A DNA stretch of 63,970 nt, the filler included, from Caldilineae bacterium (GTDB lineage: Bacteria; Chloroflexota; Anaerolineae; DTLA01): NCBI GenBank assembly GCA_037446815.1. It is 4 parts of 4 records of this genome, joined end to end, with 100 filler letters (N's around TTAATTAATTAA, not from the genome) between each part and the next. Parts side by side here need not be neighbours in the genome. Positions count along the whole stretch, not along the records: positions 17,141 to 33,732 come from JBBIHX010000056.1; 3 more parts are not named here. One strand, given 5' to 3'. Of this stretch, positions 1 through 63,970 are shown piece after piece; the first letter of the stretch is position 1; every line of letters begins with the position of its first letter. A program made the translations under genes and the position numbers. The notes below the pieces were generated by a model. It did no database searches. It was not told the origin of the DNA and saw nothing but the letters and a program-made list of their open reading frames with translations.

Positions 1-3
1 CCG

Positions 4-327
4 GTGCATCCGGGGGAGATTCTACTGGAGGAATTCCTGCTGCCGATGGGCATCAGCCAGTACCGCCTGGCGAAGGACATCGGCGTGCATCCCCGCCGCA
101 TCAACGAAATCGTGCACGGCAAGCGGGCCATCACCGCGAACACGGCGCTGCGCCTGTCGCGCTACTTCGGCCTGTCCGAGCGGTTCTGGCTGAATCTCCA
201 GGCGCGGTACGACCTGGAGGTGGAGAAGGATCGCCTGGCGGGGCGGTTGGAGCGCGAGGTGAAGGTGCACGGGGCCGGGACGGCGGCCCCTGCCATCGCG
301 GAGGAGAAGGCCCCGTACCGCACGTAG
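4..327 (+). CDS. higA: HigA-family addiction module antitoxin (HTH); may be 5'-truncated by the window
   Basis: HPGEILLEEFL...SQYRLAKDIGV...RINEIVHGKRAITANTALRLSRYFG...FWLNLQARYDL is the HigA signature. Confidence 0.9.
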   Translation: MHPGEILLEEFLLPMGISQYRLAKDIGVHPRRINEIVHGKRAITANTALRLSRYFGLSERFWLNLQARYDLEVEKDRLAGRLEREVKVHGAGTAAPAIAEEKAPYRT

Positions 328-566
328 TCTTCCCCTGGGCGTAGAATAGACTCCACGTACCCGGATAGGGAACATGCGACGCTCCTCGGAGGGGCGTCGC
401 ACGTTGTTTCCCAGGAGCCATTGCGAGCGAAGTGAATCAATCCCCGCCCTATCCATGAGTAACGCGAACCGGCACGGATAGGGGCTTGAGATTCTTCGCG
501 GCTTCGCCGAGCAGAATGACCGTAGATGCCAACGGACTTTGGCACCGAATCCAGGGCAATACGCCC

Positions 567-595
567 TTGACGGGCTGCGACGATTGGGGTACAAT
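567..595 (+). promoter_or_regulatory. sigma70-type promoter
   Basis: TTGACG-17 nt-TACAAT upstream of the gene at 692. Confidence 0.6.
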
Positions 596-691
596 ATGCG
601 TAGTTCTGGCATAGATTTACAATACTCCGCATCGCCGAAGTACGCCCCAGCCCCTTCTACTCGCGGCTTGAAGCCGGAAGGAGAAAATGCC

Positions 692-3607
692 GTGAGGCAA
701 CTGTCGCCGGTACTTCTGATTGCATTGAGCAGTCTGTTGATTGCCGTGCCATCTCACGCCGAAAGGCCGTCCGCTGCCGCGCACACCTGGGCTATCCAGG
801 GAGTGGATACGCCCAGATGGTTTAGTTACATGGGGAATCGCGCCCTGGTTGTGGATGCAGGCGGTCACCCGCACATCGCCTACGGCGGCGATCAGATGTA
901 TTACACCTGGTTTGATGGCGCATCCTGGCACCCTGGGGTGGTGGACAGCGACGGCAGTGGCTACTACAACTCATTGGCTCTGGATAGCGCAGGCCGTGCG
1001 CACATTGCATACGCAGGCCGTGATGACCTGAGATACGCACGTTGGACAGGCAGCGCATGGGATATCCAGATCGTGGACAGCGCTGGTTCCGTGGGCTGGT
1101 ACGCATCCCTGGCTCTGGATTCCAATGGCGACCCTCACATCAGTTACTGGGATTTGACCAACGGTGACCTGAAGTACGGGCGGTGGACGGGAAGCGCCTG
1201 GGACATCCAGACCGTAGATAGCGCAGGCACAGTCGGAGAATATACGTCGCTGGTGCTGGACCCAGCGGGCAATCCACACATAGGCTTCTACGATCGGACA
1301 AACGGCGACCTGAAGTATGCCCGTTGGACGGGCAGTGCCTGGAGCACTCAAACCGTGGACAGCGCGGGCGATGTCGGTCGGTGGGCCTCGCTCGCGCTGG
1401 ACACTTCTGGCTTCCCACATGTCGCCTACCAGGACTTCACCAACTTCCACCTCAAATACGCACGCTGGACGGGCAGCGCGTGGGCTATTCAAACTGTAGA
1501 TGCCGGCGGAACCCTTGGCCAGTACGCTTCACTGGCGCTGGACAGCGCAGGCAAGCCTCACATCGCATACTACGACTTCGGCAAAAAGGATGCCAAGTAT
1601 GCTCGCTGGACAGGAAGCGTATGGAAAACAGACAGGGTGAAAGCAAACGATTGGTGGGATCCCAACCAGGGCGAGTACACATCGCTCGCTCTGGATAGCC
1701 AAGGTAACCCCCACATCAGTTTCTACGATGTGGACGAGGGGGCGCTTGCCTATGCGCGGCAGAACCAAAACAACCCTGACTACTGGGCAATATGGAATGC
1801 AGATACTTGCGGACAGGTAGGCCAGTATTGCTCACTCAAACTGGATGGATCAGGCAATCCACACATCAGTTACTACGACTCAACCAACCGCGACCTGAAG
1901 TACGCACGGTGGACGGGCAGCGCGTGGGATATCCAGGCAGTGGACACATCTTCTGACGTCGGCAGATACACATCCCTGGCTCTGGACAGCGCGGGCCGGC
2001 CCCGCATCGCCTACTACGATTTCACCAACTCACGACTGAAGTATGCCCGTTGGACGGGCACTGCCTGGAATGTCCAAGTCGTGGATTCCACATACAAAGT
2101 GGGCCAATATGCCTCCCTGGCGCTGGATGCCTCAGGGAACCCTCACATCGCCTATTACAACGCCAACGACCGCGATCTGAGGTATGCGCGCTGGACGGGC
2201 AGCGCATGGAACTGCCAGACTGTAGAAAGTGCGGGCGACGTTGGTGAATACACTTCTCTGGCGCTGGATGCTTCTGGTCGTCCTCATATCAGTTACTACG
2301 ACGCCACCAACCGCGATCTGAAGTACGCCCGCTGGACAGGCACAGCATGGAACATCCAGACTGTGGATAGCGCCGGGGACGTTGGCAAATGGACTTCGTT
2401 GGCCCTGGACTCTGCGGGCGATCCCCACATCTCCTACTACGATAGTTCCAACATAGATTTGAAGTATGCGCGCTGGACCGGAGCCGCCTGGAGCACGGAG
2501 GTCGCAAACCCGCGCGGAGGTGAGCATACGTCTCTGGCGCTGGATGCCGTGGGCAACCCACACATCGCCAGCGGCGTCTGGTACTATGCCGAGTTGGCTT
2601 ATGCGCACAAGGCGGATGGCGCATGGGAGATGGAAACGGTGGAGACCATCGGGAGGGTTGGGGATTATCCGTTTCCATCCTTGGCGTTGGATAGTTCGGG
2701 CAAACCACACATCTCCTACTACTACAAGGCCAAGTACGATCTACGGTACGCGGTCGGCGAGCCAATTGCGGGGACGGTAACCCCAAGCCCCACACCGACC
2801 CAGACTCGTACGCGCACGCCGACGCCCACAGCCACACGAACTCCGACGGTTACCCGCACACCCACCCGGACGCCAACGCCCACTGCTACGCGCACCCCGA
2901 CCCGCACGCTCACACCAACCCGCACGCCCACCGGCCCCAACCCGCCCACCCGCAGGCCGACGCCCCCCGGCGCCTTCCCGCGCCGCGCGACCAATACCCC
3001 CGGCCCGTCGCCCACCTGGGTTGCAGGGGCAACGCGAAGGCTGTTCCTGCCGGTTGCATTCAAGGAGTGGTACGCGCCATCGGAGCCGCAGACGCTCACT
3101 GCGCCCATTATCGCCGATGCCTGGATTGACCAGTGGCATCCAACGGACACACACGGCTCCGACATGACCCTCAAAGTTCGAACCGGCGGCGTCTACAAGG
3201 CGCTGGTGAGAGCCAACCTTCCGCCGCAGGTGATGGGGCGGCTGATTGTGAGTGCCGCCCTCAAGATATACGTGGAAACGCGCAACAACACGGGAACGGG
3301 AACCTTGAGTGCCTACCGCCTGAAACGGGCATGGAGCGAAGATACGGTAACATGGAACACGCCCTGGGTTGGCCCTGGCGCGACAGACCCCACAGACGTG
3401 GAAGCGACTGCGGACGGGAGCGCGCCGCTGAATGCAACGGGGGTGTGGGTAAGCATAGACGTAACGTCGGCCTTGCGGGCGTGGGCGAGCGGGACGGCAA
3501 ATCACGGGCTGCTTCTGGTGTATGCCAGCAGCGCGAGCACGGTGTACGAATTCTCGTCGCGCAGCCGCGCCGGGAAGGAACCGATACTGGAGATCACGTA
3601 CAGATGA
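692..3607 (+). CDS. Secreted repeat protein: 14 ~47-aa repeats (probable double beta-propeller), T/P-rich linker, C-terminal DNRLRE-like domain
   Basis: GTG start after GGAG; signal peptide; repeated SLALDxxGxPHIxYYDxxNxDLKYARWTGSAW; PT repeats; C-terminal ADAWID...W.E..VTWN...NHGLLL...F.SR...P.LEITY. Confidence 0.8.
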   Translation: MRQLSPVLLIALSSLLIAVPSHAERPSAAAHTWAIQGVDTPRWFSYMGNRALVVDAGGHPHIAYGGDQMYYTWFDGASWHPGVVDSDGSGYYNSLALDSAGRAHIAYAGRDDLRYARWTGSAWDIQIVDSAGSVGWYASLALDSNGDPHISYWDLTNGDLKYGRWTGSAWDIQTVDSAGTVGEYTSLVLDPAGNPHIGFYDRTNGDLKYARWTGSAWSTQTVDSAGDVGRWASLALDTSGFPHVAYQDFTNFHLKYARWTGSAWAIQTVDAGGTLGQYASLALDSAGKPHIAYYDFGKKDAKYARWTGSVWKTDRVKANDWWDPNQGEYTSLALDSQGNPHISFYDVDEGALAYARQNQNNPDYWAIWNADTCGQVGQYCSLKLDGSGNPHISYYDSTNRDLKYARWTGSAWDIQAVDTSSDVGRYTSLALDSAGRPRIAYYDFTNSRLKYARWTGTAWNVQVVDSTYKVGQYASLALDASGNPHIAYYNANDRDLRYARWTGSAWNCQTVESAGDVGEYTSLALDASGRPHISYYDATNRDLKYARWTGTAWNIQTVDSAGDVGKWTSLALDSAGDPHISYYDSSNIDLKYARWTGAAWSTEVANPRGGEHTSLALDAVGNPHIASGVWYYAELAYAHKADGAWEMETVETIGRVGDYPFPSLALDSSGKPHISYYYKAKYDLRYAVGEPIAGTVTPSPTPTQTRTRTPTPTATRTPTVTRTPTRTPTPTATRTPTRTLTPTRTPTGPNPPTRRPTPPGAFPRRATNTPGPSPTWVAGATRRLFLPVAFKEWYAPSEPQTLTAPIIADAWIDQWHPTDTHGSDMTLKVRTGGVYKALVRANLPPQVMGRLIVSAALKIYVETRNNTGTGTLSAYRLKRAWSEDTVTWNTPWVGPGATDPTDVEATADGSAPLNATGVWVSIDVTSALRAWASGTANHGLLLVYASSASTVYEFSSRSRAGKEPILEITYR

Positions 3608-4148
3608 GCCAGCGCGTGCGACGCAACTTCGCAGGGGCGTCGCACGTGCCCCCTTCGCGTGGATCCGCGCCATTCGCGGTTACGATCCTCCGAGATGCTT
3701 CGCCTTCGGTTCAGCATGACAGGGCACATGGAAGGGCTGCGCCTGGGCCATTACCGTCATTCTGAGCGCCGAAGAGCGAAGAATCTCGCAAGCCGAGACC
3801 CTTCGCTCCGCTCAGGGTGACAGGATCGGGCTGCGTTCCCGCGCCCACAAACCTCACCTACTCGTTTCCCCTTCTCCCCGGGCGGATGAGGGAAAGGCCA
3901 GGCGCTGGGGTGAGGGCATCGCTCCCTCGCCCGCTGGGACAGGGCTGGGATGAGGGGCTTCGGCTCCGCGCCCTCGCAAGGACGGTTACCGACGGGCCAC
4001 GGAACCCAACCCGGCTTTCTTTGCGGTTGACTTTTCGCCCCGTTGCGATAGAATGAAGCCCGCAGCGTGGGGCAAGTTGTCAACTCGCCCCACGACAACT
4101 GCCCCACAGGCAAGTTGTCAGCTTGCCCTACGGACGGGAGGACAAACC

Positions 4149-6935
4149 ATGACCCAACCGAGACTGGTCTTGTTGGACGGCCACGCCCTCGCCTATCGGG
4201 CCTACTTCGCGCTGCCCCCGAACCTGAGCACCCGCGACGGCGAGTTGACCAGCGGGACCTTCGGGTTCGCGTCCATGCTGCTCAAGGTGCTGCAAGAGTT
4301 CAAGCCCGACTACATCGCCGTTACCTTTGATGTGGGGCGCACGTTTCGCCACGACCTGTCGGCGGAGTACAAGGCTACCCGCGCCAAGATGCCCGACGAA
4401 CTGGCCATCCAGATGAGCCGCATCAAGGAACTGGTCTCCGCCTTCAACATCCCGGTCTTTGAACTGGAGGGGTACGAGGCCGACGACATCTTGGGCACCC
4501 TGTCGCGCCAGGCGGCCGAGCAGGGGATTGAGACCATCATCGTTACCGGCGACACCGACGCATTCCAACTCATTGACGAGCACACGAAGGTGTACACGTC
4601 GGGCCGCCAGTTCTCGGATACCAAACTGTACGACGAGGCGGCCATCGTGGAGCGGTACGGCTTGCGGCCCGCGCAGCTGGTGGACTTCAAGAGCCTCACG
4701 GGCGACAAGTCGGACAACATCCCAGGCGTCGCGGGCATCGGAGAGAAGACGGCGGCGCAACTCCTGCAGAAGTACGGGACGCTGGAGGGCATCTACGCGC
4801 ATCTGGACGAGATTGACAACAAGCGCGTGCGCAACGCCCTGGAGCAGGGCCGCGAGGCCGCGTTCCAGAGCCGCAAACTGGTGCAAATCGTGCGCGACGC
4901 CCCCGTGAAACTGGACCTGAAGGCGTGCCGCGTCGCCAACTACAACCGCGAGAAGGTGGTGGCGCTGTTCCGCGATTTGGAGTTCCGCACGCTCATCGGG
5001 CGGCTCCCGGGCGCGGAACCGCCCCCAGCCCAGCCGTCGGCGCCGATGCAGATGTCGCTCTTTGACGCCACCGACGTGCAGGCCGAGGCCGTTGCACCGA
5101 AAACCGCCGCGCCGCCCGCCGGCGATTACCGCATCGTGGACACGCCCGAGGCCTTGCGCGACCTGGCGGAGCAGTTGCAGAAGGCGGCGCGCCTGGCCGT
5201 GGACGTGGAGACCAGTTCCACGGACGCCATGACCGCGGAACTGGTCGGCATCGCGTTGAGCGACCAGCCCGGCAGGGGCTACTACGTGCCCGTGGGGCAC
5301 AGTTCCGCCGCCGCGCGCAACGTGCGCCTTGCCGCCGTTCGCAAGGCGTTAGGCCCCATCCTGGCGGCCCCGGCCATACCCAAGTGCGCGCACAACGGCA
5401 AGTTTGACCTCATGGTGCTCCAGAATCACGGCCTGGATTTGTCGCCTCTCGTCTTTGACACCATGATCGCCGAATGGCTTGTGGACCCGGCCAGTCGCAA
5501 CCTGGGCCTCAAGAACCTGGCCTGGGCGCGCCTGCGCGTGGACATGACGCCCATCACCGACCTCATCGGCTCGGGCAAGGGCCAGATGAGCATGGCGGCG
5601 GTGGGCGTGGAGCAGGTGGCCCCCTACGCCGCCGCCGATGCGGATATCACGCTGCGCTTGGTGTCGGCGCTGGAACCGGAACTCCGCGCGCGGGAACTGT
5701 GGCGGCTGTTTGACGAGGTGGAGATGCCCCTCGTGCCGGTGCTGGCGCGGATGGAACAGAACGGCGTCGCGCTGGATGTGGCGCTGCTGGCGGAGATGTC
5801 GTGGGAGTTGGCGCAGCGGCTGGGCGAGTTGGAGAAGGAAATCTACGCATGGGTGGGGTACGAGTTCAACATCAACTCTACCCAGCAGTTGAGCGATGCG
5901 CTCTTCGGGAAACTGGGCCTGCCCACCAACGGGTTGCGCAAGACCACGTCCGGCTCCTACTCCACCGCCGTGGACACGCTGGAGGCCCTCAAGGATAAGC
6001 ACCCGGTGGTGAATCTCATCCTGGAGCATCGCCAACTGTCCAAGATCAAGTCCACCTACGTGGACGCGCTGCCCAAACTGGTGAACCCGAAGACAGGGCG
6101 CGTGCACACGTCGTACAATCAGACCGGCACCGTTACCGGACGCCTGTCGTCCAGCGACCCCAACCTGCAGAACATCCCCATCCGCACCGATGTGGGGCGG
6201 CGCGTGCGCAATGCCTTCATCGCCGAGCCTGGGTGGGCGCTCATCAAAGCCGACTACTCGCAGGTGGAACTGCGCATCCTGGCGCATGTGTCGCAGGACC
6301 CGGCTATGCTGGAGGCATTCGCGCGGGGCGAGGACATCCACGCCACGACCGCAGCGGCGGTCTACGGCGTACCCCTGTCCGAGGTAACGCCGGAACTGCG
6401 CCGCGTCGCCAAGACGGCCAACTTCGCCGTAACCTACGGCGTTACAGGCTACGGCCTGGCGCAGAGCACGGGCATGGCCCAAGAGGAGGCCGAGCAGTTC
6501 ATCCGCAACTACTTCGCCCGCTTCCCAAAGGTCAAAGAGTACCTGGATCGCACGAAGAAGACGGCGGCCGAGCGCGGGTGGGTGGAGACGCTGCTGGGGC
6601 GCAGGCGCTACTTCCCCGAACTCAAGTCCACCGCGCCCATGCACGCGCAGGCCCGCGCCGCCGCCGAGCGCATGGCCATCAACATGCCGATTCAGGGCAC
6701 CGCCGCCGACATCATCAAGATCGCCATGGTGCGGCTCCAGAAGGCGCTGGACGAGCGGGGACTCCGCGCCAAACTCATCTTGCAGGTGCACGACGAGTTG
6801 GTGCTGGAGGCTCCCGAGGCCGAACTTGAGGAGACATCGGCCCTGGTGAAGAGCACCATGGAGGGTGCGCTGCAACTGGACGCGCCCCTGAAAGTAGATA
6901 TAAAACACGGACGCAATTGGGGAGAAATGGAATGA
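4149..6935 (+). CDS. polA: DNA polymerase I
   Basis: 5'-3' exo LLDGHALAYRAYFA; polymerase motifs DYSQVELRILAH, AKTANFAVTYG, LQVHDELV; RBS GGAGG before ATG. Confidence 0.98.
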   Translation: MTQPRLVLLDGHALAYRAYFALPPNLSTRDGELTSGTFGFASMLLKVLQEFKPDYIAVTFDVGRTFRHDLSAEYKATRAKMPDELAIQMSRIKELVSAFNIPVFELEGYEADDILGTLSRQAAEQGIETIIVTGDTDAFQLIDEHTKVYTSGRQFSDTKLYDEAAIVERYGLRPAQLVDFKSLTGDKSDNIPGVAGIGEKTAAQLLQKYGTLEGIYAHLDEIDNKRVRNALEQGREAAFQSRKLVQIVRDAPVKLDLKACRVANYNREKVVALFRDLEFRTLIGRLPGAEPPPAQPSAPMQMSLFDATDVQAEAVAPKTAAPPAGDYRIVDTPEALRDLAEQLQKAARLAVDVETSSTDAMTAELVGIALSDQPGRGYYVPVGHSSAAARNVRLAAVRKALGPILAAPAIPKCAHNGKFDLMVLQNHGLDLSPLVFDTMIAEWLVDPASRNLGLKNLAWARLRVDMTPITDLIGSGKGQMSMAAVGVEQVAPYAAADADITLRLVSALEPELRARELWRLFDEVEMPLVPVLARMEQNGVALDVALLAEMSWELAQRLGELEKEIYAWVGYEFNINSTQQLSDALFGKLGLPTNGLRKTTSGSYSTAVDTLEALKDKHPVVNLILEHRQLSKIKSTYVDALPKLVNPKTGRVHTSYNQTGTVTGRLSSSDPNLQNIPIRTDVGRRVRNAFIAEPGWALIKADYSQVELRILAHVSQDPAMLEAFARGEDIHATTAAAVYGVPLSEVTPELRRVAKTANFAVTYGVTGYGLAQSTGMAQEEAEQFIRNYFARFPKVKEYLDRTKKTAAERGWVETLLGRRRYFPELKSTAPMHAQARAAAERMAINMPIQGTAADIIKIAMVRLQKALDERGLRAKLILQVHDELVLEAPEAELEETSALVKSTMEGALQLDAPLKVDIKHGRNWGEME

Positions 6936-8605
6936 CGGAGTTGATTAGCCAACAGATCATCGCCCTGGTTACCAAAGCCATCAAGAAGGCGCAGAAGAAG
7001 GGCCACCTGCCCGCCTTTGACATCCCGGAGATCGTCGTGGAGCGGCCCAAACAAGAGGCGCATGGCGACTACTCTACCGCCGTGTGCATGGGCCTGGCGA
7101 AGTACGCGCGCATGGCGCCGGTGAAGATCGCCGAAATCGTCGTGGGGCATCTACCCAGGGCCGATTTCGTCGGCAAAGTGGAGGTGGCCCACCCGGGCTA
7201 CATCAACTTCACGCTGGATCAGGGCTGGGTTTGTCGCCAGGTGGACGAGATTCTGCGGGCGGGCGAGAACTTCGCGCGGCTGGACATCGGGCGGGGCAAG
7301 CGGGTGCAGGTGGAGTACGGCAGCGCCAACCCCACCGGCCCGCTCCACATGGGCACGGGGCGTAACGTGGTCATCGGCGACACGCTGGCCAACGTCCTGG
7401 ACGCAGCGGGCTACCGCGTCCACCGCGAGTACTACGTCAACGACGCGGGCAGCCGAATGCGCGCCTTCTACGAGACGCTGTACGCACGCTATGCTCAGGC
7501 GCTGGGGCGCGATGTGCCGGTGCCCGAGGACGGCTACCACGGGCAGTACATGGTGGACATGGCCGCCGAAATCGTGTCCCGCGAGGGGGCGCGCTTTCTG
7601 GACATGCCGAAGGAGCAGGCGCTGCCCGAACTGGGCAAGTTGGGCCTGGAGTTGATCCTTCGGCAGGCCAAAGAAGACCTGGCGCGCATGGGCATTCACT
7701 ACGACAACTGGTTCTCGGAGCAGAGCCTGTACGACGACGGCACCTTTGGCCGCGTGATGACCCTGCTGCGCGAGGGCGGCTACGTGATAGAGAAGGAGGG
7801 CGCCATCTGGTTCACGTCGCCCAATCTCCCCGACGACGAGGTGCTCATCCGCTCCGACGGGACGCCGCTGTATTTCGCGTCGGACATCTCGTACCACTAC
7901 AACAAGTTCATTCTACGCGGGTTTGACTGGGTCATTGACGTGTGGGGGGCCGACCATCAGGGGCATGTGCCAGGGATGAAGGCGATGATGCCCGCGCTGG
8001 GGCTTGACCCCGAACAACTGACCATCATCCTGTACCAGTTGGTAACGCTGCGGCGCGGGGGCGAAATCGTCCGCATCTCCAAGCGCACGGGCGACATCAT
8101 CACCCTGCGCGAGGTGCTGGACGAGGTCGGCCCCGACGCGGTGCGCTTCTTCCTGCTGGCCCGCACCGCCGACTCGCAGATGGATTTTGACCTGGAACTG
8201 GCCAAGGAGCAATCGCAGGAAAACCCGGTGTACTACGTGCAATACGGCCACGCGCGCATCGCCAGCATCCTGCGCTACGCCGAGGAGCAGGGGATGGCCG
8301 ACTACGTGGGCGGGGACGTGAGCCTGCTGACGACGCCGCCGGAGCAGGCCCTCATCCGCAAGATGTTGGAACTGCCGGAGGTGCTGGAGCAGGCGGCGAC
8401 GAAACTGGCCCCGCACCTGCTGCCGCACTACGCCCAGAGCCTGGCGGCTACGTTCCATTCGTTCTACAAGGAGTGCCGTGTCATTTCATCGCTGCCCGAG
8501 GATCGCGAACTGAGCCGCGCGCGGCTGAAGTTGGTGCTGGCGGCCAAGATTGTGCTGGCGCGGGTGCTTCGGCTGATGGGCGTGGCCGCGCCGGAGAAGA
8601 TGTAG
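6932..8605 (+). CDS. argS: Arginine--tRNA ligase
   Basis: VEYGSANPTGPLHMG, WGADHQG, ISKRTG, NPVYYVQYGHARI, APEKM C-terminus; ATGA overlap with polA. Confidence 0.97.
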   Translation: MTELISQQIIALVTKAIKKAQKKGHLPAFDIPEIVVERPKQEAHGDYSTAVCMGLAKYARMAPVKIAEIVVGHLPRADFVGKVEVAHPGYINFTLDQGWVCRQVDEILRAGENFARLDIGRGKRVQVEYGSANPTGPLHMGTGRNVVIGDTLANVLDAAGYRVHREYYVNDAGSRMRAFYETLYARYAQALGRDVPVPEDGYHGQYMVDMAAEIVSREGARFLDMPKEQALPELGKLGLELILRQAKEDLARMGIHYDNWFSEQSLYDDGTFGRVMTLLREGGYVIEKEGAIWFTSPNLPDDEVLIRSDGTPLYFASDISYHYNKFILRGFDWVIDVWGADHQGHVPGMKAMMPALGLDPEQLTIILYQLVTLRRGGEIVRISKRTGDIITLREVLDEVGPDAVRFFLLARTADSQMDFDLELAKEQSQENPVYYVQYGHARIASILRYAEEQGMADYVGGDVSLLTTPPEQALIRKMLELPEVLEQAATKLAPHLLPHYAQSLAATFHSFYKECRVISSLPEDRELSRARLKLVLAAKIVLARVLRLMGVAAPEKM

Positions 8606-8635
8606 GGGAGCGGGGGCAGAGGGCGGTCGGCCCGG

Positions 8636-9490
8636 CTACACCCCCAGCGCCAGCGCAGCCACCGCCATGCTGACCCATAAGAGCGGGCGGGCGGCCTTCG
8701 CCATCTTGGGCGATGCGTCGCCTGCGAGCAGGATGGCGTAGGCCGGCACGGCGACGAAGGCCAGCACCCCCGCCGGCACAGCCATCCGCAGGACAACCAG
8801 CGCCGCCACAGGGGCCGTGAGCCCGGCGAGGAAAGCGCCCCTGCCCCAACCCTCGCCGCCATCCAGCGCCATAAGCCCCGTCGCGGCCAGGCCGTAGGCC
8901 GGCGCCATGGCGAGCGAGGCGCCTGCGTGCCCGGCGGCGGTTATGGCTCCGCAGGCCCACGCCAGCGCGACGAGCAGGGCCGACGTCCAGATGCCCGCCC
9001 GCTCCGGCGACACCCTAAGCCAAAAGCCGCCGGCCACCGACAGCGCCACGACCGACGCGCCAATCCAGCCCGCAGGTCGCCCCAACCCCACCGACAGGAG
9101 CGCGCCCGCGAGCACGAGAAACCCCAGCGTGCGCGCCCGCAACCCTCGCGGCGATGACCACGCGCTCCGCAGGAACCGCGCCGCTCCCGATGCCCATGCC
9201 GCAAACCGATGCGCGGGCGAGTCGGGCCGGGCGTAGGGGAGGGTGAACAGCGGGGCGCGCGACGCCGCCGATGCCCCGCGCCCCTCGCCCTGGAGGAGCA
9301 GCCACACGACCCAGCGATACACGAACTCCACCAGCAGGATAGCAACCAGCAACCGGCCCGCCAGGGGCAGCGCCCAGCGCAGGCCGACGGCAGAGACCGC
9401 GCCGCACAGCACGGCCCACGCCAGCGGCACCCCCTGCGGGAAAGTGGGCACCGCGATGGCGGGCGTTCGCCTAGGATGCGTCTCGCTCAC
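8636..9490 (-). CDS. Hypothetical multi-pass membrane protein
   Basis: GTG start after GGAGGA; many hydrophobic segments. Confidence 0.6.
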   Translation of the reverse strand: MSETHPRRTPAIAVPTFPQGVPLAWAVLCGAVSAVGLRWALPLAGRLLVAILLVEFVYRWVVWLLLQGEGRGASAASRAPLFTLPYARPDSPAHRFAAWASGAARFLRSAWSSPRGLRARTLGFLVLAGALLSVGLGRPAGWIGASVVALSVAGGFWLRVSPERAGIWTSALLVALAWACGAITAAGHAGASLAMAPAYGLAATGLMALDGGEGWGRGAFLAGLTAPVAALVVLRMAVPAGVLAFVAVPAYAILLAGDASPKMAKAARPLLWVSMAVAALALGV

Positions 9491-9560
9491 GTCTTCCTCC
9501 AACGATTGGGTGTGGGTATTATAGCAGAGATTCGGCGTGTGCGAACGCGAGTTTGGGCCA

Positions 9561-9735
9561 GATTCGGCTCCAAAGCCGGTTGGCACCTACCGTCATTCTG
9601 AGCGGCGGAGAGCGAAGAATCTCGCCCCTCACCCCGGCCCTCTCCCGAAGGGCGAGGGCGTATCGCCTTCGGCTCAGCATGACAGGGTGGGAAGGCGGCG
9701 CGCGGGGCAGAACCAACACAATATGGAACCGAATC
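9561..9735 (+). mobile_element. MITE-like element, 175-bp variant (B)
   Basis: Ends GATTCGGCTCCAAAGCCGGTTGG / CCAACACAATATGGAACCGAATC; flanked by TTGGGCCA on both sides. Confidence 0.85.
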
Positions 9736-9743
9736 TTGGGCCA

Positions 9744-9893
9744 GATTCGGTTCCAAAGTCTGTTGGTATTTGTCATTGCGAGGGCGCGGAGCGCCCGAAG
9801 CAATCTCTGGGGCGTGAGGTTGCTTCGCTTCGCTCGCAACGACACACGAGGAGAGTGCCCTTGCGTTTCACCAACACAAGATGAAACCGAATC
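9744..9893 (+). mobile_element. MITE-like element, 150-bp variant (A)
   Basis: TIRs GATTCGGTTCCAAAGTCTGTTGGT / ACCAACACAAGATGAAACCGAATC; 8-bp flanks TTGGGCCA/TTGGGCCA. Confidence 0.9.
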
Positions 9894-10026
9894 TTGGGCC
9901 AAATGGACATTGCATAATTGCATGGCCTGGAGTATAATGGGCCACAATACAAAGGGCCTCTGCGGCCAGGCCGTAGAGACGCGCTCGGTAAGCACCGAGC
10001 CCGTGCGCAAGTCGTTGAGGAGTCAG

Positions 10027-11313
10027 ATGCCGATGAGAAGGTTGCGATTCTCCGCATGCCTGGACTTGTGGATTGTGCTGGTGCTGGTGTTTGCTGCTGT
10101 CCCTGGGCTGGCCGGCGGGGCCATCTCCCCGGTCCACGCCGCGGCGCAGGACACCGAGACGCCGACGCCCACCGAGACGGCCACCGAAACCCCTACGGAG
10201 ACGCCTACGGCCACGGAGACGGCCTCTCCCGAACCCACGGCCACGGCGACGCCGACCAACACCGTCGCGCCGACTGCCACGGCCACGGCCGCGCCCACAT
10301 CCACGCCCACGCGAACGCCAACGGCCACGAACACCGGCGCACCTTCTGCGACGCCAACCCGCACGCGAACGCCGATACCGTCGGCCACGGCGACACCCCT
10401 GCGCCTTCCCGACTACGTCATCACGGGCATCCGAACGGATCCCGCGATCCCGTATCTGAACGAGCCGTGCACCGTCATCGTCAACATCACCAACAAGGGC
10501 ACCGCCCCATCGTACGGCATCACCTGGGTGGCGCTGTACAAGAACTCGGAGACCACCCCCTACCAGCAGATGCCCGTGTACCCCATCGCGGTCAACGCCA
10601 CGCAAATCGTGTCGTTCACTCTGACCTTCGCGTCGCCCGATCAGGCAGGCTATCATTACCTCTTTGTGAAGGCCGATGCCACCAACGCCCTGGCGGAGTC
10701 CAACGAGGACAACAACCGCGACTTTATCTACGTGCGCGTCCTGCCGCCGCCGACATCCACGCCCACGCCGACCATCACGTTCACGCCATCGCGAACGCCC
10801 ACGCCCACCGACACGGCCACGGTAACGCCGTCGCGCACGGCCACGCCCACCCGCACGCCTACGGCAACCCCCACCATGCCGCCGACGCCGACACGGGAGG
10901 TCTTGCCGTCGCCCACGTTCCCGTTTGAGATGCCAACCGACACGCCGACAGCCACCCCCACTGTCGCGGGGATCGTTACGGAGACGCCCACACGGACTCC
11001 CCTGCGCCCGCAGGGTTCGCCGACGAAGGTTTCTGCTACGCCATCCCCGACCCCGCCCGCCGGCGAATCCGAGACGCCCTGGGGCGTTATCTCCGTAGTC
11101 GTAGGCGTCTTCCTGGGGCTGCTGCTGGTCGGGGGCGGGATTCTGCTCCTGGCCCCGCGCCTGCAGGCGAAGGATGATTCCGGCGCGCCAGGCGGCCCCG
11201 GCAATCCGGGCGGGCCTGTTGCGGGCATTGGCCAGCGCATGGCCGAATGGCTGGACCGACTGGGGCGGCGCAAAGGCGGGCCGGGCGGCCCCGATAGCGC
11301 GAACCCCGCCTGA
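10027..11313 (+). CDS. Secreted membrane-anchored T/P-rich protein with CARDB-like Ig domain
   Basis: Signal peptide; PT repeats either side of PDYVIT...ITNKGT...ADATNALAESNEDNN; C-terminal TM helix. Confidence 0.75.
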   Translation: MPMRRLRFSACLDLWIVLVLVFAAVPGLAGGAISPVHAAAQDTETPTPTETATETPTETPTATETASPEPTATATPTNTVAPTATATAAPTSTPTRTPTATNTGAPSATPTRTRTPIPSATATPLRLPDYVITGIRTDPAIPYLNEPCTVIVNITNKGTAPSYGITWVALYKNSETTPYQQMPVYPIAVNATQIVSFTLTFASPDQAGYHYLFVKADATNALAESNEDNNRDFIYVRVLPPPTSTPTPTITFTPSRTPTPTDTATVTPSRTATPTRTPTATPTMPPTPTREVLPSPTFPFEMPTDTPTATPTVAGIVTETPTRTPLRPQGSPTKVSATPSPTPPAGESETPWGVISVVVGVFLGLLLVGGGILLLAPRLQAKDDSGAPGGPGNPGGPVAGIGQRMAEWLDRLGRRKGGPGGPDSANPA

Positions 11314-11331
11314 CGGTAGCCGCAAGGACCC

Positions 11332-12906
11332 ATGAAACCGAACCCTGCACGCCGACCCTTGACCGCACGAACCCTTGCCGCCGCGGCCTGCGCGCTCGTC
11401 GTCGTGGCCCTGGCCTTGCTCTCCGCCTGCGCCGGGCCCAGCGCCACGACCGTTACCATCGTCGCCGATGGCGACGAGCGCGCCTTCAGCACGACCGCCG
11501 CGACCGTGAACCAGGCGCTGAAAGAGGCCGGCATCGCGCTTGGCCCGCTGGACCGCGTGTCGCCGCCGTCGTGGACATCCCTCACGCCCGGCCTCCGCAT
11601 CGTCGTGGTGCGCGTCGCCGAGGAGATGATTACCCAGACGCAGCCCATCCCCTATTCGCGCAAGATCATCCATGACGAGGCCCTGCCCGCGGGCGAACAT
11701 CGCCTGATTCAGGCGGGCAAGGAGGGCGTGGAAGAACTGACCTACCGCATCGTGCGCGAAGATGGGGTAGAAGTGAGCCGCAACCTCATCAAGCGCGCCA
11801 CGGCTGTCGCGCCGGTGGACGAGATTCTCGTGATCGGTTCCAAGGGCTCGCTGCCGCCGGTGGCGTTCCCGGGCACCATCGCGTACATCTCCAGTCGCAA
11901 CGCCTGGGCCATGCGCGAGAACAGCGAGGGGCGCAGACCCCTGACATCCGAGGGCGACCTGGACCGCCAGGTGTTCAGCCTGTCGCGGGACGGGCGATTG
12001 CTCCTGTTCTCGCGGGAGAACCCGAAGGCCGACGATCCCGTGTTCAACTCCCTATGGGTCATCACCACAACCGTGCGGGGCGAGGCTCCTGTGCCCCTGG
12101 GGATTGAAAACGTCCTGTGGGCCGAATGGTCGCCCGCCGGAGACGCCATCGCATTCTCAACGGGCGAGCGCGCCGCCGGCATCCCGGGATGGAAGGCCCG
12201 CAACGACCTGTGGATTGCCCGATCGCCGACGTTCACGCCGACGGAAGTCCTGTCACCCACGGCCAACATCTACTACCCCTGGTGGGGGACGACGTACACC
12301 TGGGCGCCCGACGGCACCAAACTGGCCTACGCCAACGCCGGCGAGGTGGGGGTGGTGGACGTGGAAGCCGGCACCCGCAGGCGGCTCGTCCAGTTCGCGC
12401 CTTTTGACACCGGGAGCACATGGGTGTGGGTGCCCGGGGTCTCGTGGTCGCCCGATAGCCGCTTCCTCGTTACGGTCGTGCACGGGTACACCGGTATCGG
12501 CATCCCCGAAGAGAGCCCGCTGTTTGACCTGTGGATTCTGTCGGCGGACGGCGCCATGGTGTTGCCCGTGGCGCGCGATGTGGGCATGTGGGCCAATCCG
12601 GTGTGGTCGCCGGCGGCCGAGGGGCCGCTGAACGGCATCCTGTTTGGCGTGGCGGAGAACCCCGCGCACTCGCAATTGTCGCTGTACGAACTGCATGTGA
12701 TGGACCGCGATGGCAGCAACCGTCGCAAGGTCTTCCCGCCTGCGGGCGAGCGCGGCGTGGACACGGTGGAGATGGCCTGGGCGCCCGACGGCACGGCCGC
12801 CGCCTTGGTGTTCCAAGGCGACCTCTACCTGCTGGACCCCCAATCGGGCCAAGCGCAGCAACTGACCGCGGACGGAAACAGCAGCCACGTGCGCTGGGCA
12901 AGGTAG
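11332..12906 (+). CDS. Lipoprotein with ubiquitin-like (DUF348) and G5 domains plus TolB-like beta-propeller
   Basis: Lipobox LSAC; TVNQALKEAGI..D.V.P; QAGKEG...PVDEILVIG; repeated WSP/WAPDG. Confidence 0.8.
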   Translation: MKPNPARRPLTARTLAAAACALVVVALALLSACAGPSATTVTIVADGDERAFSTTAATVNQALKEAGIALGPLDRVSPPSWTSLTPGLRIVVVRVAEEMITQTQPIPYSRKIIHDEALPAGEHRLIQAGKEGVEELTYRIVREDGVEVSRNLIKRATAVAPVDEILVIGSKGSLPPVAFPGTIAYISSRNAWAMRENSEGRRPLTSEGDLDRQVFSLSRDGRLLLFSRENPKADDPVFNSLWVITTTVRGEAPVPLGIENVLWAEWSPAGDAIAFSTGERAAGIPGWKARNDLWIARSPTFTPTEVLSPTANIYYPWWGTTYTWAPDGTKLAYANAGEVGVVDVEAGTRRRLVQFAPFDTGSTWVWVPGVSWSPDSRFLVTVVHGYTGIGIPEESPLFDLWILSADGAMVLPVARDVGMWANPVWSPAAEGPLNGILFGVAENPAHSQLSLYELHVMDRDGSNRRKVFPPAGERGVDTVEMAWAPDGTAAALVFQGDLYLLDPQSGQAQQLTADGNSSHVRWAR

Positions 12907-12916
12907 GACATCCACC

Positions 12917-15900
12917 ATGAGAGGCATATCGCGCACCGAGCGACTTGTCGGCGTCATCGCGCTGGGAGCCATCGCCCTGCTCGCGGTCATCCTGGCCGTT
13001 ACGATGCCCCCGCGCGAAGGGGAGCCGGCCTGCTTGCCAAACCGCCACGCCATCCCATCGGGCGTCGGCGTCAACGTCCAATTGCAAGGTCTCTCCGCCG
13101 AGGCCATGGGCCGACAGTTGGACCAGGTCAAGGCGGCGGGCTTCGCGTGGATTCGCCAGCGGGTGTCGTGGGCGCGCACTGAACCCGCGCCTGGGCAATT
13201 GAACTGGGCCGAGTGGGACGCCATCGTGGACGCGGCGGCCGGCAGGGGCTTGGCAATCGTCCTCGTCCTGGAGGAAGCGCCCGCGTGGGCCAAGGCTCCG
13301 AAGGATGTGCCCGTCCCGGGCGCGCCGCCCCGCGACCCGGAGACGTTCGCGCGATTCGCGGAGCGCGTCGCGGCCCGCTATCGGGGCAAGGGTGCCGCCT
13401 ACCAGGTCTGGGACGAGCCGAATCTCGGCGCGCACTGGGGCAGCGACGGCGTGAACCCCGCGGCCTACGCGGCGTTGCTCAGCGCGGCGCACCGCGGCAT
13501 CCGTCGCGGCGACGCCGACGCCGTGGTGCTGGCGGCCGGACTGGCCCCCACCACCGAGCGCAGCCCGGCCAACCTCAACGACCTGGATTTCCTCCGCGGC
13601 ATGTATGTGGCGGGCGCTGCGCCGTTCTTTGACGCCCTGGCTTACAAGCCCTACGGCTTCTGGAGCGACCCCGACGCCCCCGCAGACCCGCGCGTTACCA
13701 ATTTCGCCCGCGCGGAGCTCGCCTACGGCATCATGTGCGAACACGGCGACGGCGACAAGGGCATCTGGGCCGTGGAGTTCGGCTGGAATGCCCTCCCCGA
13801 GGGCTGGACAGGGCGTCCCTCGCCCTGGGGCACGGACCTGGCCTACCGCCAAGAGGCGCGTTCGCTGCTGGCCGTGCGGCAGGCGCGGGGCCGATGGCCG
13901 TGGATGGGACCGATGATGTGGGCCGCGTTCCGCCCGCAGGCCGCCGACGATGACCCCGTCTGGGGATTCGCCCTCGCATCCGCCGACGGCGAAGCGCGAC
14001 CCTTTGCGCAGGAACTGGGCGCCCTGTCGGATCTCCACTACACCGGCCCCGGCCGCTACGATGCCACCCCACCCGCGGCGACGTGGGCAGGCGACTGGCG
14101 ATTCTCCCCCCTGGGCGCCGACATCGGCAAGACGGGCGACGCTGTGGAGATTCCCTTCACCGGCACGCGGATTGACCTGCACGTGCGGCCTGGCGACTAC
14201 TGGGCCGTTCTGTACGCCACGGTGGACGGTGCACCTGCCAACGCCCTGCCCATCACGGCGGATGGCAGGACGTATGTTGTGTTGTACGACCCGGCGAACA
14301 AGCCCGCCACTGTTACCGTCGCGCGCCACCTGCCCGACGGCCCTCACGTCCTGCGCTTGGAAGCCGAAGGCGGCTGGGGACAGTGGGCCATCGCCGGGTG
14401 GTCGGTCCTGCGCGAGGAGCACAAACGGCTGCCCATCCTGCTGCTGGCCATACCGGCGGCGGTGCTCGCGTTTGTGCTGTTCGGGAGCGCGTTGTGGTGG
14501 GCCCGCGTCGTGTACCGATGGGTGGAGCGGGCCAGGTGGCTCCACGGCAAGGAGTTTGCGGTGGGCATGGCCGTGGGCGTGGCGCTGTTCCTGCTCCCTC
14601 GCCCGGCCTGGCTGCCCTTCGTGGGCATGGCCGTGCTCATCGTCTGCGGCATTGTGCGCCGCGACATCGCGCTCGGCACCGTGGCCGCATCCCTGCCGTT
14701 CTACCAGGTCTACGGCACGGTGCTGGGGCGGCACGCCTCCCTGACGCTGGTGCTGCTGGCAACCGCCGTCATCGCTGCCATCTGCGACGGCTACCTGGTG
14801 TGGGTGGTGGAGGGATCGCTGGGGCGGCGCGTGTACGGCCTGCGGTACACCTGGAAGCGGGTGCAGGATCGGTTCGCCGGCTGGTGGCGCAATCTGGACG
14901 CCATGGATTTCGCCGTTGTGGCGCTGGTCGTGGCGGGCGGGCTATCGGTCTCCACAGCGCAACGCGCCGACGTTGCCCTGCGCGAATGGATTCAGGTCAT
15001 CCTGGCCGCCGCCGCGTTCTATTCCCTCATCCACGCGCAGAAGGGGAGCCGGCCCGCGTGGATTCTGGTGGACTGGCTCACGGCGGGTGCGGTCGCCGTC
15101 TCGCTGCTGGCCATCGCGCAGTTCATCACCGGCAGCAACCTCATCACCGCCGAGGGCGTCCAACGCGTGCGCGGGCTGTACGGGTCGCCCAACAACCTGG
15201 CGCTGTTCCTCGTGCGCACGCTGCCTGTGGCACTGTGCTTGGCGGCCTTCGGGCGCAGGCGGCGCATTGGCTACGGCCTGGCCGCCGTGCCACAACTCGC
15301 GGCGCTGTTCCTCACCTTTTCGCGAGGCGCGCTCCTGGTGGGCCTGCCGGCGGCCCTCGTCTTCGTCGGCATCGTGAAGCGGGGGCGGACGCTGTGGGCC
15401 ATGCTGGCAAGCGCCGTGGCCGTGATGGCAAGCCTGATTCCCCTGGCGGGGACAGAGCGGGTGGCATCGCTCCTCCGAACCGGCGAGGGGACCGCATTTC
15501 TGCGGGTGAACCTGTGGCGGTCGGCCTGGAACATGATTCGCGAGTACCCGTGGCGCGGCGTGGGGCTGGATAATTTCCTGTACGCCTATCGCTCGCGGTT
15601 CATCCTGCCCGCCGCGTGGGAGGAGCGCAACCTGTCGCACCCGCACAACTTCATTCTGGACTGGTGGACGCGCCTGGGAATCCCCGGTCTTGCGGTGCTG
15701 GGCTGGCTGCTGGGCGCCTTCTTTGCCACCACCGCGCGCGTGTACCGCACCCGCACCGACCGCACCACGCGCGCGCTGATGCTTGGGCTGGCTGCCAGCA
15801 TGGTGGCTGCGCTGGCGCATGGCGTGGTGGACAACATGTTTTTCCTGACCGACCTGGCCCTGGTGTTCGCCCTGACGCTGGGCGTTGTGGGGCTGGTGCG

Positions 15901-15919
15901 GCGCGAAAAGAGCGCGTAG
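12917..15919 (+). CDS. Clan GH-A glycoside hydrolase-like domain fused to O-antigen ligase (Wzy_C) membrane domain
   Basis: WIRQ..W..EP, VWDEPN, WAVEFGW; C-terminal YGSPNNLA, TFSRGA, PWRGVGLDNF, HPHNFILD. Confidence 0.8.
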   Translation: MRGISRTERLVGVIALGAIALLAVILAVTMPPREGEPACLPNRHAIPSGVGVNVQLQGLSAEAMGRQLDQVKAAGFAWIRQRVSWARTEPAPGQLNWAEWDAIVDAAAGRGLAIVLVLEEAPAWAKAPKDVPVPGAPPRDPETFARFAERVAARYRGKGAAYQVWDEPNLGAHWGSDGVNPAAYAALLSAAHRGIRRGDADAVVLAAGLAPTTERSPANLNDLDFLRGMYVAGAAPFFDALAYKPYGFWSDPDAPADPRVTNFARAELAYGIMCEHGDGDKGIWAVEFGWNALPEGWTGRPSPWGTDLAYRQEARSLLAVRQARGRWPWMGPMMWAAFRPQAADDDPVWGFALASADGEARPFAQELGALSDLHYTGPGRYDATPPAATWAGDWRFSPLGADIGKTGDAVEIPFTGTRIDLHVRPGDYWAVLYATVDGAPANALPITADGRTYVVLYDPANKPATVTVARHLPDGPHVLRLEAEGGWGQWAIAGWSVLREEHKRLPILLLAIPAAVLAFVLFGSALWWARVVYRWVERARWLHGKEFAVGMAVGVALFLLPRPAWLPFVGMAVLIVCGIVRRDIALGTVAASLPFYQVYGTVLGRHASLTLVLLATAVIAAICDGYLVWVVEGSLGRRVYGLRYTWKRVQDRFAGWWRNLDAMDFAVVALVVAGGLSVSTAQRADVALREWIQVILAAAAFYSLIHAQKGSRPAWILVDWLTAGAVAVSLLAIAQFITGSNLITAEGVQRVRGLYGSPNNLALFLVRTLPVALCLAAFGRRRRIGYGLAAVPQLAALFLTFSRGALLVGLPAALVFVGIVKRGRTLWAMLASAVAVMASLIPLAGTERVASLLRTGEGTAFLRVNLWRSAWNMIREYPWRGVGLDNFLYAYRSRFILPAAWEERNLSHPHNFILDWWTRLGIPGLAVLGWLLGAFFATTARVYRTRTDRTTRALMLGLAASMVAALAHGVVDNMFFLTDLALVFALTLGVVGLVRREKSA

Positions 15920-15949
15920 GACACCCGCAACCAGGCGCGCCGCCGCATG

Positions 15950-16119
15950 GATTCGGTTCAGAGTCTGTTGGCGCCCATCGTCATTCCGAGGCGCGAACCG
16001 CCGAAGAATCTCGCCCCTCACCCAAGCCCTCTCCCAAAGGGCGAGGGCGTTTCGCCTTCGGCTCGGCCTGGCAGAGAGAGGCAGGGCATGGGCCGGCCAA
16101 CACGCGACGGAGCCGGGCG
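15950..16119 (+). mobile_element. Degenerate MITE variant B
   Basis: Eroded TIRs, B-type core; flanks GCCGCATG/CCCGCATT (6/8). Confidence 0.65.
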
Positions 16120-16201
16120 CCCGCATTTGACAACCCGCTGCTTCTTGGATAGCGTAGGTACGCCGCGACGACACACCGCCAACCGAGCGGGGAGGTAAGC
16201 G

Positions 16202-16876
16202 ATGGAAGGACCGCACGACTGGGCAGCGCCATCCTATCGGACCCTTCAGGAACTGGTAACCGATCGCATCCGCGAGGCCATCCTTCGGGGCTGGCTAAAG
16301 CCCGGCGAGCGGCTGGACCAGGCCGAGATCGCGGACAAGTTCCAGGTCAGCCGAATGCCGGTGCGTGAGGCGCTGCGCACGCTGGAGGCCGAGGGGCTGG
16401 TGAAGTTCTACCCGCACCGCGGCGTGGAGGTGTGCGATCTCTCGCCGGAGGAGATAGAGGAAATCTACCAGATTCGCGGCGTCCTGGAGGGTATGGCGGT
16501 GCAACTGGCCGTGCCGCATTTCACCGAGGAGGCGGACCAACGGCTCTCGGCGCTGTTGCAGGAGATGGAAGAGGTCGCCGACGATCCGCCCGCCTGGGCG
16601 ACGCTGAACTATCGGTTCCACAAGGAACTGTATGCCCTGTCCGGCCGCGCCCGCCTCTGCGGCATCATTGAGAGCCTGCGCAACACGGTGCAGCCCTACG
16701 TGGCGCGGGACGTTTCTCATCCGACCCGGGCTCGCGCCGCCATGAAGGAGCACCGCGAGATTCTGGAGGCCTGCCGCGCGGGCGATGCCAATCGCGCGGC
16801 GGAACTCGTCGCGCAGCACCTGAAGCACGTGTGCGATAGCCTGGTGGCCCAACTGCGGAGCCGCAAGACCCCGTAG
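16202..16876 (+). CDS. GntR-family (FCD) transcriptional regulator
   Basis: IREAILRG.LKPGERL...VSRMPVREAL..LEAEGLV; FH and EH..IL FCD motifs. Confidence 0.92.
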   Translation: MEGPHDWAAPSYRTLQELVTDRIREAILRGWLKPGERLDQAEIADKFQVSRMPVREALRTLEAEGLVKFYPHRGVEVCDLSPEEIEEIYQIRGVLEGMAVQLAVPHFTEEADQRLSALLQEMEEVADDPPAWATLNYRFHKELYALSGRARLCGIIESLRNTVQPYVARDVSHPTRARAAMKEHREILEACRAGDANRAAELVAQHLKHVCDSLVAQLRSRKTP

Positions 16877-16934
16877 GCGGGTGGATACAACCGTGGAGGC
16901 TGCTCCGCTGCGCTCGCAAGGACAGATGGGGAGC

Positions 16935-16969
16935 AACGTGCGACGCACCTCCGAGGTGCGTCGCACGTT
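16935..16969. repeat. 35-bp palindromic REP-like repeat
   Basis: AACGTGCGACGCACCTC-C-GAGGTGCGTCGCACGTT; other copies at 371-405, 3615-3646, 28429-28463, 56570-56604. Confidence 0.85.
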
Positions 16970-17040
16970 CGCATCTCCCGCGCCATTCTGTCAAATCCGT
17001 GCAATCCGTGGATACAACCCGAATAATCTCGCGAGTCGGT

Positions 17041-17140
17041 NNNNNNNNNNNNNNNNNNNNNNNNNNNNNNNNNNNNNNNNNNNNTTAATTAATTAANNNN
17101 NNNNNNNNNNNNNNNNNNNNNNNNNNNNNNNNNNNNNNNN
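17041..17140. other. Artificial contig linker
   Basis: N44-TTAATTAATTAA-N44, stops in all six frames. Confidence 0.97.
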
Positions 17141-17210
17141 GCAGGCTCCGGGCGGACACGCAGGCTCGCCCTTGCAGCGCGGCTGGACAGCCATCACCAA
17201 CAGAGGGAGA

Positions 17211-18773
17211 ATGATGACCGAACACCAACCCATACCCGCCGTCTCCATGCGCGGGATCGTCAAACGATTCCCGGGCGTCCTCGCCAACGACCACGTGGAC
17301 TTTGAGGCGCTCCCGGGCGAAGTGCACAGCCTGCTCGGCGAAAACGGCGCGGGCAAGAGCACCCTCATGAACATCCTGAGCGGGCTGTATGTGCCCGATG
17401 AGGGCGAAATCCGCATCTTCGGCAAGCCGGTGGTTTTTCGCTCGCCGCGCGACGCCATCGCCCACGGCATCGGCATGGTGCACCAGCACTTCATGCTGGT
17501 GGAGATGCACACCGTCGCCGAGAACATGGTGCTGGGCCTCAGCAAGCCGCGCTTCTTCCTGAACCTGCGCCGCATTGAGCGCGAGGTGGCGCAACTCTCG
17601 GCGCAGTACGGGCTGCACGTGGATCCTCGCGCGCGCATCTGGCAACTGTCCGTCGGCGAGCAGCAGCGCGTGGAAATCCTCAAGATGCTGTACCGCGGCG
17701 CGCGCATCCTCATTCTGGACGAGCCGACGGCCGTCCTCACCCCCCAGGAGGTGGATGACCTGTTCGCCACCCTGCGCCGCATGACCGCCGACGGCAAGAC
17801 GGTCATCTTCATCAGCCACAAACTGGAGGAGGTGATGGCCATCTCGGATCGCATCACCGTCCTGCGGGGCGGCAAGGCCGTGGCCACCGTCCACAAGGCC
17901 GAGACCTCGCCCGCCGAACTGGCGCGCATGATGGTGGGGCGCGAGGTGCTATTCCGCCTGGAAAAGGAGGCGCGCGAGCCAGGCGAGATCGTGCTTGAGG
18001 TCTCCGGCCTGTGCGCCAACAACGACAAGGGCCTCCCCGCCCTCCGGAACGTCTCGTTCGCCATCCGAGAGGGCGAGATTCTGGGCGTGGCCGGCGTGGC
18101 GGGCAACGGCCAGCGCGAACTGGCCGAGGTTCTCACCGGCCTGCGCAAGGCCACCGCGGGCACCGTTACCGTTCTTCAGTGCGATGTAACCAACTGCTCG
18201 CCGCGCAAAATCATCGGCGAAAAGGTCGGCCACGTCCCCGAAGACCGCCTGGGCATGGGCCTCGTCCCCAATCTCTCCGTATCCGACAACGTCATCATGA
18301 AGAGTTACAAGGAGCGCCCCCTCTCCGCCGGCCCGTTCCTGAGCAGCAGCGCCGTTCGGCAATTCGCGCGGCGGCTGGTGGAGCAGTTCAAGATCGCCAC
18401 GCCCAGCGTCCAAACACCCGTGCGGCTCCTGTCGGGGGGCAACCTGCAAAAGACGCTCCTGGCGCGGGAGATATCCATCAGCCCGCGGCTCATGATCGCC
18501 ATGCACCCGACGCGCGGGCTGGACGTGGGCGCCACCGAGGCGGTGCGCCGTCTGCTCCTGGAACAGCGCAAACAGGGCGCGGCGCTCCTGCTCATCAGCG
18601 AGGACCTGGACGAGATTCTGGAACTCGCCGACCGCATCCTGGTGCTCTACGAGGGCGAGGTGCAGGGCATCGTGCCCGCCAAGGACGCGGACGTGGCCGC
18701 CATCGGCCTGATGATGGCCGGCGTCAAGCCGGGCGCGCAGCCCGCGACGGACACGGAAAGGAGGCCCGCATGA
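17211..18773 (+). CDS. ABC transporter ATP-binding protein (nucleoside/simple sugar, CUT2 type)
   Basis: GENGAGKST, MVHQHFML, LSVGEQQRVEI, LSGGNLQK, PTRGLDVGA. Confidence 0.93.
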   Translation: MMTEHQPIPAVSMRGIVKRFPGVLANDHVDFEALPGEVHSLLGENGAGKSTLMNILSGLYVPDEGEIRIFGKPVVFRSPRDAIAHGIGMVHQHFMLVEMHTVAENMVLGLSKPRFFLNLRRIEREVAQLSAQYGLHVDPRARIWQLSVGEQQRVEILKMLYRGARILILDEPTAVLTPQEVDDLFATLRRMTADGKTVIFISHKLEEVMAISDRITVLRGGKAVATVHKAETSPAELARMMVGREVLFRLEKEAREPGEIVLEVSGLCANNDKGLPALRNVSFAIREGEILGVAGVAGNGQRELAEVLTGLRKATAGTVTVLQCDVTNCSPRKIIGEKVGHVPEDRLGMGLVPNLSVSDNVIMKSYKERPLSAGPFLSSSAVRQFARRLVEQFKIATPSVQTPVRLLSGGNLQKTLLAREISISPRLMIAMHPTRGLDVGATEAVRRLLLEQRKQGAALLLISEDLDEILELADRILVLYEGEVQGIVPAKDADVAAIGLMMAGVKPGAQPATDTERRPA

Positions 18774-19891
18774 GAATCCGACTGGAACGCCGCCTCAAAC
18801 CCTCCAGGGCAGCCGGCATTCTCGTGCCCTTGATCTCGCTCATCCTGGCGTTGGCCTTCGGGGGTCTCATTCTGCTGGCCACGGGCGCCAACCCTCTCGT
18901 TACCTACAAGGCCATGGCGGTGGGTGCCTTCGGCAGCAGATACGCCATCTCCGAGACGCTGGTCAAGGCCATTCCTCTCATCTTGTGCGGGCTGGGCGTC
19001 GCCGTCGCGTTCCGCATGCGATTCTGGAACATCGGCGCGGAGGGACAACTGGCCATGGGCGGGTTCGCCGCCGCCTGGGTTGCCCTGTTCCTGCCCGGCC
19101 TCCTGCCCGACCTGCCGCCGAAATGGCTCCTGCCGCTCATGATTGTGGCCGGAATGCTGGCCGGGGCGGTGTGGGGACTCATCCCGGCGCTGCTTCGGGC
19201 CTTCGTCGGCGTCAACGAGGTCATCACGACGCTGATGATGAACTACATCGCCATCCTGTGGATTGAGTACCTGTTCTATGGCCCGTGGCGCGACCCCAAA
19301 GGGTACGGGTTTCCGGGCACCGCGCCCTTCCCGCAGGAGGCGTGGCTCCCTCGCTATCCGGGAACGCGCGTCCATCTGGGACTGGTGTTCGCCATCGTCG
19401 CGGCCATCGTTCTGTGGTTGGTGCTCACGCGCACCAAGTGGGGCTACGAGGTGCGGGTCATCGGCGAGAACCCGCGTGCCGCTCGCTACGCCGGCATCAG
19501 CCTGTGGCGCAACTTCCTGCTGGTGATGCTCGTGAGCGGCGCGCTGGCGGGGCTGGCCGGCGTGGGCGAGGTGGCCGGAATCTCCCATCGGCTCCAGAAG
19601 GGGCTGACCGTCGGCTACGGCTACACCGCCATCATCGTGGCGTGGATGGGGCAACTGAACCCGTGGGGCGTGGTGCTGGTGGGCATATTGCTGGCGGGCC
19701 TGCTGGTAGGCGGCGACCAGATTCAGATCACCATGCGGCTGCCCGCGGCGGTGGCCCTGGTGCTCCAGGGGGCCATCCTGTTCTTCATGTTGGGCGGCGT
19801 CCTGTTCAACCAGTACCGCCTGCGGGTGGACGTGGGCCTGCGCAGGCGCCCCGTCCGACCGACTTTGCCCGCGGAGGGAGGCGAATCATGA
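18770..19891 (+). CDS. ABC transporter permease
   Basis: WNIGAEGQL, NEVITTLMMNY, GYEVRVIGENPRAARYAG. Confidence 0.92.
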   Translation: MRIRLERRLKPSRAAGILVPLISLILALAFGGLILLATGANPLVTYKAMAVGAFGSRYAISETLVKAIPLILCGLGVAVAFRMRFWNIGAEGQLAMGGFAAAWVALFLPGLLPDLPPKWLLPLMIVAGMLAGAVWGLIPALLRAFVGVNEVITTLMMNYIAILWIEYLFYGPWRDPKGYGFPGTAPFPQEAWLPRYPGTRVHLGLVFAIVAAIVLWLVLTRTKWGYEVRVIGENPRAARYAGISLWRNFLLVMLVSGALAGLAGVGEVAGISHRLQKGLTVGYGYTAIIVAWMGQLNPWGVVLVGILLAGLLVGGDQIQITMRLPAAVALVLQGAILFFMLGGVLFNQYRLRVDVGLRRRPVRPTLPAEGGES

Positions 19892-20844
19892 CCATCGCGC
19901 TCATCACATCCATTCTGTGGGTTACCATTCGCGCAGGCACATCGCTCCTGTACGCGACCATCGGCGAAATCCTGACCGAGCGCGCCGGCATCCTGAACCT
20001 GGGCGTTGAGGGCATCATGATTGTTGGCGCGGTTACGGGCTTCGCCGCCGCGTTCCACACCAAGCAGGTGTGGGTGGGCGTCGGCGTGGCCATGCTGGCG
20101 GGCGCGGTAATGGCGTCCATCCACGCCTTCCTGTCCGTGAGTTTGCGCGCCGAGCAGGTGGTGAGCGGCCTGGCGCTGACCATCTTCGGCACCGGCCTGG
20201 CCAACTACCTGGGCCAGCGCCTGGGCCCCAACGGCGCGCCTCTCGTCGGCATGGTCGGCCCCAAGTTCACCCCCGTGTCCCTGCCCGGCCTGGCCGACAT
20301 CCCGATTCTGGGCAAGTCGGTGTTCAATCAGGATGTCCTGACCTACGCGACCTACCTCCTCGTGCCCCTTCTGTGGTACTTTGTGAACCGCACGCGGCCC
20401 GGGTTGCACCTGCGCGCCGTGGGCGAGAATCCCCAGACCGCCGACGCCATGGGCGTGCACGTGGCCGGCATCCGCTACTTCTACACCATCGTGGGCGGCA
20501 TGCTCATCGCCTTGGGCGGCGCGCACCTGTCCCTGGCCTACACCCCCGGCTGGACAGAGGGCCTGACGGCGGGCCGCGGGTGGATCGCCGTCGCCCTGGT
20601 CATCTTCGCCACGTGGGATCCCGTCCGCGCCGTGGTGGGCGCCATCCTGTTCGGCGGCATCAACGCGGTGCAGTTCCGCATGCAGGCGGCAGGCACCACC
20701 ATCCCCGCGGCCTTTCTGAACATGCTGCCCTACGCGTTCACCATCGTGGTGCTGGTGCTCATCACCTGGTGGGAGGGCATCCGCAAGCGCGTGGGCGCTC
20801 CCGGGGCTTTGGGCTTGCCCTACGCCCGCGAGGAGAAACGGTGA
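19888..20844 (+). CDS. ABC transporter permease
   Basis: GEILTERAGILNLGVEG, LRAVGENP..AD..G, GRGWIAVALVIF. Confidence 0.92.
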   Translation: MTIALITSILWVTIRAGTSLLYATIGEILTERAGILNLGVEGIMIVGAVTGFAAAFHTKQVWVGVGVAMLAGAVMASIHAFLSVSLRAEQVVSGLALTIFGTGLANYLGQRLGPNGAPLVGMVGPKFTPVSLPGLADIPILGKSVFNQDVLTYATYLLVPLLWYFVNRTRPGLHLRAVGENPQTADAMGVHVAGIRYFYTIVGGMLIALGGAHLSLAYTPGWTEGLTAGRGWIAVALVIFATWDPVRAVVGAILFGGINAVQFRMQAAGTTIPAAFLNMLPYAFTIVVLVLITWWEGIRKRVGAPGALGLPYAREEKR

Positions 20845-20899
20845 GCGTTGCGCGCGGCGCATAAGGGAGGGATTTGAGGCTCGGTTACCTCACCCATCC

Positions 20900-21046
20900 T
20901 CTCCCGGCAGACCTGTTGAAACCCGGCCCTTCTCGCGCCAGAACCGCAATGCGTGGGCGACCCAGAGGCCGGACTCCCGGCTGGGCCTGTGCGGGACTGC
21001 TTCCCACCCGTTATCTATGGCATCGAGCCGAAGAACATCGGGAACC
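20900..21046 (-). ncRNA. Possible 6S-like rod-shaped RNA (ends approximate)
   Basis: Minus strand folds as a long interrupted hairpin: TTCCCG/CGGGAG, TTCGGCTC/GGGCCGGG, TGCCA/TGGCG, GTGGG/CCCAC, CCCAG/CTGGG; G-U pairs favour minus strand. Confidence 0.4.
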
Positions 21047-21048
21047 CC

Positions 21049-21077
21049 TTGCGCACACCAAACGTCTCTGATACAAT
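21049..21077 (+). promoter_or_regulatory. sigma70-type promoter
   Basis: TTGCGC-17 nt-TACAAT. Confidence 0.5.
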
Positions 21078-21268
21078 CGCAGACTTCATGTTGGCGCCCG
21101 CGATACACGGGCAGATTCGGGTCCGACGCCGGTCGTTACCCGCCGTCGCGAGCCGCGAAGGGGCAGGGCGGACCCGTGCTCTGAACCCTCGGCCAGCGAG
21201 CGGGAGATTGGCCGAATCAGATGAAACTGAACTCACGTGCAAGTCGTATCGCCAAGGACGGGAAACTT

Positions 21269-21760
21269 ATGAAAAGGCACTGGATTCTATGGAACCTAAT
21301 CGCCCTGCTCCTTGCGGGCTGCGCGGCGCAGGCCCCCGCGACGCTGACCGTGGACCTGGCGGGCGGCGCGCCCATCCGGGAATTCGCGCCGATGGAACAA
21401 CTGGCGCGCGACGCCGACCGCATTCTCGTGGGGACCGTCGTCCTGACCGAGAGCGCGTGGAACGTCGACAGGACCGCCATCTTCACGACGGTGCGCTTGC
21501 GCGTGAGCGACGCCGTGAAAGGCTCCAAGCCGCGCGAGGTCTTGCTACGCGTGGAGGGCGGCCAGGTGGGCGACATCGCCCAGGCGGTGAGCGGCGGCCT
21601 GTCATTCCGCGAGGGACAGCAGGTAGTGCTGTTTCTGAAGGGCACGGCGGTGCTGGGTGGGCCGCAGGGCGTATACGTGGCATCGGACGGCACGGTGGGC
21701 GACCGGCCGCTGTCGGCGTTTCTGGACGAGGTGCGCGCCGCCGCCAACGCCAGCCGCTAG
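21269..21760 (+). CDS. Hypothetical lipoprotein
   Basis: Lipobox LAGC; AD.I.VG.V...GG.VG...F..G..V.LFL pattern. Confidence 0.75.
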   Translation: MKRHWILWNLIALLLAGCAAQAPATLTVDLAGGAPIREFAPMEQLARDADRILVGTVVLTESAWNVDRTAIFTTVRLRVSDAVKGSKPREVLLRVEGGQVGDIAQAVSGGLSFREGQQVVLFLKGTAVLGGPQGVYVASDGTVGDRPLSAFLDEVRAAANASR

Positions 21761-21830
21761 GGTAACGGGCGCGGTCAACGGGTATACCTCGGCATCGCCA
21801 CGCGCATGAATACCTTCGGGAGGGGAACAC

Positions 21831-22019
21831 ATGAGCACAGAGAGCACCGGCCTTTTCACCGCGCGCAAGATCGCCGAGGCTCTGGGCGTTCCGGAGTCCA
21901 AGGTAAAGAAAGCCCTCAAGGAATTAGGGATTGAACCCACGACCAAGAAGGGCGCCTGCGGTTACTACTCCGCGGAAGTGCTGGCGCAGGTGAAGCAGGC
22001 GCTGGAGCAGGCGAAGTAG
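21831..22019 (+). CDS. Small HTH-like hypothetical protein
   Basis: RBS GGAGGGG; TARKIAEALGVPESKVKKAL. Confidence 0.65.
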   Translation: MSTESTGLFTARKIAEALGVPESKVKKALKELGIEPTTKKGACGYYSAEVLAQVKQALEQAK

Positions 22020-22085
22020 CCTCCGCCCGCGCCTCGCACAAGACTTCACGCCGCGAGCGCGGCGAAACAGTTCGGCGCGGGTCGC

Positions 22086-22928
22086 CTACGGCGCCGGAGG
22101 AATCGTGATCTTCACGACATAGGGACTGTGATCCGAAGCGCCGCGGGTGAGGTCAAACGGGATGAGCGGCGCGGCCCGAACGTAAGGCTCCAGGGCAGGA
22201 GACACCCAAATCTGGTCAATGGACTGTTGCCATACCAGAGGGTGCCGCCACCCGGCATCGTACAGCGCAATCGCCTGTGGGCTTGGGTCGCGGAAGTTCA
22301 TGTCCCCCAGCAGGAGCGTGTAGCCGTCCAGGTAGGGGCCCATCGCCTGCACGAGGAATGAGACTTCGGCAGCATAGGGCCGCAGGTGCACGACAAACAC
22401 GTGGAGGGTCAGGCCGCTGGGGGTGAGGATCTCTGCGTGCATCCCCGCGCGCGTGCGGCCGGGTTCGTCGCCCGTCTCAAAACTGCCCGGGTAGTTCGTG
22501 GCCTGCACAATCTGGAATCGCGTGAAGAGGGCCACATGCGCGCCATCGGGGTCGCTGGATTGGCCGATGAAGTAGTTCATGCCCAGTTCCCGAGCCACCT
22601 GCCGCGCAATGGCGTCGTCATCCCTCTGCCACAGGAAAGCCTCTTGAATACCCAGGATGTCGGGGTTGGCCGCCCGGATGACCGCTAGAATCCGGGGCAA
22701 GCGATTGCCGCCCTCAGCGCCGCAGCAGCCACGGCGCGGCGGGCCGCAGCACCAGTCGCCGCTGGGATCGGTGGGGCCTGCGCCGCCGCCATTCTCTATG
22801 TTGTAGGTCATGACGGTAATCGTCTCGCCCACGGGCGTGGGGGTAGCCACGTCGGCTCCGCACGAGGCGAGCAGCACGCCGGCAATCGCCACCAGAAGGA
22901 GAACCCCGCGCGGTCTCAACCTGCCCAT
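22086..22928 (-). CDS. Endonuclease/exonuclease/phosphatase-family lipoprotein
   Basis: Lipobox LASC; MTYNI, PDILGIQE, LLGDMN, IDQIWVS, SDHSP. Confidence 0.88.
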   Translation of the reverse strand: MGRLRPRGVLLLVAIAGVLLASCGADVATPTPVGETITVMTYNIENGGGAGPTDPSGDWCCGPPRRGCCGAEGGNRLPRILAVIRAANPDILGIQEAFLWQRDDDAIARQVARELGMNYFIGQSSDPDGAHVALFTRFQIVQATNYPGSFETGDEPGRTRAGMHAEILTPSGLTLHVFVVHLRPYAAEVSFLVQAMGPYLDGYTLLLGDMNFRDPSPQAIALYDAGWRHPLVWQQSIDQIWVSPALEPYVRAAPLIPFDLTRGASDHSPYVVKITIPPAP

Positions 22929-23112
22929 ACCGCCCTCCCGATATGTCTGCCCGGGCATCCCACCGACATCGCACGGCATCGTCGCGGCCACGGTCAAGCG
23001 GGAGGCGCAGGCGACTCCATGCCACGGGCCACCGGCAGCCATCGTGGCGCCGACCGAAACGAAAAGGCGACTTCATTTGGGCGTGGCGCTCCGAGCGCCT
23101 TCGCCCAAATGT

Positions 23113-23691
23113 TCACTTCATCTGGCCGTTGGCAGGCTTCTCCGTCGGGCGGTCGTTCTTGGGCGCGTGCGACAGCCCCAGCAGCCGCCCCGCGCTCCCA
23201 AAGAAGATGGCCAGCACCTGCCGGAACCGCCGCCGATCCGTGAACCCCACCACAACCATCCACAGGATCACGACCCAGCCCAGGTCGGCATTCACCCGAA
23301 ACAGCGCGTAGAGCGTCATCCCGTCCACGCCGCCCAAGCCCAGCAGGAGCACCGACCGCTCCCGCGTCCAGGCGAACAACACCGCCCACACCGCCACCCA
23401 CGCCAGGGCAAACCCCGCGGGGAACAGGCCGCTCAGCACGAAGTAGGCCAGGATGCCCAGCGCCAGCGCCGCGTCAAAGGTGATGTCCTGTTCGCCCACC
23501 CAGGTCGGGCGCCAGTTTGGGTCGCGGCGGGCCAGTGCCCCGTCCACGCTGTCGGTGCTCCACGCCAGCAGGCCGAGCACCACCGCCGGCACCAGCGCCT
23601 GCCTACCCCAGACCAGGCCCATAACCACCAGCACAAATCCCGCAATCAGCCGCGAGAAGGTCAACACATCCGCCAATCGCTTCATGTCCAC
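23113..23691 (-). CDS. CDP-alcohol phosphatidyltransferase-family protein
   Basis: ADVLTFSRL; DSVDGALARR...G...D...D. Confidence 0.85.
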   Translation of the reverse strand: MDMKRLADVLTFSRLIAGFVLVVMGLVWGRQALVPAVVLGLLAWSTDSVDGALARRDPNWRPTWVGEQDITFDAALALGILAYFVLSGLFPAGFALAWVAVWAVLFAWTRERSVLLLGLGGVDGMTLYALFRVNADLGWVVILWMVVVGFTDRRRFRQVLAIFFGSAGRLLGLSHAPKNDRPTEKPANGQMK

Positions 23692-23754
23692 CTCCTTACG
23701 CGCCTGCGCAGTTGCAGACCGGGCCGCGCCTTCGCCGATGCCCGTCGGGCGGCC

Positions 23755-24231
23755 CTACACCTTCATGATTTCCTCCACCTCCAGCGTTACAGCGCGGGCA
23801 GAGATGGCGATTTCCCGCGCCGCCAATACCATCGCCCAGAGCACCAGGCCCATCCCGGCGAGGAATACCCCCAGCGCCAGGATGTTCAGGAACCCGCTCG
23901 CGACAAACAGGCTCGCCGCGATGACAAACGCGTCCACGACGAATGCGATGACGGCCGCGAACAGGTTGTACACGGCGTTGCGCTGGATGCGCAGGCGGGC
24001 CAGCAGGTCGGGTATCTGGCGCTCAATCGCTTCCAGGCGCGCCCTGGCCTGGGGCGTCTCGCGCCGCGGCAGCAAGTCAAGCCGCTCGCGGCCCAGCGCC
24101 CGCAGGCGGTCGTTGATGCGCCCGTAGCGGTTCTGCATCCCGAGCAGCAACAGGCCGCTGGCCGAAATCATCACCGCCGGCGCGAGAATCGTTTGAATGG
24201 CCTGCGCTGCCGCTTCAACCGGAACCTGCAT
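23755..24231 (-). CDS. DUF2721-like membrane protein
   Basis: IQTILAPAVMISASGLLLLGMQNRYGRINDRLR. Confidence 0.8.
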   Translation of the reverse strand: MQVPVEAAAQAIQTILAPAVMISASGLLLLGMQNRYGRINDRLRALGRERLDLLPRRETPQARARLEAIERQIPDLLARLRIQRNAVYNLFAAVIAFVVDAFVIAASLFVASGFLNILALGVFLAGMGLVLWAMVLAAREIAISARAVTLEVEEIMKV

Positions 24232-24245
24232 CCCATTCCTCCGAC

Positions 24246-25037
24246 CTATTCCGCCTTCTTCCCGCGCGGCGGCAAGGGCAGGAAGGCGCTCGTCCGTTCC
24301 ACGTACTCCTTGTACTGCGGCTTCGTCTCCACCAGCGTCTTCTCCAACAGCGCCACGCCCGACACCCGAAGGAGCAGCAACGTCATGATGACCGGGCTGA
24401 ATACCGTCCACCAGCCGCCCGCCGCCACCGCGATGAGGTAGTAGCCCCACCACTGCGCCGAATCGCCGAAGTAGTTCGGATGGCGGGTATACCGCCACAC
24501 GCCCCTGTCCATCACCTTGCCCCTGTTGGCGGGGTCGGCTTTGAACCGGGCGAGTTGCCAATCGCCCACCGCCTCAAAGAAGAACCCGATGACCCACACG
24601 ATTAGCCCCAGCCCATCCAGCACCGTCAGGCGGGCGGGCGCGCCCGTGTATTGGGCGGCCAGCAGCGGCGCGGAGATGATCCACATGAGCGCGCCCTGGG
24701 TCAGGAACACGCGGAAGTAACTCTTCCACCAGAAACTCGCGCCCGCTTCCTCGCGCCACTTGCGATACCGAAAGTCCTCGCCCTTGCCCCAGTTGCGCCA
24801 CAGGATGTAGCCCGACAGCCGCAGGCCCCAGATGGTTACCAGCGTCATCAGCAGCGCCTTGCGCGCGATGTAGCCATCGGTGAGGGCGAAATACACCCAA
24901 CCAACGACGACGAACCCCAGCCCCCAGAAGATGTCCACGATGCTGGCGTCCCGCTTGACAAGGCTGGCGATCCAGATGGCGGTCATGTAGGCCACGACAA
25001 CCAGCGCCGCGATGCCCCAAATCGGCAATATGCCCAT
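24246..25037 (-). CDS. DUF1295 / steroid 5-alpha-reductase-like membrane protein
   Basis: SIVDIFWG, WGLRL, ED.RY, DWQL..FK, WRYTRHPNYFG. Confidence 0.9.
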   Translation of the reverse strand: MGILPIWGIAALVVVAYMTAIWIASLVKRDASIVDIFWGLGFVVVGWVYFALTDGYIARKALLMTLVTIWGLRLSGYILWRNWGKGEDFRYRKWREEAGASFWWKSYFRVFLTQGALMWIISAPLLAAQYTGAPARLTVLDGLGLIVWVIGFFFEAVGDWQLARFKADPANRGKVMDRGVWRYTRHPNYFGDSAQWWGYYLIAVAAGGWWTVFSPVIMTLLLLRVSGVALLEKTLVETKPQYKEYVERTSAFLPLPPRGKKAE

Positions 25038-25289
25038 GCGCGTTACCCCCTGTGGGTCTGGCTCCGAATACCAGTATGGCACGCAAAGCCGCCGCCGTCA
25101 AGCCTGGCCGGGGCGCTACGATGCTTTCGGCAGTCTCCCCCTCACCCCAGCCCTCTCCCGACGGGCGAGGGAGCCTAGCCTTGCCTCTGAGCGGTGAAAC
25201 CGCTCGGCCCGATGCTTTAGCGTCGGGCGGGCGCCCGCGCCATCCGTACCATCCACGCAGCCCACGCCAGCCATGGATACCGCTTCTCC

Positions 25290-25439
25290 GAGTCGGTTTC
25301 GTCTCGTGTTGGTGAAACGCATGGACACTCTCCTCGCGTGTCGTTGCGAGCGAAGCGAAGCAACCTCACGCCCCAGAGATTGCTTCGGGCGCTCCGCGCC
25401 CTCGCAATGACAAATACCAACAGACTTTGGAACCGAATC
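25290..25439 (-). mobile_element. MITE variant A (150 bp)
   Basis: Both TIRs; flanks GCTTCTCC/GTTTCTCC (7/8). Confidence 0.9.
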
Positions 25440-25549
25440 GTTTCTCCGCATGGATTCGCGCTTGTTCGCGGTATTGGACAACCCGCGCACCCGCCGCTAT
25501 CATAAGTCCGCGGGGAGCGCGCAATCGCCCCCGCGAGGAGGTGTGCGCG

Positions 25550-26191
25550 ATGAAATGCAGTCGGCGCGAGTTCCTGGAAGGGTTGGGCATTGTCCTGTCG
25601 GCCATTGTCCTGTCGCGGTGCAAGCCGCCCGGAAAGAAGGATGCCTGGGATCGCGTGCGCGACGCCTGGTATGGCCTGGATCAACTGGCCAAGGACGCCG
25701 TGGACTTGGAGCGAGGCCAGAAGACCCGCGACAAACTCATCGCCGAACACCTGGCCGCGCTGGACAGCCTTGTGCAGGCGGGGCTGGTCGGCGCGGGCGA
25801 GGCCGACGACATCCACGTGGCATTCCAGGCCGCCGCCCAGCACGTCTGGCGCGCCAACGCCCCCATCACATGCTACATCCCCGCCCCGTATCCGCAGTAT
25901 CGCATCATGAGCGCCAGCGACCTGGCCGAGCAGGCCGACATCCTGGCCGACATGGCCGCGCGCAGCGCCATTGACCCCGCCACCGTCGCCCAGGCCCAGG
26001 CGTCCATCCAGCGCGACATGGCCGTCCTGCTGCTGACCAGCGAGGACGAGAAAGCCCTGATTGAGGCCCTGCGGCAGACCGCCGGCGACAGCGCGTCGTT
26101 CCCGTCGCTGGAGGAACTGCAACTGGACATTCCGCCCGAGGCGATGACCGCCGCCACGCTGTTGGTGGACATCCTGCTGGGCAAGAAGTAG
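25550..26191 (+). CDS. Tat-exported putative lipoprotein, radical SAM partner
   Basis: RBS GAGGAGG; SRREFL twin-arginine motif; LSRC lipobox-like; 6 bp from the radical SAM gene. Confidence 0.75.
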   Translation: MKCSRREFLEGLGIVLSAIVLSRCKPPGKKDAWDRVRDAWYGLDQLAKDAVDLERGQKTRDKLIAEHLAALDSLVQAGLVGAGEADDIHVAFQAAAQHVWRANAPITCYIPAPYPQYRIMSASDLAEQADILADMAARSAIDPATVAQAQASIQRDMAVLLLTSEDEKALIEALRQTAGDSASFPSLEELQLDIPPEAMTAATLLVDILLGKK

Positions 26192-26197
26192 CGCGCC

Positions 26198-27229
26198 ATG
26201 GACAAGCCGCGGCTCCAGACGCTCATCCTGGAGATGACCCAGGACTGCGATCACGCCTGCCTATACTGCTACAACCCGTGGCGACGCGACGGCGCAGAGC
26301 CTGCGCCCGCACGCCCCCCGACCGACGCGCCCGCGCTGCTGGCCCATGTGCTGGCGCAGGTGCACTGCGGGCACGTAACGCTGACGGGCGGCGAGCCGCT
26401 CCTGTGCGGCGACCTGGCCGAGACGGTCGGCTTCCTGTCGGGCCGAGGCGTGCGCGTCAACCTCATCACCAACGGCCACCGTCTGACCGATGCCCTCGCC
26501 GCCGAACTCATACAAAGCGGCGTGAGCCTGTTCGCCGTGCCGCTGCTGAGCCACCGCCGCGAGGTGCACGATGCCCTGTGCGGCGCCCCAGGCGCTTTTG
26601 ACGCCGCGCTGGCCGCCCTTGCCCGCATCCGCGCCCACAGCGGCAGGGCCACGGTCGCCTTTGTCGCCACCCGACTCAACATCGCAGACCTGCGCGATAC
26701 CCTGCGCCTGGCCTTTGCCTTTGGCGTGCGCGGCATCCAGTTCAACCGCTTCAACCCAGGCGGGCGCGGCGCTGCTCACCTAGACCTCTTGCCGACGCTG
26801 GAGCAGGTGCGGGAGGCCCTCGCCGTCGCCGATGCGACCGCCGCCGAACTGGGCCTGACCGTGGCCATCTCCATCCCCATCCAGCCCTGCCTCGTAGACG
26901 TGGACGCATACCCGAACCTGAACTTCGGCTTCTGCGCCGCCGGGACCGACCGCGCCTACTACACGCTGGATCGGGCCGGCAACGTTCGCCCCTGCAATCA
27001 CAGCGGCACCGCGCTGGGCAACGTGTGGGAGCGGCCATTCGCGGACATCATCGCGGGGCAAGCGATGGCGGAGTTCGCGGCGGCGATCCCGCCGTTCTGC
27101 GAGGCGTGCCGCATGCGCGCCGCGTGTCAGGGCGGGTGCAAGGCCGCGGCGCAGGTGTGCTACGGCGACCTGCGGGCCGAGGAGCCATTCCTGCGCGCCA
27201 ATCTCGCCTCGGCGCGGCCGCTCATCTGA
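26198..27229 (+). CDS. Radical SAM protein with SPASM domain
   Basis: CDHACLYC, LTGGEP, ITNG; SPASM C...PC...GN...CxxCxxxxxCxGGCxA. Confidence 0.93.
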   Translation: MDKPRLQTLILEMTQDCDHACLYCYNPWRRDGAEPAPARPPTDAPALLAHVLAQVHCGHVTLTGGEPLLCGDLAETVGFLSGRGVRVNLITNGHRLTDALAAELIQSGVSLFAVPLLSHRREVHDALCGAPGAFDAALAALARIRAHSGRATVAFVATRLNIADLRDTLRLAFAFGVRGIQFNRFNPGGRGAAHLDLLPTLEQVREALAVADATAAELGLTVAISIPIQPCLVDVDAYPNLNFGFCAAGTDRAYYTLDRAGNVRPCNHSGTALGNVWERPFADIIAGQAMAEFAAAIPPFCEACRMRAACQGGCKAAAQVCYGDLRAEEPFLRANLASARPLI

Positions 27230-28042
27230 TCAGGCGACCCATCGGAGCAGCGCCAGCGTCCCAAGTCCCCACAGCGCCAGGTACTCCAACCGCACCCGCC
27301 AGGTGAGCCGTCCGCGCAGGTGATGTTGCAGGACGCCCGTGAGCGCGTAGGCGGTGAGCAGCAGGATGAGCGCCGCCCCGGCAGGCGTGATGCCCCACTG
27401 CGCCAGGCGACTCGCCGCGCCGCCGACCACGGCGCCGACGAGGAGCGCATGGAGCGCGACCGAATCGGGCGTGCGCTCGGGCTGCCGCAACAGGTCAACC
27501 GTGATGAGCGCCGCCGCAAAGCCACACAGCGCGCCGGCCTGGATGGGCGTAGGATCGCCCGTCAGGACCGCCATGAAGGCCGCCAGCGCCACGCCGTAGT
27601 CGGCAACGGTGAGCAGCCACCGCGCGCGAGGGTATGAGCCGCCGGCAGCGTCCACCGTGGCCCACTCCAGGTACAGGATACCCACCATGAGCGCGCCCAC
27701 CGCAACGGCCAGGCCCGCGACCGAAGCCCCCGACCGCAAACGCGCCGCGTGGCCCACGGCGGCAGCCGCGAAAAGGGCGGGCGTGGGCCAATAGTGGGCC
27801 GTGTGGCTTAACTCGCCGCGCGCGGCCTTGGGGTGCGCCGCGATGATGTCGTGCGTGCCGAGCGCGGCGGCGACGGCCAGCGCCAGGGCCAGCACAGGCG
27901 TCGCCGACAGGGTGCATGCCCACGACACCTTGCCCAGCGCCGCGTTCACGGGGCGGCTGTAGGCGCCCACCCACGGCGCGAGGGCCACGCCCAACGCCAG
28001 ATACGATGCCACCGTGAGGGTTTGCGTGCGCGGGAACCTCAC
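27230..28042 (-). CDS. Hypothetical multi-pass membrane protein (DUF5656-like)
   Basis: Hydrophobic; HP...HYWPTP and C-terminal LEY patterns. Confidence 0.6.
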   Translation of the reverse strand: MRFPRTQTLTVASYLALGVALAPWVGAYSRPVNAALGKVSWACTLSATPVLALALAVAAALGTHDIIAAHPKAARGELSHTAHYWPTPALFAAAAVGHAARLRSGASVAGLAVAVGALMVGILYLEWATVDAAGGSYPRARWLLTVADYGVALAAFMAVLTGDPTPIQAGALCGFAAALITVDLLRQPERTPDSVALHALLVGAVVGGAASRLAQWGITPAGAALILLLTAYALTGVLQHHLRGRLTWRVRLEYLALWGLGTLALLRWVA

Positions 28043-28118
28043 CTGCGCCTCTCCGACGGGATTTGCTGCGGAGGATTGTATGGGCAGCGGGGCGAGGTGT
28101 CAAGGGCGACTCGCTCCC

Positions 28119-28293
28119 GATTCGGTTCCAAGGTCTGTTGGCACCCACCGTCATTCTGAGCGGCGAAGCCGCGAAGAATCTCGCCCCTCACCCCAACCCT
28201 CTCCCAAAGGGCGAGGGCGTATCGCCTTCGGCTCAGCATGACAGAGCGGGTAGGCGGCGTGCGGGGCAGACCAACACAAGATGAAACCGACTC
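28119..28293 (+). mobile_element. MITE variant B (175 bp)
   Basis: Both TIRs; flanks TCGCTCCC/TCGCTCTC (7/8). Confidence 0.9.
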
Positions 28294-28428
28294 TCGCTCT
28301 CGATTAGCAGTCGGCCATCGCACAACAAGAGCATGCGATGCCCGAAGCGATCTCTCATCCCCATTCGTGTAGATTCGTGTCACTGGTGGATGAAGTTCCA
28401 GGAGACTGCTTTGCTAGGCTCGCGGCAT

Positions 28429-28463
28429 AACGTGCGACGCACCTCGGAGGTGCGTCGCACGTT
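28429..28463. repeat. 35-bp palindromic REP-like repeat
   Basis: AACGTGCGACGCACCTC-G-GAGGTGCGTCGCACGTT. Confidence 0.85.
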
Positions 28464-28745
28464 GGCGCCATCCGTCATGGCGAGCGAAGGGGAAGCAACC
28501 GAGGGCGGGAAGGTTCCCCGCTGCACATGTACGGGCCACCGGCCGGTCGCCCGTATATGCGAATAACATGAACCTACGCGAATGGAGCAACCGTATCCAC
28601 GGATAACACGGATTGCACGAATAGGTGTGAGTTCTCCGGCGGCTCGCGCCTCGGAATGACAGCCCCAGCAGACCCTGAAACCGAATCGCGATTTGCCCGC
28701 GCGCTGCTGCGGTGCTACAATCCCCGCACAAAGGAGGCCCGCGCC

Positions 28746-29900
28746 ATGATGAACATCCGCTCGTCCCTGCTTCATGCACTCGCCGACACCCGCCGCTGGC
28801 CCCTTCGCGTGCTTGCCCTGGCGCTCGTCCTGGCCCTGCTCGTCCCCGCGGCCGCACAGCAGCCATCGGCCTACGACCCCGCCATCGCCGACATGATGGC
28901 CCAGATGACCGACGCCACGCTCATCCGCTACGTGTCCGAACTCAGCGGCGAGACGGTCATCCACCTGGGCGACCCGCCCGTGCCGGAGACCCTCATGACC
29001 CGCTACTCGCGTTCGCCGCAGATGATAGACAAGGCGGCGCAGTATCTGGTGGAGTTCTACCGTCGCATCGGCCTGCCCGTGGAGGTGCAGCGCTTCGGCG
29101 ACTACAACTGGCCCAACGTCATCGCCACGCTGCCGGGCGCGACGCAGCCCGACAAGGTCATCGTCCTCTGCGCCCATTTTGACGACGTGTCCGAGCAGCC
29201 CATGACCTGGGCGCCCGGCGCCGACGACAACGCCAGCGGCACCGCCGTCGTCATGGCCGCCGCCGAAATCCTGCGCCACTACACCTTCGCCTACACCATT
29301 CGCTTCGCCCACTTCTCGGGCGAGGAGCAGGGGATGCTGGGCAGCCTGGCGTATGCGCAACTTCAGCGAGCATCCAATGCGGACATCGTGGGCGTGCTGA
29401 ACCTGGACATGCTGGCGTGGAATAGCGACGCCGCGCCCATCATGGAACTTCACGCGGGGATGCGCCAAGACAGTTATCCGATAGCCCTAGCGTTCGCGGG
29501 GGTCATCGCCGACTACGGCCTGCCGTTGGAGCCGGAGATCAAGCGGGCCGCCTCCATCAGCGCCAGCGACCACTCCTCGTTCTGGACATATGGCTATCCC
29601 GCCGTGCTGGCCATTGAGGACTTTCAGGACTTCAACGCCCACTACCACACCACGGGCGACCGCGTGAGCGCCTTCAACGTGCCCTACTACGCGGCCATGG
29701 CCCGCGCCAGTTTGGGCACCATCGCCGTGTTGGCCCAGCGCTTGGGCGAGCCAACGTGGACGCCGACAGCCACCGCCACCCCTACCCCGACGCTCACTGC
29801 CACGCCGACGGCCACGCCCACGCCGACGCTGACGCCGACTCCCACACCCGTCTGGCCCCTCCAGCCCTACAGGATCATCTTACCGCTCATCATGCTGTAA
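28746..29900 (+). CDS. Secreted M28-family metallopeptidase with T/P tail
   Basis: AHFD, GADDNASG, GEEQGMLGS, LNLDM, SDH..F, YHT..D. Confidence 0.92.
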   Translation: MMNIRSSLLHALADTRRWPLRVLALALVLALLVPAAAQQPSAYDPAIADMMAQMTDATLIRYVSELSGETVIHLGDPPVPETLMTRYSRSPQMIDKAAQYLVEFYRRIGLPVEVQRFGDYNWPNVIATLPGATQPDKVIVLCAHFDDVSEQPMTWAPGADDNASGTAVVMAAAEILRHYTFAYTIRFAHFSGEEQGMLGSLAYAQLQRASNADIVGVLNLDMLAWNSDAAPIMELHAGMRQDSYPIALAFAGVIADYGLPLEPEIKRAASISASDHSSFWTYGYPAVLAIEDFQDFNAHYHTTGDRVSAFNVPYYAAMARASLGTIAVLAQRLGEPTWTPTATATPTPTLTATPTATPTPTLTPTPTPVWPLQPYRIILPLIML

Positions 29901-29965
29901 CGGAGGCAGGGCAGCGGGCCAGGGTCCCGCGCCGGGCCGCACGCCGCCGTATCCCAGGGGCGGGG

Positions 29966-30475
29966 CTAGGGGCCGGGCATGGCGCTGGGCGGCAGGACGA
30001 ACGGCTCAAACCGCTCCCGCTTGGCCTTGCACACCGGGCAGACGCCAGGCGGATGCTCGCGCGCGCACAGATAGCCGCACACGCGACACCGCCAAAGCCG
30101 AATGCCGCCGGCGGGTTCGGGGGCGGGGGCGCGCTTGCCCCGTTGGGCGGGGCGGCGCTCCGGAACGGATTGCAGCGGGCGCTTGCCCTCCAGCACCTCG
30201 TCCGAGACGTACAGCGCGCAGTAGCACGCGCCCCAGTCGTACAGGTCGGGGTCCCGATAGTCGCACGGGCAGATGATGTCCAGGTCCTCATCCTTGTTGC
30301 CCGAGGCAAGGCGGCACGGGCATGCCCAGTAGCCGTAGCGGTCCTCGTTGGTCAGCAGGCCCTCTATCAGCCCGAGCGTCCATGCCTCGTCGGGGTTCAG
30401 ATGGTACCCTCCCGCCTCGGCGTCGGCCTTGAGTTGCTCGTAGGTCTTCCGCACCCGTTCGGGGTCCACCGTCAT
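29966..30475 (-). CDS. Ferredoxin-thioredoxin reductase catalytic subunit with C-terminal rubredoxin-like domain
   Basis: [18 protein letters not shown]...CPVC. Confidence 0.9.
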
Positions 30476-30741
30476 GCGCCGAAAACCCTCCTGTACTCGT
30501 CCTCGCGGTAACCTATGATGCACTCGCCGTCGGCAAACACCATGGGGAAGGCGGGGTTAGGCGTGTGCTTGCGCAGTTCCTCCATGACGCGCGCCTTCTC
30601 ATCGCCGGGCAGCAAGTCCACGTAGATGAGGTCAAACCCGCCCTCGCCGAATCGCTCCTCAAGCCATGTCCTTGCCTTCCGACACCAGCCACACGTGCTC
30701 AAACCGTACATCAGGGGACGCTGCCGGGTTGCTTTGTCCAT
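30472..30741 (-). CDS. Glutaredoxin-like protein
   Basis: LSTCGWC, FP, IIGY. Confidence 0.88.
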
Positions 30742-30830
30742 ATTCGCGTTCTCCTTGTGCTTAGCAAACTACCAACCGTAGTACACAATTTAGATGCGGC
30801 CGCAGGGGAGAGGGGTTCGCCCTCCGCCGA

Positions 30831-31310
30831 CTACTCGGCCCAGACCCACAGGCCCTTGTTGGACAGGGTGTAGAATTCATCCGACAGGATGCGGTAGTGC
30901 ACCGATTCCTCCTGGGCCAGGCGCTGGAACATGGCTTTGCCCAGCGGGTCGGTCGTGGATTCGGCGAGCCGCCGGTAGCGATCCTCGGCCTTGCGCTCGG
31001 CGTCCATGGCGAGGTTGAGCACATCTACCACTTCGCGCAGGTTGGTCTCCTGCTGCGGAGCGCGCCCGCCCTCCGGCTTGGGCGCGGCGAAGTCCTTGCC
31101 CTCGTAGGCGATATACCGGCCCGCGCCCAGCGACTGCACAAGGTCAAGCAGTTTCTGCTCGTGGTAGGCCTCAAAGTCGGCCAGTTGCAGAAGCAGCGCC
31201 TTGCCCTGGGGATTGGCGGTCTTCTCGGCGGCCGAGAGGTAGAATTGACGCGCGGCGCGTTCGGCCTCTATGGCCATCTGCACGGCTTCCAACAGTCCTT
31301 TGTCATCCAT
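30831..31310 (-). CDS. Ferritin-like/rubrerythrin-family protein
   Basis: Duplicated AI..E...FY / LA..E..H motifs. Confidence 0.88.
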   Translation of the reverse strand: MDDKGLLEAVQMAIEAERAARQFYLSAAEKTANPQGKALLLQLADFEAYHEQKLLDLVQSLGAGRYIAYEGKDFAAPKPEGGRAPQQETNLREVVDVLNLAMDAERKAEDRYRRLAESTTDPLGKAMFQRLAQEESVHYRILSDEFYTLSNKGLWVWAE

Positions 31311-31802
31311 GTGCGTCCTCCGAAGGTGGTTGTGCGTAGGATACCGTCGGCGCGGCGATTTGTCAAGGCGGGAGATGAGGGGGCGGCGCATGGCCGCGCG
31401 AGGCTGGAGCCGCCGTGATGAGGGTGTGGAGCAAATTGGCAATTTGCTCCACGGGGGCGTGGGGTGGGCGGATGGCCGCGCGGGGCTAAAGCCGCCGCGC
31501 TGAGTGGGTAGACCCAGCCCGCAGGGCTTTGTGCACGCAGCCCAACGTTAAAGCGTCGGGCGGGACGTTGGAGGGGACGCAGCCCAGTCCTGTCACCCTG
31601 AGCGCAGCGAAGGGTCTCGCTTTGCGAGATTCTTCGCGGCTCCGCCGCTCAGAAAGACAGATTGCGGCGGGCGTGGGGGCATGGCCGCGCGGGGCAACCG
31701 ATTCGCTCACCGCGGAGACAGAGAGGACGCGGAGAATGGTACAAACTCTGTGCCCTCTGTGCCTCTCTCTACGGTGTGTTCTTGCGCACACGAAAAACAC
31801 CA

Positions 31803-31951
31803 GAGTCGGTTCCAAACTGTGTTGGTGAAACGAAGACACACTCTCCTCGCGTGTCATTGCGAGCGAAGCGAAGCAATCGCACGCCCCGGGGATTGCTTCG
31901 GGTGCTCGCGCCCTCGCAATGACAGCCACCAACAGACTCTGGAACCGAATC
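31803..31951 (-). mobile_element. MITE variant A (149 bp)
   Basis: Both TIRs; flanks AAACACCA/AAACACAA (7/8). Confidence 0.88.
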
Positions 31952-32032
31952 AAACACAACCTGCAAGTCGCCCTTATCAACCGCCGGACCCTGCGCTAGT
32001 CTTCGGCAGCAACGCCGTGTCGGGAGGCTGCT

Positions 32033-32938
32033 ATGTTGCGCAGGGCCATCGTTCGCTCGTTTGATGCCGAATCTCGCGTCGCCGTTGTGGAGTACTGGGG
32101 CGACGCCGACCGGCGCACCGAGTCGGTGCGAGTCGCCACGCACCTGGACGCCGACATGCTGTCGCCGGGCGCGCTGGTGGAGGTCTGGGCCAACCCCGCC
32201 GACCCGCCGGACCAGGCCCTCATCGTGGCCTCGCGCGCCAACCCCGCAAGCCCCGACCAGACCATCATGCACGCCCACGACCGCCTGGATAACCTGTTCG
32301 GCCCGGCGTCGCTGGCGTCCCGCTGGTACAACCGCGTGGCCGCGCCCACATCCCCCAATGCCCACGACGCCGAGTTCACGGCCAGCCCCATCGGCGCGAA
32401 CGGCTGGGCATGGGCGGCGGAACCCGGGACGGCCACCGGCTCCGGTTGGAACCTATCCTGGTATCCGCACTGGCTGTATGTGTGGCAGTCCACCACCGCC
32501 AACCCCAACCCCGCCGAATTGCGGTGCACCGACCCGGGCAAGTTGCCGCGCTACAAGATGGCGCTCCTGTTCTTCTACCCGGCCACCAGCGCCAAACTCG
32601 TCCTCCGCTCCGTCAAGGACGCCGACAACTACACCGAGTTTGAGATGTCCAGCGCGGGCATCAAGGCGTACAAATGCATCGGCGGCGTCCGCTCGCAGGT
32701 GGGGAACACGGTGCCCATCTACCCCACGTACTACTTCCTCATCTTGGGCAACCACCCCACGGGCGATTATCTGACCTGGCAATGGGGCACGCCGTGGGGC
32801 GCGGGGTTCGTCAACCTGCCCGCCGACGCCTCGCCAGGGTTGCGCGCGGCCGACATCGCCTACTACTCCCTGCAATTCTACCGTGGCACCATCAACTTTG
32901 AGACGTTCCTGGTGGACGCGGTGCGATTCTGGGCGTAG
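32033..32938 (+). CDS. Hypothetical protein, beta-rich, no recognised family
   Basis: RBS GGAGG; 301-aa ORF with host-like codon usage. Confidence 0.7.
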   Translation: MLRRAIVRSFDAESRVAVVEYWGDADRRTESVRVATHLDADMLSPGALVEVWANPADPPDQALIVASRANPASPDQTIMHAHDRLDNLFGPASLASRWYNRVAAPTSPNAHDAEFTASPIGANGWAWAAEPGTATGSGWNLSWYPHWLYVWQSTTANPNPAELRCTDPGKLPRYKMALLFFYPATSAKLVLRSVKDADNYTEFEMSSAGIKAYKCIGGVRSQVGNTVPIYPTYYFLILGNHPTGDYLTWQWGTPWGAGFVNLPADASPGLRAADIAYYSLQFYRGTINFETFLVDAVRFWA

Positions 32939-32944
32939 GGGTGG

Positions 32945-33355
32945 CTAGAAGACGCGACGCGATCGCCACAACAGGTAGAGCACACTGCCCAGAGCAAGGA
33001 GGACGAGAAGGCCCCGACTGCCCACGCGCACCCAGATTTCCCCGAGGAGAATCAGGGTCAGCAGCCAGCCCACATAGCCGCGCACCTGCCGCCACGGGTC
33101 GGCGCGCGGGGCCGAATGCCGGACGGGTTCGGCGACGGCGCGGGCGCGACGGGCATCATAGGCGGCGCGGCGGGCCGGATCGCTCAGAATGCGGTGCGCC
33201 TCGTTGATTTGCTGCATCCGCGCCGTGGCGTCGGGGCTGGGGTTTACGTCGGGATGATACTTGGCCGCCAACCGCCGATAGGCCGCGTCTATGACCTCCG
33301 GCTCGGCGTTGGGGTGCACCTGCAGAATGGCGTAGTAGTCGGGTTCCTGGTCCAT
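32945..33355 (-). CDS. DnaJ (J-domain) protein with C-terminal TM helices
   Basis: DYYAILQV...AYRRLAAKYHPD...INEA..ILSDP..R..YD. Confidence 0.9.
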   Translation of the reverse strand: MDQEPDYYAILQVHPNAEPEVIDAAYRRLAAKYHPDVNPSPDATARMQQINEAHRILSDPARRAAYDARRARAVAEPVRHSAPRADPWRQVRGYVGWLLTLILLGEIWVRVGSRGLLVLLALGSVLYLLWRSRRVF

Positions 33356-33495
33356 GGCACGAGTATAGCGGGAACCGGCCTCCGGGCCAAATGGGAGGCC
33401 CCGTTCCTTCGGCGAGCGCACGCCAATCGTAGGGAAAACGTAGGGAAAGCGTCAAGCAGCACGTGCGGACTTGTGCTATTCTGCATACAGAACAA

Positions 33496-33645
33496 AGGCA
33501 TGGTTCTTGGCCATATCGTCAGGATGGCTGGTGGCCTGACCCAGAGCTTCCCCCGAAAGCGTGCGTCAGGAACCATGCCTACATAGGGTATCTCTTCTTC
33601 TCCTCCTTTTTACATAGAGAGCCGAGGCGGCCCACCTCGGCTCTC
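33496..33645 (+). ncRNA. Candidate structured small RNA
   Basis: 16-bp closing stem, two inner hairpins, CU-rich tract, terminal hairpin; extended -10-like TGCTATTCT upstream. Confidence 0.45.
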
Positions 33646-33732
33646 AGCATGTCTGGACGCGGGCCCCGCCCTCACAACCGTCATTCTGAGCGGCGAAGCC
33701 GCGAAGAATCTCGCAACCCGAGACCCTTCGCT

Positions 33733-33832
33733 NNNNNNNNNNNNNNNNNNNNNNNNNNNNNNNNNNNNNNNNNNNNTTAATTAATTAANNNNNNNNNNNN
33801 NNNNNNNNNNNNNNNNNNNNNNNNNNNNNNNN
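33733..33832. other. Artificial contig linker
   Basis: N-TTAATTAATTAA-N. Confidence 0.97.
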
Positions 33833-33944
33833 TGTGTTGGTGAACCGTGGGCGCACTCTCCTCGTGTGTCATTGCGAGCGAAGCGAATCAATCCCACTCC
33901 CCGGAGATTGCTTCGGCCGCTCCGCGCCCTCGGAATGACAGCCA
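33833..33944 (-). mobile_element. Partial MITE variant A at contig start
   Basis: TGTGTTGGTGAA...GTCATTGCGAGCGAAGCG...AATGACAGCC; one end lost in the gap, the other missing. Confidence 0.75.
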
Positions 33945-34039
33945 CAATCGTGGCGACATCGGGGTTGCGCGTCGCGGGCAAGTTGTGCTACACTTGCACG
34001 CGACCGAGGACGCATTTCAACCCCCTGGCGGAGGCCACT

Positions 34040-35563
34040 ATGCTGGCAAAAGTGCACAGTTGCGCGGTCGTTGGGCTGGACGGGGCGGTGGTTGAGGTGG
34101 AAGTGGACATCTCTGGCGGCCTCCCGTCGCAGACCATCGTGGGGCTTCCGGACGCCGCCGTGCAGGAATCCAAAGAGCGCGTGCGGGCTGCCATCCGCAA
34201 CTCCGGCTTCATGTTCCCCGGCACGCGCCTCACGGTGAACCTGGCCCCCGCCGACATCCGCAAGGAAGGCCCCGCCTATGATTTGCCCATCGCGGTGGGC
34301 GTGCTCATCGCTACCGAGCAGATGCCGCCGATCCCTCCCGACACGCTGCTCCTCGGCGAACTGTCGCTGGAGGGGACGGTGCGCCATACCAACGGCGTGT
34401 TGCCTATCGCGGGCCAGGCGCGGCAACTGGGATTCACCACGCTCCTCGTCCCGGAGGCCGACGCGCCCGAGGCTGCGTTGGTGCCCGACATCACGGTCAT
34501 CCCCGTGCACGACCTGGTGTCATTGGTCAAGCATTTTCTGGGACTGGCCCCGATTCCCCGGTTCCCGCACCATGTGCCGGACATAGACACCGCCGACCTG
34601 CCAGCCTACTGCGTGGACTTCTCGGAGATCAAGGGGCAGGAACATGCCAAACGGGCGATAGAGGTGGCGGCGGCCGGCGGGCACAATATCCTGATGGTCG
34701 GGCCGCCTGGCGCAGGCAAGACCCTGCTGGCCCGCGCCCTGCCTGCTATCCTGCCCAGGATGACGATAGACGAGGCGCTGGACGCCACGCGCATCTACAG
34801 CGTGGCCGACGCCCTGCCGTCCGATGTTCCGCTGATTCGGCATCGGCCGTTTCGCGCGCCGCATCACACCATCAGCCATGCCGGGCTGGTGGGCGGCGGG
34901 CGCTGGCCCAGGCCGGGCGAAATCTCGCTGGCCCATCGTGGCGTCCTGTTCCTGGACGAACTCCCCGAATTCGGGCAGCGGACGCTGGAGGTGCTCCGCC
35001 AGCCGCTGGAAGACAAGATCGTAACCATCGCCCGGGCCCAGGGAAGCCTCACGTTCCCCGCCAACTTCATGCTGGTCGGCGCGATGAACCCGTGCCCGTG
35101 CGGGTACTACGGCGACCCGGTGCGCGAGTGCACGTGCTCCATGAGCACCATCAGCCGCTACCAGAAGCGCATCTCCGGGCCGCTGCTGGATCGCATAGAC
35201 ATCCACGTGGAGGTGCCGCGCGTAGACTACGAGAAACTGTCCGACGACCGACGGGGCGAGCCGTCCGCGGTGATTCGCCAGCGGGTGCAGGCCGCCCGCG
35301 AGCGCCAGCAGCAGCGCTTCGCGGGCACGCCCCTGGCCTGCAATGCCGACATGGGCCCCGCGGAGGTGCGCGAGTTCTGCAAGATTGACGACAGCGGCAA
35401 GAGCCTGCTGAAGTCGGCCATGCAGCAGCTGCAGTTGAGTGCCCGCGCCTACCATCGCATTCTGAAGTTGGCGCGCACCATCGCCGACCTGGAGGGGAGC
35501 GCCGACATCCGCCTGCATCACATCGCCGAGGCGCTCCAGTACCGGCCGCGCAAGGCGGTGTAG
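34040..35563 (+). CDS. comM: YifB/ComM Mg-chelatase-like AAA+ ATPase
   Basis: [57 protein letters not shown]. Confidence 0.93.
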
Positions 35564-35629
35564 GGGCGCGGACGGTTTGACCGGACATGCCCGGGCGTGC
35601 TAAAATGGCACAGGCGGGAGGTTCTCACC

Positions 35630-35860
35630 ATGATGGCAGACCGGATTGAGATCAACCCTGACGTGATGCTGGGCAAACCGGTGATTCGCGGGACGCGGAT
35701 AACCGTGGAACTCATCCTCCGCAAACTCAGCGAAGGCGCGACGGAGGGTGATTTGCTAGATGCGTATCCCAACCTGACCCGCGAGGATATCCAGGCGGCG
35801 CTGGCCTACGCGGCGGATGCTTTGGCCCACGAGACCATCGTGGTGCGGGCCACGGAATGA
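35630..35860 (+). CDS. DUF433 antitoxin-like protein
   Basis: INPDVMLGKPVIRGTRITV...YPNLTREDIQAAL.YA. Confidence 0.92.
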   Translation: MMADRIEINPDVMLGKPVIRGTRITVELILRKLSEGATEGDLLDAYPNLTREDIQAALAYAADALAHETIVVRATE

Positions 35861-36252
35861 GGCCGATTCGCTTCCTGGCCGACGAGAGTTGCGATTTCGC
35901 TGTCGTTCGCGCCCTGCGAACGGCTGGCTACGATGTCGCCGCCGTCGGCGAGGAGGCATCTCGGTCTGATGACCGAGATGTGATTGCACGTGCGCACCGC
36001 GAGCAGCGCATTCTCCTGACGGAGGACAAAGACTTCGGCTGGCTGGTGTTCGTGAGCCACGCGAACGCGGATGGCGTTATCCTGATGCGCTTCCCCGGTA
36101 ATGCTCGGCAGAGTCTCGTGCAGGAAGTGATGCGCCTCGTAGAGGAGCGTGGGCGGGAACTCGTAGGCTGCTTTGTTGTCGTTCAGCCAGGCTATGTCCG
36201 CATTAGTCGTAGGCTTCCACCGAGAGACACCGACGCGGCTTCGGACGCATAG
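35857..36252 (+). CDS. DUF5615 PIN-like putative toxin
   Basis: RFLADES, LR..GYDV, DD..V, RILLTEDKDFG; ATGA overlap with DUF433. Confidence 0.88.
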   Translation: MRPIRFLADESCDFAVVRALRTAGYDVAAVGEEASRSDDRDVIARAHREQRILLTEDKDFGWLVFVSHANADGVILMRFPGNARQSLVQEVMRLVEERGRELVGCFVVVQPGYVRISRRLPPRDTDAASDA

Positions 36253-36263
36253 CCCAACGCCCT

Positions 36264-36341
36264 GCGCCGACATCCGCCTGCATCACATCGCCGAAGCATT
36301 GCAGTACAGGCCACGCAAGACAGTGTTGGCGGAGCCATGAG
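36264..36341 (+). repeat. Second copy of the comM 3' end (att-like)
   Basis: 31 bp identical to 35499-35529, then mostly synonymous changes; encodes [24 protein letters not shown]. Confidence 0.85.
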
Positions 36342-36409
36342 GCGCGGGCGCTCCCTTCGCCTCTCCTCGCCCGACGTAACACCTGGCCACATCCCTGCAA
36401 GGAGGAGAC

Positions 36410-37198
36410 ATGGACGTTCTCTATCTCTCGCCGCACCTGGACGATGCCGCCCTATCCTGCGGGGGACTCATCCATGAACAGACCCGCGCGGGGCTGTCGG
36501 TGGGCGTCCTCACCATCTTCGCGGGCAGCGCGCGAACCGACGTGCGCTCGCCCTTCGCCCGCGCCCTGGAGTCGCGTTGGGGCGCGCAAGGGGATGCCAT
36601 CGCCATGCGCCGCCAGGAGGATCGCGAGGCGCTCGCCATCCTGGGCGCCGAGGCCATCCACTGGGCCTACGAAGACGCCATCTATCGCCTGCACACGCGC
36701 ACGGGCGCGCCGGTGTACGCCGACCGCGAGGCCATCTTCGGCGACGTGCGCCGGTTTGACCCCGTCAAGGTGCGGGACCTGGCCGCCGCGGTACGCGCAT
36801 TCTGGAAGAAGGCCGGTCGGCCCCGATTGTACGCCATGCTTGCGGCCGGCCACCATGTGGATCACCAGATTCTGCAGAGGGCCATTCTTCGGCTGGTGCG
36901 GCGCGGCGGGCCGGACGTCGTATGGTACGAGGACTACCCCTACGCCGAGGATCAGGACGCGGTGCGCCAGGCCGTGAGTCGGCTGGCTGTTGCGGGATTG
37001 CGCCCGCAGATAGTGCACCTTGCGGAGGAGGACGTGGCTGCCAAGTGCGATGCCATCGCCTGCTACCGTTCGCAGATTCGTATCTTCTGGCAGGACGAGG
37101 AGGACATGCGGCGGCACGTGCGGGAGCATGCCACCCGCGTGGGCGGCGACTTCCCCGCCGAGCAGTACTGGGCGCGGGGCGAGGCCGCAGGCGCGTGA
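36410..37198 (+). CDS. PIG-L/LmbE-family deacetylase
   Basis: SPHLDDAALSCGG, R..ED..A, H.DH, YEDYPY. Confidence 0.92.
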   Translation: MDVLYLSPHLDDAALSCGGLIHEQTRAGLSVGVLTIFAGSARTDVRSPFARALESRWGAQGDAIAMRRQEDREALAILGAEAIHWAYEDAIYRLHTRTGAPVYADREAIFGDVRRFDPVKVRDLAAAVRAFWKKAGRPRLYAMLAAGHHVDHQILQRAILRLVRRGGPDVVWYEDYPYAEDQDAVRQAVSRLAVAGLRPQIVHLAEEDVAAKCDAIACYRSQIRIFWQDEEDMRRHVREHATRVGGDFPAEQYWARGEAAGA

Positions 37199-37423
37199 GG
37201 CCACGCGGGAGGCCGCCATGGCCGCCCTTGCTAACGGGGCCGTTGGGGGATTCTATCCACGGATGGCACGAATCCACGCGGATGGATGAAACTCACCGCG
37301 GAGGCGCAGAGAACGCACAGGAATTTGGATTTTCTCCGCGCGCTTTGCGTTCTCCGCGGTGGAATCCAGCCATTCGTGCCGATTCGTGCCATTCGCGTAT
37401 GAACATACCCCGCGCGGCGCGAT

Positions 37424-37452
37424 TTGGCAGGCGCGGCAAAATTGTGTATAAT
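37424..37452 (+). promoter_or_regulatory. sigma70-type promoter of greA-lysS
   Basis: TTGGCA-17 nt-TATAAT with extended TG. Confidence 0.7.
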
Positions 37453-37610
37453 GTGTCCAGAGAGAACGGTGTGCCACGGCAATCGTCTCTCGGTTTTTGT
37501 TAGAGTTGGGGAAATGCGTTCTGGATATGCTTCCGCGGTAACGGAGGCGACAGACGCTTTTTCTATTTGCCTCATGTGTGCAAAAAACTCTTCACAAGGT
37601 TGAAAGGCAG

Positions 37611-38078
37611 ATGTCACAGAAAGCGGTTTTTCTGACCCCTGACGGACTTCGCAAACTGCAAGAGGAACTGGAGTACTACAAGAACGTGCGCCGCCCCGAA
37701 GTCGCCACGCGCATTCATTCGGCCAAGGAGGAAGGCGACGTTACCGAGAACGCCGAATATGACGACGCCAAGAACGAGCAGGCTTTTGTGGAAGGCCGCA
37801 TCCTGACCCTGGAGCAGATCCTGAACAACTACGTGCTCATAGAGGAAGGCGGTGCGTCGGACCGCGTAACCCTTGGGTCAAAGGTAACCATCGTGGAGGA
37901 CGGCGAGTCTCCCGAGACCTTCCAAATCGTGGGGTCCGCCGAGGCTGATCCCGCCAGCGGTCGCATCTCCAACGAGTCGCCGCTGGGCAAGGCGCTGCTC
38001 ATGCGCAGCGTGGGCGAGACCGTGCAGGTCCAGACGCCGGGTGGCGTCCGCCGCGTCCGCATCATCGCCCTGGAGTAG
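37611..38078 (+). CDS. greA: Transcription elongation factor GreA
   Basis: LT..G..KL..EL, EGDVTENAEYDDAK, ISNESPLGKAL. Confidence 0.96.
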   Translation: MSQKAVFLTPDGLRKLQEELEYYKNVRRPEVATRIHSAKEEGDVTENAEYDDAKNEQAFVEGRILTLEQILNNYVLIEEGGASDRVTLGSKVTIVEDGESPETFQIVGSAEADPASGRISNESPLGKALLMRSVGETVQVQTPGGVRRVRIIALE

Positions 38079-38099
38079 CCCCGCGGCAGAAGAGGGAAT

Positions 38100-39587
38100 A
38101 TGACCGAGCGACTGACCGACCAAGAACAGTATCGGCGAGAGAAACTCGCCAAATTGCGCCAAAAGGGCGTGGACCCGTATCCCCCGCGCGTGCCCCGCAC
38201 CCACACGGCCGAGGAGGCGAAACGCGCCTTTGAGGCTGCGCCCGAAGGCGCCGAAGTGGCGGTAACCGTCGCGGGCCGCCTGATGACCATTCGCGAAATG
38301 GGCAAGTCCACCTTCGCGCACATAGAGGATGGTTCGGGGCGCATTCAGATTTACCTGCGCGTGGATCGCCTGGGCGAGGAAGCCTACGAGGACTTCCGCA
38401 GGCTGTTTGACATCGGCGATTTTGTCTCCGTGTCCGGGGTGGTGTTCCGCACGCGCACGGGCGAAATCACCGTCCTGGCCAATTCCATCACCCTGGCCGC
38501 CAAGACGCTGCGCCCCTTGCCCGACAAGTGGCATGGCCTGAAGGACACCGAACTGCGCCACCGCCAGCGATATGTGGACCTGCTGGCCAACCCCGAGGTG
38601 CGCGAGATATTCCGAATTCGCGCAAAGGCGGTGGCGGCGCTGCGGCGCTTCCTGGACGAGCGCGGCTTCCTGGAAGTGGAGACGCCTATCCTGCAGCCCA
38701 TCTACGGGGGGGCGGCCGCTCGCCCGTTCATCACGCACCACAACCAACTGGACCAAGACCTGTACCTGCGCATCTCGTTTGAGTTGTACCTGAAGCGGCT
38801 CATCGTCGGCGGCTACGAGCGGGTGTACGAAATCGGCCGCGACTTCCGCAACGAGGGCATCTCGTTCAAGCACAACCCCGAGTTCACCCAGTTGGAGTTC
38901 TACCAGGCCTATGCCGACTACAACGACGTGATGCGCACCGCCGAAGAGATGATCGCCTTCGTGGCCCAGGAGGTGCTCGGCTCCGCGAAGATCACCTATC
39001 AGGGCCAGGAGATTGACCTCACCCCGCCGTGGCCCAGGATTCGGCTGCGCGATGCCATCCTGGAGGCAACCGGCGTGGACTACGAGGCGTACCCCGACGC
39101 CGAGAGCCTGTTCAAGGCCATTGTCGCCAAGGGGTTGGACGTGGAGGCCAAATCCAGCCGCGGCAAGTTGATTGACTCGCTCCTGAGTTCATACGTGGAG
39201 CCTCGTCTCATTCAGCCCACGTTCCTAATAGACTACCCCATAGACGTATCGCCGCTCGCCAAGAAGAAGCCCGGCTCCGAAACGACCGTGGAGCGCTTTG
39301 AAGGGTTCATAGCCGGGATGGAGATTTGCAACGCCTTCTCGGAACTGAACGACCCGCTGGACCAGCGCGAGCGGTTCCTGGCGCAGGGGCGCGACTTTGC
39401 CGCCGGGGATGAAGAAGCGCATCAGATGGACGAGGACTTCATCACGGCGCTCAGTTACGGCATGCCGCCCACCGGAGGGTTCGGCATGGGCATTGACCGC
39501 CTGACGATGTTGCTGGCGGATCAGGCGAACATTCGCGAGGTCATTCTCTTCCCGCACCTGCGACCTCGCGACAGGGAGAGCGAGTGA
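38100..39587 (+). CDS. lysS: Lysine--tRNA ligase (class II)
   Basis: YGGAAARPF.THHN, FRNEG...HNPEFT, YGMPPTGG.G.GIDRL. Confidence 0.98.
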   Translation: MTERLTDQEQYRREKLAKLRQKGVDPYPPRVPRTHTAEEAKRAFEAAPEGAEVAVTVAGRLMTIREMGKSTFAHIEDGSGRIQIYLRVDRLGEEAYEDFRRLFDIGDFVSVSGVVFRTRTGEITVLANSITLAAKTLRPLPDKWHGLKDTELRHRQRYVDLLANPEVREIFRIRAKAVAALRRFLDERGFLEVETPILQPIYGGAAARPFITHHNQLDQDLYLRISFELYLKRLIVGGYERVYEIGRDFRNEGISFKHNPEFTQLEFYQAYADYNDVMRTAEEMIAFVAQEVLGSAKITYQGQEIDLTPPWPRIRLRDAILEATGVDYEAYPDAESLFKAIVAKGLDVEAKSSRGKLIDSLLSSYVEPRLIQPTFLIDYPIDVSPLAKKKPGSETTVERFEGFIAGMEICNAFSELNDPLDQRERFLAQGRDFAAGDEEAHQMDEDFITALSYGMPPTGGFGMGIDRLTMLLADQANIREVILFPHLRPRDRESE

Positions 39588-41677
39588 GCCACCCGCTGCA
39601 CGTTGCCATCTTCTGGCACATGCACCAACCGGACTACCTGGACCCGCGAACGGGAGAGTACGCGCTCCCGTGGGTGCGCCTGCACGCTGTCAAGGACTAC
39701 CTCCGCATGGCGGAATTGCAGGCGCAATACCCCAACGTCCACGCCACGGTGAACTTCGTCCCCTCGCTCCTGGCGCAGATTGAAGCCTACGCCAACGGCA
39801 CCGGCCAGGATCGCGCCATGAAATTGAGCGCCCAAACCGCCTGGTCCCGCGAAGACAAGGCGTACATGCTCGCGCTCTTCTTCTCGGTGAACGAGCACAA
39901 GGTCATGGCGCGTTCGGCGCGCTACCTGCAACTCAAGGCGCGCAGGGATGCCACCCGCGGCGACGTGGACGCCTTCTCCGACGCCGACTACCTGGACCTC
40001 ATCGCGCTGTTCAACCTGGCCTGGATGGATTCGGTCAACCTGGCCCAGGACCCGCAGTTCATCGCCATCTCCCAGAAAGGCGCCGGGTACACGCCGGAGG
40101 ACATCCGCCTCATCCTGGCCAAGCAGCGCGAGGTCATCGCGGGGGTCATTCCGGCGTACAGGGCGCTGGCCGCCCGCGGGCAGGTGGAACTCACCACATC
40201 GCCGTACTATCACCCCATCCTCCCCTTGCTGGTCAGCACGGATTCGGCGCGCGTCGCCACGCCCGGCATCGCGCTGCCCAGCCCGGCCCTCGTGGCGCCC
40301 GAAGACGCGCGCGAACAACTGGCGCGCGCCGTGGAGGCGCACACCGCCCGATTCGGCAAGCGGCCGGCGGGGCTGTGGCCCTCCGAGGGGGCCGTGGGGG
40401 CGGCGGTTGTGCCCCTCATCGCCGAGGCTGGCTTCGCGTGGTTCGCTTCGGACGAGGCCATCCTGGCCCGCAGTTTGGGTGTGCGGATAGAGCGAGATGG
40501 CGGGGGCCACGTGAAGAACCCGTCCATCCTGTACCAGCCCTACTGGGTGGATGGCGGCGGGCGACCCGTTGCCGCCGTCTTCCGCGACCACGCGCTGTCG
40601 GACCGCATCGGCTTCGTGTACCAGAGCATGAACCCGCACGCCGCCGTGGACGACATGATCCAGCGCTTGCACGTCATCCGCGAACGCCTGGAGCCGGACG
40701 GCTTGCCCTACCTCGTGTCCATCATCCTGGACGGCGAAAACGCATGGGAGTACTACGAGCAAAATGGAAACCCGTTCCTCAGGGCGCTGTATGAGAGGCT
40801 GAGCAACGATCCGTTGCTGAAACCCGTTACGGTGCGCGAGTACCTGCGCAGGTACCCGCCCCGCGCGCGGATTGACCGCCTGTTCACCGGCTCGTGGATC
40901 AACGGGAACCTGGACACGTGGATCGGCGAGGAGAAGCACAACCGCGCGTGGGCGTGGCTGGCCCAGACCCGCCAGCGGCTCGTAGACTGGCAGGCGGCCC
41001 ATCCCGACGCGCCCGCCCAACTGCTGGCCGATGCCTGGGAGCGCATTTACCAGGCCGAGGGGAGCGACTGGTTCTGGTGGTACTCAAGCCGAAACCGCTC
41101 GCCCATGCAAGGCGAGTTTGACCGCTTGTACCGCGCTCGGTTGCTGGATGTGTACCGTATCCTCGGGGAGACGCCGCCGCGCGACCTGGCCGAGTGGGAT
41201 GCCGCATGGGGCAAGCCCGATGATGTGATTCCGTTCATTCAGTCGGCGGCCAGCGGTTGGCCCGAGGCATGGGCCTGGGATCGCAGCCTGACGCTGGTGC
41301 CATCGGCATCGCAGGGCGCGGCGCAGCGGGCATACGTCCCCGTGCGGCGGCTGCGCCTGCACCGCGACGAGCAGAGCCTTCACCTGCGCCTGGAGACCTA
41401 CGAACCGATGGATGATCAGGCCGTTGTTGTGGACATCTGGCCGAGCGGCAGCGGCGAGCCATGGACGGCGCGCATTACCGGCGCTTCGGGCGCGGGCGTT
41501 GTGCGGGTGCGCCGAGGCACGCATGACGTGTCCCTGGCCATCCCCCTGGCCACGGCGGGCGTCACCCACGCGGCCAGCATTGGGCTGCGCGTCGCCCTGG
41601 AGCGGGAGAACGGGGAGCGATGCTGGGTGCCGTCGGAGACTCCCGCCGTTCTCAATCTGGATTCTGGGCAGGTATGA
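39584..41677 (+). CDS. Glycoside hydrolase family 57 (amylopullulanase-like)
   Basis: WHMHQP, PWVRLHA.KDY, HPILPLL, GLWPSEG, ILDGENAWE, AEGSDWFWW. Confidence 0.94.
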   Translation: MSHPLHVAIFWHMHQPDYLDPRTGEYALPWVRLHAVKDYLRMAELQAQYPNVHATVNFVPSLLAQIEAYANGTGQDRAMKLSAQTAWSREDKAYMLALFFSVNEHKVMARSARYLQLKARRDATRGDVDAFSDADYLDLIALFNLAWMDSVNLAQDPQFIAISQKGAGYTPEDIRLILAKQREVIAGVIPAYRALAARGQVELTTSPYYHPILPLLVSTDSARVATPGIALPSPALVAPEDAREQLARAVEAHTARFGKRPAGLWPSEGAVGAAVVPLIAEAGFAWFASDEAILARSLGVRIERDGGGHVKNPSILYQPYWVDGGGRPVAAVFRDHALSDRIGFVYQSMNPHAAVDDMIQRLHVIRERLEPDGLPYLVSIILDGENAWEYYEQNGNPFLRALYERLSNDPLLKPVTVREYLRRYPPRARIDRLFTGSWINGNLDTWIGEEKHNRAWAWLAQTRQRLVDWQAAHPDAPAQLLADAWERIYQAEGSDWFWWYSSRNRSPMQGEFDRLYRARLLDVYRILGETPPRDLAEWDAAWGKPDDVIPFIQSAASGWPEAWAWDRSLTLVPSASQGAAQRAYVPVRRLRLHRDEQSLHLRLETYEPMDDQAVVVDIWPSGSGEPWTARITGASGAGVVRVRRGTHDVSLAIPLATAGVTHAASIGLRVALERENGERCWVPSETPAVLNLDSGQV

Positions 41678-41686
41678 ACTGAAATG

Positions 41687-41836
41687 GAGTCGGTTTCATC
41701 TTGTGTTGGTGAAACGCGTGGACACTCTCCTCGTGTGTCGTTGCGAGCGAAGCGAAGCAACCTCACGCCCCAGAGATTGCTTCGGGCGCTCCGCGCCCTC
41801 GCAATGACAAATACCAACAGACTTTGGAACCGAATC
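41687..41836 (-). mobile_element. MITE variant A (150 bp)
   Basis: Both TIRs; flanks CTGAAATG/CCGAAATG (7/8). Confidence 0.9.
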
Positions 41837-41851
41837 CCGAAATGCGGATTG

Positions 41852-41881
41852 TTGACAGTCGCCGCGCCTGTATGTTACAAT
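41852..41881 (+). promoter_or_regulatory. sigma70-type promoter of the membrane PPase
   Basis: TTGACA-18 nt-TACAAT with extended TG. Confidence 0.7.
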
Positions 41882-42200
41882 CCTGCCCACTGGCTGAGCG
41901 GGTACGGTTCACCGAAAGGGCGCAGTCTCCTGCCTTTCGGATTCCCAACGGATTGCCGAGCGTCGGCACACATGCGTGTGCTGGGCCTCGTGCGTGATAA
42001 GCCGTCATTCTGAGTTGCCGCGCCGCAAACGCGCGGGGAAGCGAGGCTCATTGCGCCGCTCAGAATGATCGCGGGACGGCGGCACATCGTCCCTCATCCC
42101 AAAGCGGACCCGAGGGCGCTTTCTCCCCGGCCCACCAGGGGAAGCGTCGTTGCAGCGATCGCGTGGGCGAAAACTCTATACTCTCAAGGAGGAGGCAATC

Positions 42201-44477
42201 GTGTCGGCACTAAGTCCAATGGAACAAGGCTTGCTCTACGGCGTAATCGGCGTGGCCTTTGTGAGCCTGCTCTACGCCTACTGGCTGTGGCGCGATACGG
42301 TGCGGCGCGACAAGGGCACCCCCGCCATGCAGCAGGTGTGGAGCGCCATCAAGGTGGGCGCCAATGCCTATCTCTGGCGGCAGTTGCGGACCATGCTGCC
42401 CATCCTGGGCGCGCTTGCCGTGGCGCTCTTCTTCAGCGTCTATGTGGTCAAGCCGAGCCACCAGGCGCTGGAGATGTTCGGCGGCAACGCGGACGCCGCA
42501 AGGCTGGGCATCGGCTTCGGGCGCATGCTGGCCTTCATCGCCGGCGCCACGTTCTCCATCCTCGTCGGCCAACTGGGAATGCGTGTCGCCATTGAAGGCA
42601 ACATCCGCGTTACTGCCATGGCCGTCAAGGAGAACTACAACGGGGCGTTGACGGTGGCCTACCGCGCCGGTACCTTCACCGGCATGCTGACCGACGGCCT
42701 GGGGCTGTTGGGCGGCACCATCATCTTCATGATCTTCGGCAAGGCGGCTCCCGATGCCCTCTTGGGCTTCGGCTTCGGGGGCACCCTGGTCGCCCTGTTC
42801 ATGCGAATCGGCGGCGGCATCTACACCAAAGCGGCCGATGTGGGCGCCGACCTGGTGGGCAAGGTGGAGCAGGGCCTGCCCGAAGACGACCCGCGCAACG
42901 CGGCCGTAGTCGCCGACCTGGTGGGCGATAACGTGGGCGACTGCGCCGGTATGGCCGCCGACATCTTTGAGTCCTACGAGGTTACCATCGTCTCTACCCT
43001 GATTCTGGGACTCTTCCTGTACGGCCTGACTGGGCATATCCAGTGGATTGTCTATCCGCTCATCGTCCGGGCCATCGGCGTCATCTCTTCCATCCTGGGC
43101 ACGTTCACGGTTCCCATCTGGGAGAAGTTCCCCATCAAGTTCCTGCGCGCACGGGATGCCGAAGAGGCGATGTTCCGCTCCTACGAGGTGTCCTCCATCA
43201 ACACCGTCATCTGGGCCTTCGTCTTCTCCATCTTCTACGCCCAGGAGTGGCAACTGGCCACGCTGAACGCCGTCGGCGTGGGGCTGGCGGTGGTCTTCAA
43301 CCCGCTGACCTCGCTGTTCACCTCGCTCCGCAGAAAGCCGGTGCAGGAGATCGCCGAATCCACGCAGACCGGCTCTGCCACCACCATTCTCTCGGGTCTG
43401 GCAGTGGGCATGGAAGCGAGCGTGTGGAGCCTTGTGGCCATCGTGGTGGCGCTGGCATCCAGTTACCTCATCTTCCACAACGAGGGCCTGATTTACACCC
43501 TCTACGGCGTTGCCATGGTCGGCATTGGCATGCTCTCACACACGGGCAACAACGTGGCCATGGATTCCTTCGGGCCGATTTCGGACAACGCCAACGGCAT
43601 CGGCGAGATGGCCCATGTTGGCGAGAAGGCGTGGAAGATCCTGGCCGAGTTGGACGCGGTGGGCAACACGACGAAGGCGATCACGAAGCAGGTGGCCATC
43701 GCCTCGGCCGTGGTTGCCGCCACGTCGCTCTTCTTCTCCTTCGTGGCCGACGCCCTGACGCTGCCCTTTGGCGGGCTGCAAGGAATGGGAACGGAGCAGT
43801 TCCTCGCGCTGCTTGAGCAAGGCATTCCGGTCTCCACGCTGACCGGGACCATCGGCTTCCTGCTGGGCGGCGCGCTGCCGTTCATCTTCTCGTCCTTCTC
43901 GCTGCGCGCAGTGGCGCGCGGGGCCAACCTGGTGGTGCACGAGGTGCGCAAGCAGTTCAAGGTCAAGGGCGTGCTGGAAGGCACCGTCGCGCCGGACTAC
44001 GGCAAGGTGGTGGGAATCACGACGGCTGCGGCGCAGAAGGAACTCATCAGCCTGGTGGCGCTCTCCGTTGCCCTGCCGCTGGTGGTGGGGATCATCTTTG
44101 ACGTCAAGGCGCTGGGCGCCTTCCTGGCGGGCGTCATCCTCACCGGGCAGTTGATGGCCGTCTTCATGGCCATTGCCGGCGGCGCGCTGGACAACGCCAA
44201 GAAGTACATTGAGGACGGGCATTTTGGCGGCAAGGGGTCGCCCGCCCATAAGTGCGGCGTTGAGGGCGATACCTGCGGCGATCCGCTCAAGGACACGGCC
44301 GGGCCGGCCCTCAACCCGATGATCAAGGTGGTCAACCTCATCAGCCTGCTGGCCGCCCCGCTGATTGTGGAGAATCAGGGCAAGGCGGGGATTTACGTGG
44401 CGCTGGTGCTGCTCCTGGCCGTCTTGGTCTGGGCCATCTGGCAGAGCAAGCGGGACGTGGCCGTCGGCCTGGGTTGA
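42201..44477 (+). CDS. hppA: Membrane ion-translocating pyrophosphatase, K+-independent type
   Basis: GGGIYTKAADVGADLVGKVE, EDDPRN, DNVGDCAG, GPISDNA, GNTTKA, GDPLKDTAGP. Confidence 0.95.
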   Translation: MSALSPMEQGLLYGVIGVAFVSLLYAYWLWRDTVRRDKGTPAMQQVWSAIKVGANAYLWRQLRTMLPILGALAVALFFSVYVVKPSHQALEMFGGNADAARLGIGFGRMLAFIAGATFSILVGQLGMRVAIEGNIRVTAMAVKENYNGALTVAYRAGTFTGMLTDGLGLLGGTIIFMIFGKAAPDALLGFGFGGTLVALFMRIGGGIYTKAADVGADLVGKVEQGLPEDDPRNAAVVADLVGDNVGDCAGMAADIFESYEVTIVSTLILGLFLYGLTGHIQWIVYPLIVRAIGVISSILGTFTVPIWEKFPIKFLRARDAEEAMFRSYEVSSINTVIWAFVFSIFYAQEWQLATLNAVGVGLAVVFNPLTSLFTSLRRKPVQEIAESTQTGSATTILSGLAVGMEASVWSLVAIVVALASSYLIFHNEGLIYTLYGVAMVGIGMLSHTGNNVAMDSFGPISDNANGIGEMAHVGEKAWKILAELDAVGNTTKAITKQVAIASAVVAATSLFFSFVADALTLPFGGLQGMGTEQFLALLEQGIPVSTLTGTIGFLLGGALPFIFSSFSLRAVARGANLVVHEVRKQFKVKGVLEGTVAPDYGKVVGITTAAAQKELISLVALSVALPLVVGIIFDVKALGAFLAGVILTGQLMAVFMAIAGGALDNAKKYIEDGHFGGKGSPAHKCGVEGDTCGDPLKDTAGPALNPMIKVVNLISLLAAPLIVENQGKAGIYVALVLLLAVLVWAIWQSKRDVAVGLG

Positions 44478-44582
44478 TGCATCTGGCCCTCATCAGACGA
44501 CGCCAGACGCGGGAGGAGCGATCCTCTCGCGTCTGTGTTTGTGGACGGCGCGCGACGGGGCGAAGGGGCCGGCGACAGAGCC

Positions 44583-45056
44583 TCAGCCGACCGCCTTCTT
44601 CACGAGCGCCCGAATCCTCTCCTCCTCGGCCGGCGTCAACTCCGTTAGCGCGAAGGCGACCGGCCACATGTTGCCCTCGTCCAGGTTGGCCGCGTCGCTG
44701 AAGCCCAATGTCGCGTACCGCGTGTTGAACTTCTTCGCGCTCTGGAAGAAGCAGACGACCTTGCCGCCCTTGGCGTATGCGGGCATCCCGTACCAGGTCC
44801 TCGGCGCCAGGTCGGGCGCGGTGGCCTTGATGAGGGCATGAATCCGCTCGGCCAGGGTGCGGTCTGGTTCGGGCATCTCGGCGATCTTCGCGAGCACGTC
44901 GCTTTCCCCGTCGGCCTTCGCCGCGGATGGGCGGCGGGCGGCCTTCAGTTCTTGAGCGCGCTCCCTCATCGCGGCCCGTTCTTCGTCCGAGAACCCCTCG
45001 GCCGCTGGGCCGGCGGCGCTGTCGGGGGACTCCTGGGTGGTCTTCTTGGGACTCAT
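44583..45056 (-). CDS. DUF1801 (YdhG-like) protein
   Basis: AP.L.P..WYGMPAY...GKVVCFFQ...RYATLGF. Confidence 0.88.
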
Positions 45057-45180
45057 AGCAACCTCCGCATGGTAACGAACCGACAATCTCGCTAATCGCG
45101 CAGTTGTTCCGCGCGGCGCGGGCACGCTGTTGCCGGCGGCTTGCACACCCTGCCGTGCACGGGCCGCCGGGGTGTGCACC

Positions 45181-46032
45181 CTAGCCCTGCTTCTGGCGCG
45201 TCTCGGCCTTCATCTCGTCGTACACGCGGCTGATGTTGGTCTTGACGAGCGTGTCCAGCCCCGATTTGTCCGACGCCGGATACTGAACCCACTCCTGCTT
45301 GCGCAGTTTGCTGATGGTCTCGGACTTGCTCTTGCCGCTCTTGAAGAACTGCCGCACGCCCGACCGTATGGCGCGAATGTAGGCCGAGAGGGGTTCCGTC
45401 GCCTTGGCGTCGCACACCTCGCCATGGCCAGGGACGATGGCGACGGGGTCCAGCCGACGGATGAGGGTGAGGGCCTCCAGCCACTCCTTGGTGTTGGCGT
45501 CGCCCAGGTAAGGATACCGGTCCAGCACCAGGATGTCGCCCGTGAACAGGATGCGAGATTCCGGGAGAAAGACCATGGACGTGGCCGGCGTGTGCCCGCC
45601 CACGTGAATCAACTGCAGCGTCGTGTCGTCGCAGTACAGCGTCATGCGGCCCTGGAAGGTGAGTTCTGGACGGGCGAAGGCCAGCGCCTTGATTTCACCG
45701 AAGAGGGCGGGATAGTCCTTCTGCCACTTGTCCAGGATCTTCTGGCGGTACGACTCGCTCATGCGCGTGAGGTGCTCCCACATGGCCTCGTGGGCCACGA
45801 TGGTGCCGCCGAGCAGGGGATCGCCCACGGCGTGCCCCCCGTGGTAGTCGGTGTTGATGAGGTAGACAGGCTCGGCGCCGGTGAGTTCGGCCAGGTTCTC
45901 ACGCCATGCCCGCGCTTCGTCGGGCATCATGGGGGCGTCTATGTACACCAGGCCGGCCGCCGTGACGATGGCCCCCACGTTGACGCCGGTAGAGGTGGTG
46001 TGGATGTACACGTTTTGAGCGAGTTGCCGCAT
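45181..46032 (-). CDS. MBL-fold metallo-hydrolase (cyclase-like)
   Basis: INT.YHGGH, GGHT, LFTGD, VPGHG. Confidence 0.85.
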
Positions 46033-46037
46033 TCGCG

Positions 46038-47228
46038 TTACCCTTCTTTCAACAGGTTTACGGCCTGGCGCAGTGCTTCCTCTATGCGCGAGGCGTCGGC
46101 GCCGCCGCCCTGGGCGATCTGCGGCTGGCCGCCCCCGCGCCCGCCGAAAATCGGGGCCACCTGCCGCAGCAGCGCCGCCATATCGTAGCCTACATCGTCG
46201 GAGCGCGCAAATGCCACCTGCACCCGCTCGCCGCGGGCCGCCAGAAGCGCCACGCAGCGCCCTTGCGCCGTCAGGTGGAGCGCCAGGCGTTTGACCGCCT
46301 CGCCGTTGCGGTCGTCAAAGACGCGGGCCACCACGCGCACGTCGCCGATGGTCTCGGCCTGCTCCAACAGGCGAGCGGCCTCCATCTCAAACAGGCGCGC
46401 CTCCGCGTGCTCCAGCGCCTTGCGCAGCGCGTGGGCCTCGTCCTCCAGACGCATCACGGCGTCGGCCAGTTCGGCGTCGGCGACGGTGAAATGCGCCGCC
46501 AGGGATGAGACGATGGCGTGCTTGCGCTGATAATCGGCCAGCGCGCGCCCCCCGCACAGGAAGTAGATGCGCGTCTCTTGCCCCCGCCGCTCGGCGCGCA
46601 CGATTTTGATGGGGCCCACCTCGCCGGCGCGCGCGCAATGGGTTCCCCCGCACGGCGAGTAGTCCACCCCCTCCACCGCCACGATGCGCACGCGGCCCTC
46701 CACGGCAGGCGGCTTGCGCAGCGGCAGGGGAATCGGCTCGCCGGGCGCGAAGTAGTGCACCCGCACCGGCGCGTCGCTCATCACCACGTCGTTGGCCGCC
46801 TGCTCCACGCGGCGCAAATCCTCGTCGGTAAGGCCGACGCGCGCGATGTCAATGGAGACGGTGTCCTCGCCCAGGTGGAAGGACACGGTGTCGGCGTCCA
46901 GCACACGCTCAAAGGCCGCCGACAGGATGTGCTGGCCCGTGTGCTGCTGCATGTGATCCAGCCGCCGCGGCCAGTCCAGCGCGCAGGATACCACATCTCC
47001 ACCCGGGTCGGCGGCCACCCAGTGGACGGGGTCGCCGTCCTCGGTGATTTCCAGCAGCCGCTGACCGCCAATGGTTCCCGTGTCGGCGGGCTGACCTCCA
47101 CCCCCAGGGTAGAAGCACGTGCGGTCCAGCACCAGCCCAACGCGCCCCTCGCCCTCCACCCGACGCAGAACCGTGGCCGTCCACTCGCGGCAATAGGGAT
47201 CCTCGTAGTACGCTCGCACCGTTTCCAT
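46038..47228 (-). CDS. Alanyl-tRNA editing protein (AlaX-L) with DHHA1 domain
   Basis: FYPGGGGQPAD.G, MQQHTGQH, CGGTH, GRGGG...AQGG. Confidence 0.92.
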   Translation of the reverse strand: METVRAYYEDPYCREWTATVLRRVEGEGRVGLVLDRTCFYPGGGGQPADTGTIGGQRLLEITEDGDPVHWVAADPGGDVVSCALDWPRRLDHMQQHTGQHILSAAFERVLDADTVSFHLGEDTVSIDIARVGLTDEDLRRVEQAANDVVMSDAPVRVHYFAPGEPIPLPLRKPPAVEGRVRIVAVEGVDYSPCGGTHCARAGEVGPIKIVRAERRGQETRIYFLCGGRALADYQRKHAIVSSLAAHFTVADAELADAVMRLEDEAHALRKALEHAEARLFEMEAARLLEQAETIGDVRVVARVFDDRNGEAVKRLALHLTAQGRCVALLAARGERVQVAFARSDDVGYDMAALLRQVAPIFGGRGGGQPQIAQGGGADASRIEEALRQAVNLLKEG

Positions 47229-47230
47229 CG

Positions 47231-48763
47231 CTACACCACCGAATACAGCAGCCAGACGGCCAGGACGAAGAAGATGACAGCGGTCAGCAGTTTCACCGTG
47301 GCCGTCTGCTTGTTCACGAACATGGCCATCTTCTGCGAGGATGTGCCGGCATAGGCGAGGCCGAAGACCGCAATGAGCGGCAGGATGAACATGATGTTGT
47401 ACAGCATCAGGTACGAGATGGCCTGCGCCCGCATGGAAGGCACGCTCATCACGAACAGGATGGTGGGCAGGTACACCTGGCCCGTGCAGGCCAGTTCAAT
47501 GAGCGACACGATAAACCCGGTGGCAAAGGCGACGGCGACAAAGGCGCGTACCCTGCTGCCTTCGCGGATGACCTTGTTGATTTGCTTGCGCCAGGTGGTG
47601 GGCAGTTTCAGGCGCATCTCGTCGGGCTTCCCGCGCCGCGCCGCCAGGAAGTCGTTGACGCTGAGCACGGCCAGCACAAAGGCCAACACGCCCGCGGCGA
47701 TGTACACCCAACGCCCCAGCGTAGCCATGAACGGCAGCGCCTGCACCGCCTTCAGCAACCCGAACCCCACCAGCGTGTACGTGAGGAATACGCCCAGCGT
47801 GAAGGCCCCGCCCACGAATAGGATGTCCCTGCCCTTGCGCCCTGTGAACGCCAGGTACGAGATGAAGAACACAATCGTGGCGAACGCGCACGGGTTCAGC
47901 CCGTCCACCAGGCCGGCGGCGGCGACCGTCAGCGCGCCAAAGGAGCGGAAGCGCTCCAGGATGCCCTGCTTGGCCTGCGGATTCTCTTTCTCCCAGCCCT
48001 CCCAGACCACGGGCGCGCCTGTGGCCTTGTACTCATCCACCAGTTTGGACAGGGCGTCGTAGGTAACCTGCTCGTCCACCAGGAAGTCATCGCCGACGAA
48101 AACCGCCGGCGCGACCAACCGCTTGTCCTCGGGCACTCCGTTGCGCTGGGCCAGCCACTCGTTGAGCGGCGCTTGCTCCACGATGTCAAACCGGTACACC
48201 TTCAGCCCGGGCACGCGGCTCTCCAGCAGCCGCAGGTCATACTCCACGCGGTTGCACTCTTGGCAGCCGGGCTTGTAGAAGTACGCCAGGGCGATGGGCT
48301 TGGCGGCGGTGTTGGGCGTGGGGGTGGGTGCTGGCGTCCCCTGCGGGTTGAGGCGCGCGATGGACGGGTAGTCCACGCCGCCCTTGGCCAGGTACTCCTG
48401 GATGATGCCCTCCATGTTGTTGCGGATGGCAATCTCGCCGGTGAGCACCTTGTCGCCGATGAACACCTCCGGCACGCCGGTCTTGGTGGAGTCCAAGCCG
48501 TAGACGGCCTCCAACTGCAACAGCCCCGCGTAGTTCTGGGGGTTGGAGATGTCTATAAAGGCGATCTCCAGTTGGGTGCCGTACTTCTGCATCAGCGGCG
48601 GGATGAACTCCTTGATGACCGCCTCGCAGTGGGGACATGTGGGCGAGTAGAAGAACAGCGCGCGGACCACCGGCTGCTGGGCCATGGCCACGCCCGACGC
48701 GAGCGCCAGTACCGTCAGCGCGACCAACGCGGCAAGGATGGGCCTTCGTTTCACTTTCTCCAT
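47231..48763 (-). CDS. Tandem thioredoxin-like domains fused to CcdA/DsbD-type membrane domain
   Basis: CPHC, CQEC, DGLNPCAF, ELACTGQVY. Confidence 0.87.
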   Translation of the reverse strand: MEKVKRRPILAALVALTVLALASGVAMAQQPVVRALFFYSPTCPHCEAVIKEFIPPLMQKYGTQLEIAFIDISNPQNYAGLLQLEAVYGLDSTKTGVPEVFIGDKVLTGEIAIRNNMEGIIQEYLAKGGVDYPSIARLNPQGTPAPTPTPNTAAKPIALAYFYKPGCQECNRVEYDLRLLESRVPGLKVYRFDIVEQAPLNEWLAQRNGVPEDKRLVAPAVFVGDDFLVDEQVTYDALSKLVDEYKATGAPVVWEGWEKENPQAKQGILERFRSFGALTVAAAGLVDGLNPCAFATIVFFISYLAFTGRKGRDILFVGGAFTLGVFLTYTLVGFGLLKAVQALPFMATLGRWVYIAAGVLAFVLAVLSVNDFLAARRGKPDEMRLKLPTTWRKQINKVIREGSRVRAFVAVAFATGFIVSLIELACTGQVYLPTILFVMSVPSMRAQAISYLMLYNIMFILPLIAVFGLAYAGTSSQKMAMFVNKQTATVKLLTAVIFFVLAVWLLYSVV

Positions 48764-48833
48764 GCTCCGGCCAGAATGGTTTGCGTGAGATTATAACACA
48801 ATCCGCCTTCTGGGCGAAACGCGCGCCGACACA

Positions 48834-48984
48834 GACTCGGTTTCAAAGTCTGTTGGCATTTTGTCATTGCGAGGGCGCGGAGCGCCCGAAGCAATCTCTG
48901 ATGCGTGAGGTTGCTTCGCTTCGCTCGCAACGACACACGGGCAGAGTGCGCCTGCGGTTCACCAACACAAGATGAAACCGACTC
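48834..48984 (+). mobile_element. MITE variant A (151 bp) at contig end
   Basis: Both TIRs; right flank falls in the gap. Confidence 0.88.
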
Positions 48985-49084
48985 NNNNNNNNNNNNNNNN
49001 NNNNNNNNNNNNNNNNNNNNNNNNNNNNTTAATTAATTAANNNNNNNNNNNNNNNNNNNNNNNNNNNNNNNNNNNNNNNNNNNN
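48985..49084. other. Artificial contig linker
   Basis: N-TTAATTAATTAA-N. Confidence 0.97.
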
Positions 49085-49449
49085 AGGGTGAGGGTGTATC
49101 GCCTGCGGCTCGTCGGCGTGGAGCGCGGGGCGCTGGTGGGGGTCGTTGAGGCGGTTCCAAGGCCCGTTGGCACCTCCTGTCATTCTGAGCGGCGCAGCCG
49201 CGAAGAATCTCGCCCCTCACCCCAGCCCTCTCCCGAAGGGTGAGGGTGTATCGCCTGCGGCTCGTCGGCGTGGAGCGCGGGGCGCTGGTGGCGGTCGTTG
49301 AGGCGGTTCCAAAGTCTGTTGGTGGCTGTCATTGCGAGGGCGCGGAGCGCCCGAAGCAATCTCCGGGGCGTGGGATTGCTTCGCTTCGCTCGCAATGACA
49401 CACGAGGAGAGTGCGCCTACGGTTCGCCAACACAAGGTGGAACCGAATG
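49085..49449 (+). mobile_element. Tandem MITE array (B-like units then variant A at 49300-49449)
   Basis: ~75-bp near-identical direct repeat 49085-49160 / 49237-49312; variant left ends GAGGCGGTTCC. Confidence 0.8.
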
Positions 49450-49464
49450 GGGGCGTTGAGGCGA

Positions 49465-49494
49465 TTGACAGCGGCGCACAGCGCACACTATAAT
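49465..49494 (+). promoter_or_regulatory. sigma70-type promoter
   Basis: TTGACA-18 nt-TATAAT. Confidence 0.75.
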
Positions 49495-49536
49495 TGCGGC
49501 GAACGGCCCACCGGACATTGTGGAAGGGAGTTTCGC

Positions 49537-49986
49537 ATGACTCTGCAAGAAAGAATCATGAACGACATGAAGGAGGCGCTCCGCTCGGGGGATGAACTGC
49601 GCAAGTCCACCCTGCGGATGCTGCGCTCGGCCATCGGGTACAAAGAAGTGGAAGTGCAACACCCCCTGTCCGATGACGAGGTTCTGGACGTCATCGCCAA
49701 GCAGGTCAAGCAGCGGCAGGACTCCATTGCCGAGTACGCGAAAGGGGGCCGCCAAGACCTGGTGGACCAGGAAAAGGCGGAGATGGAGATTCTCATGGCC
49801 TATCTGCCGCAGCAACTCACCCGCGACGAGATTGAGTCCCTGGCGCGCGCGGCCATCCAGAAACTCGGCGTTACCGACATCAAACAGCAGGGCCTGGTGA
49901 TGAAGGAACTCATGCCCCAGGTAAAGGGGCGCGCCGACGGCAAACTCGTCAACGAAGTCGTGCGCCAGTTGCTCGGCGGGGGATGA
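49537..49986 (+). CDS. GatB/YqeY domain protein
   Basis: DMKEA..., KQVKQRQDSI..Y..GGRQDL...E..E..IL..YLP.QL, GRADGK. Confidence 0.93.
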   Translation: MTLQERIMNDMKEALRSGDELRKSTLRMLRSAIGYKEVEVQHPLSDDEVLDVIAKQVKQRQDSIAEYAKGGRQDLVDQEKAEMEILMAYLPQQLTRDEIESLARAAIQKLGVTDIKQQGLVMKELMPQVKGRADGKLVNEVVRQLLGGG

Positions 49987-50007
49987 TGGGAGCCCGTTGA
50001 CCGGCAT

Positions 50008-52128
50008 ATGACCACCCATGCAGCGCCTACCGAAACCGCAAACGGTCACGTGCACTCCCACCGCGGGACGCTCGTCCTGCGCGGCGTGGTGTGGGGGATT
50101 GCGTTTTGCGCGCTGTTGAGCCTGCTGCTCATCTTTGAGTTGATCCCCGTGGGGCGGGTGGAACTACAGGTCGGGCAGGTGAGTCCTGTGGACATCCGCG
50201 CGCCCCGACAGATTACCTTCGTCAGCCAGACGCTGACGGAGAAAGCGCGCGCCCAGGCGGAGCAAGCCGTCCGCGACATCTACGACCCGCCCGACGCCAA
50301 AATCGGCCGCCAGCAAACCGTCCGCCTGCGCCAGATTCTGGACTTCATCACCTCGGTGCGGAGCGACCCCTACGCTTCCCACGACGACAAGGTGCGCGCG
50401 CTGCTTTCCATCTCCGACCTTGCTCTGACGGAGGACCTGGCGACCCTTATCCTGTCCCTGTCGGGGGCGGAGTGGGAGGCCACGGCAGCGGAGGCCGAGC
50501 GGGTGCTGGACAGCGTCATGCGCGAGGCCATCCGCCCGTCTGACGTGAGCGAGATGAAGGGGCGGGTTCCGGCCCTGGTGCGCCTCACGCTGACCGAGAC
50601 GGAGACGCAGGCCGTGGTAGCCCTCGTCCAGAACCTTGTCAAGGCGAATACCTTCCTGAACACCAAGGAGACGCAGAACGCGCGGCTACAGGCCCGCGAG
50701 AACGTTGAGCCTGTGGCGATGACCGTGGAGCAGGGGCAGGCCATCGTGCGCGAGGGAGACCTGGTAGAGCCGCTGGACATGGAAATCCTGGAGGCGCTGG
50801 GGCTGCTGCGCCCGCAGATTGACTGGCGGGATGTGGTCGGCAACACGCTGCTGGCGACGCTCACCACCGTCCTGCTGGGCACGTACCTTGCGGCGCGCGC
50901 CCGCGGCCTCTGGAACGATGACCGCCATCTGCTGGTAACGTCGGCGCTGTTCCTCATCTTCGCGGCGGGGGCGCGCCTGATGGTGCCCGGTCACACCGTG
51001 CTGCCGTACCTGTTCCCCGGCGCGGCGATGGGCCTCATCATCAGCACGCTGTTTGACATGCAGGCCGCGGTCTTCGCGTCGGCGCTGTTGAGCGTGCTCG
51101 TGGGGGCCATCGGCGGCGGGAATCTGGAACTCGCCGTCTACGTCTTCGCGGGGTCGGTCGCGGCGATCCTGGCCGCCCAGCGGGTGGAGCGGCTGAGCGT
51201 CTTCGTCTTCGCGGGCATGTTGGCCACGCTGGCAAACTGGCTGACGGTTCTGGCGTTCCGCCTGCCGGGCCAGCAGTACGACTGGATCGGGCTGGCGACG
51301 CTGTTCGGCGCGGGCCTCCTGAACGGCGGCGTCGCGTCCATGCTGGCCCTCCTGGGCTATTTCGCGCTGGGCAACCTGCTGGACATCCCGACGACCCTGC
51401 GCCTTGTGGACCTGGCGCGCCCCACCCATCCGCTGATGCGCCAACTCCTGCTCAAAGCGCCCGGGACGTACCACCATAGCATCCTCGTGAGCAACCTGGC
51501 CGAAGAGGCGGCGGAGCGCATCGGCGCCGACCCGCTCCTGGCGCGCGTTGGGGCCTACTACCACGACATCGGCAAGACCCTGCGCCCGTACTTCTTCGTG
51601 GACAATCAGACCAACGGCCAGAATGTGCACGATCGGCTAGACCCCGAGACCAGCGCCCACATCATCGTGAGCCACGTCAAGGATGGCATAGACCTGGCGA
51701 GGAAATACGACTTGCCCGAGCGCATCGTGGACTTCATCGCCGAGCATCATGGCACGGGCCTGGCAACGTATTTCTACCAGCGGGCGCAAGAATCGGCAGG
51801 CGAGGGGAAGGCCAATCCCGACCCGGCGCGCTTCCAGTACCCCGGCCCCAAGCCGCGCAGCAAGGAGACGGCCATCCTCATGTTGGCCGACGCCTGCGAG
51901 GCTGCCGTCCGCAGTTTGCGCCCCGCCACGGGCGAGGAGATTGAGGCCATCGTCCACAAACTCATCGTGGAGCGGATGGAGGATGGCCAACTGGACGACA
52001 GCAACCTGACCCTGCGCGACCTGGGCGAGATTCAGGCCGCGTTCACGGCCACGCTACAGGGCGTGTTCCACCCTCGGGTTCGGTACCCCGGCCAAGAGCA
52101 GAAAGGCAGGGAGGAGAATGGCGATTGA
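50008..52128 (+). CDS. 7TM-HDIG phosphohydrolase (PgpH-like)
   Basis: 7TM region; APGTYHHS, YYHDIGK, EHHGT, YPGPKP, MLAD..EA. Confidence 0.92.
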   Translation: MTTHAAPTETANGHVHSHRGTLVLRGVVWGIAFCALLSLLLIFELIPVGRVELQVGQVSPVDIRAPRQITFVSQTLTEKARAQAEQAVRDIYDPPDAKIGRQQTVRLRQILDFITSVRSDPYASHDDKVRALLSISDLALTEDLATLILSLSGAEWEATAAEAERVLDSVMREAIRPSDVSEMKGRVPALVRLTLTETETQAVVALVQNLVKANTFLNTKETQNARLQARENVEPVAMTVEQGQAIVREGDLVEPLDMEILEALGLLRPQIDWRDVVGNTLLATLTTVLLGTYLAARARGLWNDDRHLLVTSALFLIFAAGARLMVPGHTVLPYLFPGAAMGLIISTLFDMQAAVFASALLSVLVGAIGGGNLELAVYVFAGSVAAILAAQRVERLSVFVFAGMLATLANWLTVLAFRLPGQQYDWIGLATLFGAGLLNGGVASMLALLGYFALGNLLDIPTTLRLVDLARPTHPLMRQLLLKAPGTYHHSILVSNLAEEAAERIGADPLLARVGAYYHDIGKTLRPYFFVDNQTNGQNVHDRLDPETSAHIIVSHVKDGIDLARKYDLPERIVDFIAEHHGTGLATYFYQRAQESAGEGKANPDPARFQYPGPKPRSKETAILMLADACEAAVRSLRPATGEEIEAIVHKLIVERMEDGQLDDSNLTLRDLGEIQAAFTATLQGVFHPRVRYPGQEQKGREENGD

Positions 52129-52567
52129 TGTTCAGGTAGCGCCGGCTTTGCGCCGCAAGGTGCAGAAGGCCGAGATTCGGAGATGGGCCGAGACCGCCAT
52201 GCGCGCCGAGGGGCTGACCGAGTTGCCCGACATGGCCGTCGTCATCACCGACGACGAGAGCATCCAGGCGCTCAACCGCGACTTTCGGGGGCTGGATGAA
52301 CCCACCGACGTGCTGGCCTTTGGCGAGGAGAAGCCCGGGCCCTTTGTGCTGGCGCCCGGCGAACCGGCCTATCTCGGCGATATTGTCATCTCGCTGGAGC
52401 GGGCCGAGGCCCAGGCCCACGAGCGGGGCATCCCGGTCAAGTCGGAACTGCAACTGCTGTTGGTGCATGGCATCCTCCATCTCCTCGGCTACGACCACCA
52501 TACGGACGAGGCCAAGCGCCAGATGTGGGAACGCCAGGCCGCCATCCTGGATATGCTACTGGAGTGA
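52118..52567 (+). CDS. ybeY: rRNA maturation RNase YbeY
   Basis: LN..FRG.D.PTDVL, LGDIVIS, HGILHLLGYDH. Confidence 0.96.
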   Translation: MAIDVQVAPALRRKVQKAEIRRWAETAMRAEGLTELPDMAVVITDDESIQALNRDFRGLDEPTDVLAFGEEKPGPFVLAPGEPAYLGDIVISLERAEAQAHERGIPVKSELQLLLVHGILHLLGYDHHTDEAKRQMWERQAAILDMLLE

Positions 52568-52577
52568 GGGCCGCAAC

Positions 52578-52946
52578 GTGAAGAATCAGAACATGGCGCG
52601 GAGTTTCGCCAACGCCTTCGCGGGCCTGTGGGCCGTGTGGCGATCGCAGCGCAACGCCCGCATTGAGGTGGGCATCGCCCTGGGGGTAATCGTCCTGGGC
52701 CTCATCGTTGGGCTGCCCGCGTCGGATTGGGCCATCCTTGTCCTGACCATTGGGCTGGTGCTGGCCGCCGAGTGCTTCAACTCGGCCTTGGAGGCGCTGG
52801 TGGACCTGGCGCATCCGGGCTACCACGCGCTGGCAAAATTGGCCAAGGACACGTCAGCGGGCGCCGTTTTGCTGTTATCCGTCATCTCGGTTATTATTGG
52901 GCTGCTTGTCCTCGGGCCGCCGCTGCTGGAGCGCATCGTCCGCTAG
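52578..52946 (+). CDS. dgkA: Diacylglycerol/undecaprenol kinase
   Basis: SF..AF.G, E..NSALE..VD, AKD..AGAV. Confidence 0.9.
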   Translation: MKNQNMARSFANAFAGLWAVWRSQRNARIEVGIALGVIVLGLIVGLPASDWAILVLTIGLVLAAECFNSALEALVDLAHPGYHALAKLAKDTSAGAVLLLSVISVIIGLLVLGPPLLERIVR

Positions 52947-53031
52947 GGCTTCCCGGCGCCCTGCGACCCGTGTCGGCGCGTCCGAATATCCGATTCCCTG
53001 CGATCTCGCAGCGTGAACAAGGAGGTCTTGC

Positions 53032-54537
53032 GTGAACATTGAAGTCAAGCGTGGAGCCATCCAAGAGGAACAGACCGAACTCATTGTGGTCAACCTGTTT
53101 GAGGATGTAACGGAACCCGGCGGGGCCACGGGCGCGGTGGACAAGGCCCTCGGCGGGCAAATCTCCGACCTCATCGCGTCGGGGGACTTCAAGGGGAAAC
53201 TCAACGATACCGCGCTCCTGTACACCCGCGGAGCCATCCCCGCGAAGCGCGTCCTCATCGTCGGCCTGGGGAAGAAAGAGCAATTTGATCTGGACAAGGT
53301 TCGGCAGGTGTCGGCCACGGCGGCGCGGAAAGCGCACGCGCTGGGCATTACCCAGTACGCCACCATCCTGCACGGCGCGGGCGCTGCCGGCCTGGATGCC
53401 GCCCAGGCTGCCCAGGCCCTGGCCGAGGGGACCATCCTGTCCCAGTATCGTTTTACCCAGCACATGACCGAGAAAAAGGATTCGGAGACCGCGCGCGACC
53501 TGGAGAAAGTCTCCATCGTCGTGATGGGCGACGAGACGGCCCAGGCGGCGAAGGAGGGGGCGGCGGCAGGCGTGCAGATCGCAGAAGCGGTGAACTGGGC
53601 GCGAGACCTGGTGAACCAGCCCGCCAACTATGCCACCCCTTCCATTCTGGCCGACGAGGCACGCCGCATGGCGAAGACCTACGGCCTCAAGTTCCAGGCG
53701 CTGGGCCCGGCGGAGATGCGCACCCTGGGCATGGGCGCGTTGCTGGGCGTGGCGCAGGGCAGCGCCCAGGAGCCGCGCTTCATCATCCTGGAGCACAACG
53801 GGCGGAGCGACGACCCATCGCCTATCGTGCTCATCGGCAAGGGGCTGACCTTTGACAGCGGCGGCATCTCCATCAAGCCGAGCGATGGGATGGAGAAGAT
53901 GAAGGGCGACATGGCCGGCGCTGCCGCCGTGTTCGGAGCGTTGCGCGCCGCCGCCGCGCTGAAGATCCCGCGCCACGTGGTGGGCCTGGTACCGGCCACC
54001 GAAAACCTGCCCAGCGGCACCGCCTACAAGCCCGGCGATGTGCTCAAGGCCATCACCGGCAAGACGATAGAAGTCATCAGCACCGATGCCGAAGGCCGCC
54101 TCATCCTGGCCGATGCCCTAGGATACGCGCAGCGGTATCAGCCCGCGGGGGTTGTGGACCTGGCGACGCTCACCGGTGCGTGCGTCGTGGCGCTGGGGAC
54201 CGTGGCGGCCGGCCTGTTCTCCAACGACGACACCCTCGCCGCCCGCATTGAGGCCGCAGCCAAGGCGACCAATGAGAAGGTCTGGCGCATGCCTCTGTGG
54301 GATGAGTACGCCGAGCAAATCAAGAGCGACGTGGCCGATGTGAAGAACACGGGCGGACGGCCGGCGGGTTCCATCACGGCGGCCAAGTTCCTGGAGAAGT
54401 TCGCCGAGAACATGCCGTGGGCGCACCTGGACATCGCAGGCCCCGCCGCGACCGAGAAGGATGCGCCGTACCAGCCGAAAGGCGGCACGGGGTTCGGCGT
54501 GCGCCTCTTGGTGCAGATGCTGCGGGACTGGAAGTAA
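53032..54537 (+). CDS. pepA: Leucyl aminopeptidase (M17)
   Basis: GKGLTFDSGG, MKGDMAG, STDAEGRL, DLATLTGA, HLDIAG. Confidence 0.96.
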   Translation: MNIEVKRGAIQEEQTELIVVNLFEDVTEPGGATGAVDKALGGQISDLIASGDFKGKLNDTALLYTRGAIPAKRVLIVGLGKKEQFDLDKVRQVSATAARKAHALGITQYATILHGAGAAGLDAAQAAQALAEGTILSQYRFTQHMTEKKDSETARDLEKVSIVVMGDETAQAAKEGAAAGVQIAEAVNWARDLVNQPANYATPSILADEARRMAKTYGLKFQALGPAEMRTLGMGALLGVAQGSAQEPRFIILEHNGRSDDPSPIVLIGKGLTFDSGGISIKPSDGMEKMKGDMAGAAAVFGALRAAAALKIPRHVVGLVPATENLPSGTAYKPGDVLKAITGKTIEVISTDAEGRLILADALGYAQRYQPAGVVDLATLTGACVVALGTVAAGLFSNDDTLAARIEAAAKATNEKVWRMPLWDEYAEQIKSDVADVKNTGGRPAGSITAAKFLEKFAENMPWAHLDIAGPAATEKDAPYQPKGGTGFGVRLLVQMLRDWK

Positions 54538-54613
54538 CCCCTCTGCCCGCACACGAGGGATGAATAGGGAGCAGGGACGGATAGCCGTTCCTGCTCCCTT
54601 GATTTTCGTGCTT

Positions 54614-54880
54614 CTACTGCGATCGGCGCAGGAGGCGCAAGAAGTATTGCGCCAGGAGCAACGCCAGCGCCACGCCCGAGGCCGATAGTATCCAGACGAG
54701 CCGCCTGGGCCGCGGCCGCGTGCGCACCTCACACGCGCCGCCGCCGGCCGTGGCCAGCAGCACCTGCCGCAGGCGCTCTCGGAATGCCGCGCCGGGTTGC
54801 ACCGGCGTCAGCAGGCGCTGTACGTCTTTTTCCATGTTTGCCAGAATGCCGCCCGTTTCCGTGTGTTCGCGTACTGTCAT
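54614..54880 (-). CDS. Small single-TM protein, possible anti-sigma-like factor
   Basis: PVQP..AFRERLR..L then one TM helix; last gene after ECF sigma and DegV. Confidence 0.55.
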   Translation of the reverse strand: MTVREHTETGGILANMEKDVQRLLTPVQPGAAFRERLRQVLLATAGGGACEVRTRPRPRRLVWILSASGVALALLLAQYFLRLLRRSQ

Positions 54881-54914
54881 AGACCTTCACGTCGGCGTAG
54901 GCGCTCTCTCCGGC

Positions 54915-55760
54915 CTACGCGCCATACGACACGATACCCAAAAGCCCCGGCCCGCCATGCACCGCCAGGACGGTGGGGGCCTCCAGCAGAAATGCCACTT
55001 TCTCGCCAATGAGTTGTTCCAGGCGTTCCTTGACCTGTCGCGCGTCCTCCAGCGCGCCCGCGTGAATCACGGCAATCTGGCGCTCGCGCGCGTTCTGGAG
55101 CGCCTCGGCGGTTGCCTGGATGAGCGCGTCCAGCGAGCGGGCGCGGGTGCGCACCTTGCCGATGAGCCCCAGGGTGCCATCGCGCACGGCCATCACCGGC
55201 TTGATGTCCAGCACGGTCGCCAGCGCGCCCGTTACCCAGCCCAGCCTCCCGCTCATTTGGAGATACCGAACCGTGGACACGGTGGCGAAAGTGTGAATCT
55301 TCTCGCGCATGGCGTGCACGGTGGCTAGGATTTCGTCCTTGCTGAAGCCCTGTTTGGCCATCTGGGCCGCTCGGATGACGAGGTAGCCCGTGCCTATGGA
55401 GATGCCCCTGGAGTCCACGATTTCAATGTCCATGTCGGGGAACATAGAGGCGGCGAGGGCCGCGGACTGGCACGTGCCGCTGTGCTGACTGGTGATGTGG
55501 ATGGAGATGATGGTTGAGGCGATGCCGCGCAGCCGCTCGTACACTTCGGCGAAACGGCCAGGCGCGGGTTGGGACGTCCGCGCGACAATGCCCTGTTGCA
55601 TCTTCGCGTACAGTTCCTCCGGCGGCATGGCGCCGTCGTCCATCGTCTGGTCGCCCACGGTCAGGCTGATGGGCACAATCTCAATGTCCAGTTCTTTCGC
55701 CACCTCGGGCGGGATGGTGGATGCGCTATCCGTTACAATCCGAATCTCACTCTTGCTCAT
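54915..55760 (-). CDS. DegV-family fatty acid-binding protein
   Basis: IVTDS, TSQP.PG, SGT..SA, VDS, SGRL, IKP, HGGPG. Confidence 0.93.
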   Translation of the reverse strand: MSKSEIRIVTDSASTIPPEVAKELDIEIVPISLTVGDQTMDDGAMPPEELYAKMQQGIVARTSQPAPGRFAEVYERLRGIASTIISIHITSQHSGTCQSAALAASMFPDMDIEIVDSRGISIGTGYLVIRAAQMAKQGFSKDEILATVHAMREKIHTFATVSTVRYLQMSGRLGWVTGALATVLDIKPVMAVRDGTLGLIGKVRTRARSLDALIQATAEALQNARERQIAVIHAGALEDARQVKERLEQLIGEKVAFLLEAPTVLAVHGGPGLLGIVSYGA

Positions 55761-56358
55761 CGGCGAGGAGACCTCCTGAATCTAGTTTATCGTACAATTC
55801 CCGCAGAGAGAGAAGCGTCCGATGATAGAGCGATTTGATGGCCCCCTCGCTGCGTCCCATAATCTTGCCGATTTCGGCATTGGAAAGATGCTCTACGAAT
55901 TTGAGAATCAACAATTCCTGGCGTTCTGGCGGCAGGTTGCGGATGACCTGAAGCAACATCTCGGTGCGTTCCCGCTTTTCGGCAGCGCGCTCCGGCCCCT
56001 CGCCGACGGTCAGCGAGTGCAATTCGTCCAGCGAGACCATCTGGCGCTTGCCGCGATCGCGGTGCCAGTTCGCCACAAGATTGTGCGCGATGCGATACAG
56101 CCACGCCGAGAAGGGTAACCCGCGCTCCTCATAGTGGCGGATGTGCTGCATGGCGCGGTAGAAGGTCTTGGCCGTCAAGTCCTCCGCGTCCGCGTGATTG
56201 CCCGTTCGGTAGTAAACGTACGAGTAAATCCGATCTACATACCGTTCGTACAGAATCCCAAAGGCCTCCGGATCGGTTCTCGCCCGCTCAATCAGGCTGG
56301 CGTCGGATAGATGCTCCGTCTGTTGGTCCTGATTCACCGGGTCGCGTTTTCTAGTCAT
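55747..56358 (-). CDS. ECF-family RNA polymerase sigma factor
   Basis: AF..LYERY, AEDL, FSAWLYRIAHN, LS..EI..IMG.SEGAIKS. Confidence 0.93.
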   Translation of the reverse strand: MTRKRDPVNQDQQTEHLSDASLIERARTDPEAFGILYERYVDRIYSYVYYRTGNHADAEDLTAKTFYRAMQHIRHYEERGLPFSAWLYRIAHNLVANWHRDRGKRQMVSLDELHSLTVGEGPERAAEKRERTEMLLQVIRNLPPERQELLILKFVEHLSNAEIGKIMGRSEGAIKSLYHRTLLSLRELYDKLDSGGLLADEQE

Positions 56359-56569
56359 GAAAACACCATCTCCGAACGTTGGTTGCGCGGGTGTGTGCAT
56401 GTGGAGTATAGCACCAGGCAGCGCGAAACGGCAAACGGCAAAACCGCCGGACTCGGTTCGGAGGGGGCGGGACTCACCCCAGCCCATTTCGTGTAGAGTC
56501 GCGTTATTCGTGGATACCGCTCCGCGAGATGCTTCGCCTTCGGCTCAGCATGACAACGGGGTGGGAGAT

Positions 56570-56604
56570 AACGTGCGACGCACCTCCGAGGTGCGTCGCA
56601 CGCT
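56570..56604. repeat. 35-bp palindromic REP-like repeat
   Basis: AACGTGCGACGCACCTCCGAGGTGCGTCGCACGCT. Confidence 0.85.
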
Positions 56605-56818
56605 ACCCCTCACCCCAGCCCTCTCCCGGTGGGCGAGGGAGCGTCGCCCTCACCCCAGCGCTCTCCCGCCCCGGCGGGCAAGGGTGCGCCTATTGTCATT
56701 CCGCGGCGACGCGCCGAAGAATCTCGTGGAGCAAACTGGCAATTCGCTCTACTTCGCCTCATCCGTGCTATCCGCGGTGTACGGGCTACGGGCCGGTCGC
56801 CCGCACGTGCTTCTGCGC

Positions 56819-56968
56819 GATTCGGTTCCAAAGTCTGTTGGTGTTTGTCATTGCGAGGGCGCGGAGCGCCCGAAGCAATCCCTGGGGCGTGGGGTTGCTT
56901 CGCTTCGCTCGCAACGACACACGAGGAGAGTGCGCCTACGGTTCACCAACACAAGATGAGACCGACTC
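56819..56968 (+). mobile_element. MITE variant A (150 bp)
   Basis: Both TIRs; perfect flanks TTCTGCGC/TTCTGCGC. Confidence 0.92.
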
Positions 56969-57048
56969 TTCTGCGCGGCGGCCTTGCGCGCAACGCGTTC
57001 TCATGGTATGCTTCACACATCGGGATTCTCGCCGTGGCGGAGGGAAGT

Positions 57049-57453
57049 ATGAAAGCGATCATCCTGCGGCGGCTGCGCGTTGCGGCGCGTTCCATTGTCA
57101 TCGTGCTAGCCCTGGTGTGGCTCTGGTTCGGCGTTACGGCGGCGTGGGAGGAGGGCACGGTGCTCGCTTGGGTTCTGCATCTCCTGCTGCCCGGAGGCGT
57201 GTTGCTCATTACTCTCGCCGTGTCCGTCAAGTGGGAGCGGCTCGGCGCACTCCTGTTCATCGCCGAGGGCGTATTCTTCACCACGTGGGTGGTGTGGAGC
57301 GCCAGCATCAGCGAGGTTACCGAGTGGGGCCTGGTAGTCCTGCTGGGCATTCTGGGCATCCCGCTGCTCATCGCAGGCGCGCTGCTCTTGACGGCGGCGC
57401 GCTGGGAGGGGAGCGAAGACCAAGGCGAGGCGAAAGCAGAGGGAGAAGAGTAG
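57049..57453 (+). CDS. Hypothetical 4-TM membrane protein
   Basis: RBS GGAGG; hydrophobic helices; WE..G and P.L..G.L patterns. Confidence 0.7.
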   Translation: MKAIILRRLRVAARSIVIVLALVWLWFGVTAAWEEGTVLAWVLHLLLPGGVLLITLAVSVKWERLGALLFIAEGVFFTTWVVWSASISEVTEWGLVVLLGILGIPLLIAGALLLTAARWEGSEDQGEAKAEGEE

Positions 57454-57455
57454 GC

Positions 57456-58454
57456 ATGCACGCTCTTCTATTGGACATGCTCCAATGCCCCGCGTGCGCC
57501 GGGATATTGCAGTGGAAAATCACCGCGCGCGATGGCGAGCAGATAGAGCAGGCCGACATCCGATGCCTGCGCTGCGGCGCGACCTACTTCGTGCGGGAGG
57601 GCATCGGCGTCTTCCTGCCGCCAGACCTGCCGCGCAACGACCTGTGGGAGCAGACATCCACGGCCCTGGGCCGCTATCTGCAGGAGCACCCCGACATCGC
57701 ACGGCGACTGCTGGCCTCGCCGATTGAGACGCTGGCCCCAGCCGACCGCTTCTACCGCGCCCTTGCGCTGGAAGAGCGCGGCGACTTCGCAGACGCCAGG
57801 GCCGTGGCCGAGGCCGCGCTGCCCCTGCTGTACACGGCGGAGTACCTCGCGTGCCACGAAAGCCAGAAGCGTTGGCTGCTTGCATACCTGGCAGACAGGC
57901 CCGGCCCCATCGTGGACTTGGCGTCTGGGCGCGGCGACTTGGCGGAGCGCATGGCCCGCGAGTTGCGCCGCCCGGTCGTCGCCACCGACTTCAGCCTGCG
58001 GGTCTTGCGCCGCGACCGCCGGGCGCTGCAGATGGCGGGCCTGGGCGAGCAGGTCAGTCTCCTGGCCATGGACGCGCGCCGCACGCCGTTCAAGGACGGC
58101 GCGGTGGCCACCATGACGACCAACCTCGGCCTGCCCAACATTGAGAAACCGGGCGAGTTGTTGACCGAACTGCGGCGTGTGGTATCGGGCAAGTTCCTCG
58201 CCATCACACACTTCTACCCCGCGGACGACGAGGCGAACCTGCGCGTGCTGCGAGAGTTCGGCCTGGCCCCGTTGCTCGTCCACCAGGAGTTTCTCGCGTT
58301 GATGGCGCAGGCGGGGTGGCAGGTGCGGCTGGAGAACCTCCAGACGGGACGCGCGCTCCCAACACCCGCGTCCGAGTTGCTGGATGGTGCGCGCATAGAC
58401 GGGCTACCCGTGGCGGAGACGACCCTGGAGTGGTGTGTGGCGCGAGCGTGGTAG
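57456..58454 (+). CDS. SAM-dependent methyltransferase-like protein with N-terminal Trm112-like Zn finger
   Basis: LLDMLQCPAC...C..C...Y.VREGI; VDLASGRG, ATDFS, DARRTPF. Confidence 0.8.
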   Translation: MHALLLDMLQCPACAGILQWKITARDGEQIEQADIRCLRCGATYFVREGIGVFLPPDLPRNDLWEQTSTALGRYLQEHPDIARRLLASPIETLAPADRFYRALALEERGDFADARAVAEAALPLLYTAEYLACHESQKRWLLAYLADRPGPIVDLASGRGDLAERMARELRRPVVATDFSLRVLRRDRRALQMAGLGEQVSLLAMDARRTPFKDGAVATMTTNLGLPNIEKPGELLTELRRVVSGKFLAITHFYPADDEANLRVLREFGLAPLLVHQEFLALMAQAGWQVRLENLQTGRALPTPASELLDGARIDGLPVAETTLEWCVARAW

Positions 58455-58553
58455 CGGATTCGGCGCGCTCCGCGAACCTGCGCTGCGGGACACGGTCATC
58501 GGTTCGCGGAACGCACAAGCGCCCACGCGAAAGGCGTGGAGGGAGCGTGAGAC

Positions 58554-59483
58554 ATGAGAAGGCATATCGTAGCCCTGGTGGGAATCCTCGTCATCGTGGC
58601 GCTGCTGGCGTCTTGCGGGGGCGGCGCCAAGAAACTGGATTTGCGCCTGCGCCTGGAGGCTGGCAAGTCCTACGGCGCCAAGATGGTCGCCGATCAAACC
58701 ATCACCCAAACCCTGGCCGGGCAGACGCAGACGATGTCCCAGACGATCGGAATGGCCTACACGTACCATGTCCAAGGCGTTGAATCCGACGGCACCCTGC
58801 GGGTGAAGGTAACCTACGACTGGGTGCGGGTGGGGCAGGATGGGCCGATGGGCTCGTTCTCCTACGACTCGGCCAACCCGCCCGCCACGATCCCCGATGC
58901 GGCTCTGGGCTACGCGGCGCTGGTCGGGCAGGGTTTCTCCATGCAGATGCGACCGAACGGCGAAATCGTGGACGTGCAAGGCGTGGACGAAATGCTGTCC
59001 CACATGCTGGATGCCATGGGCGTGCCCGCGGGAAGCGCGCGCGACGAACTGGAGGCAAGCCTGCGGTCGCAATTCGGCAGCGAGGCCTTGAAGGAGAGTT
59101 TTGAGAAAGCCGCGCTGTTCTATCCCGACAAGCCGGTGGCCATCGGCGAATCGTGGAGCAAGGATATTGCTCTGGAGACGGGCATGCCCATGGTGCTGGC
59201 CACCACGTGGACGCTGAAGGCGCGCAAGGACGGTGTCGCCGTGGTGGAGACCCGTTCCGACATCCAGCGCAATCCCGAGGCGAAACCCGTGGAGATGGCC
59301 GGCCTGACCATCACCTACGAACTGTCGGGCGAGCAGAGCGGCAGCATGGAATTGGACGAGAAGACCGGCTGGCTACTCCGCGGCGCGCTGAAGCAGAACC
59401 TCTCGGGGCAGATTTCGGCCATGGGCATGACCTGGCCCATGACGGTGGTCAGCGACATCCGTTTTGAGCCGTGGGAGAAGTAG
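58554..59483 (+). CDS. Lipoprotein, DUF6263-like
   Basis: Lipobox LASC; L.L..GKSY, YDS, P.KPV.IGESW, D..TG. Confidence 0.75.
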   Translation: MRRHIVALVGILVIVALLASCGGGAKKLDLRLRLEAGKSYGAKMVADQTITQTLAGQTQTMSQTIGMAYTYHVQGVESDGTLRVKVTYDWVRVGQDGPMGSFSYDSANPPATIPDAALGYAALVGQGFSMQMRPNGEIVDVQGVDEMLSHMLDAMGVPAGSARDELEASLRSQFGSEALKESFEKAALFYPDKPVAIGESWSKDIALETGMPMVLATTWTLKARKDGVAVVETRSDIQRNPEAKPVEMAGLTITYELSGEQSGSMELDEKTGWLLRGALKQNLSGQISAMGMTWPMTVVSDIRFEPWEK

Positions 59484-59502
59484 GCGGGGACGCGCCGCTT
59501 CC

Positions 59503-59652
59503 GATTCGGTTTCATCTTGTGTTGGTGAGCCGCAGGCGCACTCTGCCCGTGTGTCATTGCGAGCGAAGCGAAGCAATCCCACGCCCCGGAGATTGCTTCG
59601 GGCACTGCGTGCCCTCGCAATGACGGCTACCAACAGACTTTGGAACCGAATC
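59503..59652 (-). mobile_element. MITE variant A (150 bp)
   Basis: Both TIRs; perfect flanks CCGCTTCC/CCGCTTCC. Confidence 0.92.
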
Positions 59653-59673
59653 CCGCTTCCCCATGGGAACGCG

Positions 59674-59701
59674 CAAGCCCCGCCGATTCCGGCGGGGCTT
59701 G
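59674..59701. terminator. Hairpin downstream of the tRNA cluster
   Basis: CAAGCCCCGCCG-ATTC-CGGCGGGGCTTG; U-tract weak. Confidence 0.55.
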
Positions 59702-59704
59702 TTG

Positions 59705-59781
59705 TGGCGCGCCTGGCGGGACTTGAACCCACAGCAGACGGTTTCGTAGACCGGCCCTCTATCCAATTGAGGTACAGGCGC
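59705..59781 (-). tRNA. tRNA-Arg(ACG)
   Basis: Cloverleaf; anticodon loop CT-ACG-AA; encoded CCA; C27-U43 mismatch. Confidence 0.93.
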
Positions 59782-59784
59782 GCG

Positions 59785-59860
59785 TGGTACCCCAGACAGG
59801 ACTTGAACCTGTGGCCTCAGCGTCCGCAGCGCTGCGCTCTATCCCCTGAGCTACTGGGGC
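59785..59860 (-). tRNA. tRNA-Arg(GCG)
   Basis: Cloverleaf; CAGCG-CT-GCG-GA-CGCTG; encoded CCA. Confidence 0.92.
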
Positions 59861-59864
59861 ACAA

Positions 59865-59957
59865 GGCGGGGAGGCAGGGATTCGAACCCTGGGTACAGCT
59901 TTTAGGCCGTACAACCGCTTAGCAGGCGGCCCCGATCGTCCTCTCCGGCACCTCCCC
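59865..59957 (-). tRNA. tRNA-Ser(GCT)
   Basis: Loop CT-GCT-AA; long variable arm; CCA not fully encoded. Confidence 0.94.
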
Positions 59958-59976
59958 GAGGGTGTATGCAATTCTC

Positions 59977-60066
<90 letters not shown>

Positions 60067-60102
60067 AACGCGGATTCGGCGTGTGCCCTCCACCGCATAC
60101 AC

Positions 60103-60131
60103 AGTATACCGCAGCGGCGGATATGTGTCAA
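60103..60131 (-). promoter_or_regulatory. Promoter of the tRNA operon
   Basis: TTGACA-17 nt-TATACT on the minus strand. Confidence 0.8.
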
Positions 60132-60263
60132 ACTTGACGCGGCCCCGCCGCTCGGGATGGGGGAGATTTCACCGGGATTGTGGGGGCAGGTCTCAGACCT
60201 GCCCCTACACGGCGCGGCAACATTCCATAACGCCCTCTGCGGTGAAACCAACCTCACCGCTCC

Positions 60264-61187
60264 CTACGCGCCGCGCGCTGCCTCCAGAATTCGCCCCATC
60301 ATTTGCGGGTCGTCGCGAAGAAGCCCCGACGCCGGAAGCCGCTGAACCAGCAGCGCCAGGTTCGGGTCGCGGGCGAACACGTCGCGGAAGATGGGCAGCG
60401 CCTCGTCCACGCGCCCCATGTCGGCCAGCGTTACCGCGTGCCAGAACGGGAGTTCGGCGATGTCCGGCACCATCTCGGCGGCGGCGCGGTACTCGTCCAG
60501 GGCCGCCTCCACCTGCCCCTTGCCCAGCAGTTCGTCGCCCAGGTTCATGCGGCGATAGGCGCGGTGCACCGTCAGCAGGCGGCGCAGTTCGGCGATGGGC
60601 GCGGGGTGATCCTCCACCCGCAACTCCACCACCACGTCGTCCCACGGCCTGTCCGTGGCCTGCGCGGGGACAACCAGCAGGGCCGCGCTCTGCTGGCCGC
60701 GCACGTCGCCGCCCGCGGCCTGGGCGGCTTCCAGCGCGCGGACGAGCCGCTCGGCCAGGTCGCCCGTCGCCGCGCGGTACGCCTCGTACATGGTGGGCCA
60801 CACGCGGTTGTTGAGCATCATGTTGGCCTGCACCGAGAAGCCGTCACCCACGATGTGGCCGGCCTCGGCGATGCACCGCGCGCCGGTGTGCGCCGCCACG
60901 CGCCCCTGCGCGTCCACCATCGCCACCTGGCGCAGTTCGCGGCGCTCGTCTGCCGCCAAGAGTTCGGCCAGGGCGTCGGGCGCGGACTTGCCCTGCGCCA
61001 TCTGCTCCAGGCCGCGCGGGCCGTAGGCTACCTCCACCAGCGACTGGGTGGCGACGGCCCCCACACCCGCCCTGGCCCATGCCACGAGCCTGCCCACCCC
61101 GAACCAGTGGGATTGCACCGCGACGCCCATCTCGCCGGTTGCGGGGTCGCGGGCCACAATGGAGAATGTGTGCGTGCGCATCGTCAT
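60264..61187 (-). CDS. DUF1028 (Ntn-hydrolase-like) protein with C-terminal TPR
   Basis: TFSIVARD...GVAVQS, GVGAVATQ, QANMM, GGD.RG.QSAAL, LRVEDH..P. Confidence 0.92.
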   Translation of the reverse strand: MTMRTHTFSIVARDPATGEMGVAVQSHWFGVGRLVAWARAGVGAVATQSLVEVAYGPRGLEQMAQGKSAPDALAELLAADERRELRQVAMVDAQGRVAAHTGARCIAEAGHIVGDGFSVQANMMLNNRVWPTMYEAYRAATGDLAERLVRALEAAQAAGGDVRGQQSAALLVVPAQATDRPWDDVVVELRVEDHPAPIAELRRLLTVHRAYRRMNLGDELLGKGQVEAALDEYRAAAEMVPDIAELPFWHAVTLADMGRVDEALPIFRDVFARDPNLALLVQRLPASGLLRDDPQMMGRILEAARGA

Positions 61188-61269
61188 GGAACACCTGCCT
61201 GCACGGGATTTGCTGCAATTGTACCATCGGCCGCGACCTCGCGCAACGCGCGAAGGGTATTCGCCGCCC

Positions 61270-61419
61270 GAGTCGGTTCCATCTTGTGTTGGTGAAACGC
61301 ATTGACACTCTCCTCGTGTGTCGTTGCGAGCGAAGCGAAGCAACCTCACGCCCCGGCGATTGCTTCGGGCGCTGCGCGCCCTCGCAATGACAAACACCAA
61401 CAGACTTTGGAACCGAGTC
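61270..61419 (-). mobile_element. MITE variant A (150 bp)
   Basis: Both TIRs; perfect flanks CGCCGCCC/CGCCGCCC. Confidence 0.92.
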
Positions 61420-61435
61420 CGCCGCCCTCCCCACA

Positions 61436-61464
61436 TTGACGAGGCGGGGCGCTCGTGATAAAAT
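61436..61464 (+). promoter_or_regulatory. sigma70-type promoter
   Basis: TTGACG-17 nt-TAAAAT with extended TG. Confidence 0.65.
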
Positions 61465-61494
61465 CACGTCGCAGCCAATAGCCGGATAGGAACT

Positions 61495-62391
61495 GTGATA
61501 GACCTGTCTGTCGTGATCGTAAACTACAATACAAAGGCGCTCCTGCGCGACTGCCTGCGCTCGGTGTTGGACGGCCGCGGCCTCAACGGCCTGGACGTGA
61601 TCGTCGTGGACAACGCATCCACCGACAGCAGCGCCGACATGGTGCGCGAGGAGTTCCCGCAGGTGCGGCTCATCGCCAGCCCCGTCAATGGCGGGTACTC
61701 GTATGCCAACAACCTCGGCTTGCGGGCGGCCCAACCGTCGCGGTACTATCTCCTGCTGAACCCGGACACGGTCGTGCCGCCGTCGGCGCTGGCCGACATG
61801 GTCGCCTACATGGATTCCAAGCCCGACGCGGGGGTCGCGGGGCCGCGCCTGGTGCTGGCCGACGGCAGCCTGGACCTGGCGTGTCGGCGCGGGTTCCCTA
61901 CGCCCATGGTCTCCCTGTACCGACTGAGCGGCCTCAGCCGCCTGTTCCCCAAGAGCACGCGCTTCGGTCGCTACAACATGACGTTCCTAGACCCGGACGA
62001 CGAGGCCGAGGTGGATTCGGTAGTCGGCGCGTTCATGATGGTGCGGGCCGAGGCCATGGAGCAGGCGGGTCTCCTGGACGAGACGTTCTTCATGTACGGC
62101 GAAGACTTGGATTGGGCGTACCGCATTCGGCAGAAAGGGTGGAAGGTGTACTACAACCCGGCCGTAACCGTGCTGCACTACAAGCGGGCCGCCAGCCGTC
62201 ACAGCCGTCGCGCCCAGTTTGAGTTCCAGCGCGCCATGTACATCTTCTACCGCAAGCATTACGCGGCCACCACGAACCGCATCCTTCATGTCCTCATCCT
62301 GTGCGGGCTTGTCCTGCGGGGCGGAATCCCGATGCTGCGCGAGATTCTGTCCCGGCCGCAGTCTCCGAAGGCAGAGGAGATGACCCCATGA
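61495..62391 (+). CDS. Glycosyltransferase family 2 (WbbL-like)
   Basis: [32 protein letters not shown]. Confidence 0.93.
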
Positions 62392-63785
62392 CGAAACGCA
62401 GCGAGTGGCTCCTGAAGGGTTTACTGGTGTTCCTGGACGCGGCGCTGGCGGCGCTGGCGTTCTACCTGGCCTACCTGTGGCGGCTGCGCACGGAGAACCC
62501 GCCCGCCGTGAACATCCTGCCTTTCCGCGGCTACCTCGGCATGATGGCCATCCAGGTGGGGTCGCTGCTCACGGCGTTTCTCCTGGCGCGCCTGTACCAC
62601 CTGAAGCGCGGCGTCTCGCGGCTGGACGTGCTGACGTCGCTGGTGGCGGCGGCCTCCATCGGCATCCTGTTGACCAGCGCGTTTACATCCCTGTTGTACA
62701 AGAACGAACTGGACTATCCGCGCCTGATGCTCGTGTACTCGTGGGTGCTGACCATCCTCCTGGTGGGCATGGGCAGGCTCGCCCACGATGCCCTGGAGAG
62801 CCGACTGCGCGCCCGTGGCTTCGCTGCGTACAACACCCTTATCGTGGGCACGGGCGAAGTGGGGCGCATGATCCTCAACAAGATTCGCCAGTCGCCCGCG
62901 CTGGGATACAAGATCGTGGGGTTTGTGGACGAATCGTGCGGGCAGACCGACGTGATGGGCGTGCCGGTGCTCGGGACGACCGCAGACCTGCCGCAACTGA
63001 TAGACGCCCACGCCGTGGACCAGGTCATCATCGCCATGCCCGAACGCTCGCACCAGGAACTGCTGGAGATCATCGCGCTGTGCCAGCGGGGCCGCGTGGA
63101 GATCAAGGTCTTCCCCGACGTGTTCCAGATTATCGCGTCGGAGATGAGCATCGGCGACCTCAACGGCTTGCCGCTCCTGACGGTGCGGGACATCGCGTTG
63201 CGCGGTTGGAAGTTGACACTGAAACGCGGCATGGACATCGTGGGCAGCGCCTTGGCGCTCATCTTCCTGTCGCCGCTGATGCTCCTGGTGGCCGCGCTGG
63301 TCAAACTGGAGTCGCCCGGGCCGGTCTTCTACGTGCAGGAGCGGGTGGGGTTGGATGGCAAGCCGTTCCAGGTGCTCAAGTTCCGCACCATGCGCCAGGA
63401 TGCCGAGGCCAACGGCCCAGGCTGGACTGTTGCCAACGATCCGCGTCGCACGCGGCTGGGCAAGTTCCTGCGCCGCTACTCCATAGACGAGTTGCCGCAG
63501 TTCATCAATGTCCTCATCGGCGAGATGAGCCTGGTGGGGCCTCGGCCCGAGCGCCCGATGTACGTGGAGCAGTTCCGCCAGGCGATCCCGCGCTACATGG
63601 AGCGCCACCGCGAGAAGGCCGGCATCACCGGCTGGGCCCAGGTGAACGGCCTGCGGGGCGATACCTCCATCGTGGAGCGCACCAAGTACGACCTGTGGTA
63701 CATTGAGAACTGGTCCCTCTGGCTGGACATCAAGATTCTCCTTCGGACGCTGGTGCACTTCGCGAAGGACGACAACGCGTACTAG
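62388..63785 (+). CDS. Undecaprenyl-phosphate sugar phosphotransferase (WcaJ-like priming GT)
   Basis: [44 protein letters not shown]. Confidence 0.95.
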
Positions 63786-63799
63786 CGCGCCCCGCGCGG

Positions 63800-63970
63800 C
63801 CCCGCTCCCTCGCCCATTGGGAGAAGGCTGGGGTGAGGGGCGAGATTCTTCGCTCTCCGCCACTCAGAATGACGGTAGATACCAACAGACTTGGAGACCG
63901 AACCGTGCCGACGATTCGGTTCCATCTTGTGTTGGTGAACCGTGGGCGCACTCTCCTCGTGTGTCATTGC
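63800..63970 (-). mobile_element. Partial MITE variant B (to 63904) plus variant A (from 63913, cut by window end)
   Basis: Two element ends separated by exactly 8 bp (GTGCCGAC). Confidence 0.8.

Follow-up and report, generated by a model that had tools for sequence, protein, structure and literature searches.

Gene pairing and a conserved Cys-Tyr motif point to a candidate radical SAM/SPASM maturase of an exported helical protein in Chloroflexota

Introduction

Most known radical SAM/SPASM maturases act on short peptides. Those that act on whole proteins are few and include anSME and QhpD as well as CrpC. anSME is a stand-alone SPASM enzyme without an RRE; it alters a Cys of a complete protein that is still in the cytoplasm, awaiting export, and its sulfatase motif is C/S-x-P/A-x-R. 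PqqE acts on a peptide Tyr, and MftC is also a Tyr-directed enzyme. Several thioether-forming SPASM enzymes leave one cluster site open for the substrate Cys.

According to PMC13692751, the SPASM radical SAM enzyme CrpC of Methanococcus voltae crosslinks CrpA through thioethers (ranthionine); the section headings of that paper give CrpC a predicted RRE and present CrpA as Cys-rich. A radical SAM thioether (sactionine) of the thiomorpholine type is outlined for enteropeptin in PMC12395415: it joins Cys to the alpha-carbon of the adjacent residue, and Pro-Pro follows the Cys in the peptide MKGOCPPS. Cys-Tyr cofactors occur in galactose oxidase (GAO), CDO, ADO, NirA and BF4112, and all these entries are marked autocatalytic in the table of the review PMC11951088. 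The mechanisms that the review gives for CDO and GAO involve metal-bound superoxide, and in ADO the linked Cys220 and Tyr222 are only two positions apart (PMC11951088). A literature search, with subscription journals and supplements outside its scope, found no description of the gene pair considered here or of any radical SAM enzyme forming a Cys-Tyr link.

The locus compared with these systems lies in a 63,970-nucleotide stretch of DNA from a Caldilineae bacterium, an uncultured member of the Anaerolineae (assembly GCA_037446815.1), and referred to below as the window. It consists of two genes, called A and B.

Locus Organization

24246-25082, strand opposite to A and B: DUF1295 gene, neighbour of the unit
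25475..25503, + strand: promoter-like site TGGACA-17-TATCAT 5' of gene A, with 10 of 12 consensus matches
25537..25541, + strand: Shine-Dalgarno-like GGAGG read from the sequence, 8 nt 5' of the gene A ATG
25550..26191, + strand: gene A, ATG at 25550 and stop at 26189-26191, 213 aa; exported helical Cys-Tyr protein, the candidate substrate
26198..27229, + strand: gene B, 343 aa; radical SAM/SPASM enzyme, the candidate maturase
27230-28042, strand opposite to A and B: DUF5656 gene, neighbour of the unit

The sequence-only reading had described an isolated unit of two genes separated by 6 bp. The ORF coordinates confirm this spacing (26192-26197), and the unit is isolated in the sense that both the DUF1295 and the DUF5656 genes lie on the opposite strand. 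A longer frame of gene A opening at TTG 25427 was rejected, since the N-termini of the homologues, the GGAGG and the promoter-like site favour ATG 25550. The region holds two promoter-like sites against 0.1 expected from shuffled sequences; the one 5' of gene A is a consensus match only.

Inverted and direct repeats are found on both sides of the unit. They were considered as cassette borders, and this reading was dropped, as the repeats proved to be copies of elements scattered over the genome, each matched about 200-300 times, on 229 contigs in all.

Pairing of the Two Genes

B was found directly 3' of A in 12 of the 13 genome loci. The exceptional genome (L008) carries a full pair, a B orthologue next to an A copy of its own, on another contig. 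Among 28 metagenome loci, B lies directly 3' of A in 21 and at 1.5 kb, behind a transposase-like ORF, in one. Five of the remaining contigs end too early, and the last locus (L046) carries a degraded A-like fragment with no B within 1.1 kb; B is thus downstream of A in 22 of the 23 informative metagenome loci. These loci were collected with the alignment A1 and are therefore biased to members keeping ANAP[IM]TCY.

A scan of 401 genomes of the phylum (A profile at E<=1e-5, B at E<=1e-30) matched A and B in the same three genomes. In the order to which the window belongs, B was present in five of five genomes and A adjoined it in all five. All named records with the family are from Chloroflexota, except for one MAG labelled Rickettsiales (L013). 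The two genes overlap or abut in relatives, and up to three tandem A copies may precede one B. No third gene is conserved across the A/B loci examined, and none of the conserved neighbours across loci is a cofactor-pathway gene. Co-occurrence of the two genes, a point fixed beforehand as decisive, is therefore well borne out. Both the pairing of A with B and the conservation of the Cys-Tyr pair described below are far beyond chance.

Gene B Enzyme

26246..26269, + strand: radical SAM motif C17-x3-C21-x2-C24, invariant in 24 of 24 sequences
26888..27160, + strand: SPASM region with eight Cys; PF13186 at residues 254-304

The C-x3-C-x2-C motif and a match to PF04055 (Radical_SAM) above the cut-off (E 2.1e-19, 70.8 bits against 29.5) place B in the radical SAM superfamily. 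PF13186 (SPASM) is also matched above its cut-off (E 7.3e-06, 26.6 bits against 21.5). The SPASM seven-Cys motif runs C-x9-15-G-x4-C, gap, C-x2-C-x5-C-x3-C, gap, C. B shows C246-x14-G-x4-C266, C301-x2-C304-x5-C310-x3-C314 and C321, plus C231, and none of these eight residues (231, 246, 266, 301, 304, 310, 314 and 321) varies among 24 orthologues or paralogues. With both Pfam cut-offs passed and the motif Cys invariant, the earlier description of B as a full SPASM radical SAM enzyme holds. The eight Cys of the region may be enough for full ligation of two auxiliary clusters, in an assignment of clusters that we take over from the known SPASM pattern. Since all eight are invariant, a sactisynthase-like mechanism is mildly disfavoured by such fully ligated clusters.

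B has no signal peptide, and its radical SAM core begins at residue 12. An RRE or PqqD-type domain was found neither by Pfam in B nor in the product of any conserved neighbour at the loci, and B does not fall among the RRE-type RiPP maturases. A prediction of the complex between B (alignment A3) and the A segment 88-130, with SAM and three 4Fe-4S clusters included, scored 0.00 and is counted neither way.

Gene A Protein

25550..25621, + strand: signal region, residues 1-24, with twin-arginine S-R-R-E-F-L, a hydrophobic stretch and L-S-R-C24
25856..25894, + strand: loop N103-APITCYIPAPY-P115 with T107-C108-Y109, the proposed modification site, without secondary structure in the model
25871-25873, + strand: C108, Cys of the Cys-Tyr pair
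25874-25876, + strand: Y109, Tyr of the Cys-Tyr pair

The N-terminus of A reads S4-R5-R6-E7-F8-L9, followed by a hydrophobic stretch up to L21-S22-R23-C24. Its conservation was assessed in 130 representatives sharing at most 50% identity, namely P0001 and those 129 of 149 listed representatives whose length falls within 180-300 aa. R5 is kept in 115 of them, R6 in 116, F8 in 112 and C24 in 97; in 72 diverse members R5, R6 and F8 are each at least 90% conserved. TatC (205.7 bits), Lgt and LspA are encoded in the same genome. The (S/T)-R-R-x-F-L motif before a hydrophobic stretch, together with TatC in the genome, predicts export of A by the Tat pathway. At E<=1, A matched neither the Pfam nor the NCBIfam models of the Tat signal, and the ESM Atlas entry of a homologue (P0015) showed weak 'Tat signal' clusters only, with scores of at most 0.78. 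The Tat signal noticed at first reading is upheld as a prediction from the motif and its conservation.

The first reading had also taken A for a lipoprotein. The usual lipobox is [LVI][ASTVI][GAS]C. The L-S-R-C of A is non-canonical, as R before the Cys does not fit, whereas relatives of the G type do; this position holds R in 59 and G in 40 of the 130 representatives. The lipoprotein status of the window copy is not established, its motif lying outside the usual lipobox. In a crude regex scan of raw ORFs of the genome, which is suggestive only, the residue preceding the Cys is mostly Ala (69) or Gly (47), and the other cases with R in this position do not look like signal peptides by eye.

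The AlphaFold2 model of A is all helix (mean pLDDT 82.1, pTM 0.77), with a single unstructured stretch at residues 104-116 between helices 82-103 and 117-136. It bears out the helical body with one central loop, NAPITCYIPAPYP, that had been expected. No Pfam or NCBIfam family was matched by A. With Foldseek, no PDB entry matched the model at E<=0.001 (best 0.35), the profile of A (A2) found nothing below E 0.1 among PDB sequences, and the wide VIA-align search returned generic helical matches (best Z 8.7) restricted to residues 29-110, with the C-terminal half barely covered. The profile search retrieved 479 representative clusters (at 50% identity) at E<=0.001.

Conservation and Repetition of the Cys-Tyr Motif

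The Cys-Tyr pair is the best-kept feature of A. Neither C108 nor Y109 varies in 36 close homologues; in the diverse set, C108 is present in 126 and Y109 in 122 of the 130 representatives. Conservation of the pair, too, had been set beforehand as a deciding point. In 150 family proteins, Tyr comes right after 198 of 510 Cys, its background frequency being 2.3%.

The motif is also repeated. This, like the tandem A copies and the short proteins described here, lends further support that lay beyond the reach of the first reading. One to three extra Cys-Tyr copies are located in a Pro/Thr-rich linker in 37 of the 130 representatives, with the consensus T-P-T-P-x-V-T-C-Y-x-P-x-P-P-T, and the extra copies in relatives fit P-x-T-C-Y-x-P. 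The central T-C-Y is retained in all tandem A copies. Two short proteins, 122 and 145 aa in length, lie 5' of a B paralogue (45% identity); each has a signal peptide and 3-4 [T/M/V]-C-Y repeats and lacks the helical body; three further short relatives contain 3-5 Cys-Tyr repeats. Repetition of the motif, like its conservation and the gene pairing, is seen directly. Because the motif recurs in linkers, in tandem A copies and in short proteins of little else, it looks like the unit that is recognised.

Two other chemistries were considered at the motif. A Thr-centred one is unlikely, as the residue before the Cys varies in relatives (T, S, M, V, L). A splicease-type one was rejected because no Tyr-Gly is present.

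Proposed Mechanism

The first reading of A and B as a modification pair is supported, and the checks of Cys-Tyr conservation, co-occurrence and family membership left it standing. It is probable that B alters A at the Cys-Tyr pair or right next to it. From evidence that is all comparative, we infer that B acts on A, where it does so, by which chemistry and in which succession of steps.

In the preferred scheme, B would be a cytoplasmic radical SAM/SPASM maturase with the gene A protein as its substrate. It would recognise an extended Pro-flanked motif, P-(I/V/M)-T-C-Y-x-P, which occurs once in the window copy, in the loop 103-115. Cleavage of SAM by B would give a 5'-deoxyadenosyl radical, which would abstract a hydrogen at or next to the Cys-Tyr pair. 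The outcome we prefer is an intramolecular thioether in which the Cys108 sulfur is bonded to a carbon of the neighbouring residue, most likely Tyr109. A link to the Tyr109 alpha-carbon would form a six-membered ring of the thiomorpholine type, as in the enteropeptins; the beta-carbon or a ring carbon are alternative points of attachment. The modified and folded A would then be exported via the Tat pathway and would remain at the cell surface through either a lipid on Cys24 or a signal anchor that is not cleaved. Precedents are the thioethers that CrpC makes in an entire protein and the enteropeptin thioether between adjacent residues beside Pro-Pro. The full-length alignments of B with the Tyr-directed PqqE and MftC, given below, also count in favour. 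This complete scheme, with B as the cytoplasmic maturase of A and a Cys-centred thioether as the product, is held tentatively and falls somewhat short of being probable.

Alternative Explanations

The same pair and site could be used for another chemistry: formylglycine at Cys108 as with anSME, a Tyr C-C or C-O link as with PqqE or MftC, epimerisation or methylation. We consider this unlikely, while giving it real weight. The chemistry is not fixed by homology, because B is about equidistant from AhbD, PqqE, NirJ2, MftC, GeoRSP and StsB (75-96 bits, all far under the cut-offs) and exceeds no curated NCBIfam family cut-off. Among solved structures, PqqE comes closest over the full length (6c8v; E 2.2e-10 for the single sequence and 1.5e-21 for the B profile, residues 8-334 against 29-350), and the MftC model (TIGR03962) aligns in full length at 80.7 bits with a cut-off of 265; both enzymes act on Tyr. 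The eight invariant Cys of the SPASM region match the fully ligated clusters of anSME, whose SPASM part (4k37) is matched by the B profile at E 5.8e-09 (residues 251-319 only), and B, having no RRE and presumably acting on a whole exported protein before export, resembles anSME in this respect as well. Against formylglycine, the C/S-x-P/A-x-R motif is absent, C108 being followed by Y-I-P-A, and A is a non-sulfatase both by Pfam, with no domain matched, and by fold. An anSME model is also absent among the best 25 of the 68 NCBIfam matches of B. The joint near-invariance of Cys and Tyr fits a two-residue reaction better than a change of a single residue.

It is improbable that B makes or tailors a small cofactor in the manner of AhbD, NirJ or PqqE, with A binding it through His67, His98, Cys108 and Tyr109 as a client and not as the substrate. 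AhbD is the best NCBIfam match of B, followed by PqqE (TIGR02109), NirJ2 and AhbC, and Tat export is typical of cofactor-loaded proteins. Moreover, A conserves H67 (128 of 130), H98 (110), D156 (118), Q128 (120) and W40 (127) in addition to the Cys-Tyr pair, and these five residues could form a metal or cofactor site, in which case the Cys-Tyr pair would be kept for a function of its own and not as an enzyme target. However, the scores are far below the cut-offs: 96.4 bits against 500 for AhbD, 90.4 against 381 for PqqE, 86.8 against 500 for NirJ2, 83.8 against 650 for AhbC and 72.3 against 515 for NirJ. The best AhbD stretch covers the radical SAM core only (residues 11-192), and no other biosynthesis gene is a conserved neighbour. 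B thus lies outside AhbD, NirJ and PqqE, which had likewise been chosen in advance as a deciding point. Cys-Tyr pairs in disordered Pro/Thr linkers and in short proteins without a body are hard to read as binding pockets, and up to three copies of A per enzyme gene also speak against a client role.

A variant of the thioether scheme returns to the conserved residues of A. B would make an O2-free Cys-Tyr thioether cofactor of the galactose oxidase or ADO type in the exported A, with His67, His98 and the Tyr binding a metal. We regard this as a distinctly improbable elaboration.

That A and B share an operon for another reason, A being a surface protein needed with the true product of B, a regulator or an anchor and B not touching A, has in its favour only the absence of direct evidence of contact and is highly improbable in view of the 6-bp gap, the overlapping or abutting genes of relatives, the lack of another conserved candidate substrate nearby, the motif repeats and the paralogous system with short proteins.

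Significance

The A/B system is distinctive in its compactness, as it comprises two genes and no helper gene. Its target motif, P-x-T-C-Y-x-P, is unusually sharp and portable: it turns up in a loop of a folded domain, within disordered linkers and in short proteins that contain little else. A represents an uncharacterised family of Anaerolineae surface proteins, whose 479 clusters have no Pfam or NCBIfam model. Should B indeed link Cys to Tyr, the product would represent a new class of crosslinks, and cells might in this way obtain a Cys-Tyr cofactor without oxygen. Should a radical SAM enzyme indeed make such a cofactor, this would be the first enzyme-made, anaerobic route, the cases in the table of PMC11951088 being all autocatalytic, and the linker and short-protein repeats would be redox-active or crosslinking sites produced by the same enzyme. 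The chemistry is accessible to co-expression and mass spectrometry.

Comparison with Known Systems

The PqqE/PqqA system shares with A/B the radical SAM plus SPASM layout, a ribosomal substrate and a Tyr site. Unlike it, the A/B loci have no PqqA, PqqD or PqqB/C conserved nearby, and PqqA is a Glu-x3-Tyr peptide, whereas A is a 213-aa exported protein with Cys-Tyr. anSME is similar to B in having no RRE, in the SPASM match and in eight Cys for two fully ligated clusters; its sulfatases contain C-x-P-x-R, while A is helical and not a sulfatase.

The parallel drawn at first reading with the TIGR04133/TIGR04134 pair is valid as an analogy of architecture, a SPASM enzyme adjoining a protein with a signal peptide or lipobox. 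The A/B pair is not a member: B reaches 59.6 bits against a TIGR04133 cut-off of 425, and A has no TIGR04134 match at E<=1.

The autocatalytic Cys-Tyr cofactors resemble A in that Cys-Tyr is a functional unit, and A has two conserved His as in a metal site. They differ in that none of those listed in the table of PMC11951088 is made by a radical SAM enzyme, and Foldseek, VIA-align and PDB profile searches found no similarity of fold or sequence between A and these proteins.

CrpC/CrpA, likened here by the description in PMC13692751, has a protein-sized substrate encoded beside a SPASM enzyme, as has A/B. It differs in its predicted RRE, none being found in B, and in its Cys-rich substrate, whereas the target in A is one Cys within a fixed Cys-Tyr motif. 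Enteropeptin, as presented in PMC12395415, is a short secreted Enterococcus peptide in which the acceptor residue precedes the Cys, unlike in the scheme preferred for A; by analogy only, its crosslink within a Pro-flanked two-residue motif is like that of the proposed A product.

Locus and gene models

The pair lies on the second contig of the window (G000:C56, 17141–33732). Gene A encodes an exported helical protein, the candidate substrate, and gene B a radical SAM/SPASM enzyme, the candidate maturase. Both flanking genes are unrelated and face the other way, which agrees with the isolated two-gene unit described in the sequence-only reading.

Features of the A–B contig (window coordinates)
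24246–25082, strand opposite to A and B: DUF1295 gene
25475–25503: promoter-like site, 10/12 matches
25550–26191, + strand: gene A, 213 aa
26198–27229: gene B, 343 aa, starting six bases past the stop of A
27230–28042, strand opposite to A and B: DUF5656 gene
29966–30523, − strand: ferredoxin-thioredoxin-reductase beta-like domain fused to a rubredoxin-like domain
30472–30741, − strand: glutaredoxin-like protein, overlapping the preceding gene
30831–31442, − strand: rubrerythrin-like protein

A longer frame for gene A, from TTG 25427, appears in the ORF listing. ATG 25550 is preferred because the N-termini of all homologues coincide with it in the alignment, GGAGG stands 8 nt 5' of it and the promoter-like site falls within the longer frame. 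The redox gene cluster at 29966–31442 (− strand) fits an oxygen-sensitive lifestyle. The four contigs of the window are joined at 17041–17140, 33733–33832 and 48985–49084, each joint being two N runs separated by 12 bases; gene order across the joints carries no meaning.

Copies of dispersed repeats, an element of ~150 nt and another of ~45–60 nt, lie in the intergenic DNA flanking the three-gene block:
25290–25439 and, inverted, 28118–28293: repeat copies
25138–25182 and 28184–28228: repeat copies

BLAST of both intergenic regions against the 3.19-Mb genome returned 1382 matches on 229 contigs, about 200–300 over each element. The repeats were therefore ruled out as cassette borders, being copies of dispersed intergenic elements found genome-wide. 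The load of MITE- or REP-like elements in this genome is very high.

Pairing of A and B

A pattern scan of the genome collection found 13 loci with a relative of A, and in 12 of them B is directly downstream. The genome of the exception, L008, carries a B orthologue (609 bits) beside its own copy of A on another contig; L008 is therefore an extra paralogue. A metagenome search yielded 28 loci, which test the pairing and not the motif, since the search patterns contain T-C-Y.

Metagenome loci with relatives of A
B directly downstream: 21/28
B 1.5 kb downstream, with a second, truncated A copy and an ORF on the opposite strand in between (L025): 1/28
Contig ends ahead of any visible downstream gene (L020, L035, L036, L038, L044): 5/28
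Degraded A-like fragment, B absent within 1.1 kb (L046): 1/28

The second A copy of L025 (847–1149) has an internal deletion. The 411-aa ORF that separates A from B there (1073–2308, − strand) has Cys-rich zinc-finger-like motifs, and we read it as a putative transposase.

Across the phylum, the same 3 of 401 genomes were matched by the A profile (E ≤ 1e-5) and by B (E ≤ 1e-30). The window's order is represented by five genomes, all of one genus; each contains B, with A adjoining it. Together with the genome loci, these counts bear out the pairing first suggested by sequence. When all ORFs of the window and of the 13 genome loci were clustered, no third conserved gene emerged. A–B is a self-contained two-gene cassette, scarce among sequenced genomes and diverse in metagenomes. 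A complete pair also occurs at L013 (contig CAZXHG010000064.1) in a MAG labelled 'uncultured Rickettsiales'; as every other named record is Chloroflexota, the label may stem from faulty binning and not from gene transfer.

Protein A and its Cys-Tyr motif

Protein A begins M-K-C-S-R-R-E-F-L-E-G-L-G-I-V-L-S-A-I-V-L-S-R-C, where a hydrophobic stretch follows the twin-arginine motif and precedes Cys24 (residues numbered from ATG 25550). Searched at E ≤ 1, Pfam and NCBIfam gave a Cas1 match (E 0.28), judged spurious, and no other family. The AlphaFold2 model, built from 36 sequences, is confident and all helical (mean pLDDT 82.1, pTM 0.77). Its one long unstructured stretch, residues 104–116 between helices 82–103 and 117–136, is the NAPITCYIPAPYP loop. 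The Tat signal, Cys, helical body and single central loop read earlier are thus all found again. The fold is unassigned by Foldseek (best E 0.35) and by an all-against-all structural search, where generic helical matches covered residues 29–110 only (best Z 8.7). For the homologue P0015 the ESM Atlas returned weak Tat-signal clusters only. When 1.84 billion representatives were searched with an A profile, 479 clusters reached E ≤ 0.001, of which 114 reached E ≤ 1e-30.

H98-V-W-R, A104-P, T107, C108 and Y109 are invariant in 36 close homologues. The wider alignment comprised protein A (P0001) and 129 of the 149 listed representatives, at 180–300 aa, with 20 shorter or longer ones excluded. It upholds the conservation of the Cys-Tyr pair.

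Residue conservation in the 130-sequence alignment
H67: 128/130
W40: 127/130
C108: 126/130
Y109: 122/130
R37: 121/130
Q128: 120/130
D156: 118/130
H98: 110/130
T107: 88/130 (a further 11 have Ser)

Among 150 family proteins Tyr follows 198 of 510 Cys, the Tyr background being 2.3% of residues. One to three additional Cys-Tyr copies occur in 37/130 representatives, in a Pro/Thr-rich linker that joins the signal peptide to the first helix. The consensus of these copies, T-P-T-P-x-V-T-C-Y-x-P-x-P-P-T, has P-hydrophobic-T-C-Y-x-P in common with the central loop. Several loci (L006, L007, L015/L018, L037, L042, L043) have two or three tandem A genes ahead of a single B, and every tandem copy keeps the central T-C-Y. 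In relatives T, S, M, V or L may stand ahead of the Cys.

One genome (G015) carries a second B-like gene of 45% identity, and ahead of it stand two short genes, of 122 and 145 aa:
467–904 and 1021–1389 of L050 (G015:C71): short genes upstream of the B paralogue
1393–2511 of L050: B paralogue, longest listed ORF

The short proteins combine a non-Tat signal peptide with Pro/Thr-rich sequence that holds three to four [T/M/V]-C-Y repeats; they end in one short helix with a conserved L-L-A-E-G-R-F-P, and the helical body is absent. P0190–P0192, three additional short relatives detected by searching, have 3–5 repeats. The 1478-aa P0178 has at least nine family matches, its helical modules, most with Cys-Tyr, alternating with linker Cys-Tyr motifs; it also gives a weak, sub-threshold S-layer-homology match (E 0.0066). 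The short motif is found in folded loops and disordered linkers and makes up most of the partner proteins of a paralogous enzyme; in this it looks like a modification site.

Protein B

Protein B exceeds the Pfam cut-offs for Radical_SAM and SPASM and falls below the cut-off of each of the 68 NCBIfam models matched.

Best NCBIfam scores of protein B (bits)
AhbD: 96.4 against cut-off 500
GeoRSP: 91.9 against cut-off 400
PqqE: 90.4 against cut-off 381
NirJ2: 86.8 against cut-off 500
MftC: 80.7 against cut-off 265
TIGR04133: 59.6 against cut-off 425

The pair belongs to none of the curated families tested. Among solved structures PqqE is nearest, with an alignment over the full length (single sequence, E 2.2e-10; 24-sequence profile, E 1.5e-21). 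In the profile comparison likeness to SkfB and CteB is confined to the N-terminal core and likeness to anSME to the SPASM part. Three radical SAM Cys and eight SPASM-region Cys are invariant in 24 orthologues or paralogues. B lacks an extension at its N-terminus, and the Pfam scan showed nothing matching RRE/PqqD.

Predicted export and possible lipidation

Tat would carry A because folding or maturation precedes export. The genome has TatC and two matches each to Lgt and LspA. Cys24 is present in 97/130 representatives; at the preceding position, 59 have Arg and 40 have Gly. Gly before Cys fits the lipobox consensus and Arg does not. In a crude genome scan Ala (69) and Gly (47) prevail before lipobox-like Cys, and by inspection none of the other Arg-before-Cys cases resembles a signal peptide. 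The window's copy has the Arg form. Lipidation of Cys24 is possible, the alternative being an uncleaved signal anchor.

Proposed chemistry and its rivals

The gene pairing, the cofactor-binding residues of B and the conserved, recurring motif are observed; the action of B on A is inferred from them. B probably modifies A at or beside the Cys-Tyr pair. Having no signal peptide, B would act in the cytoplasm, on the extended motif and ahead of export. The preferred product, put forward tentatively, would be a thioether linking Cys108 with the adjacent residue. Tyr109 is the most likely partner because Cys and Tyr are jointly conserved and the residue before Cys is variable. SPASM enzymes are known makers of Cys thioethers in peptides, which favours this chemistry. 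Two precedents point the same way: the SPASM enzyme CrpC, recently described as making Cys thioethers in the protein CrpA (PMC13692751), and the enteropeptins, where a radical-SAM-made thioether joins adjacent residues beside Pro-Pro (PMC12395415).

Against the thioether, homology does not decide between chemistries, B has all eight auxiliary-cluster Cys, as does anSME, and the nearest relatives, PqqE and MftC, perform Tyr-centred carbon chemistry. A different chemistry at the same site is somewhat less likely. Quite improbable is a cofactor-making B with A as cofactor-binding client: the AhbD, NirJ2 and PqqE scores, far under their cut-offs, do not place B with these cofactor enzymes, in keeping with the sequence-only reading. 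Least likely of all is that A and B have no direct relation.

Comparison with known systems

A search of open-access literature found neither the A–B pair nor a radical SAM-made Cys-Tyr link described. Known Cys-Tyr crosslinks are all listed as autocatalytic in a review (PMC11951088). There is a slim prospect that the enzyme makes a Cys-Tyr cofactor independently of oxygen, within a metal site of A formed by two His and a Tyr. By analogy, B would act on A as other maturases do on the protein substrates that belong to them, such as anSME on sulfatase and QhpD on QhpC. The same arrangement is seen in CrpC–CrpA (PMC13692751).
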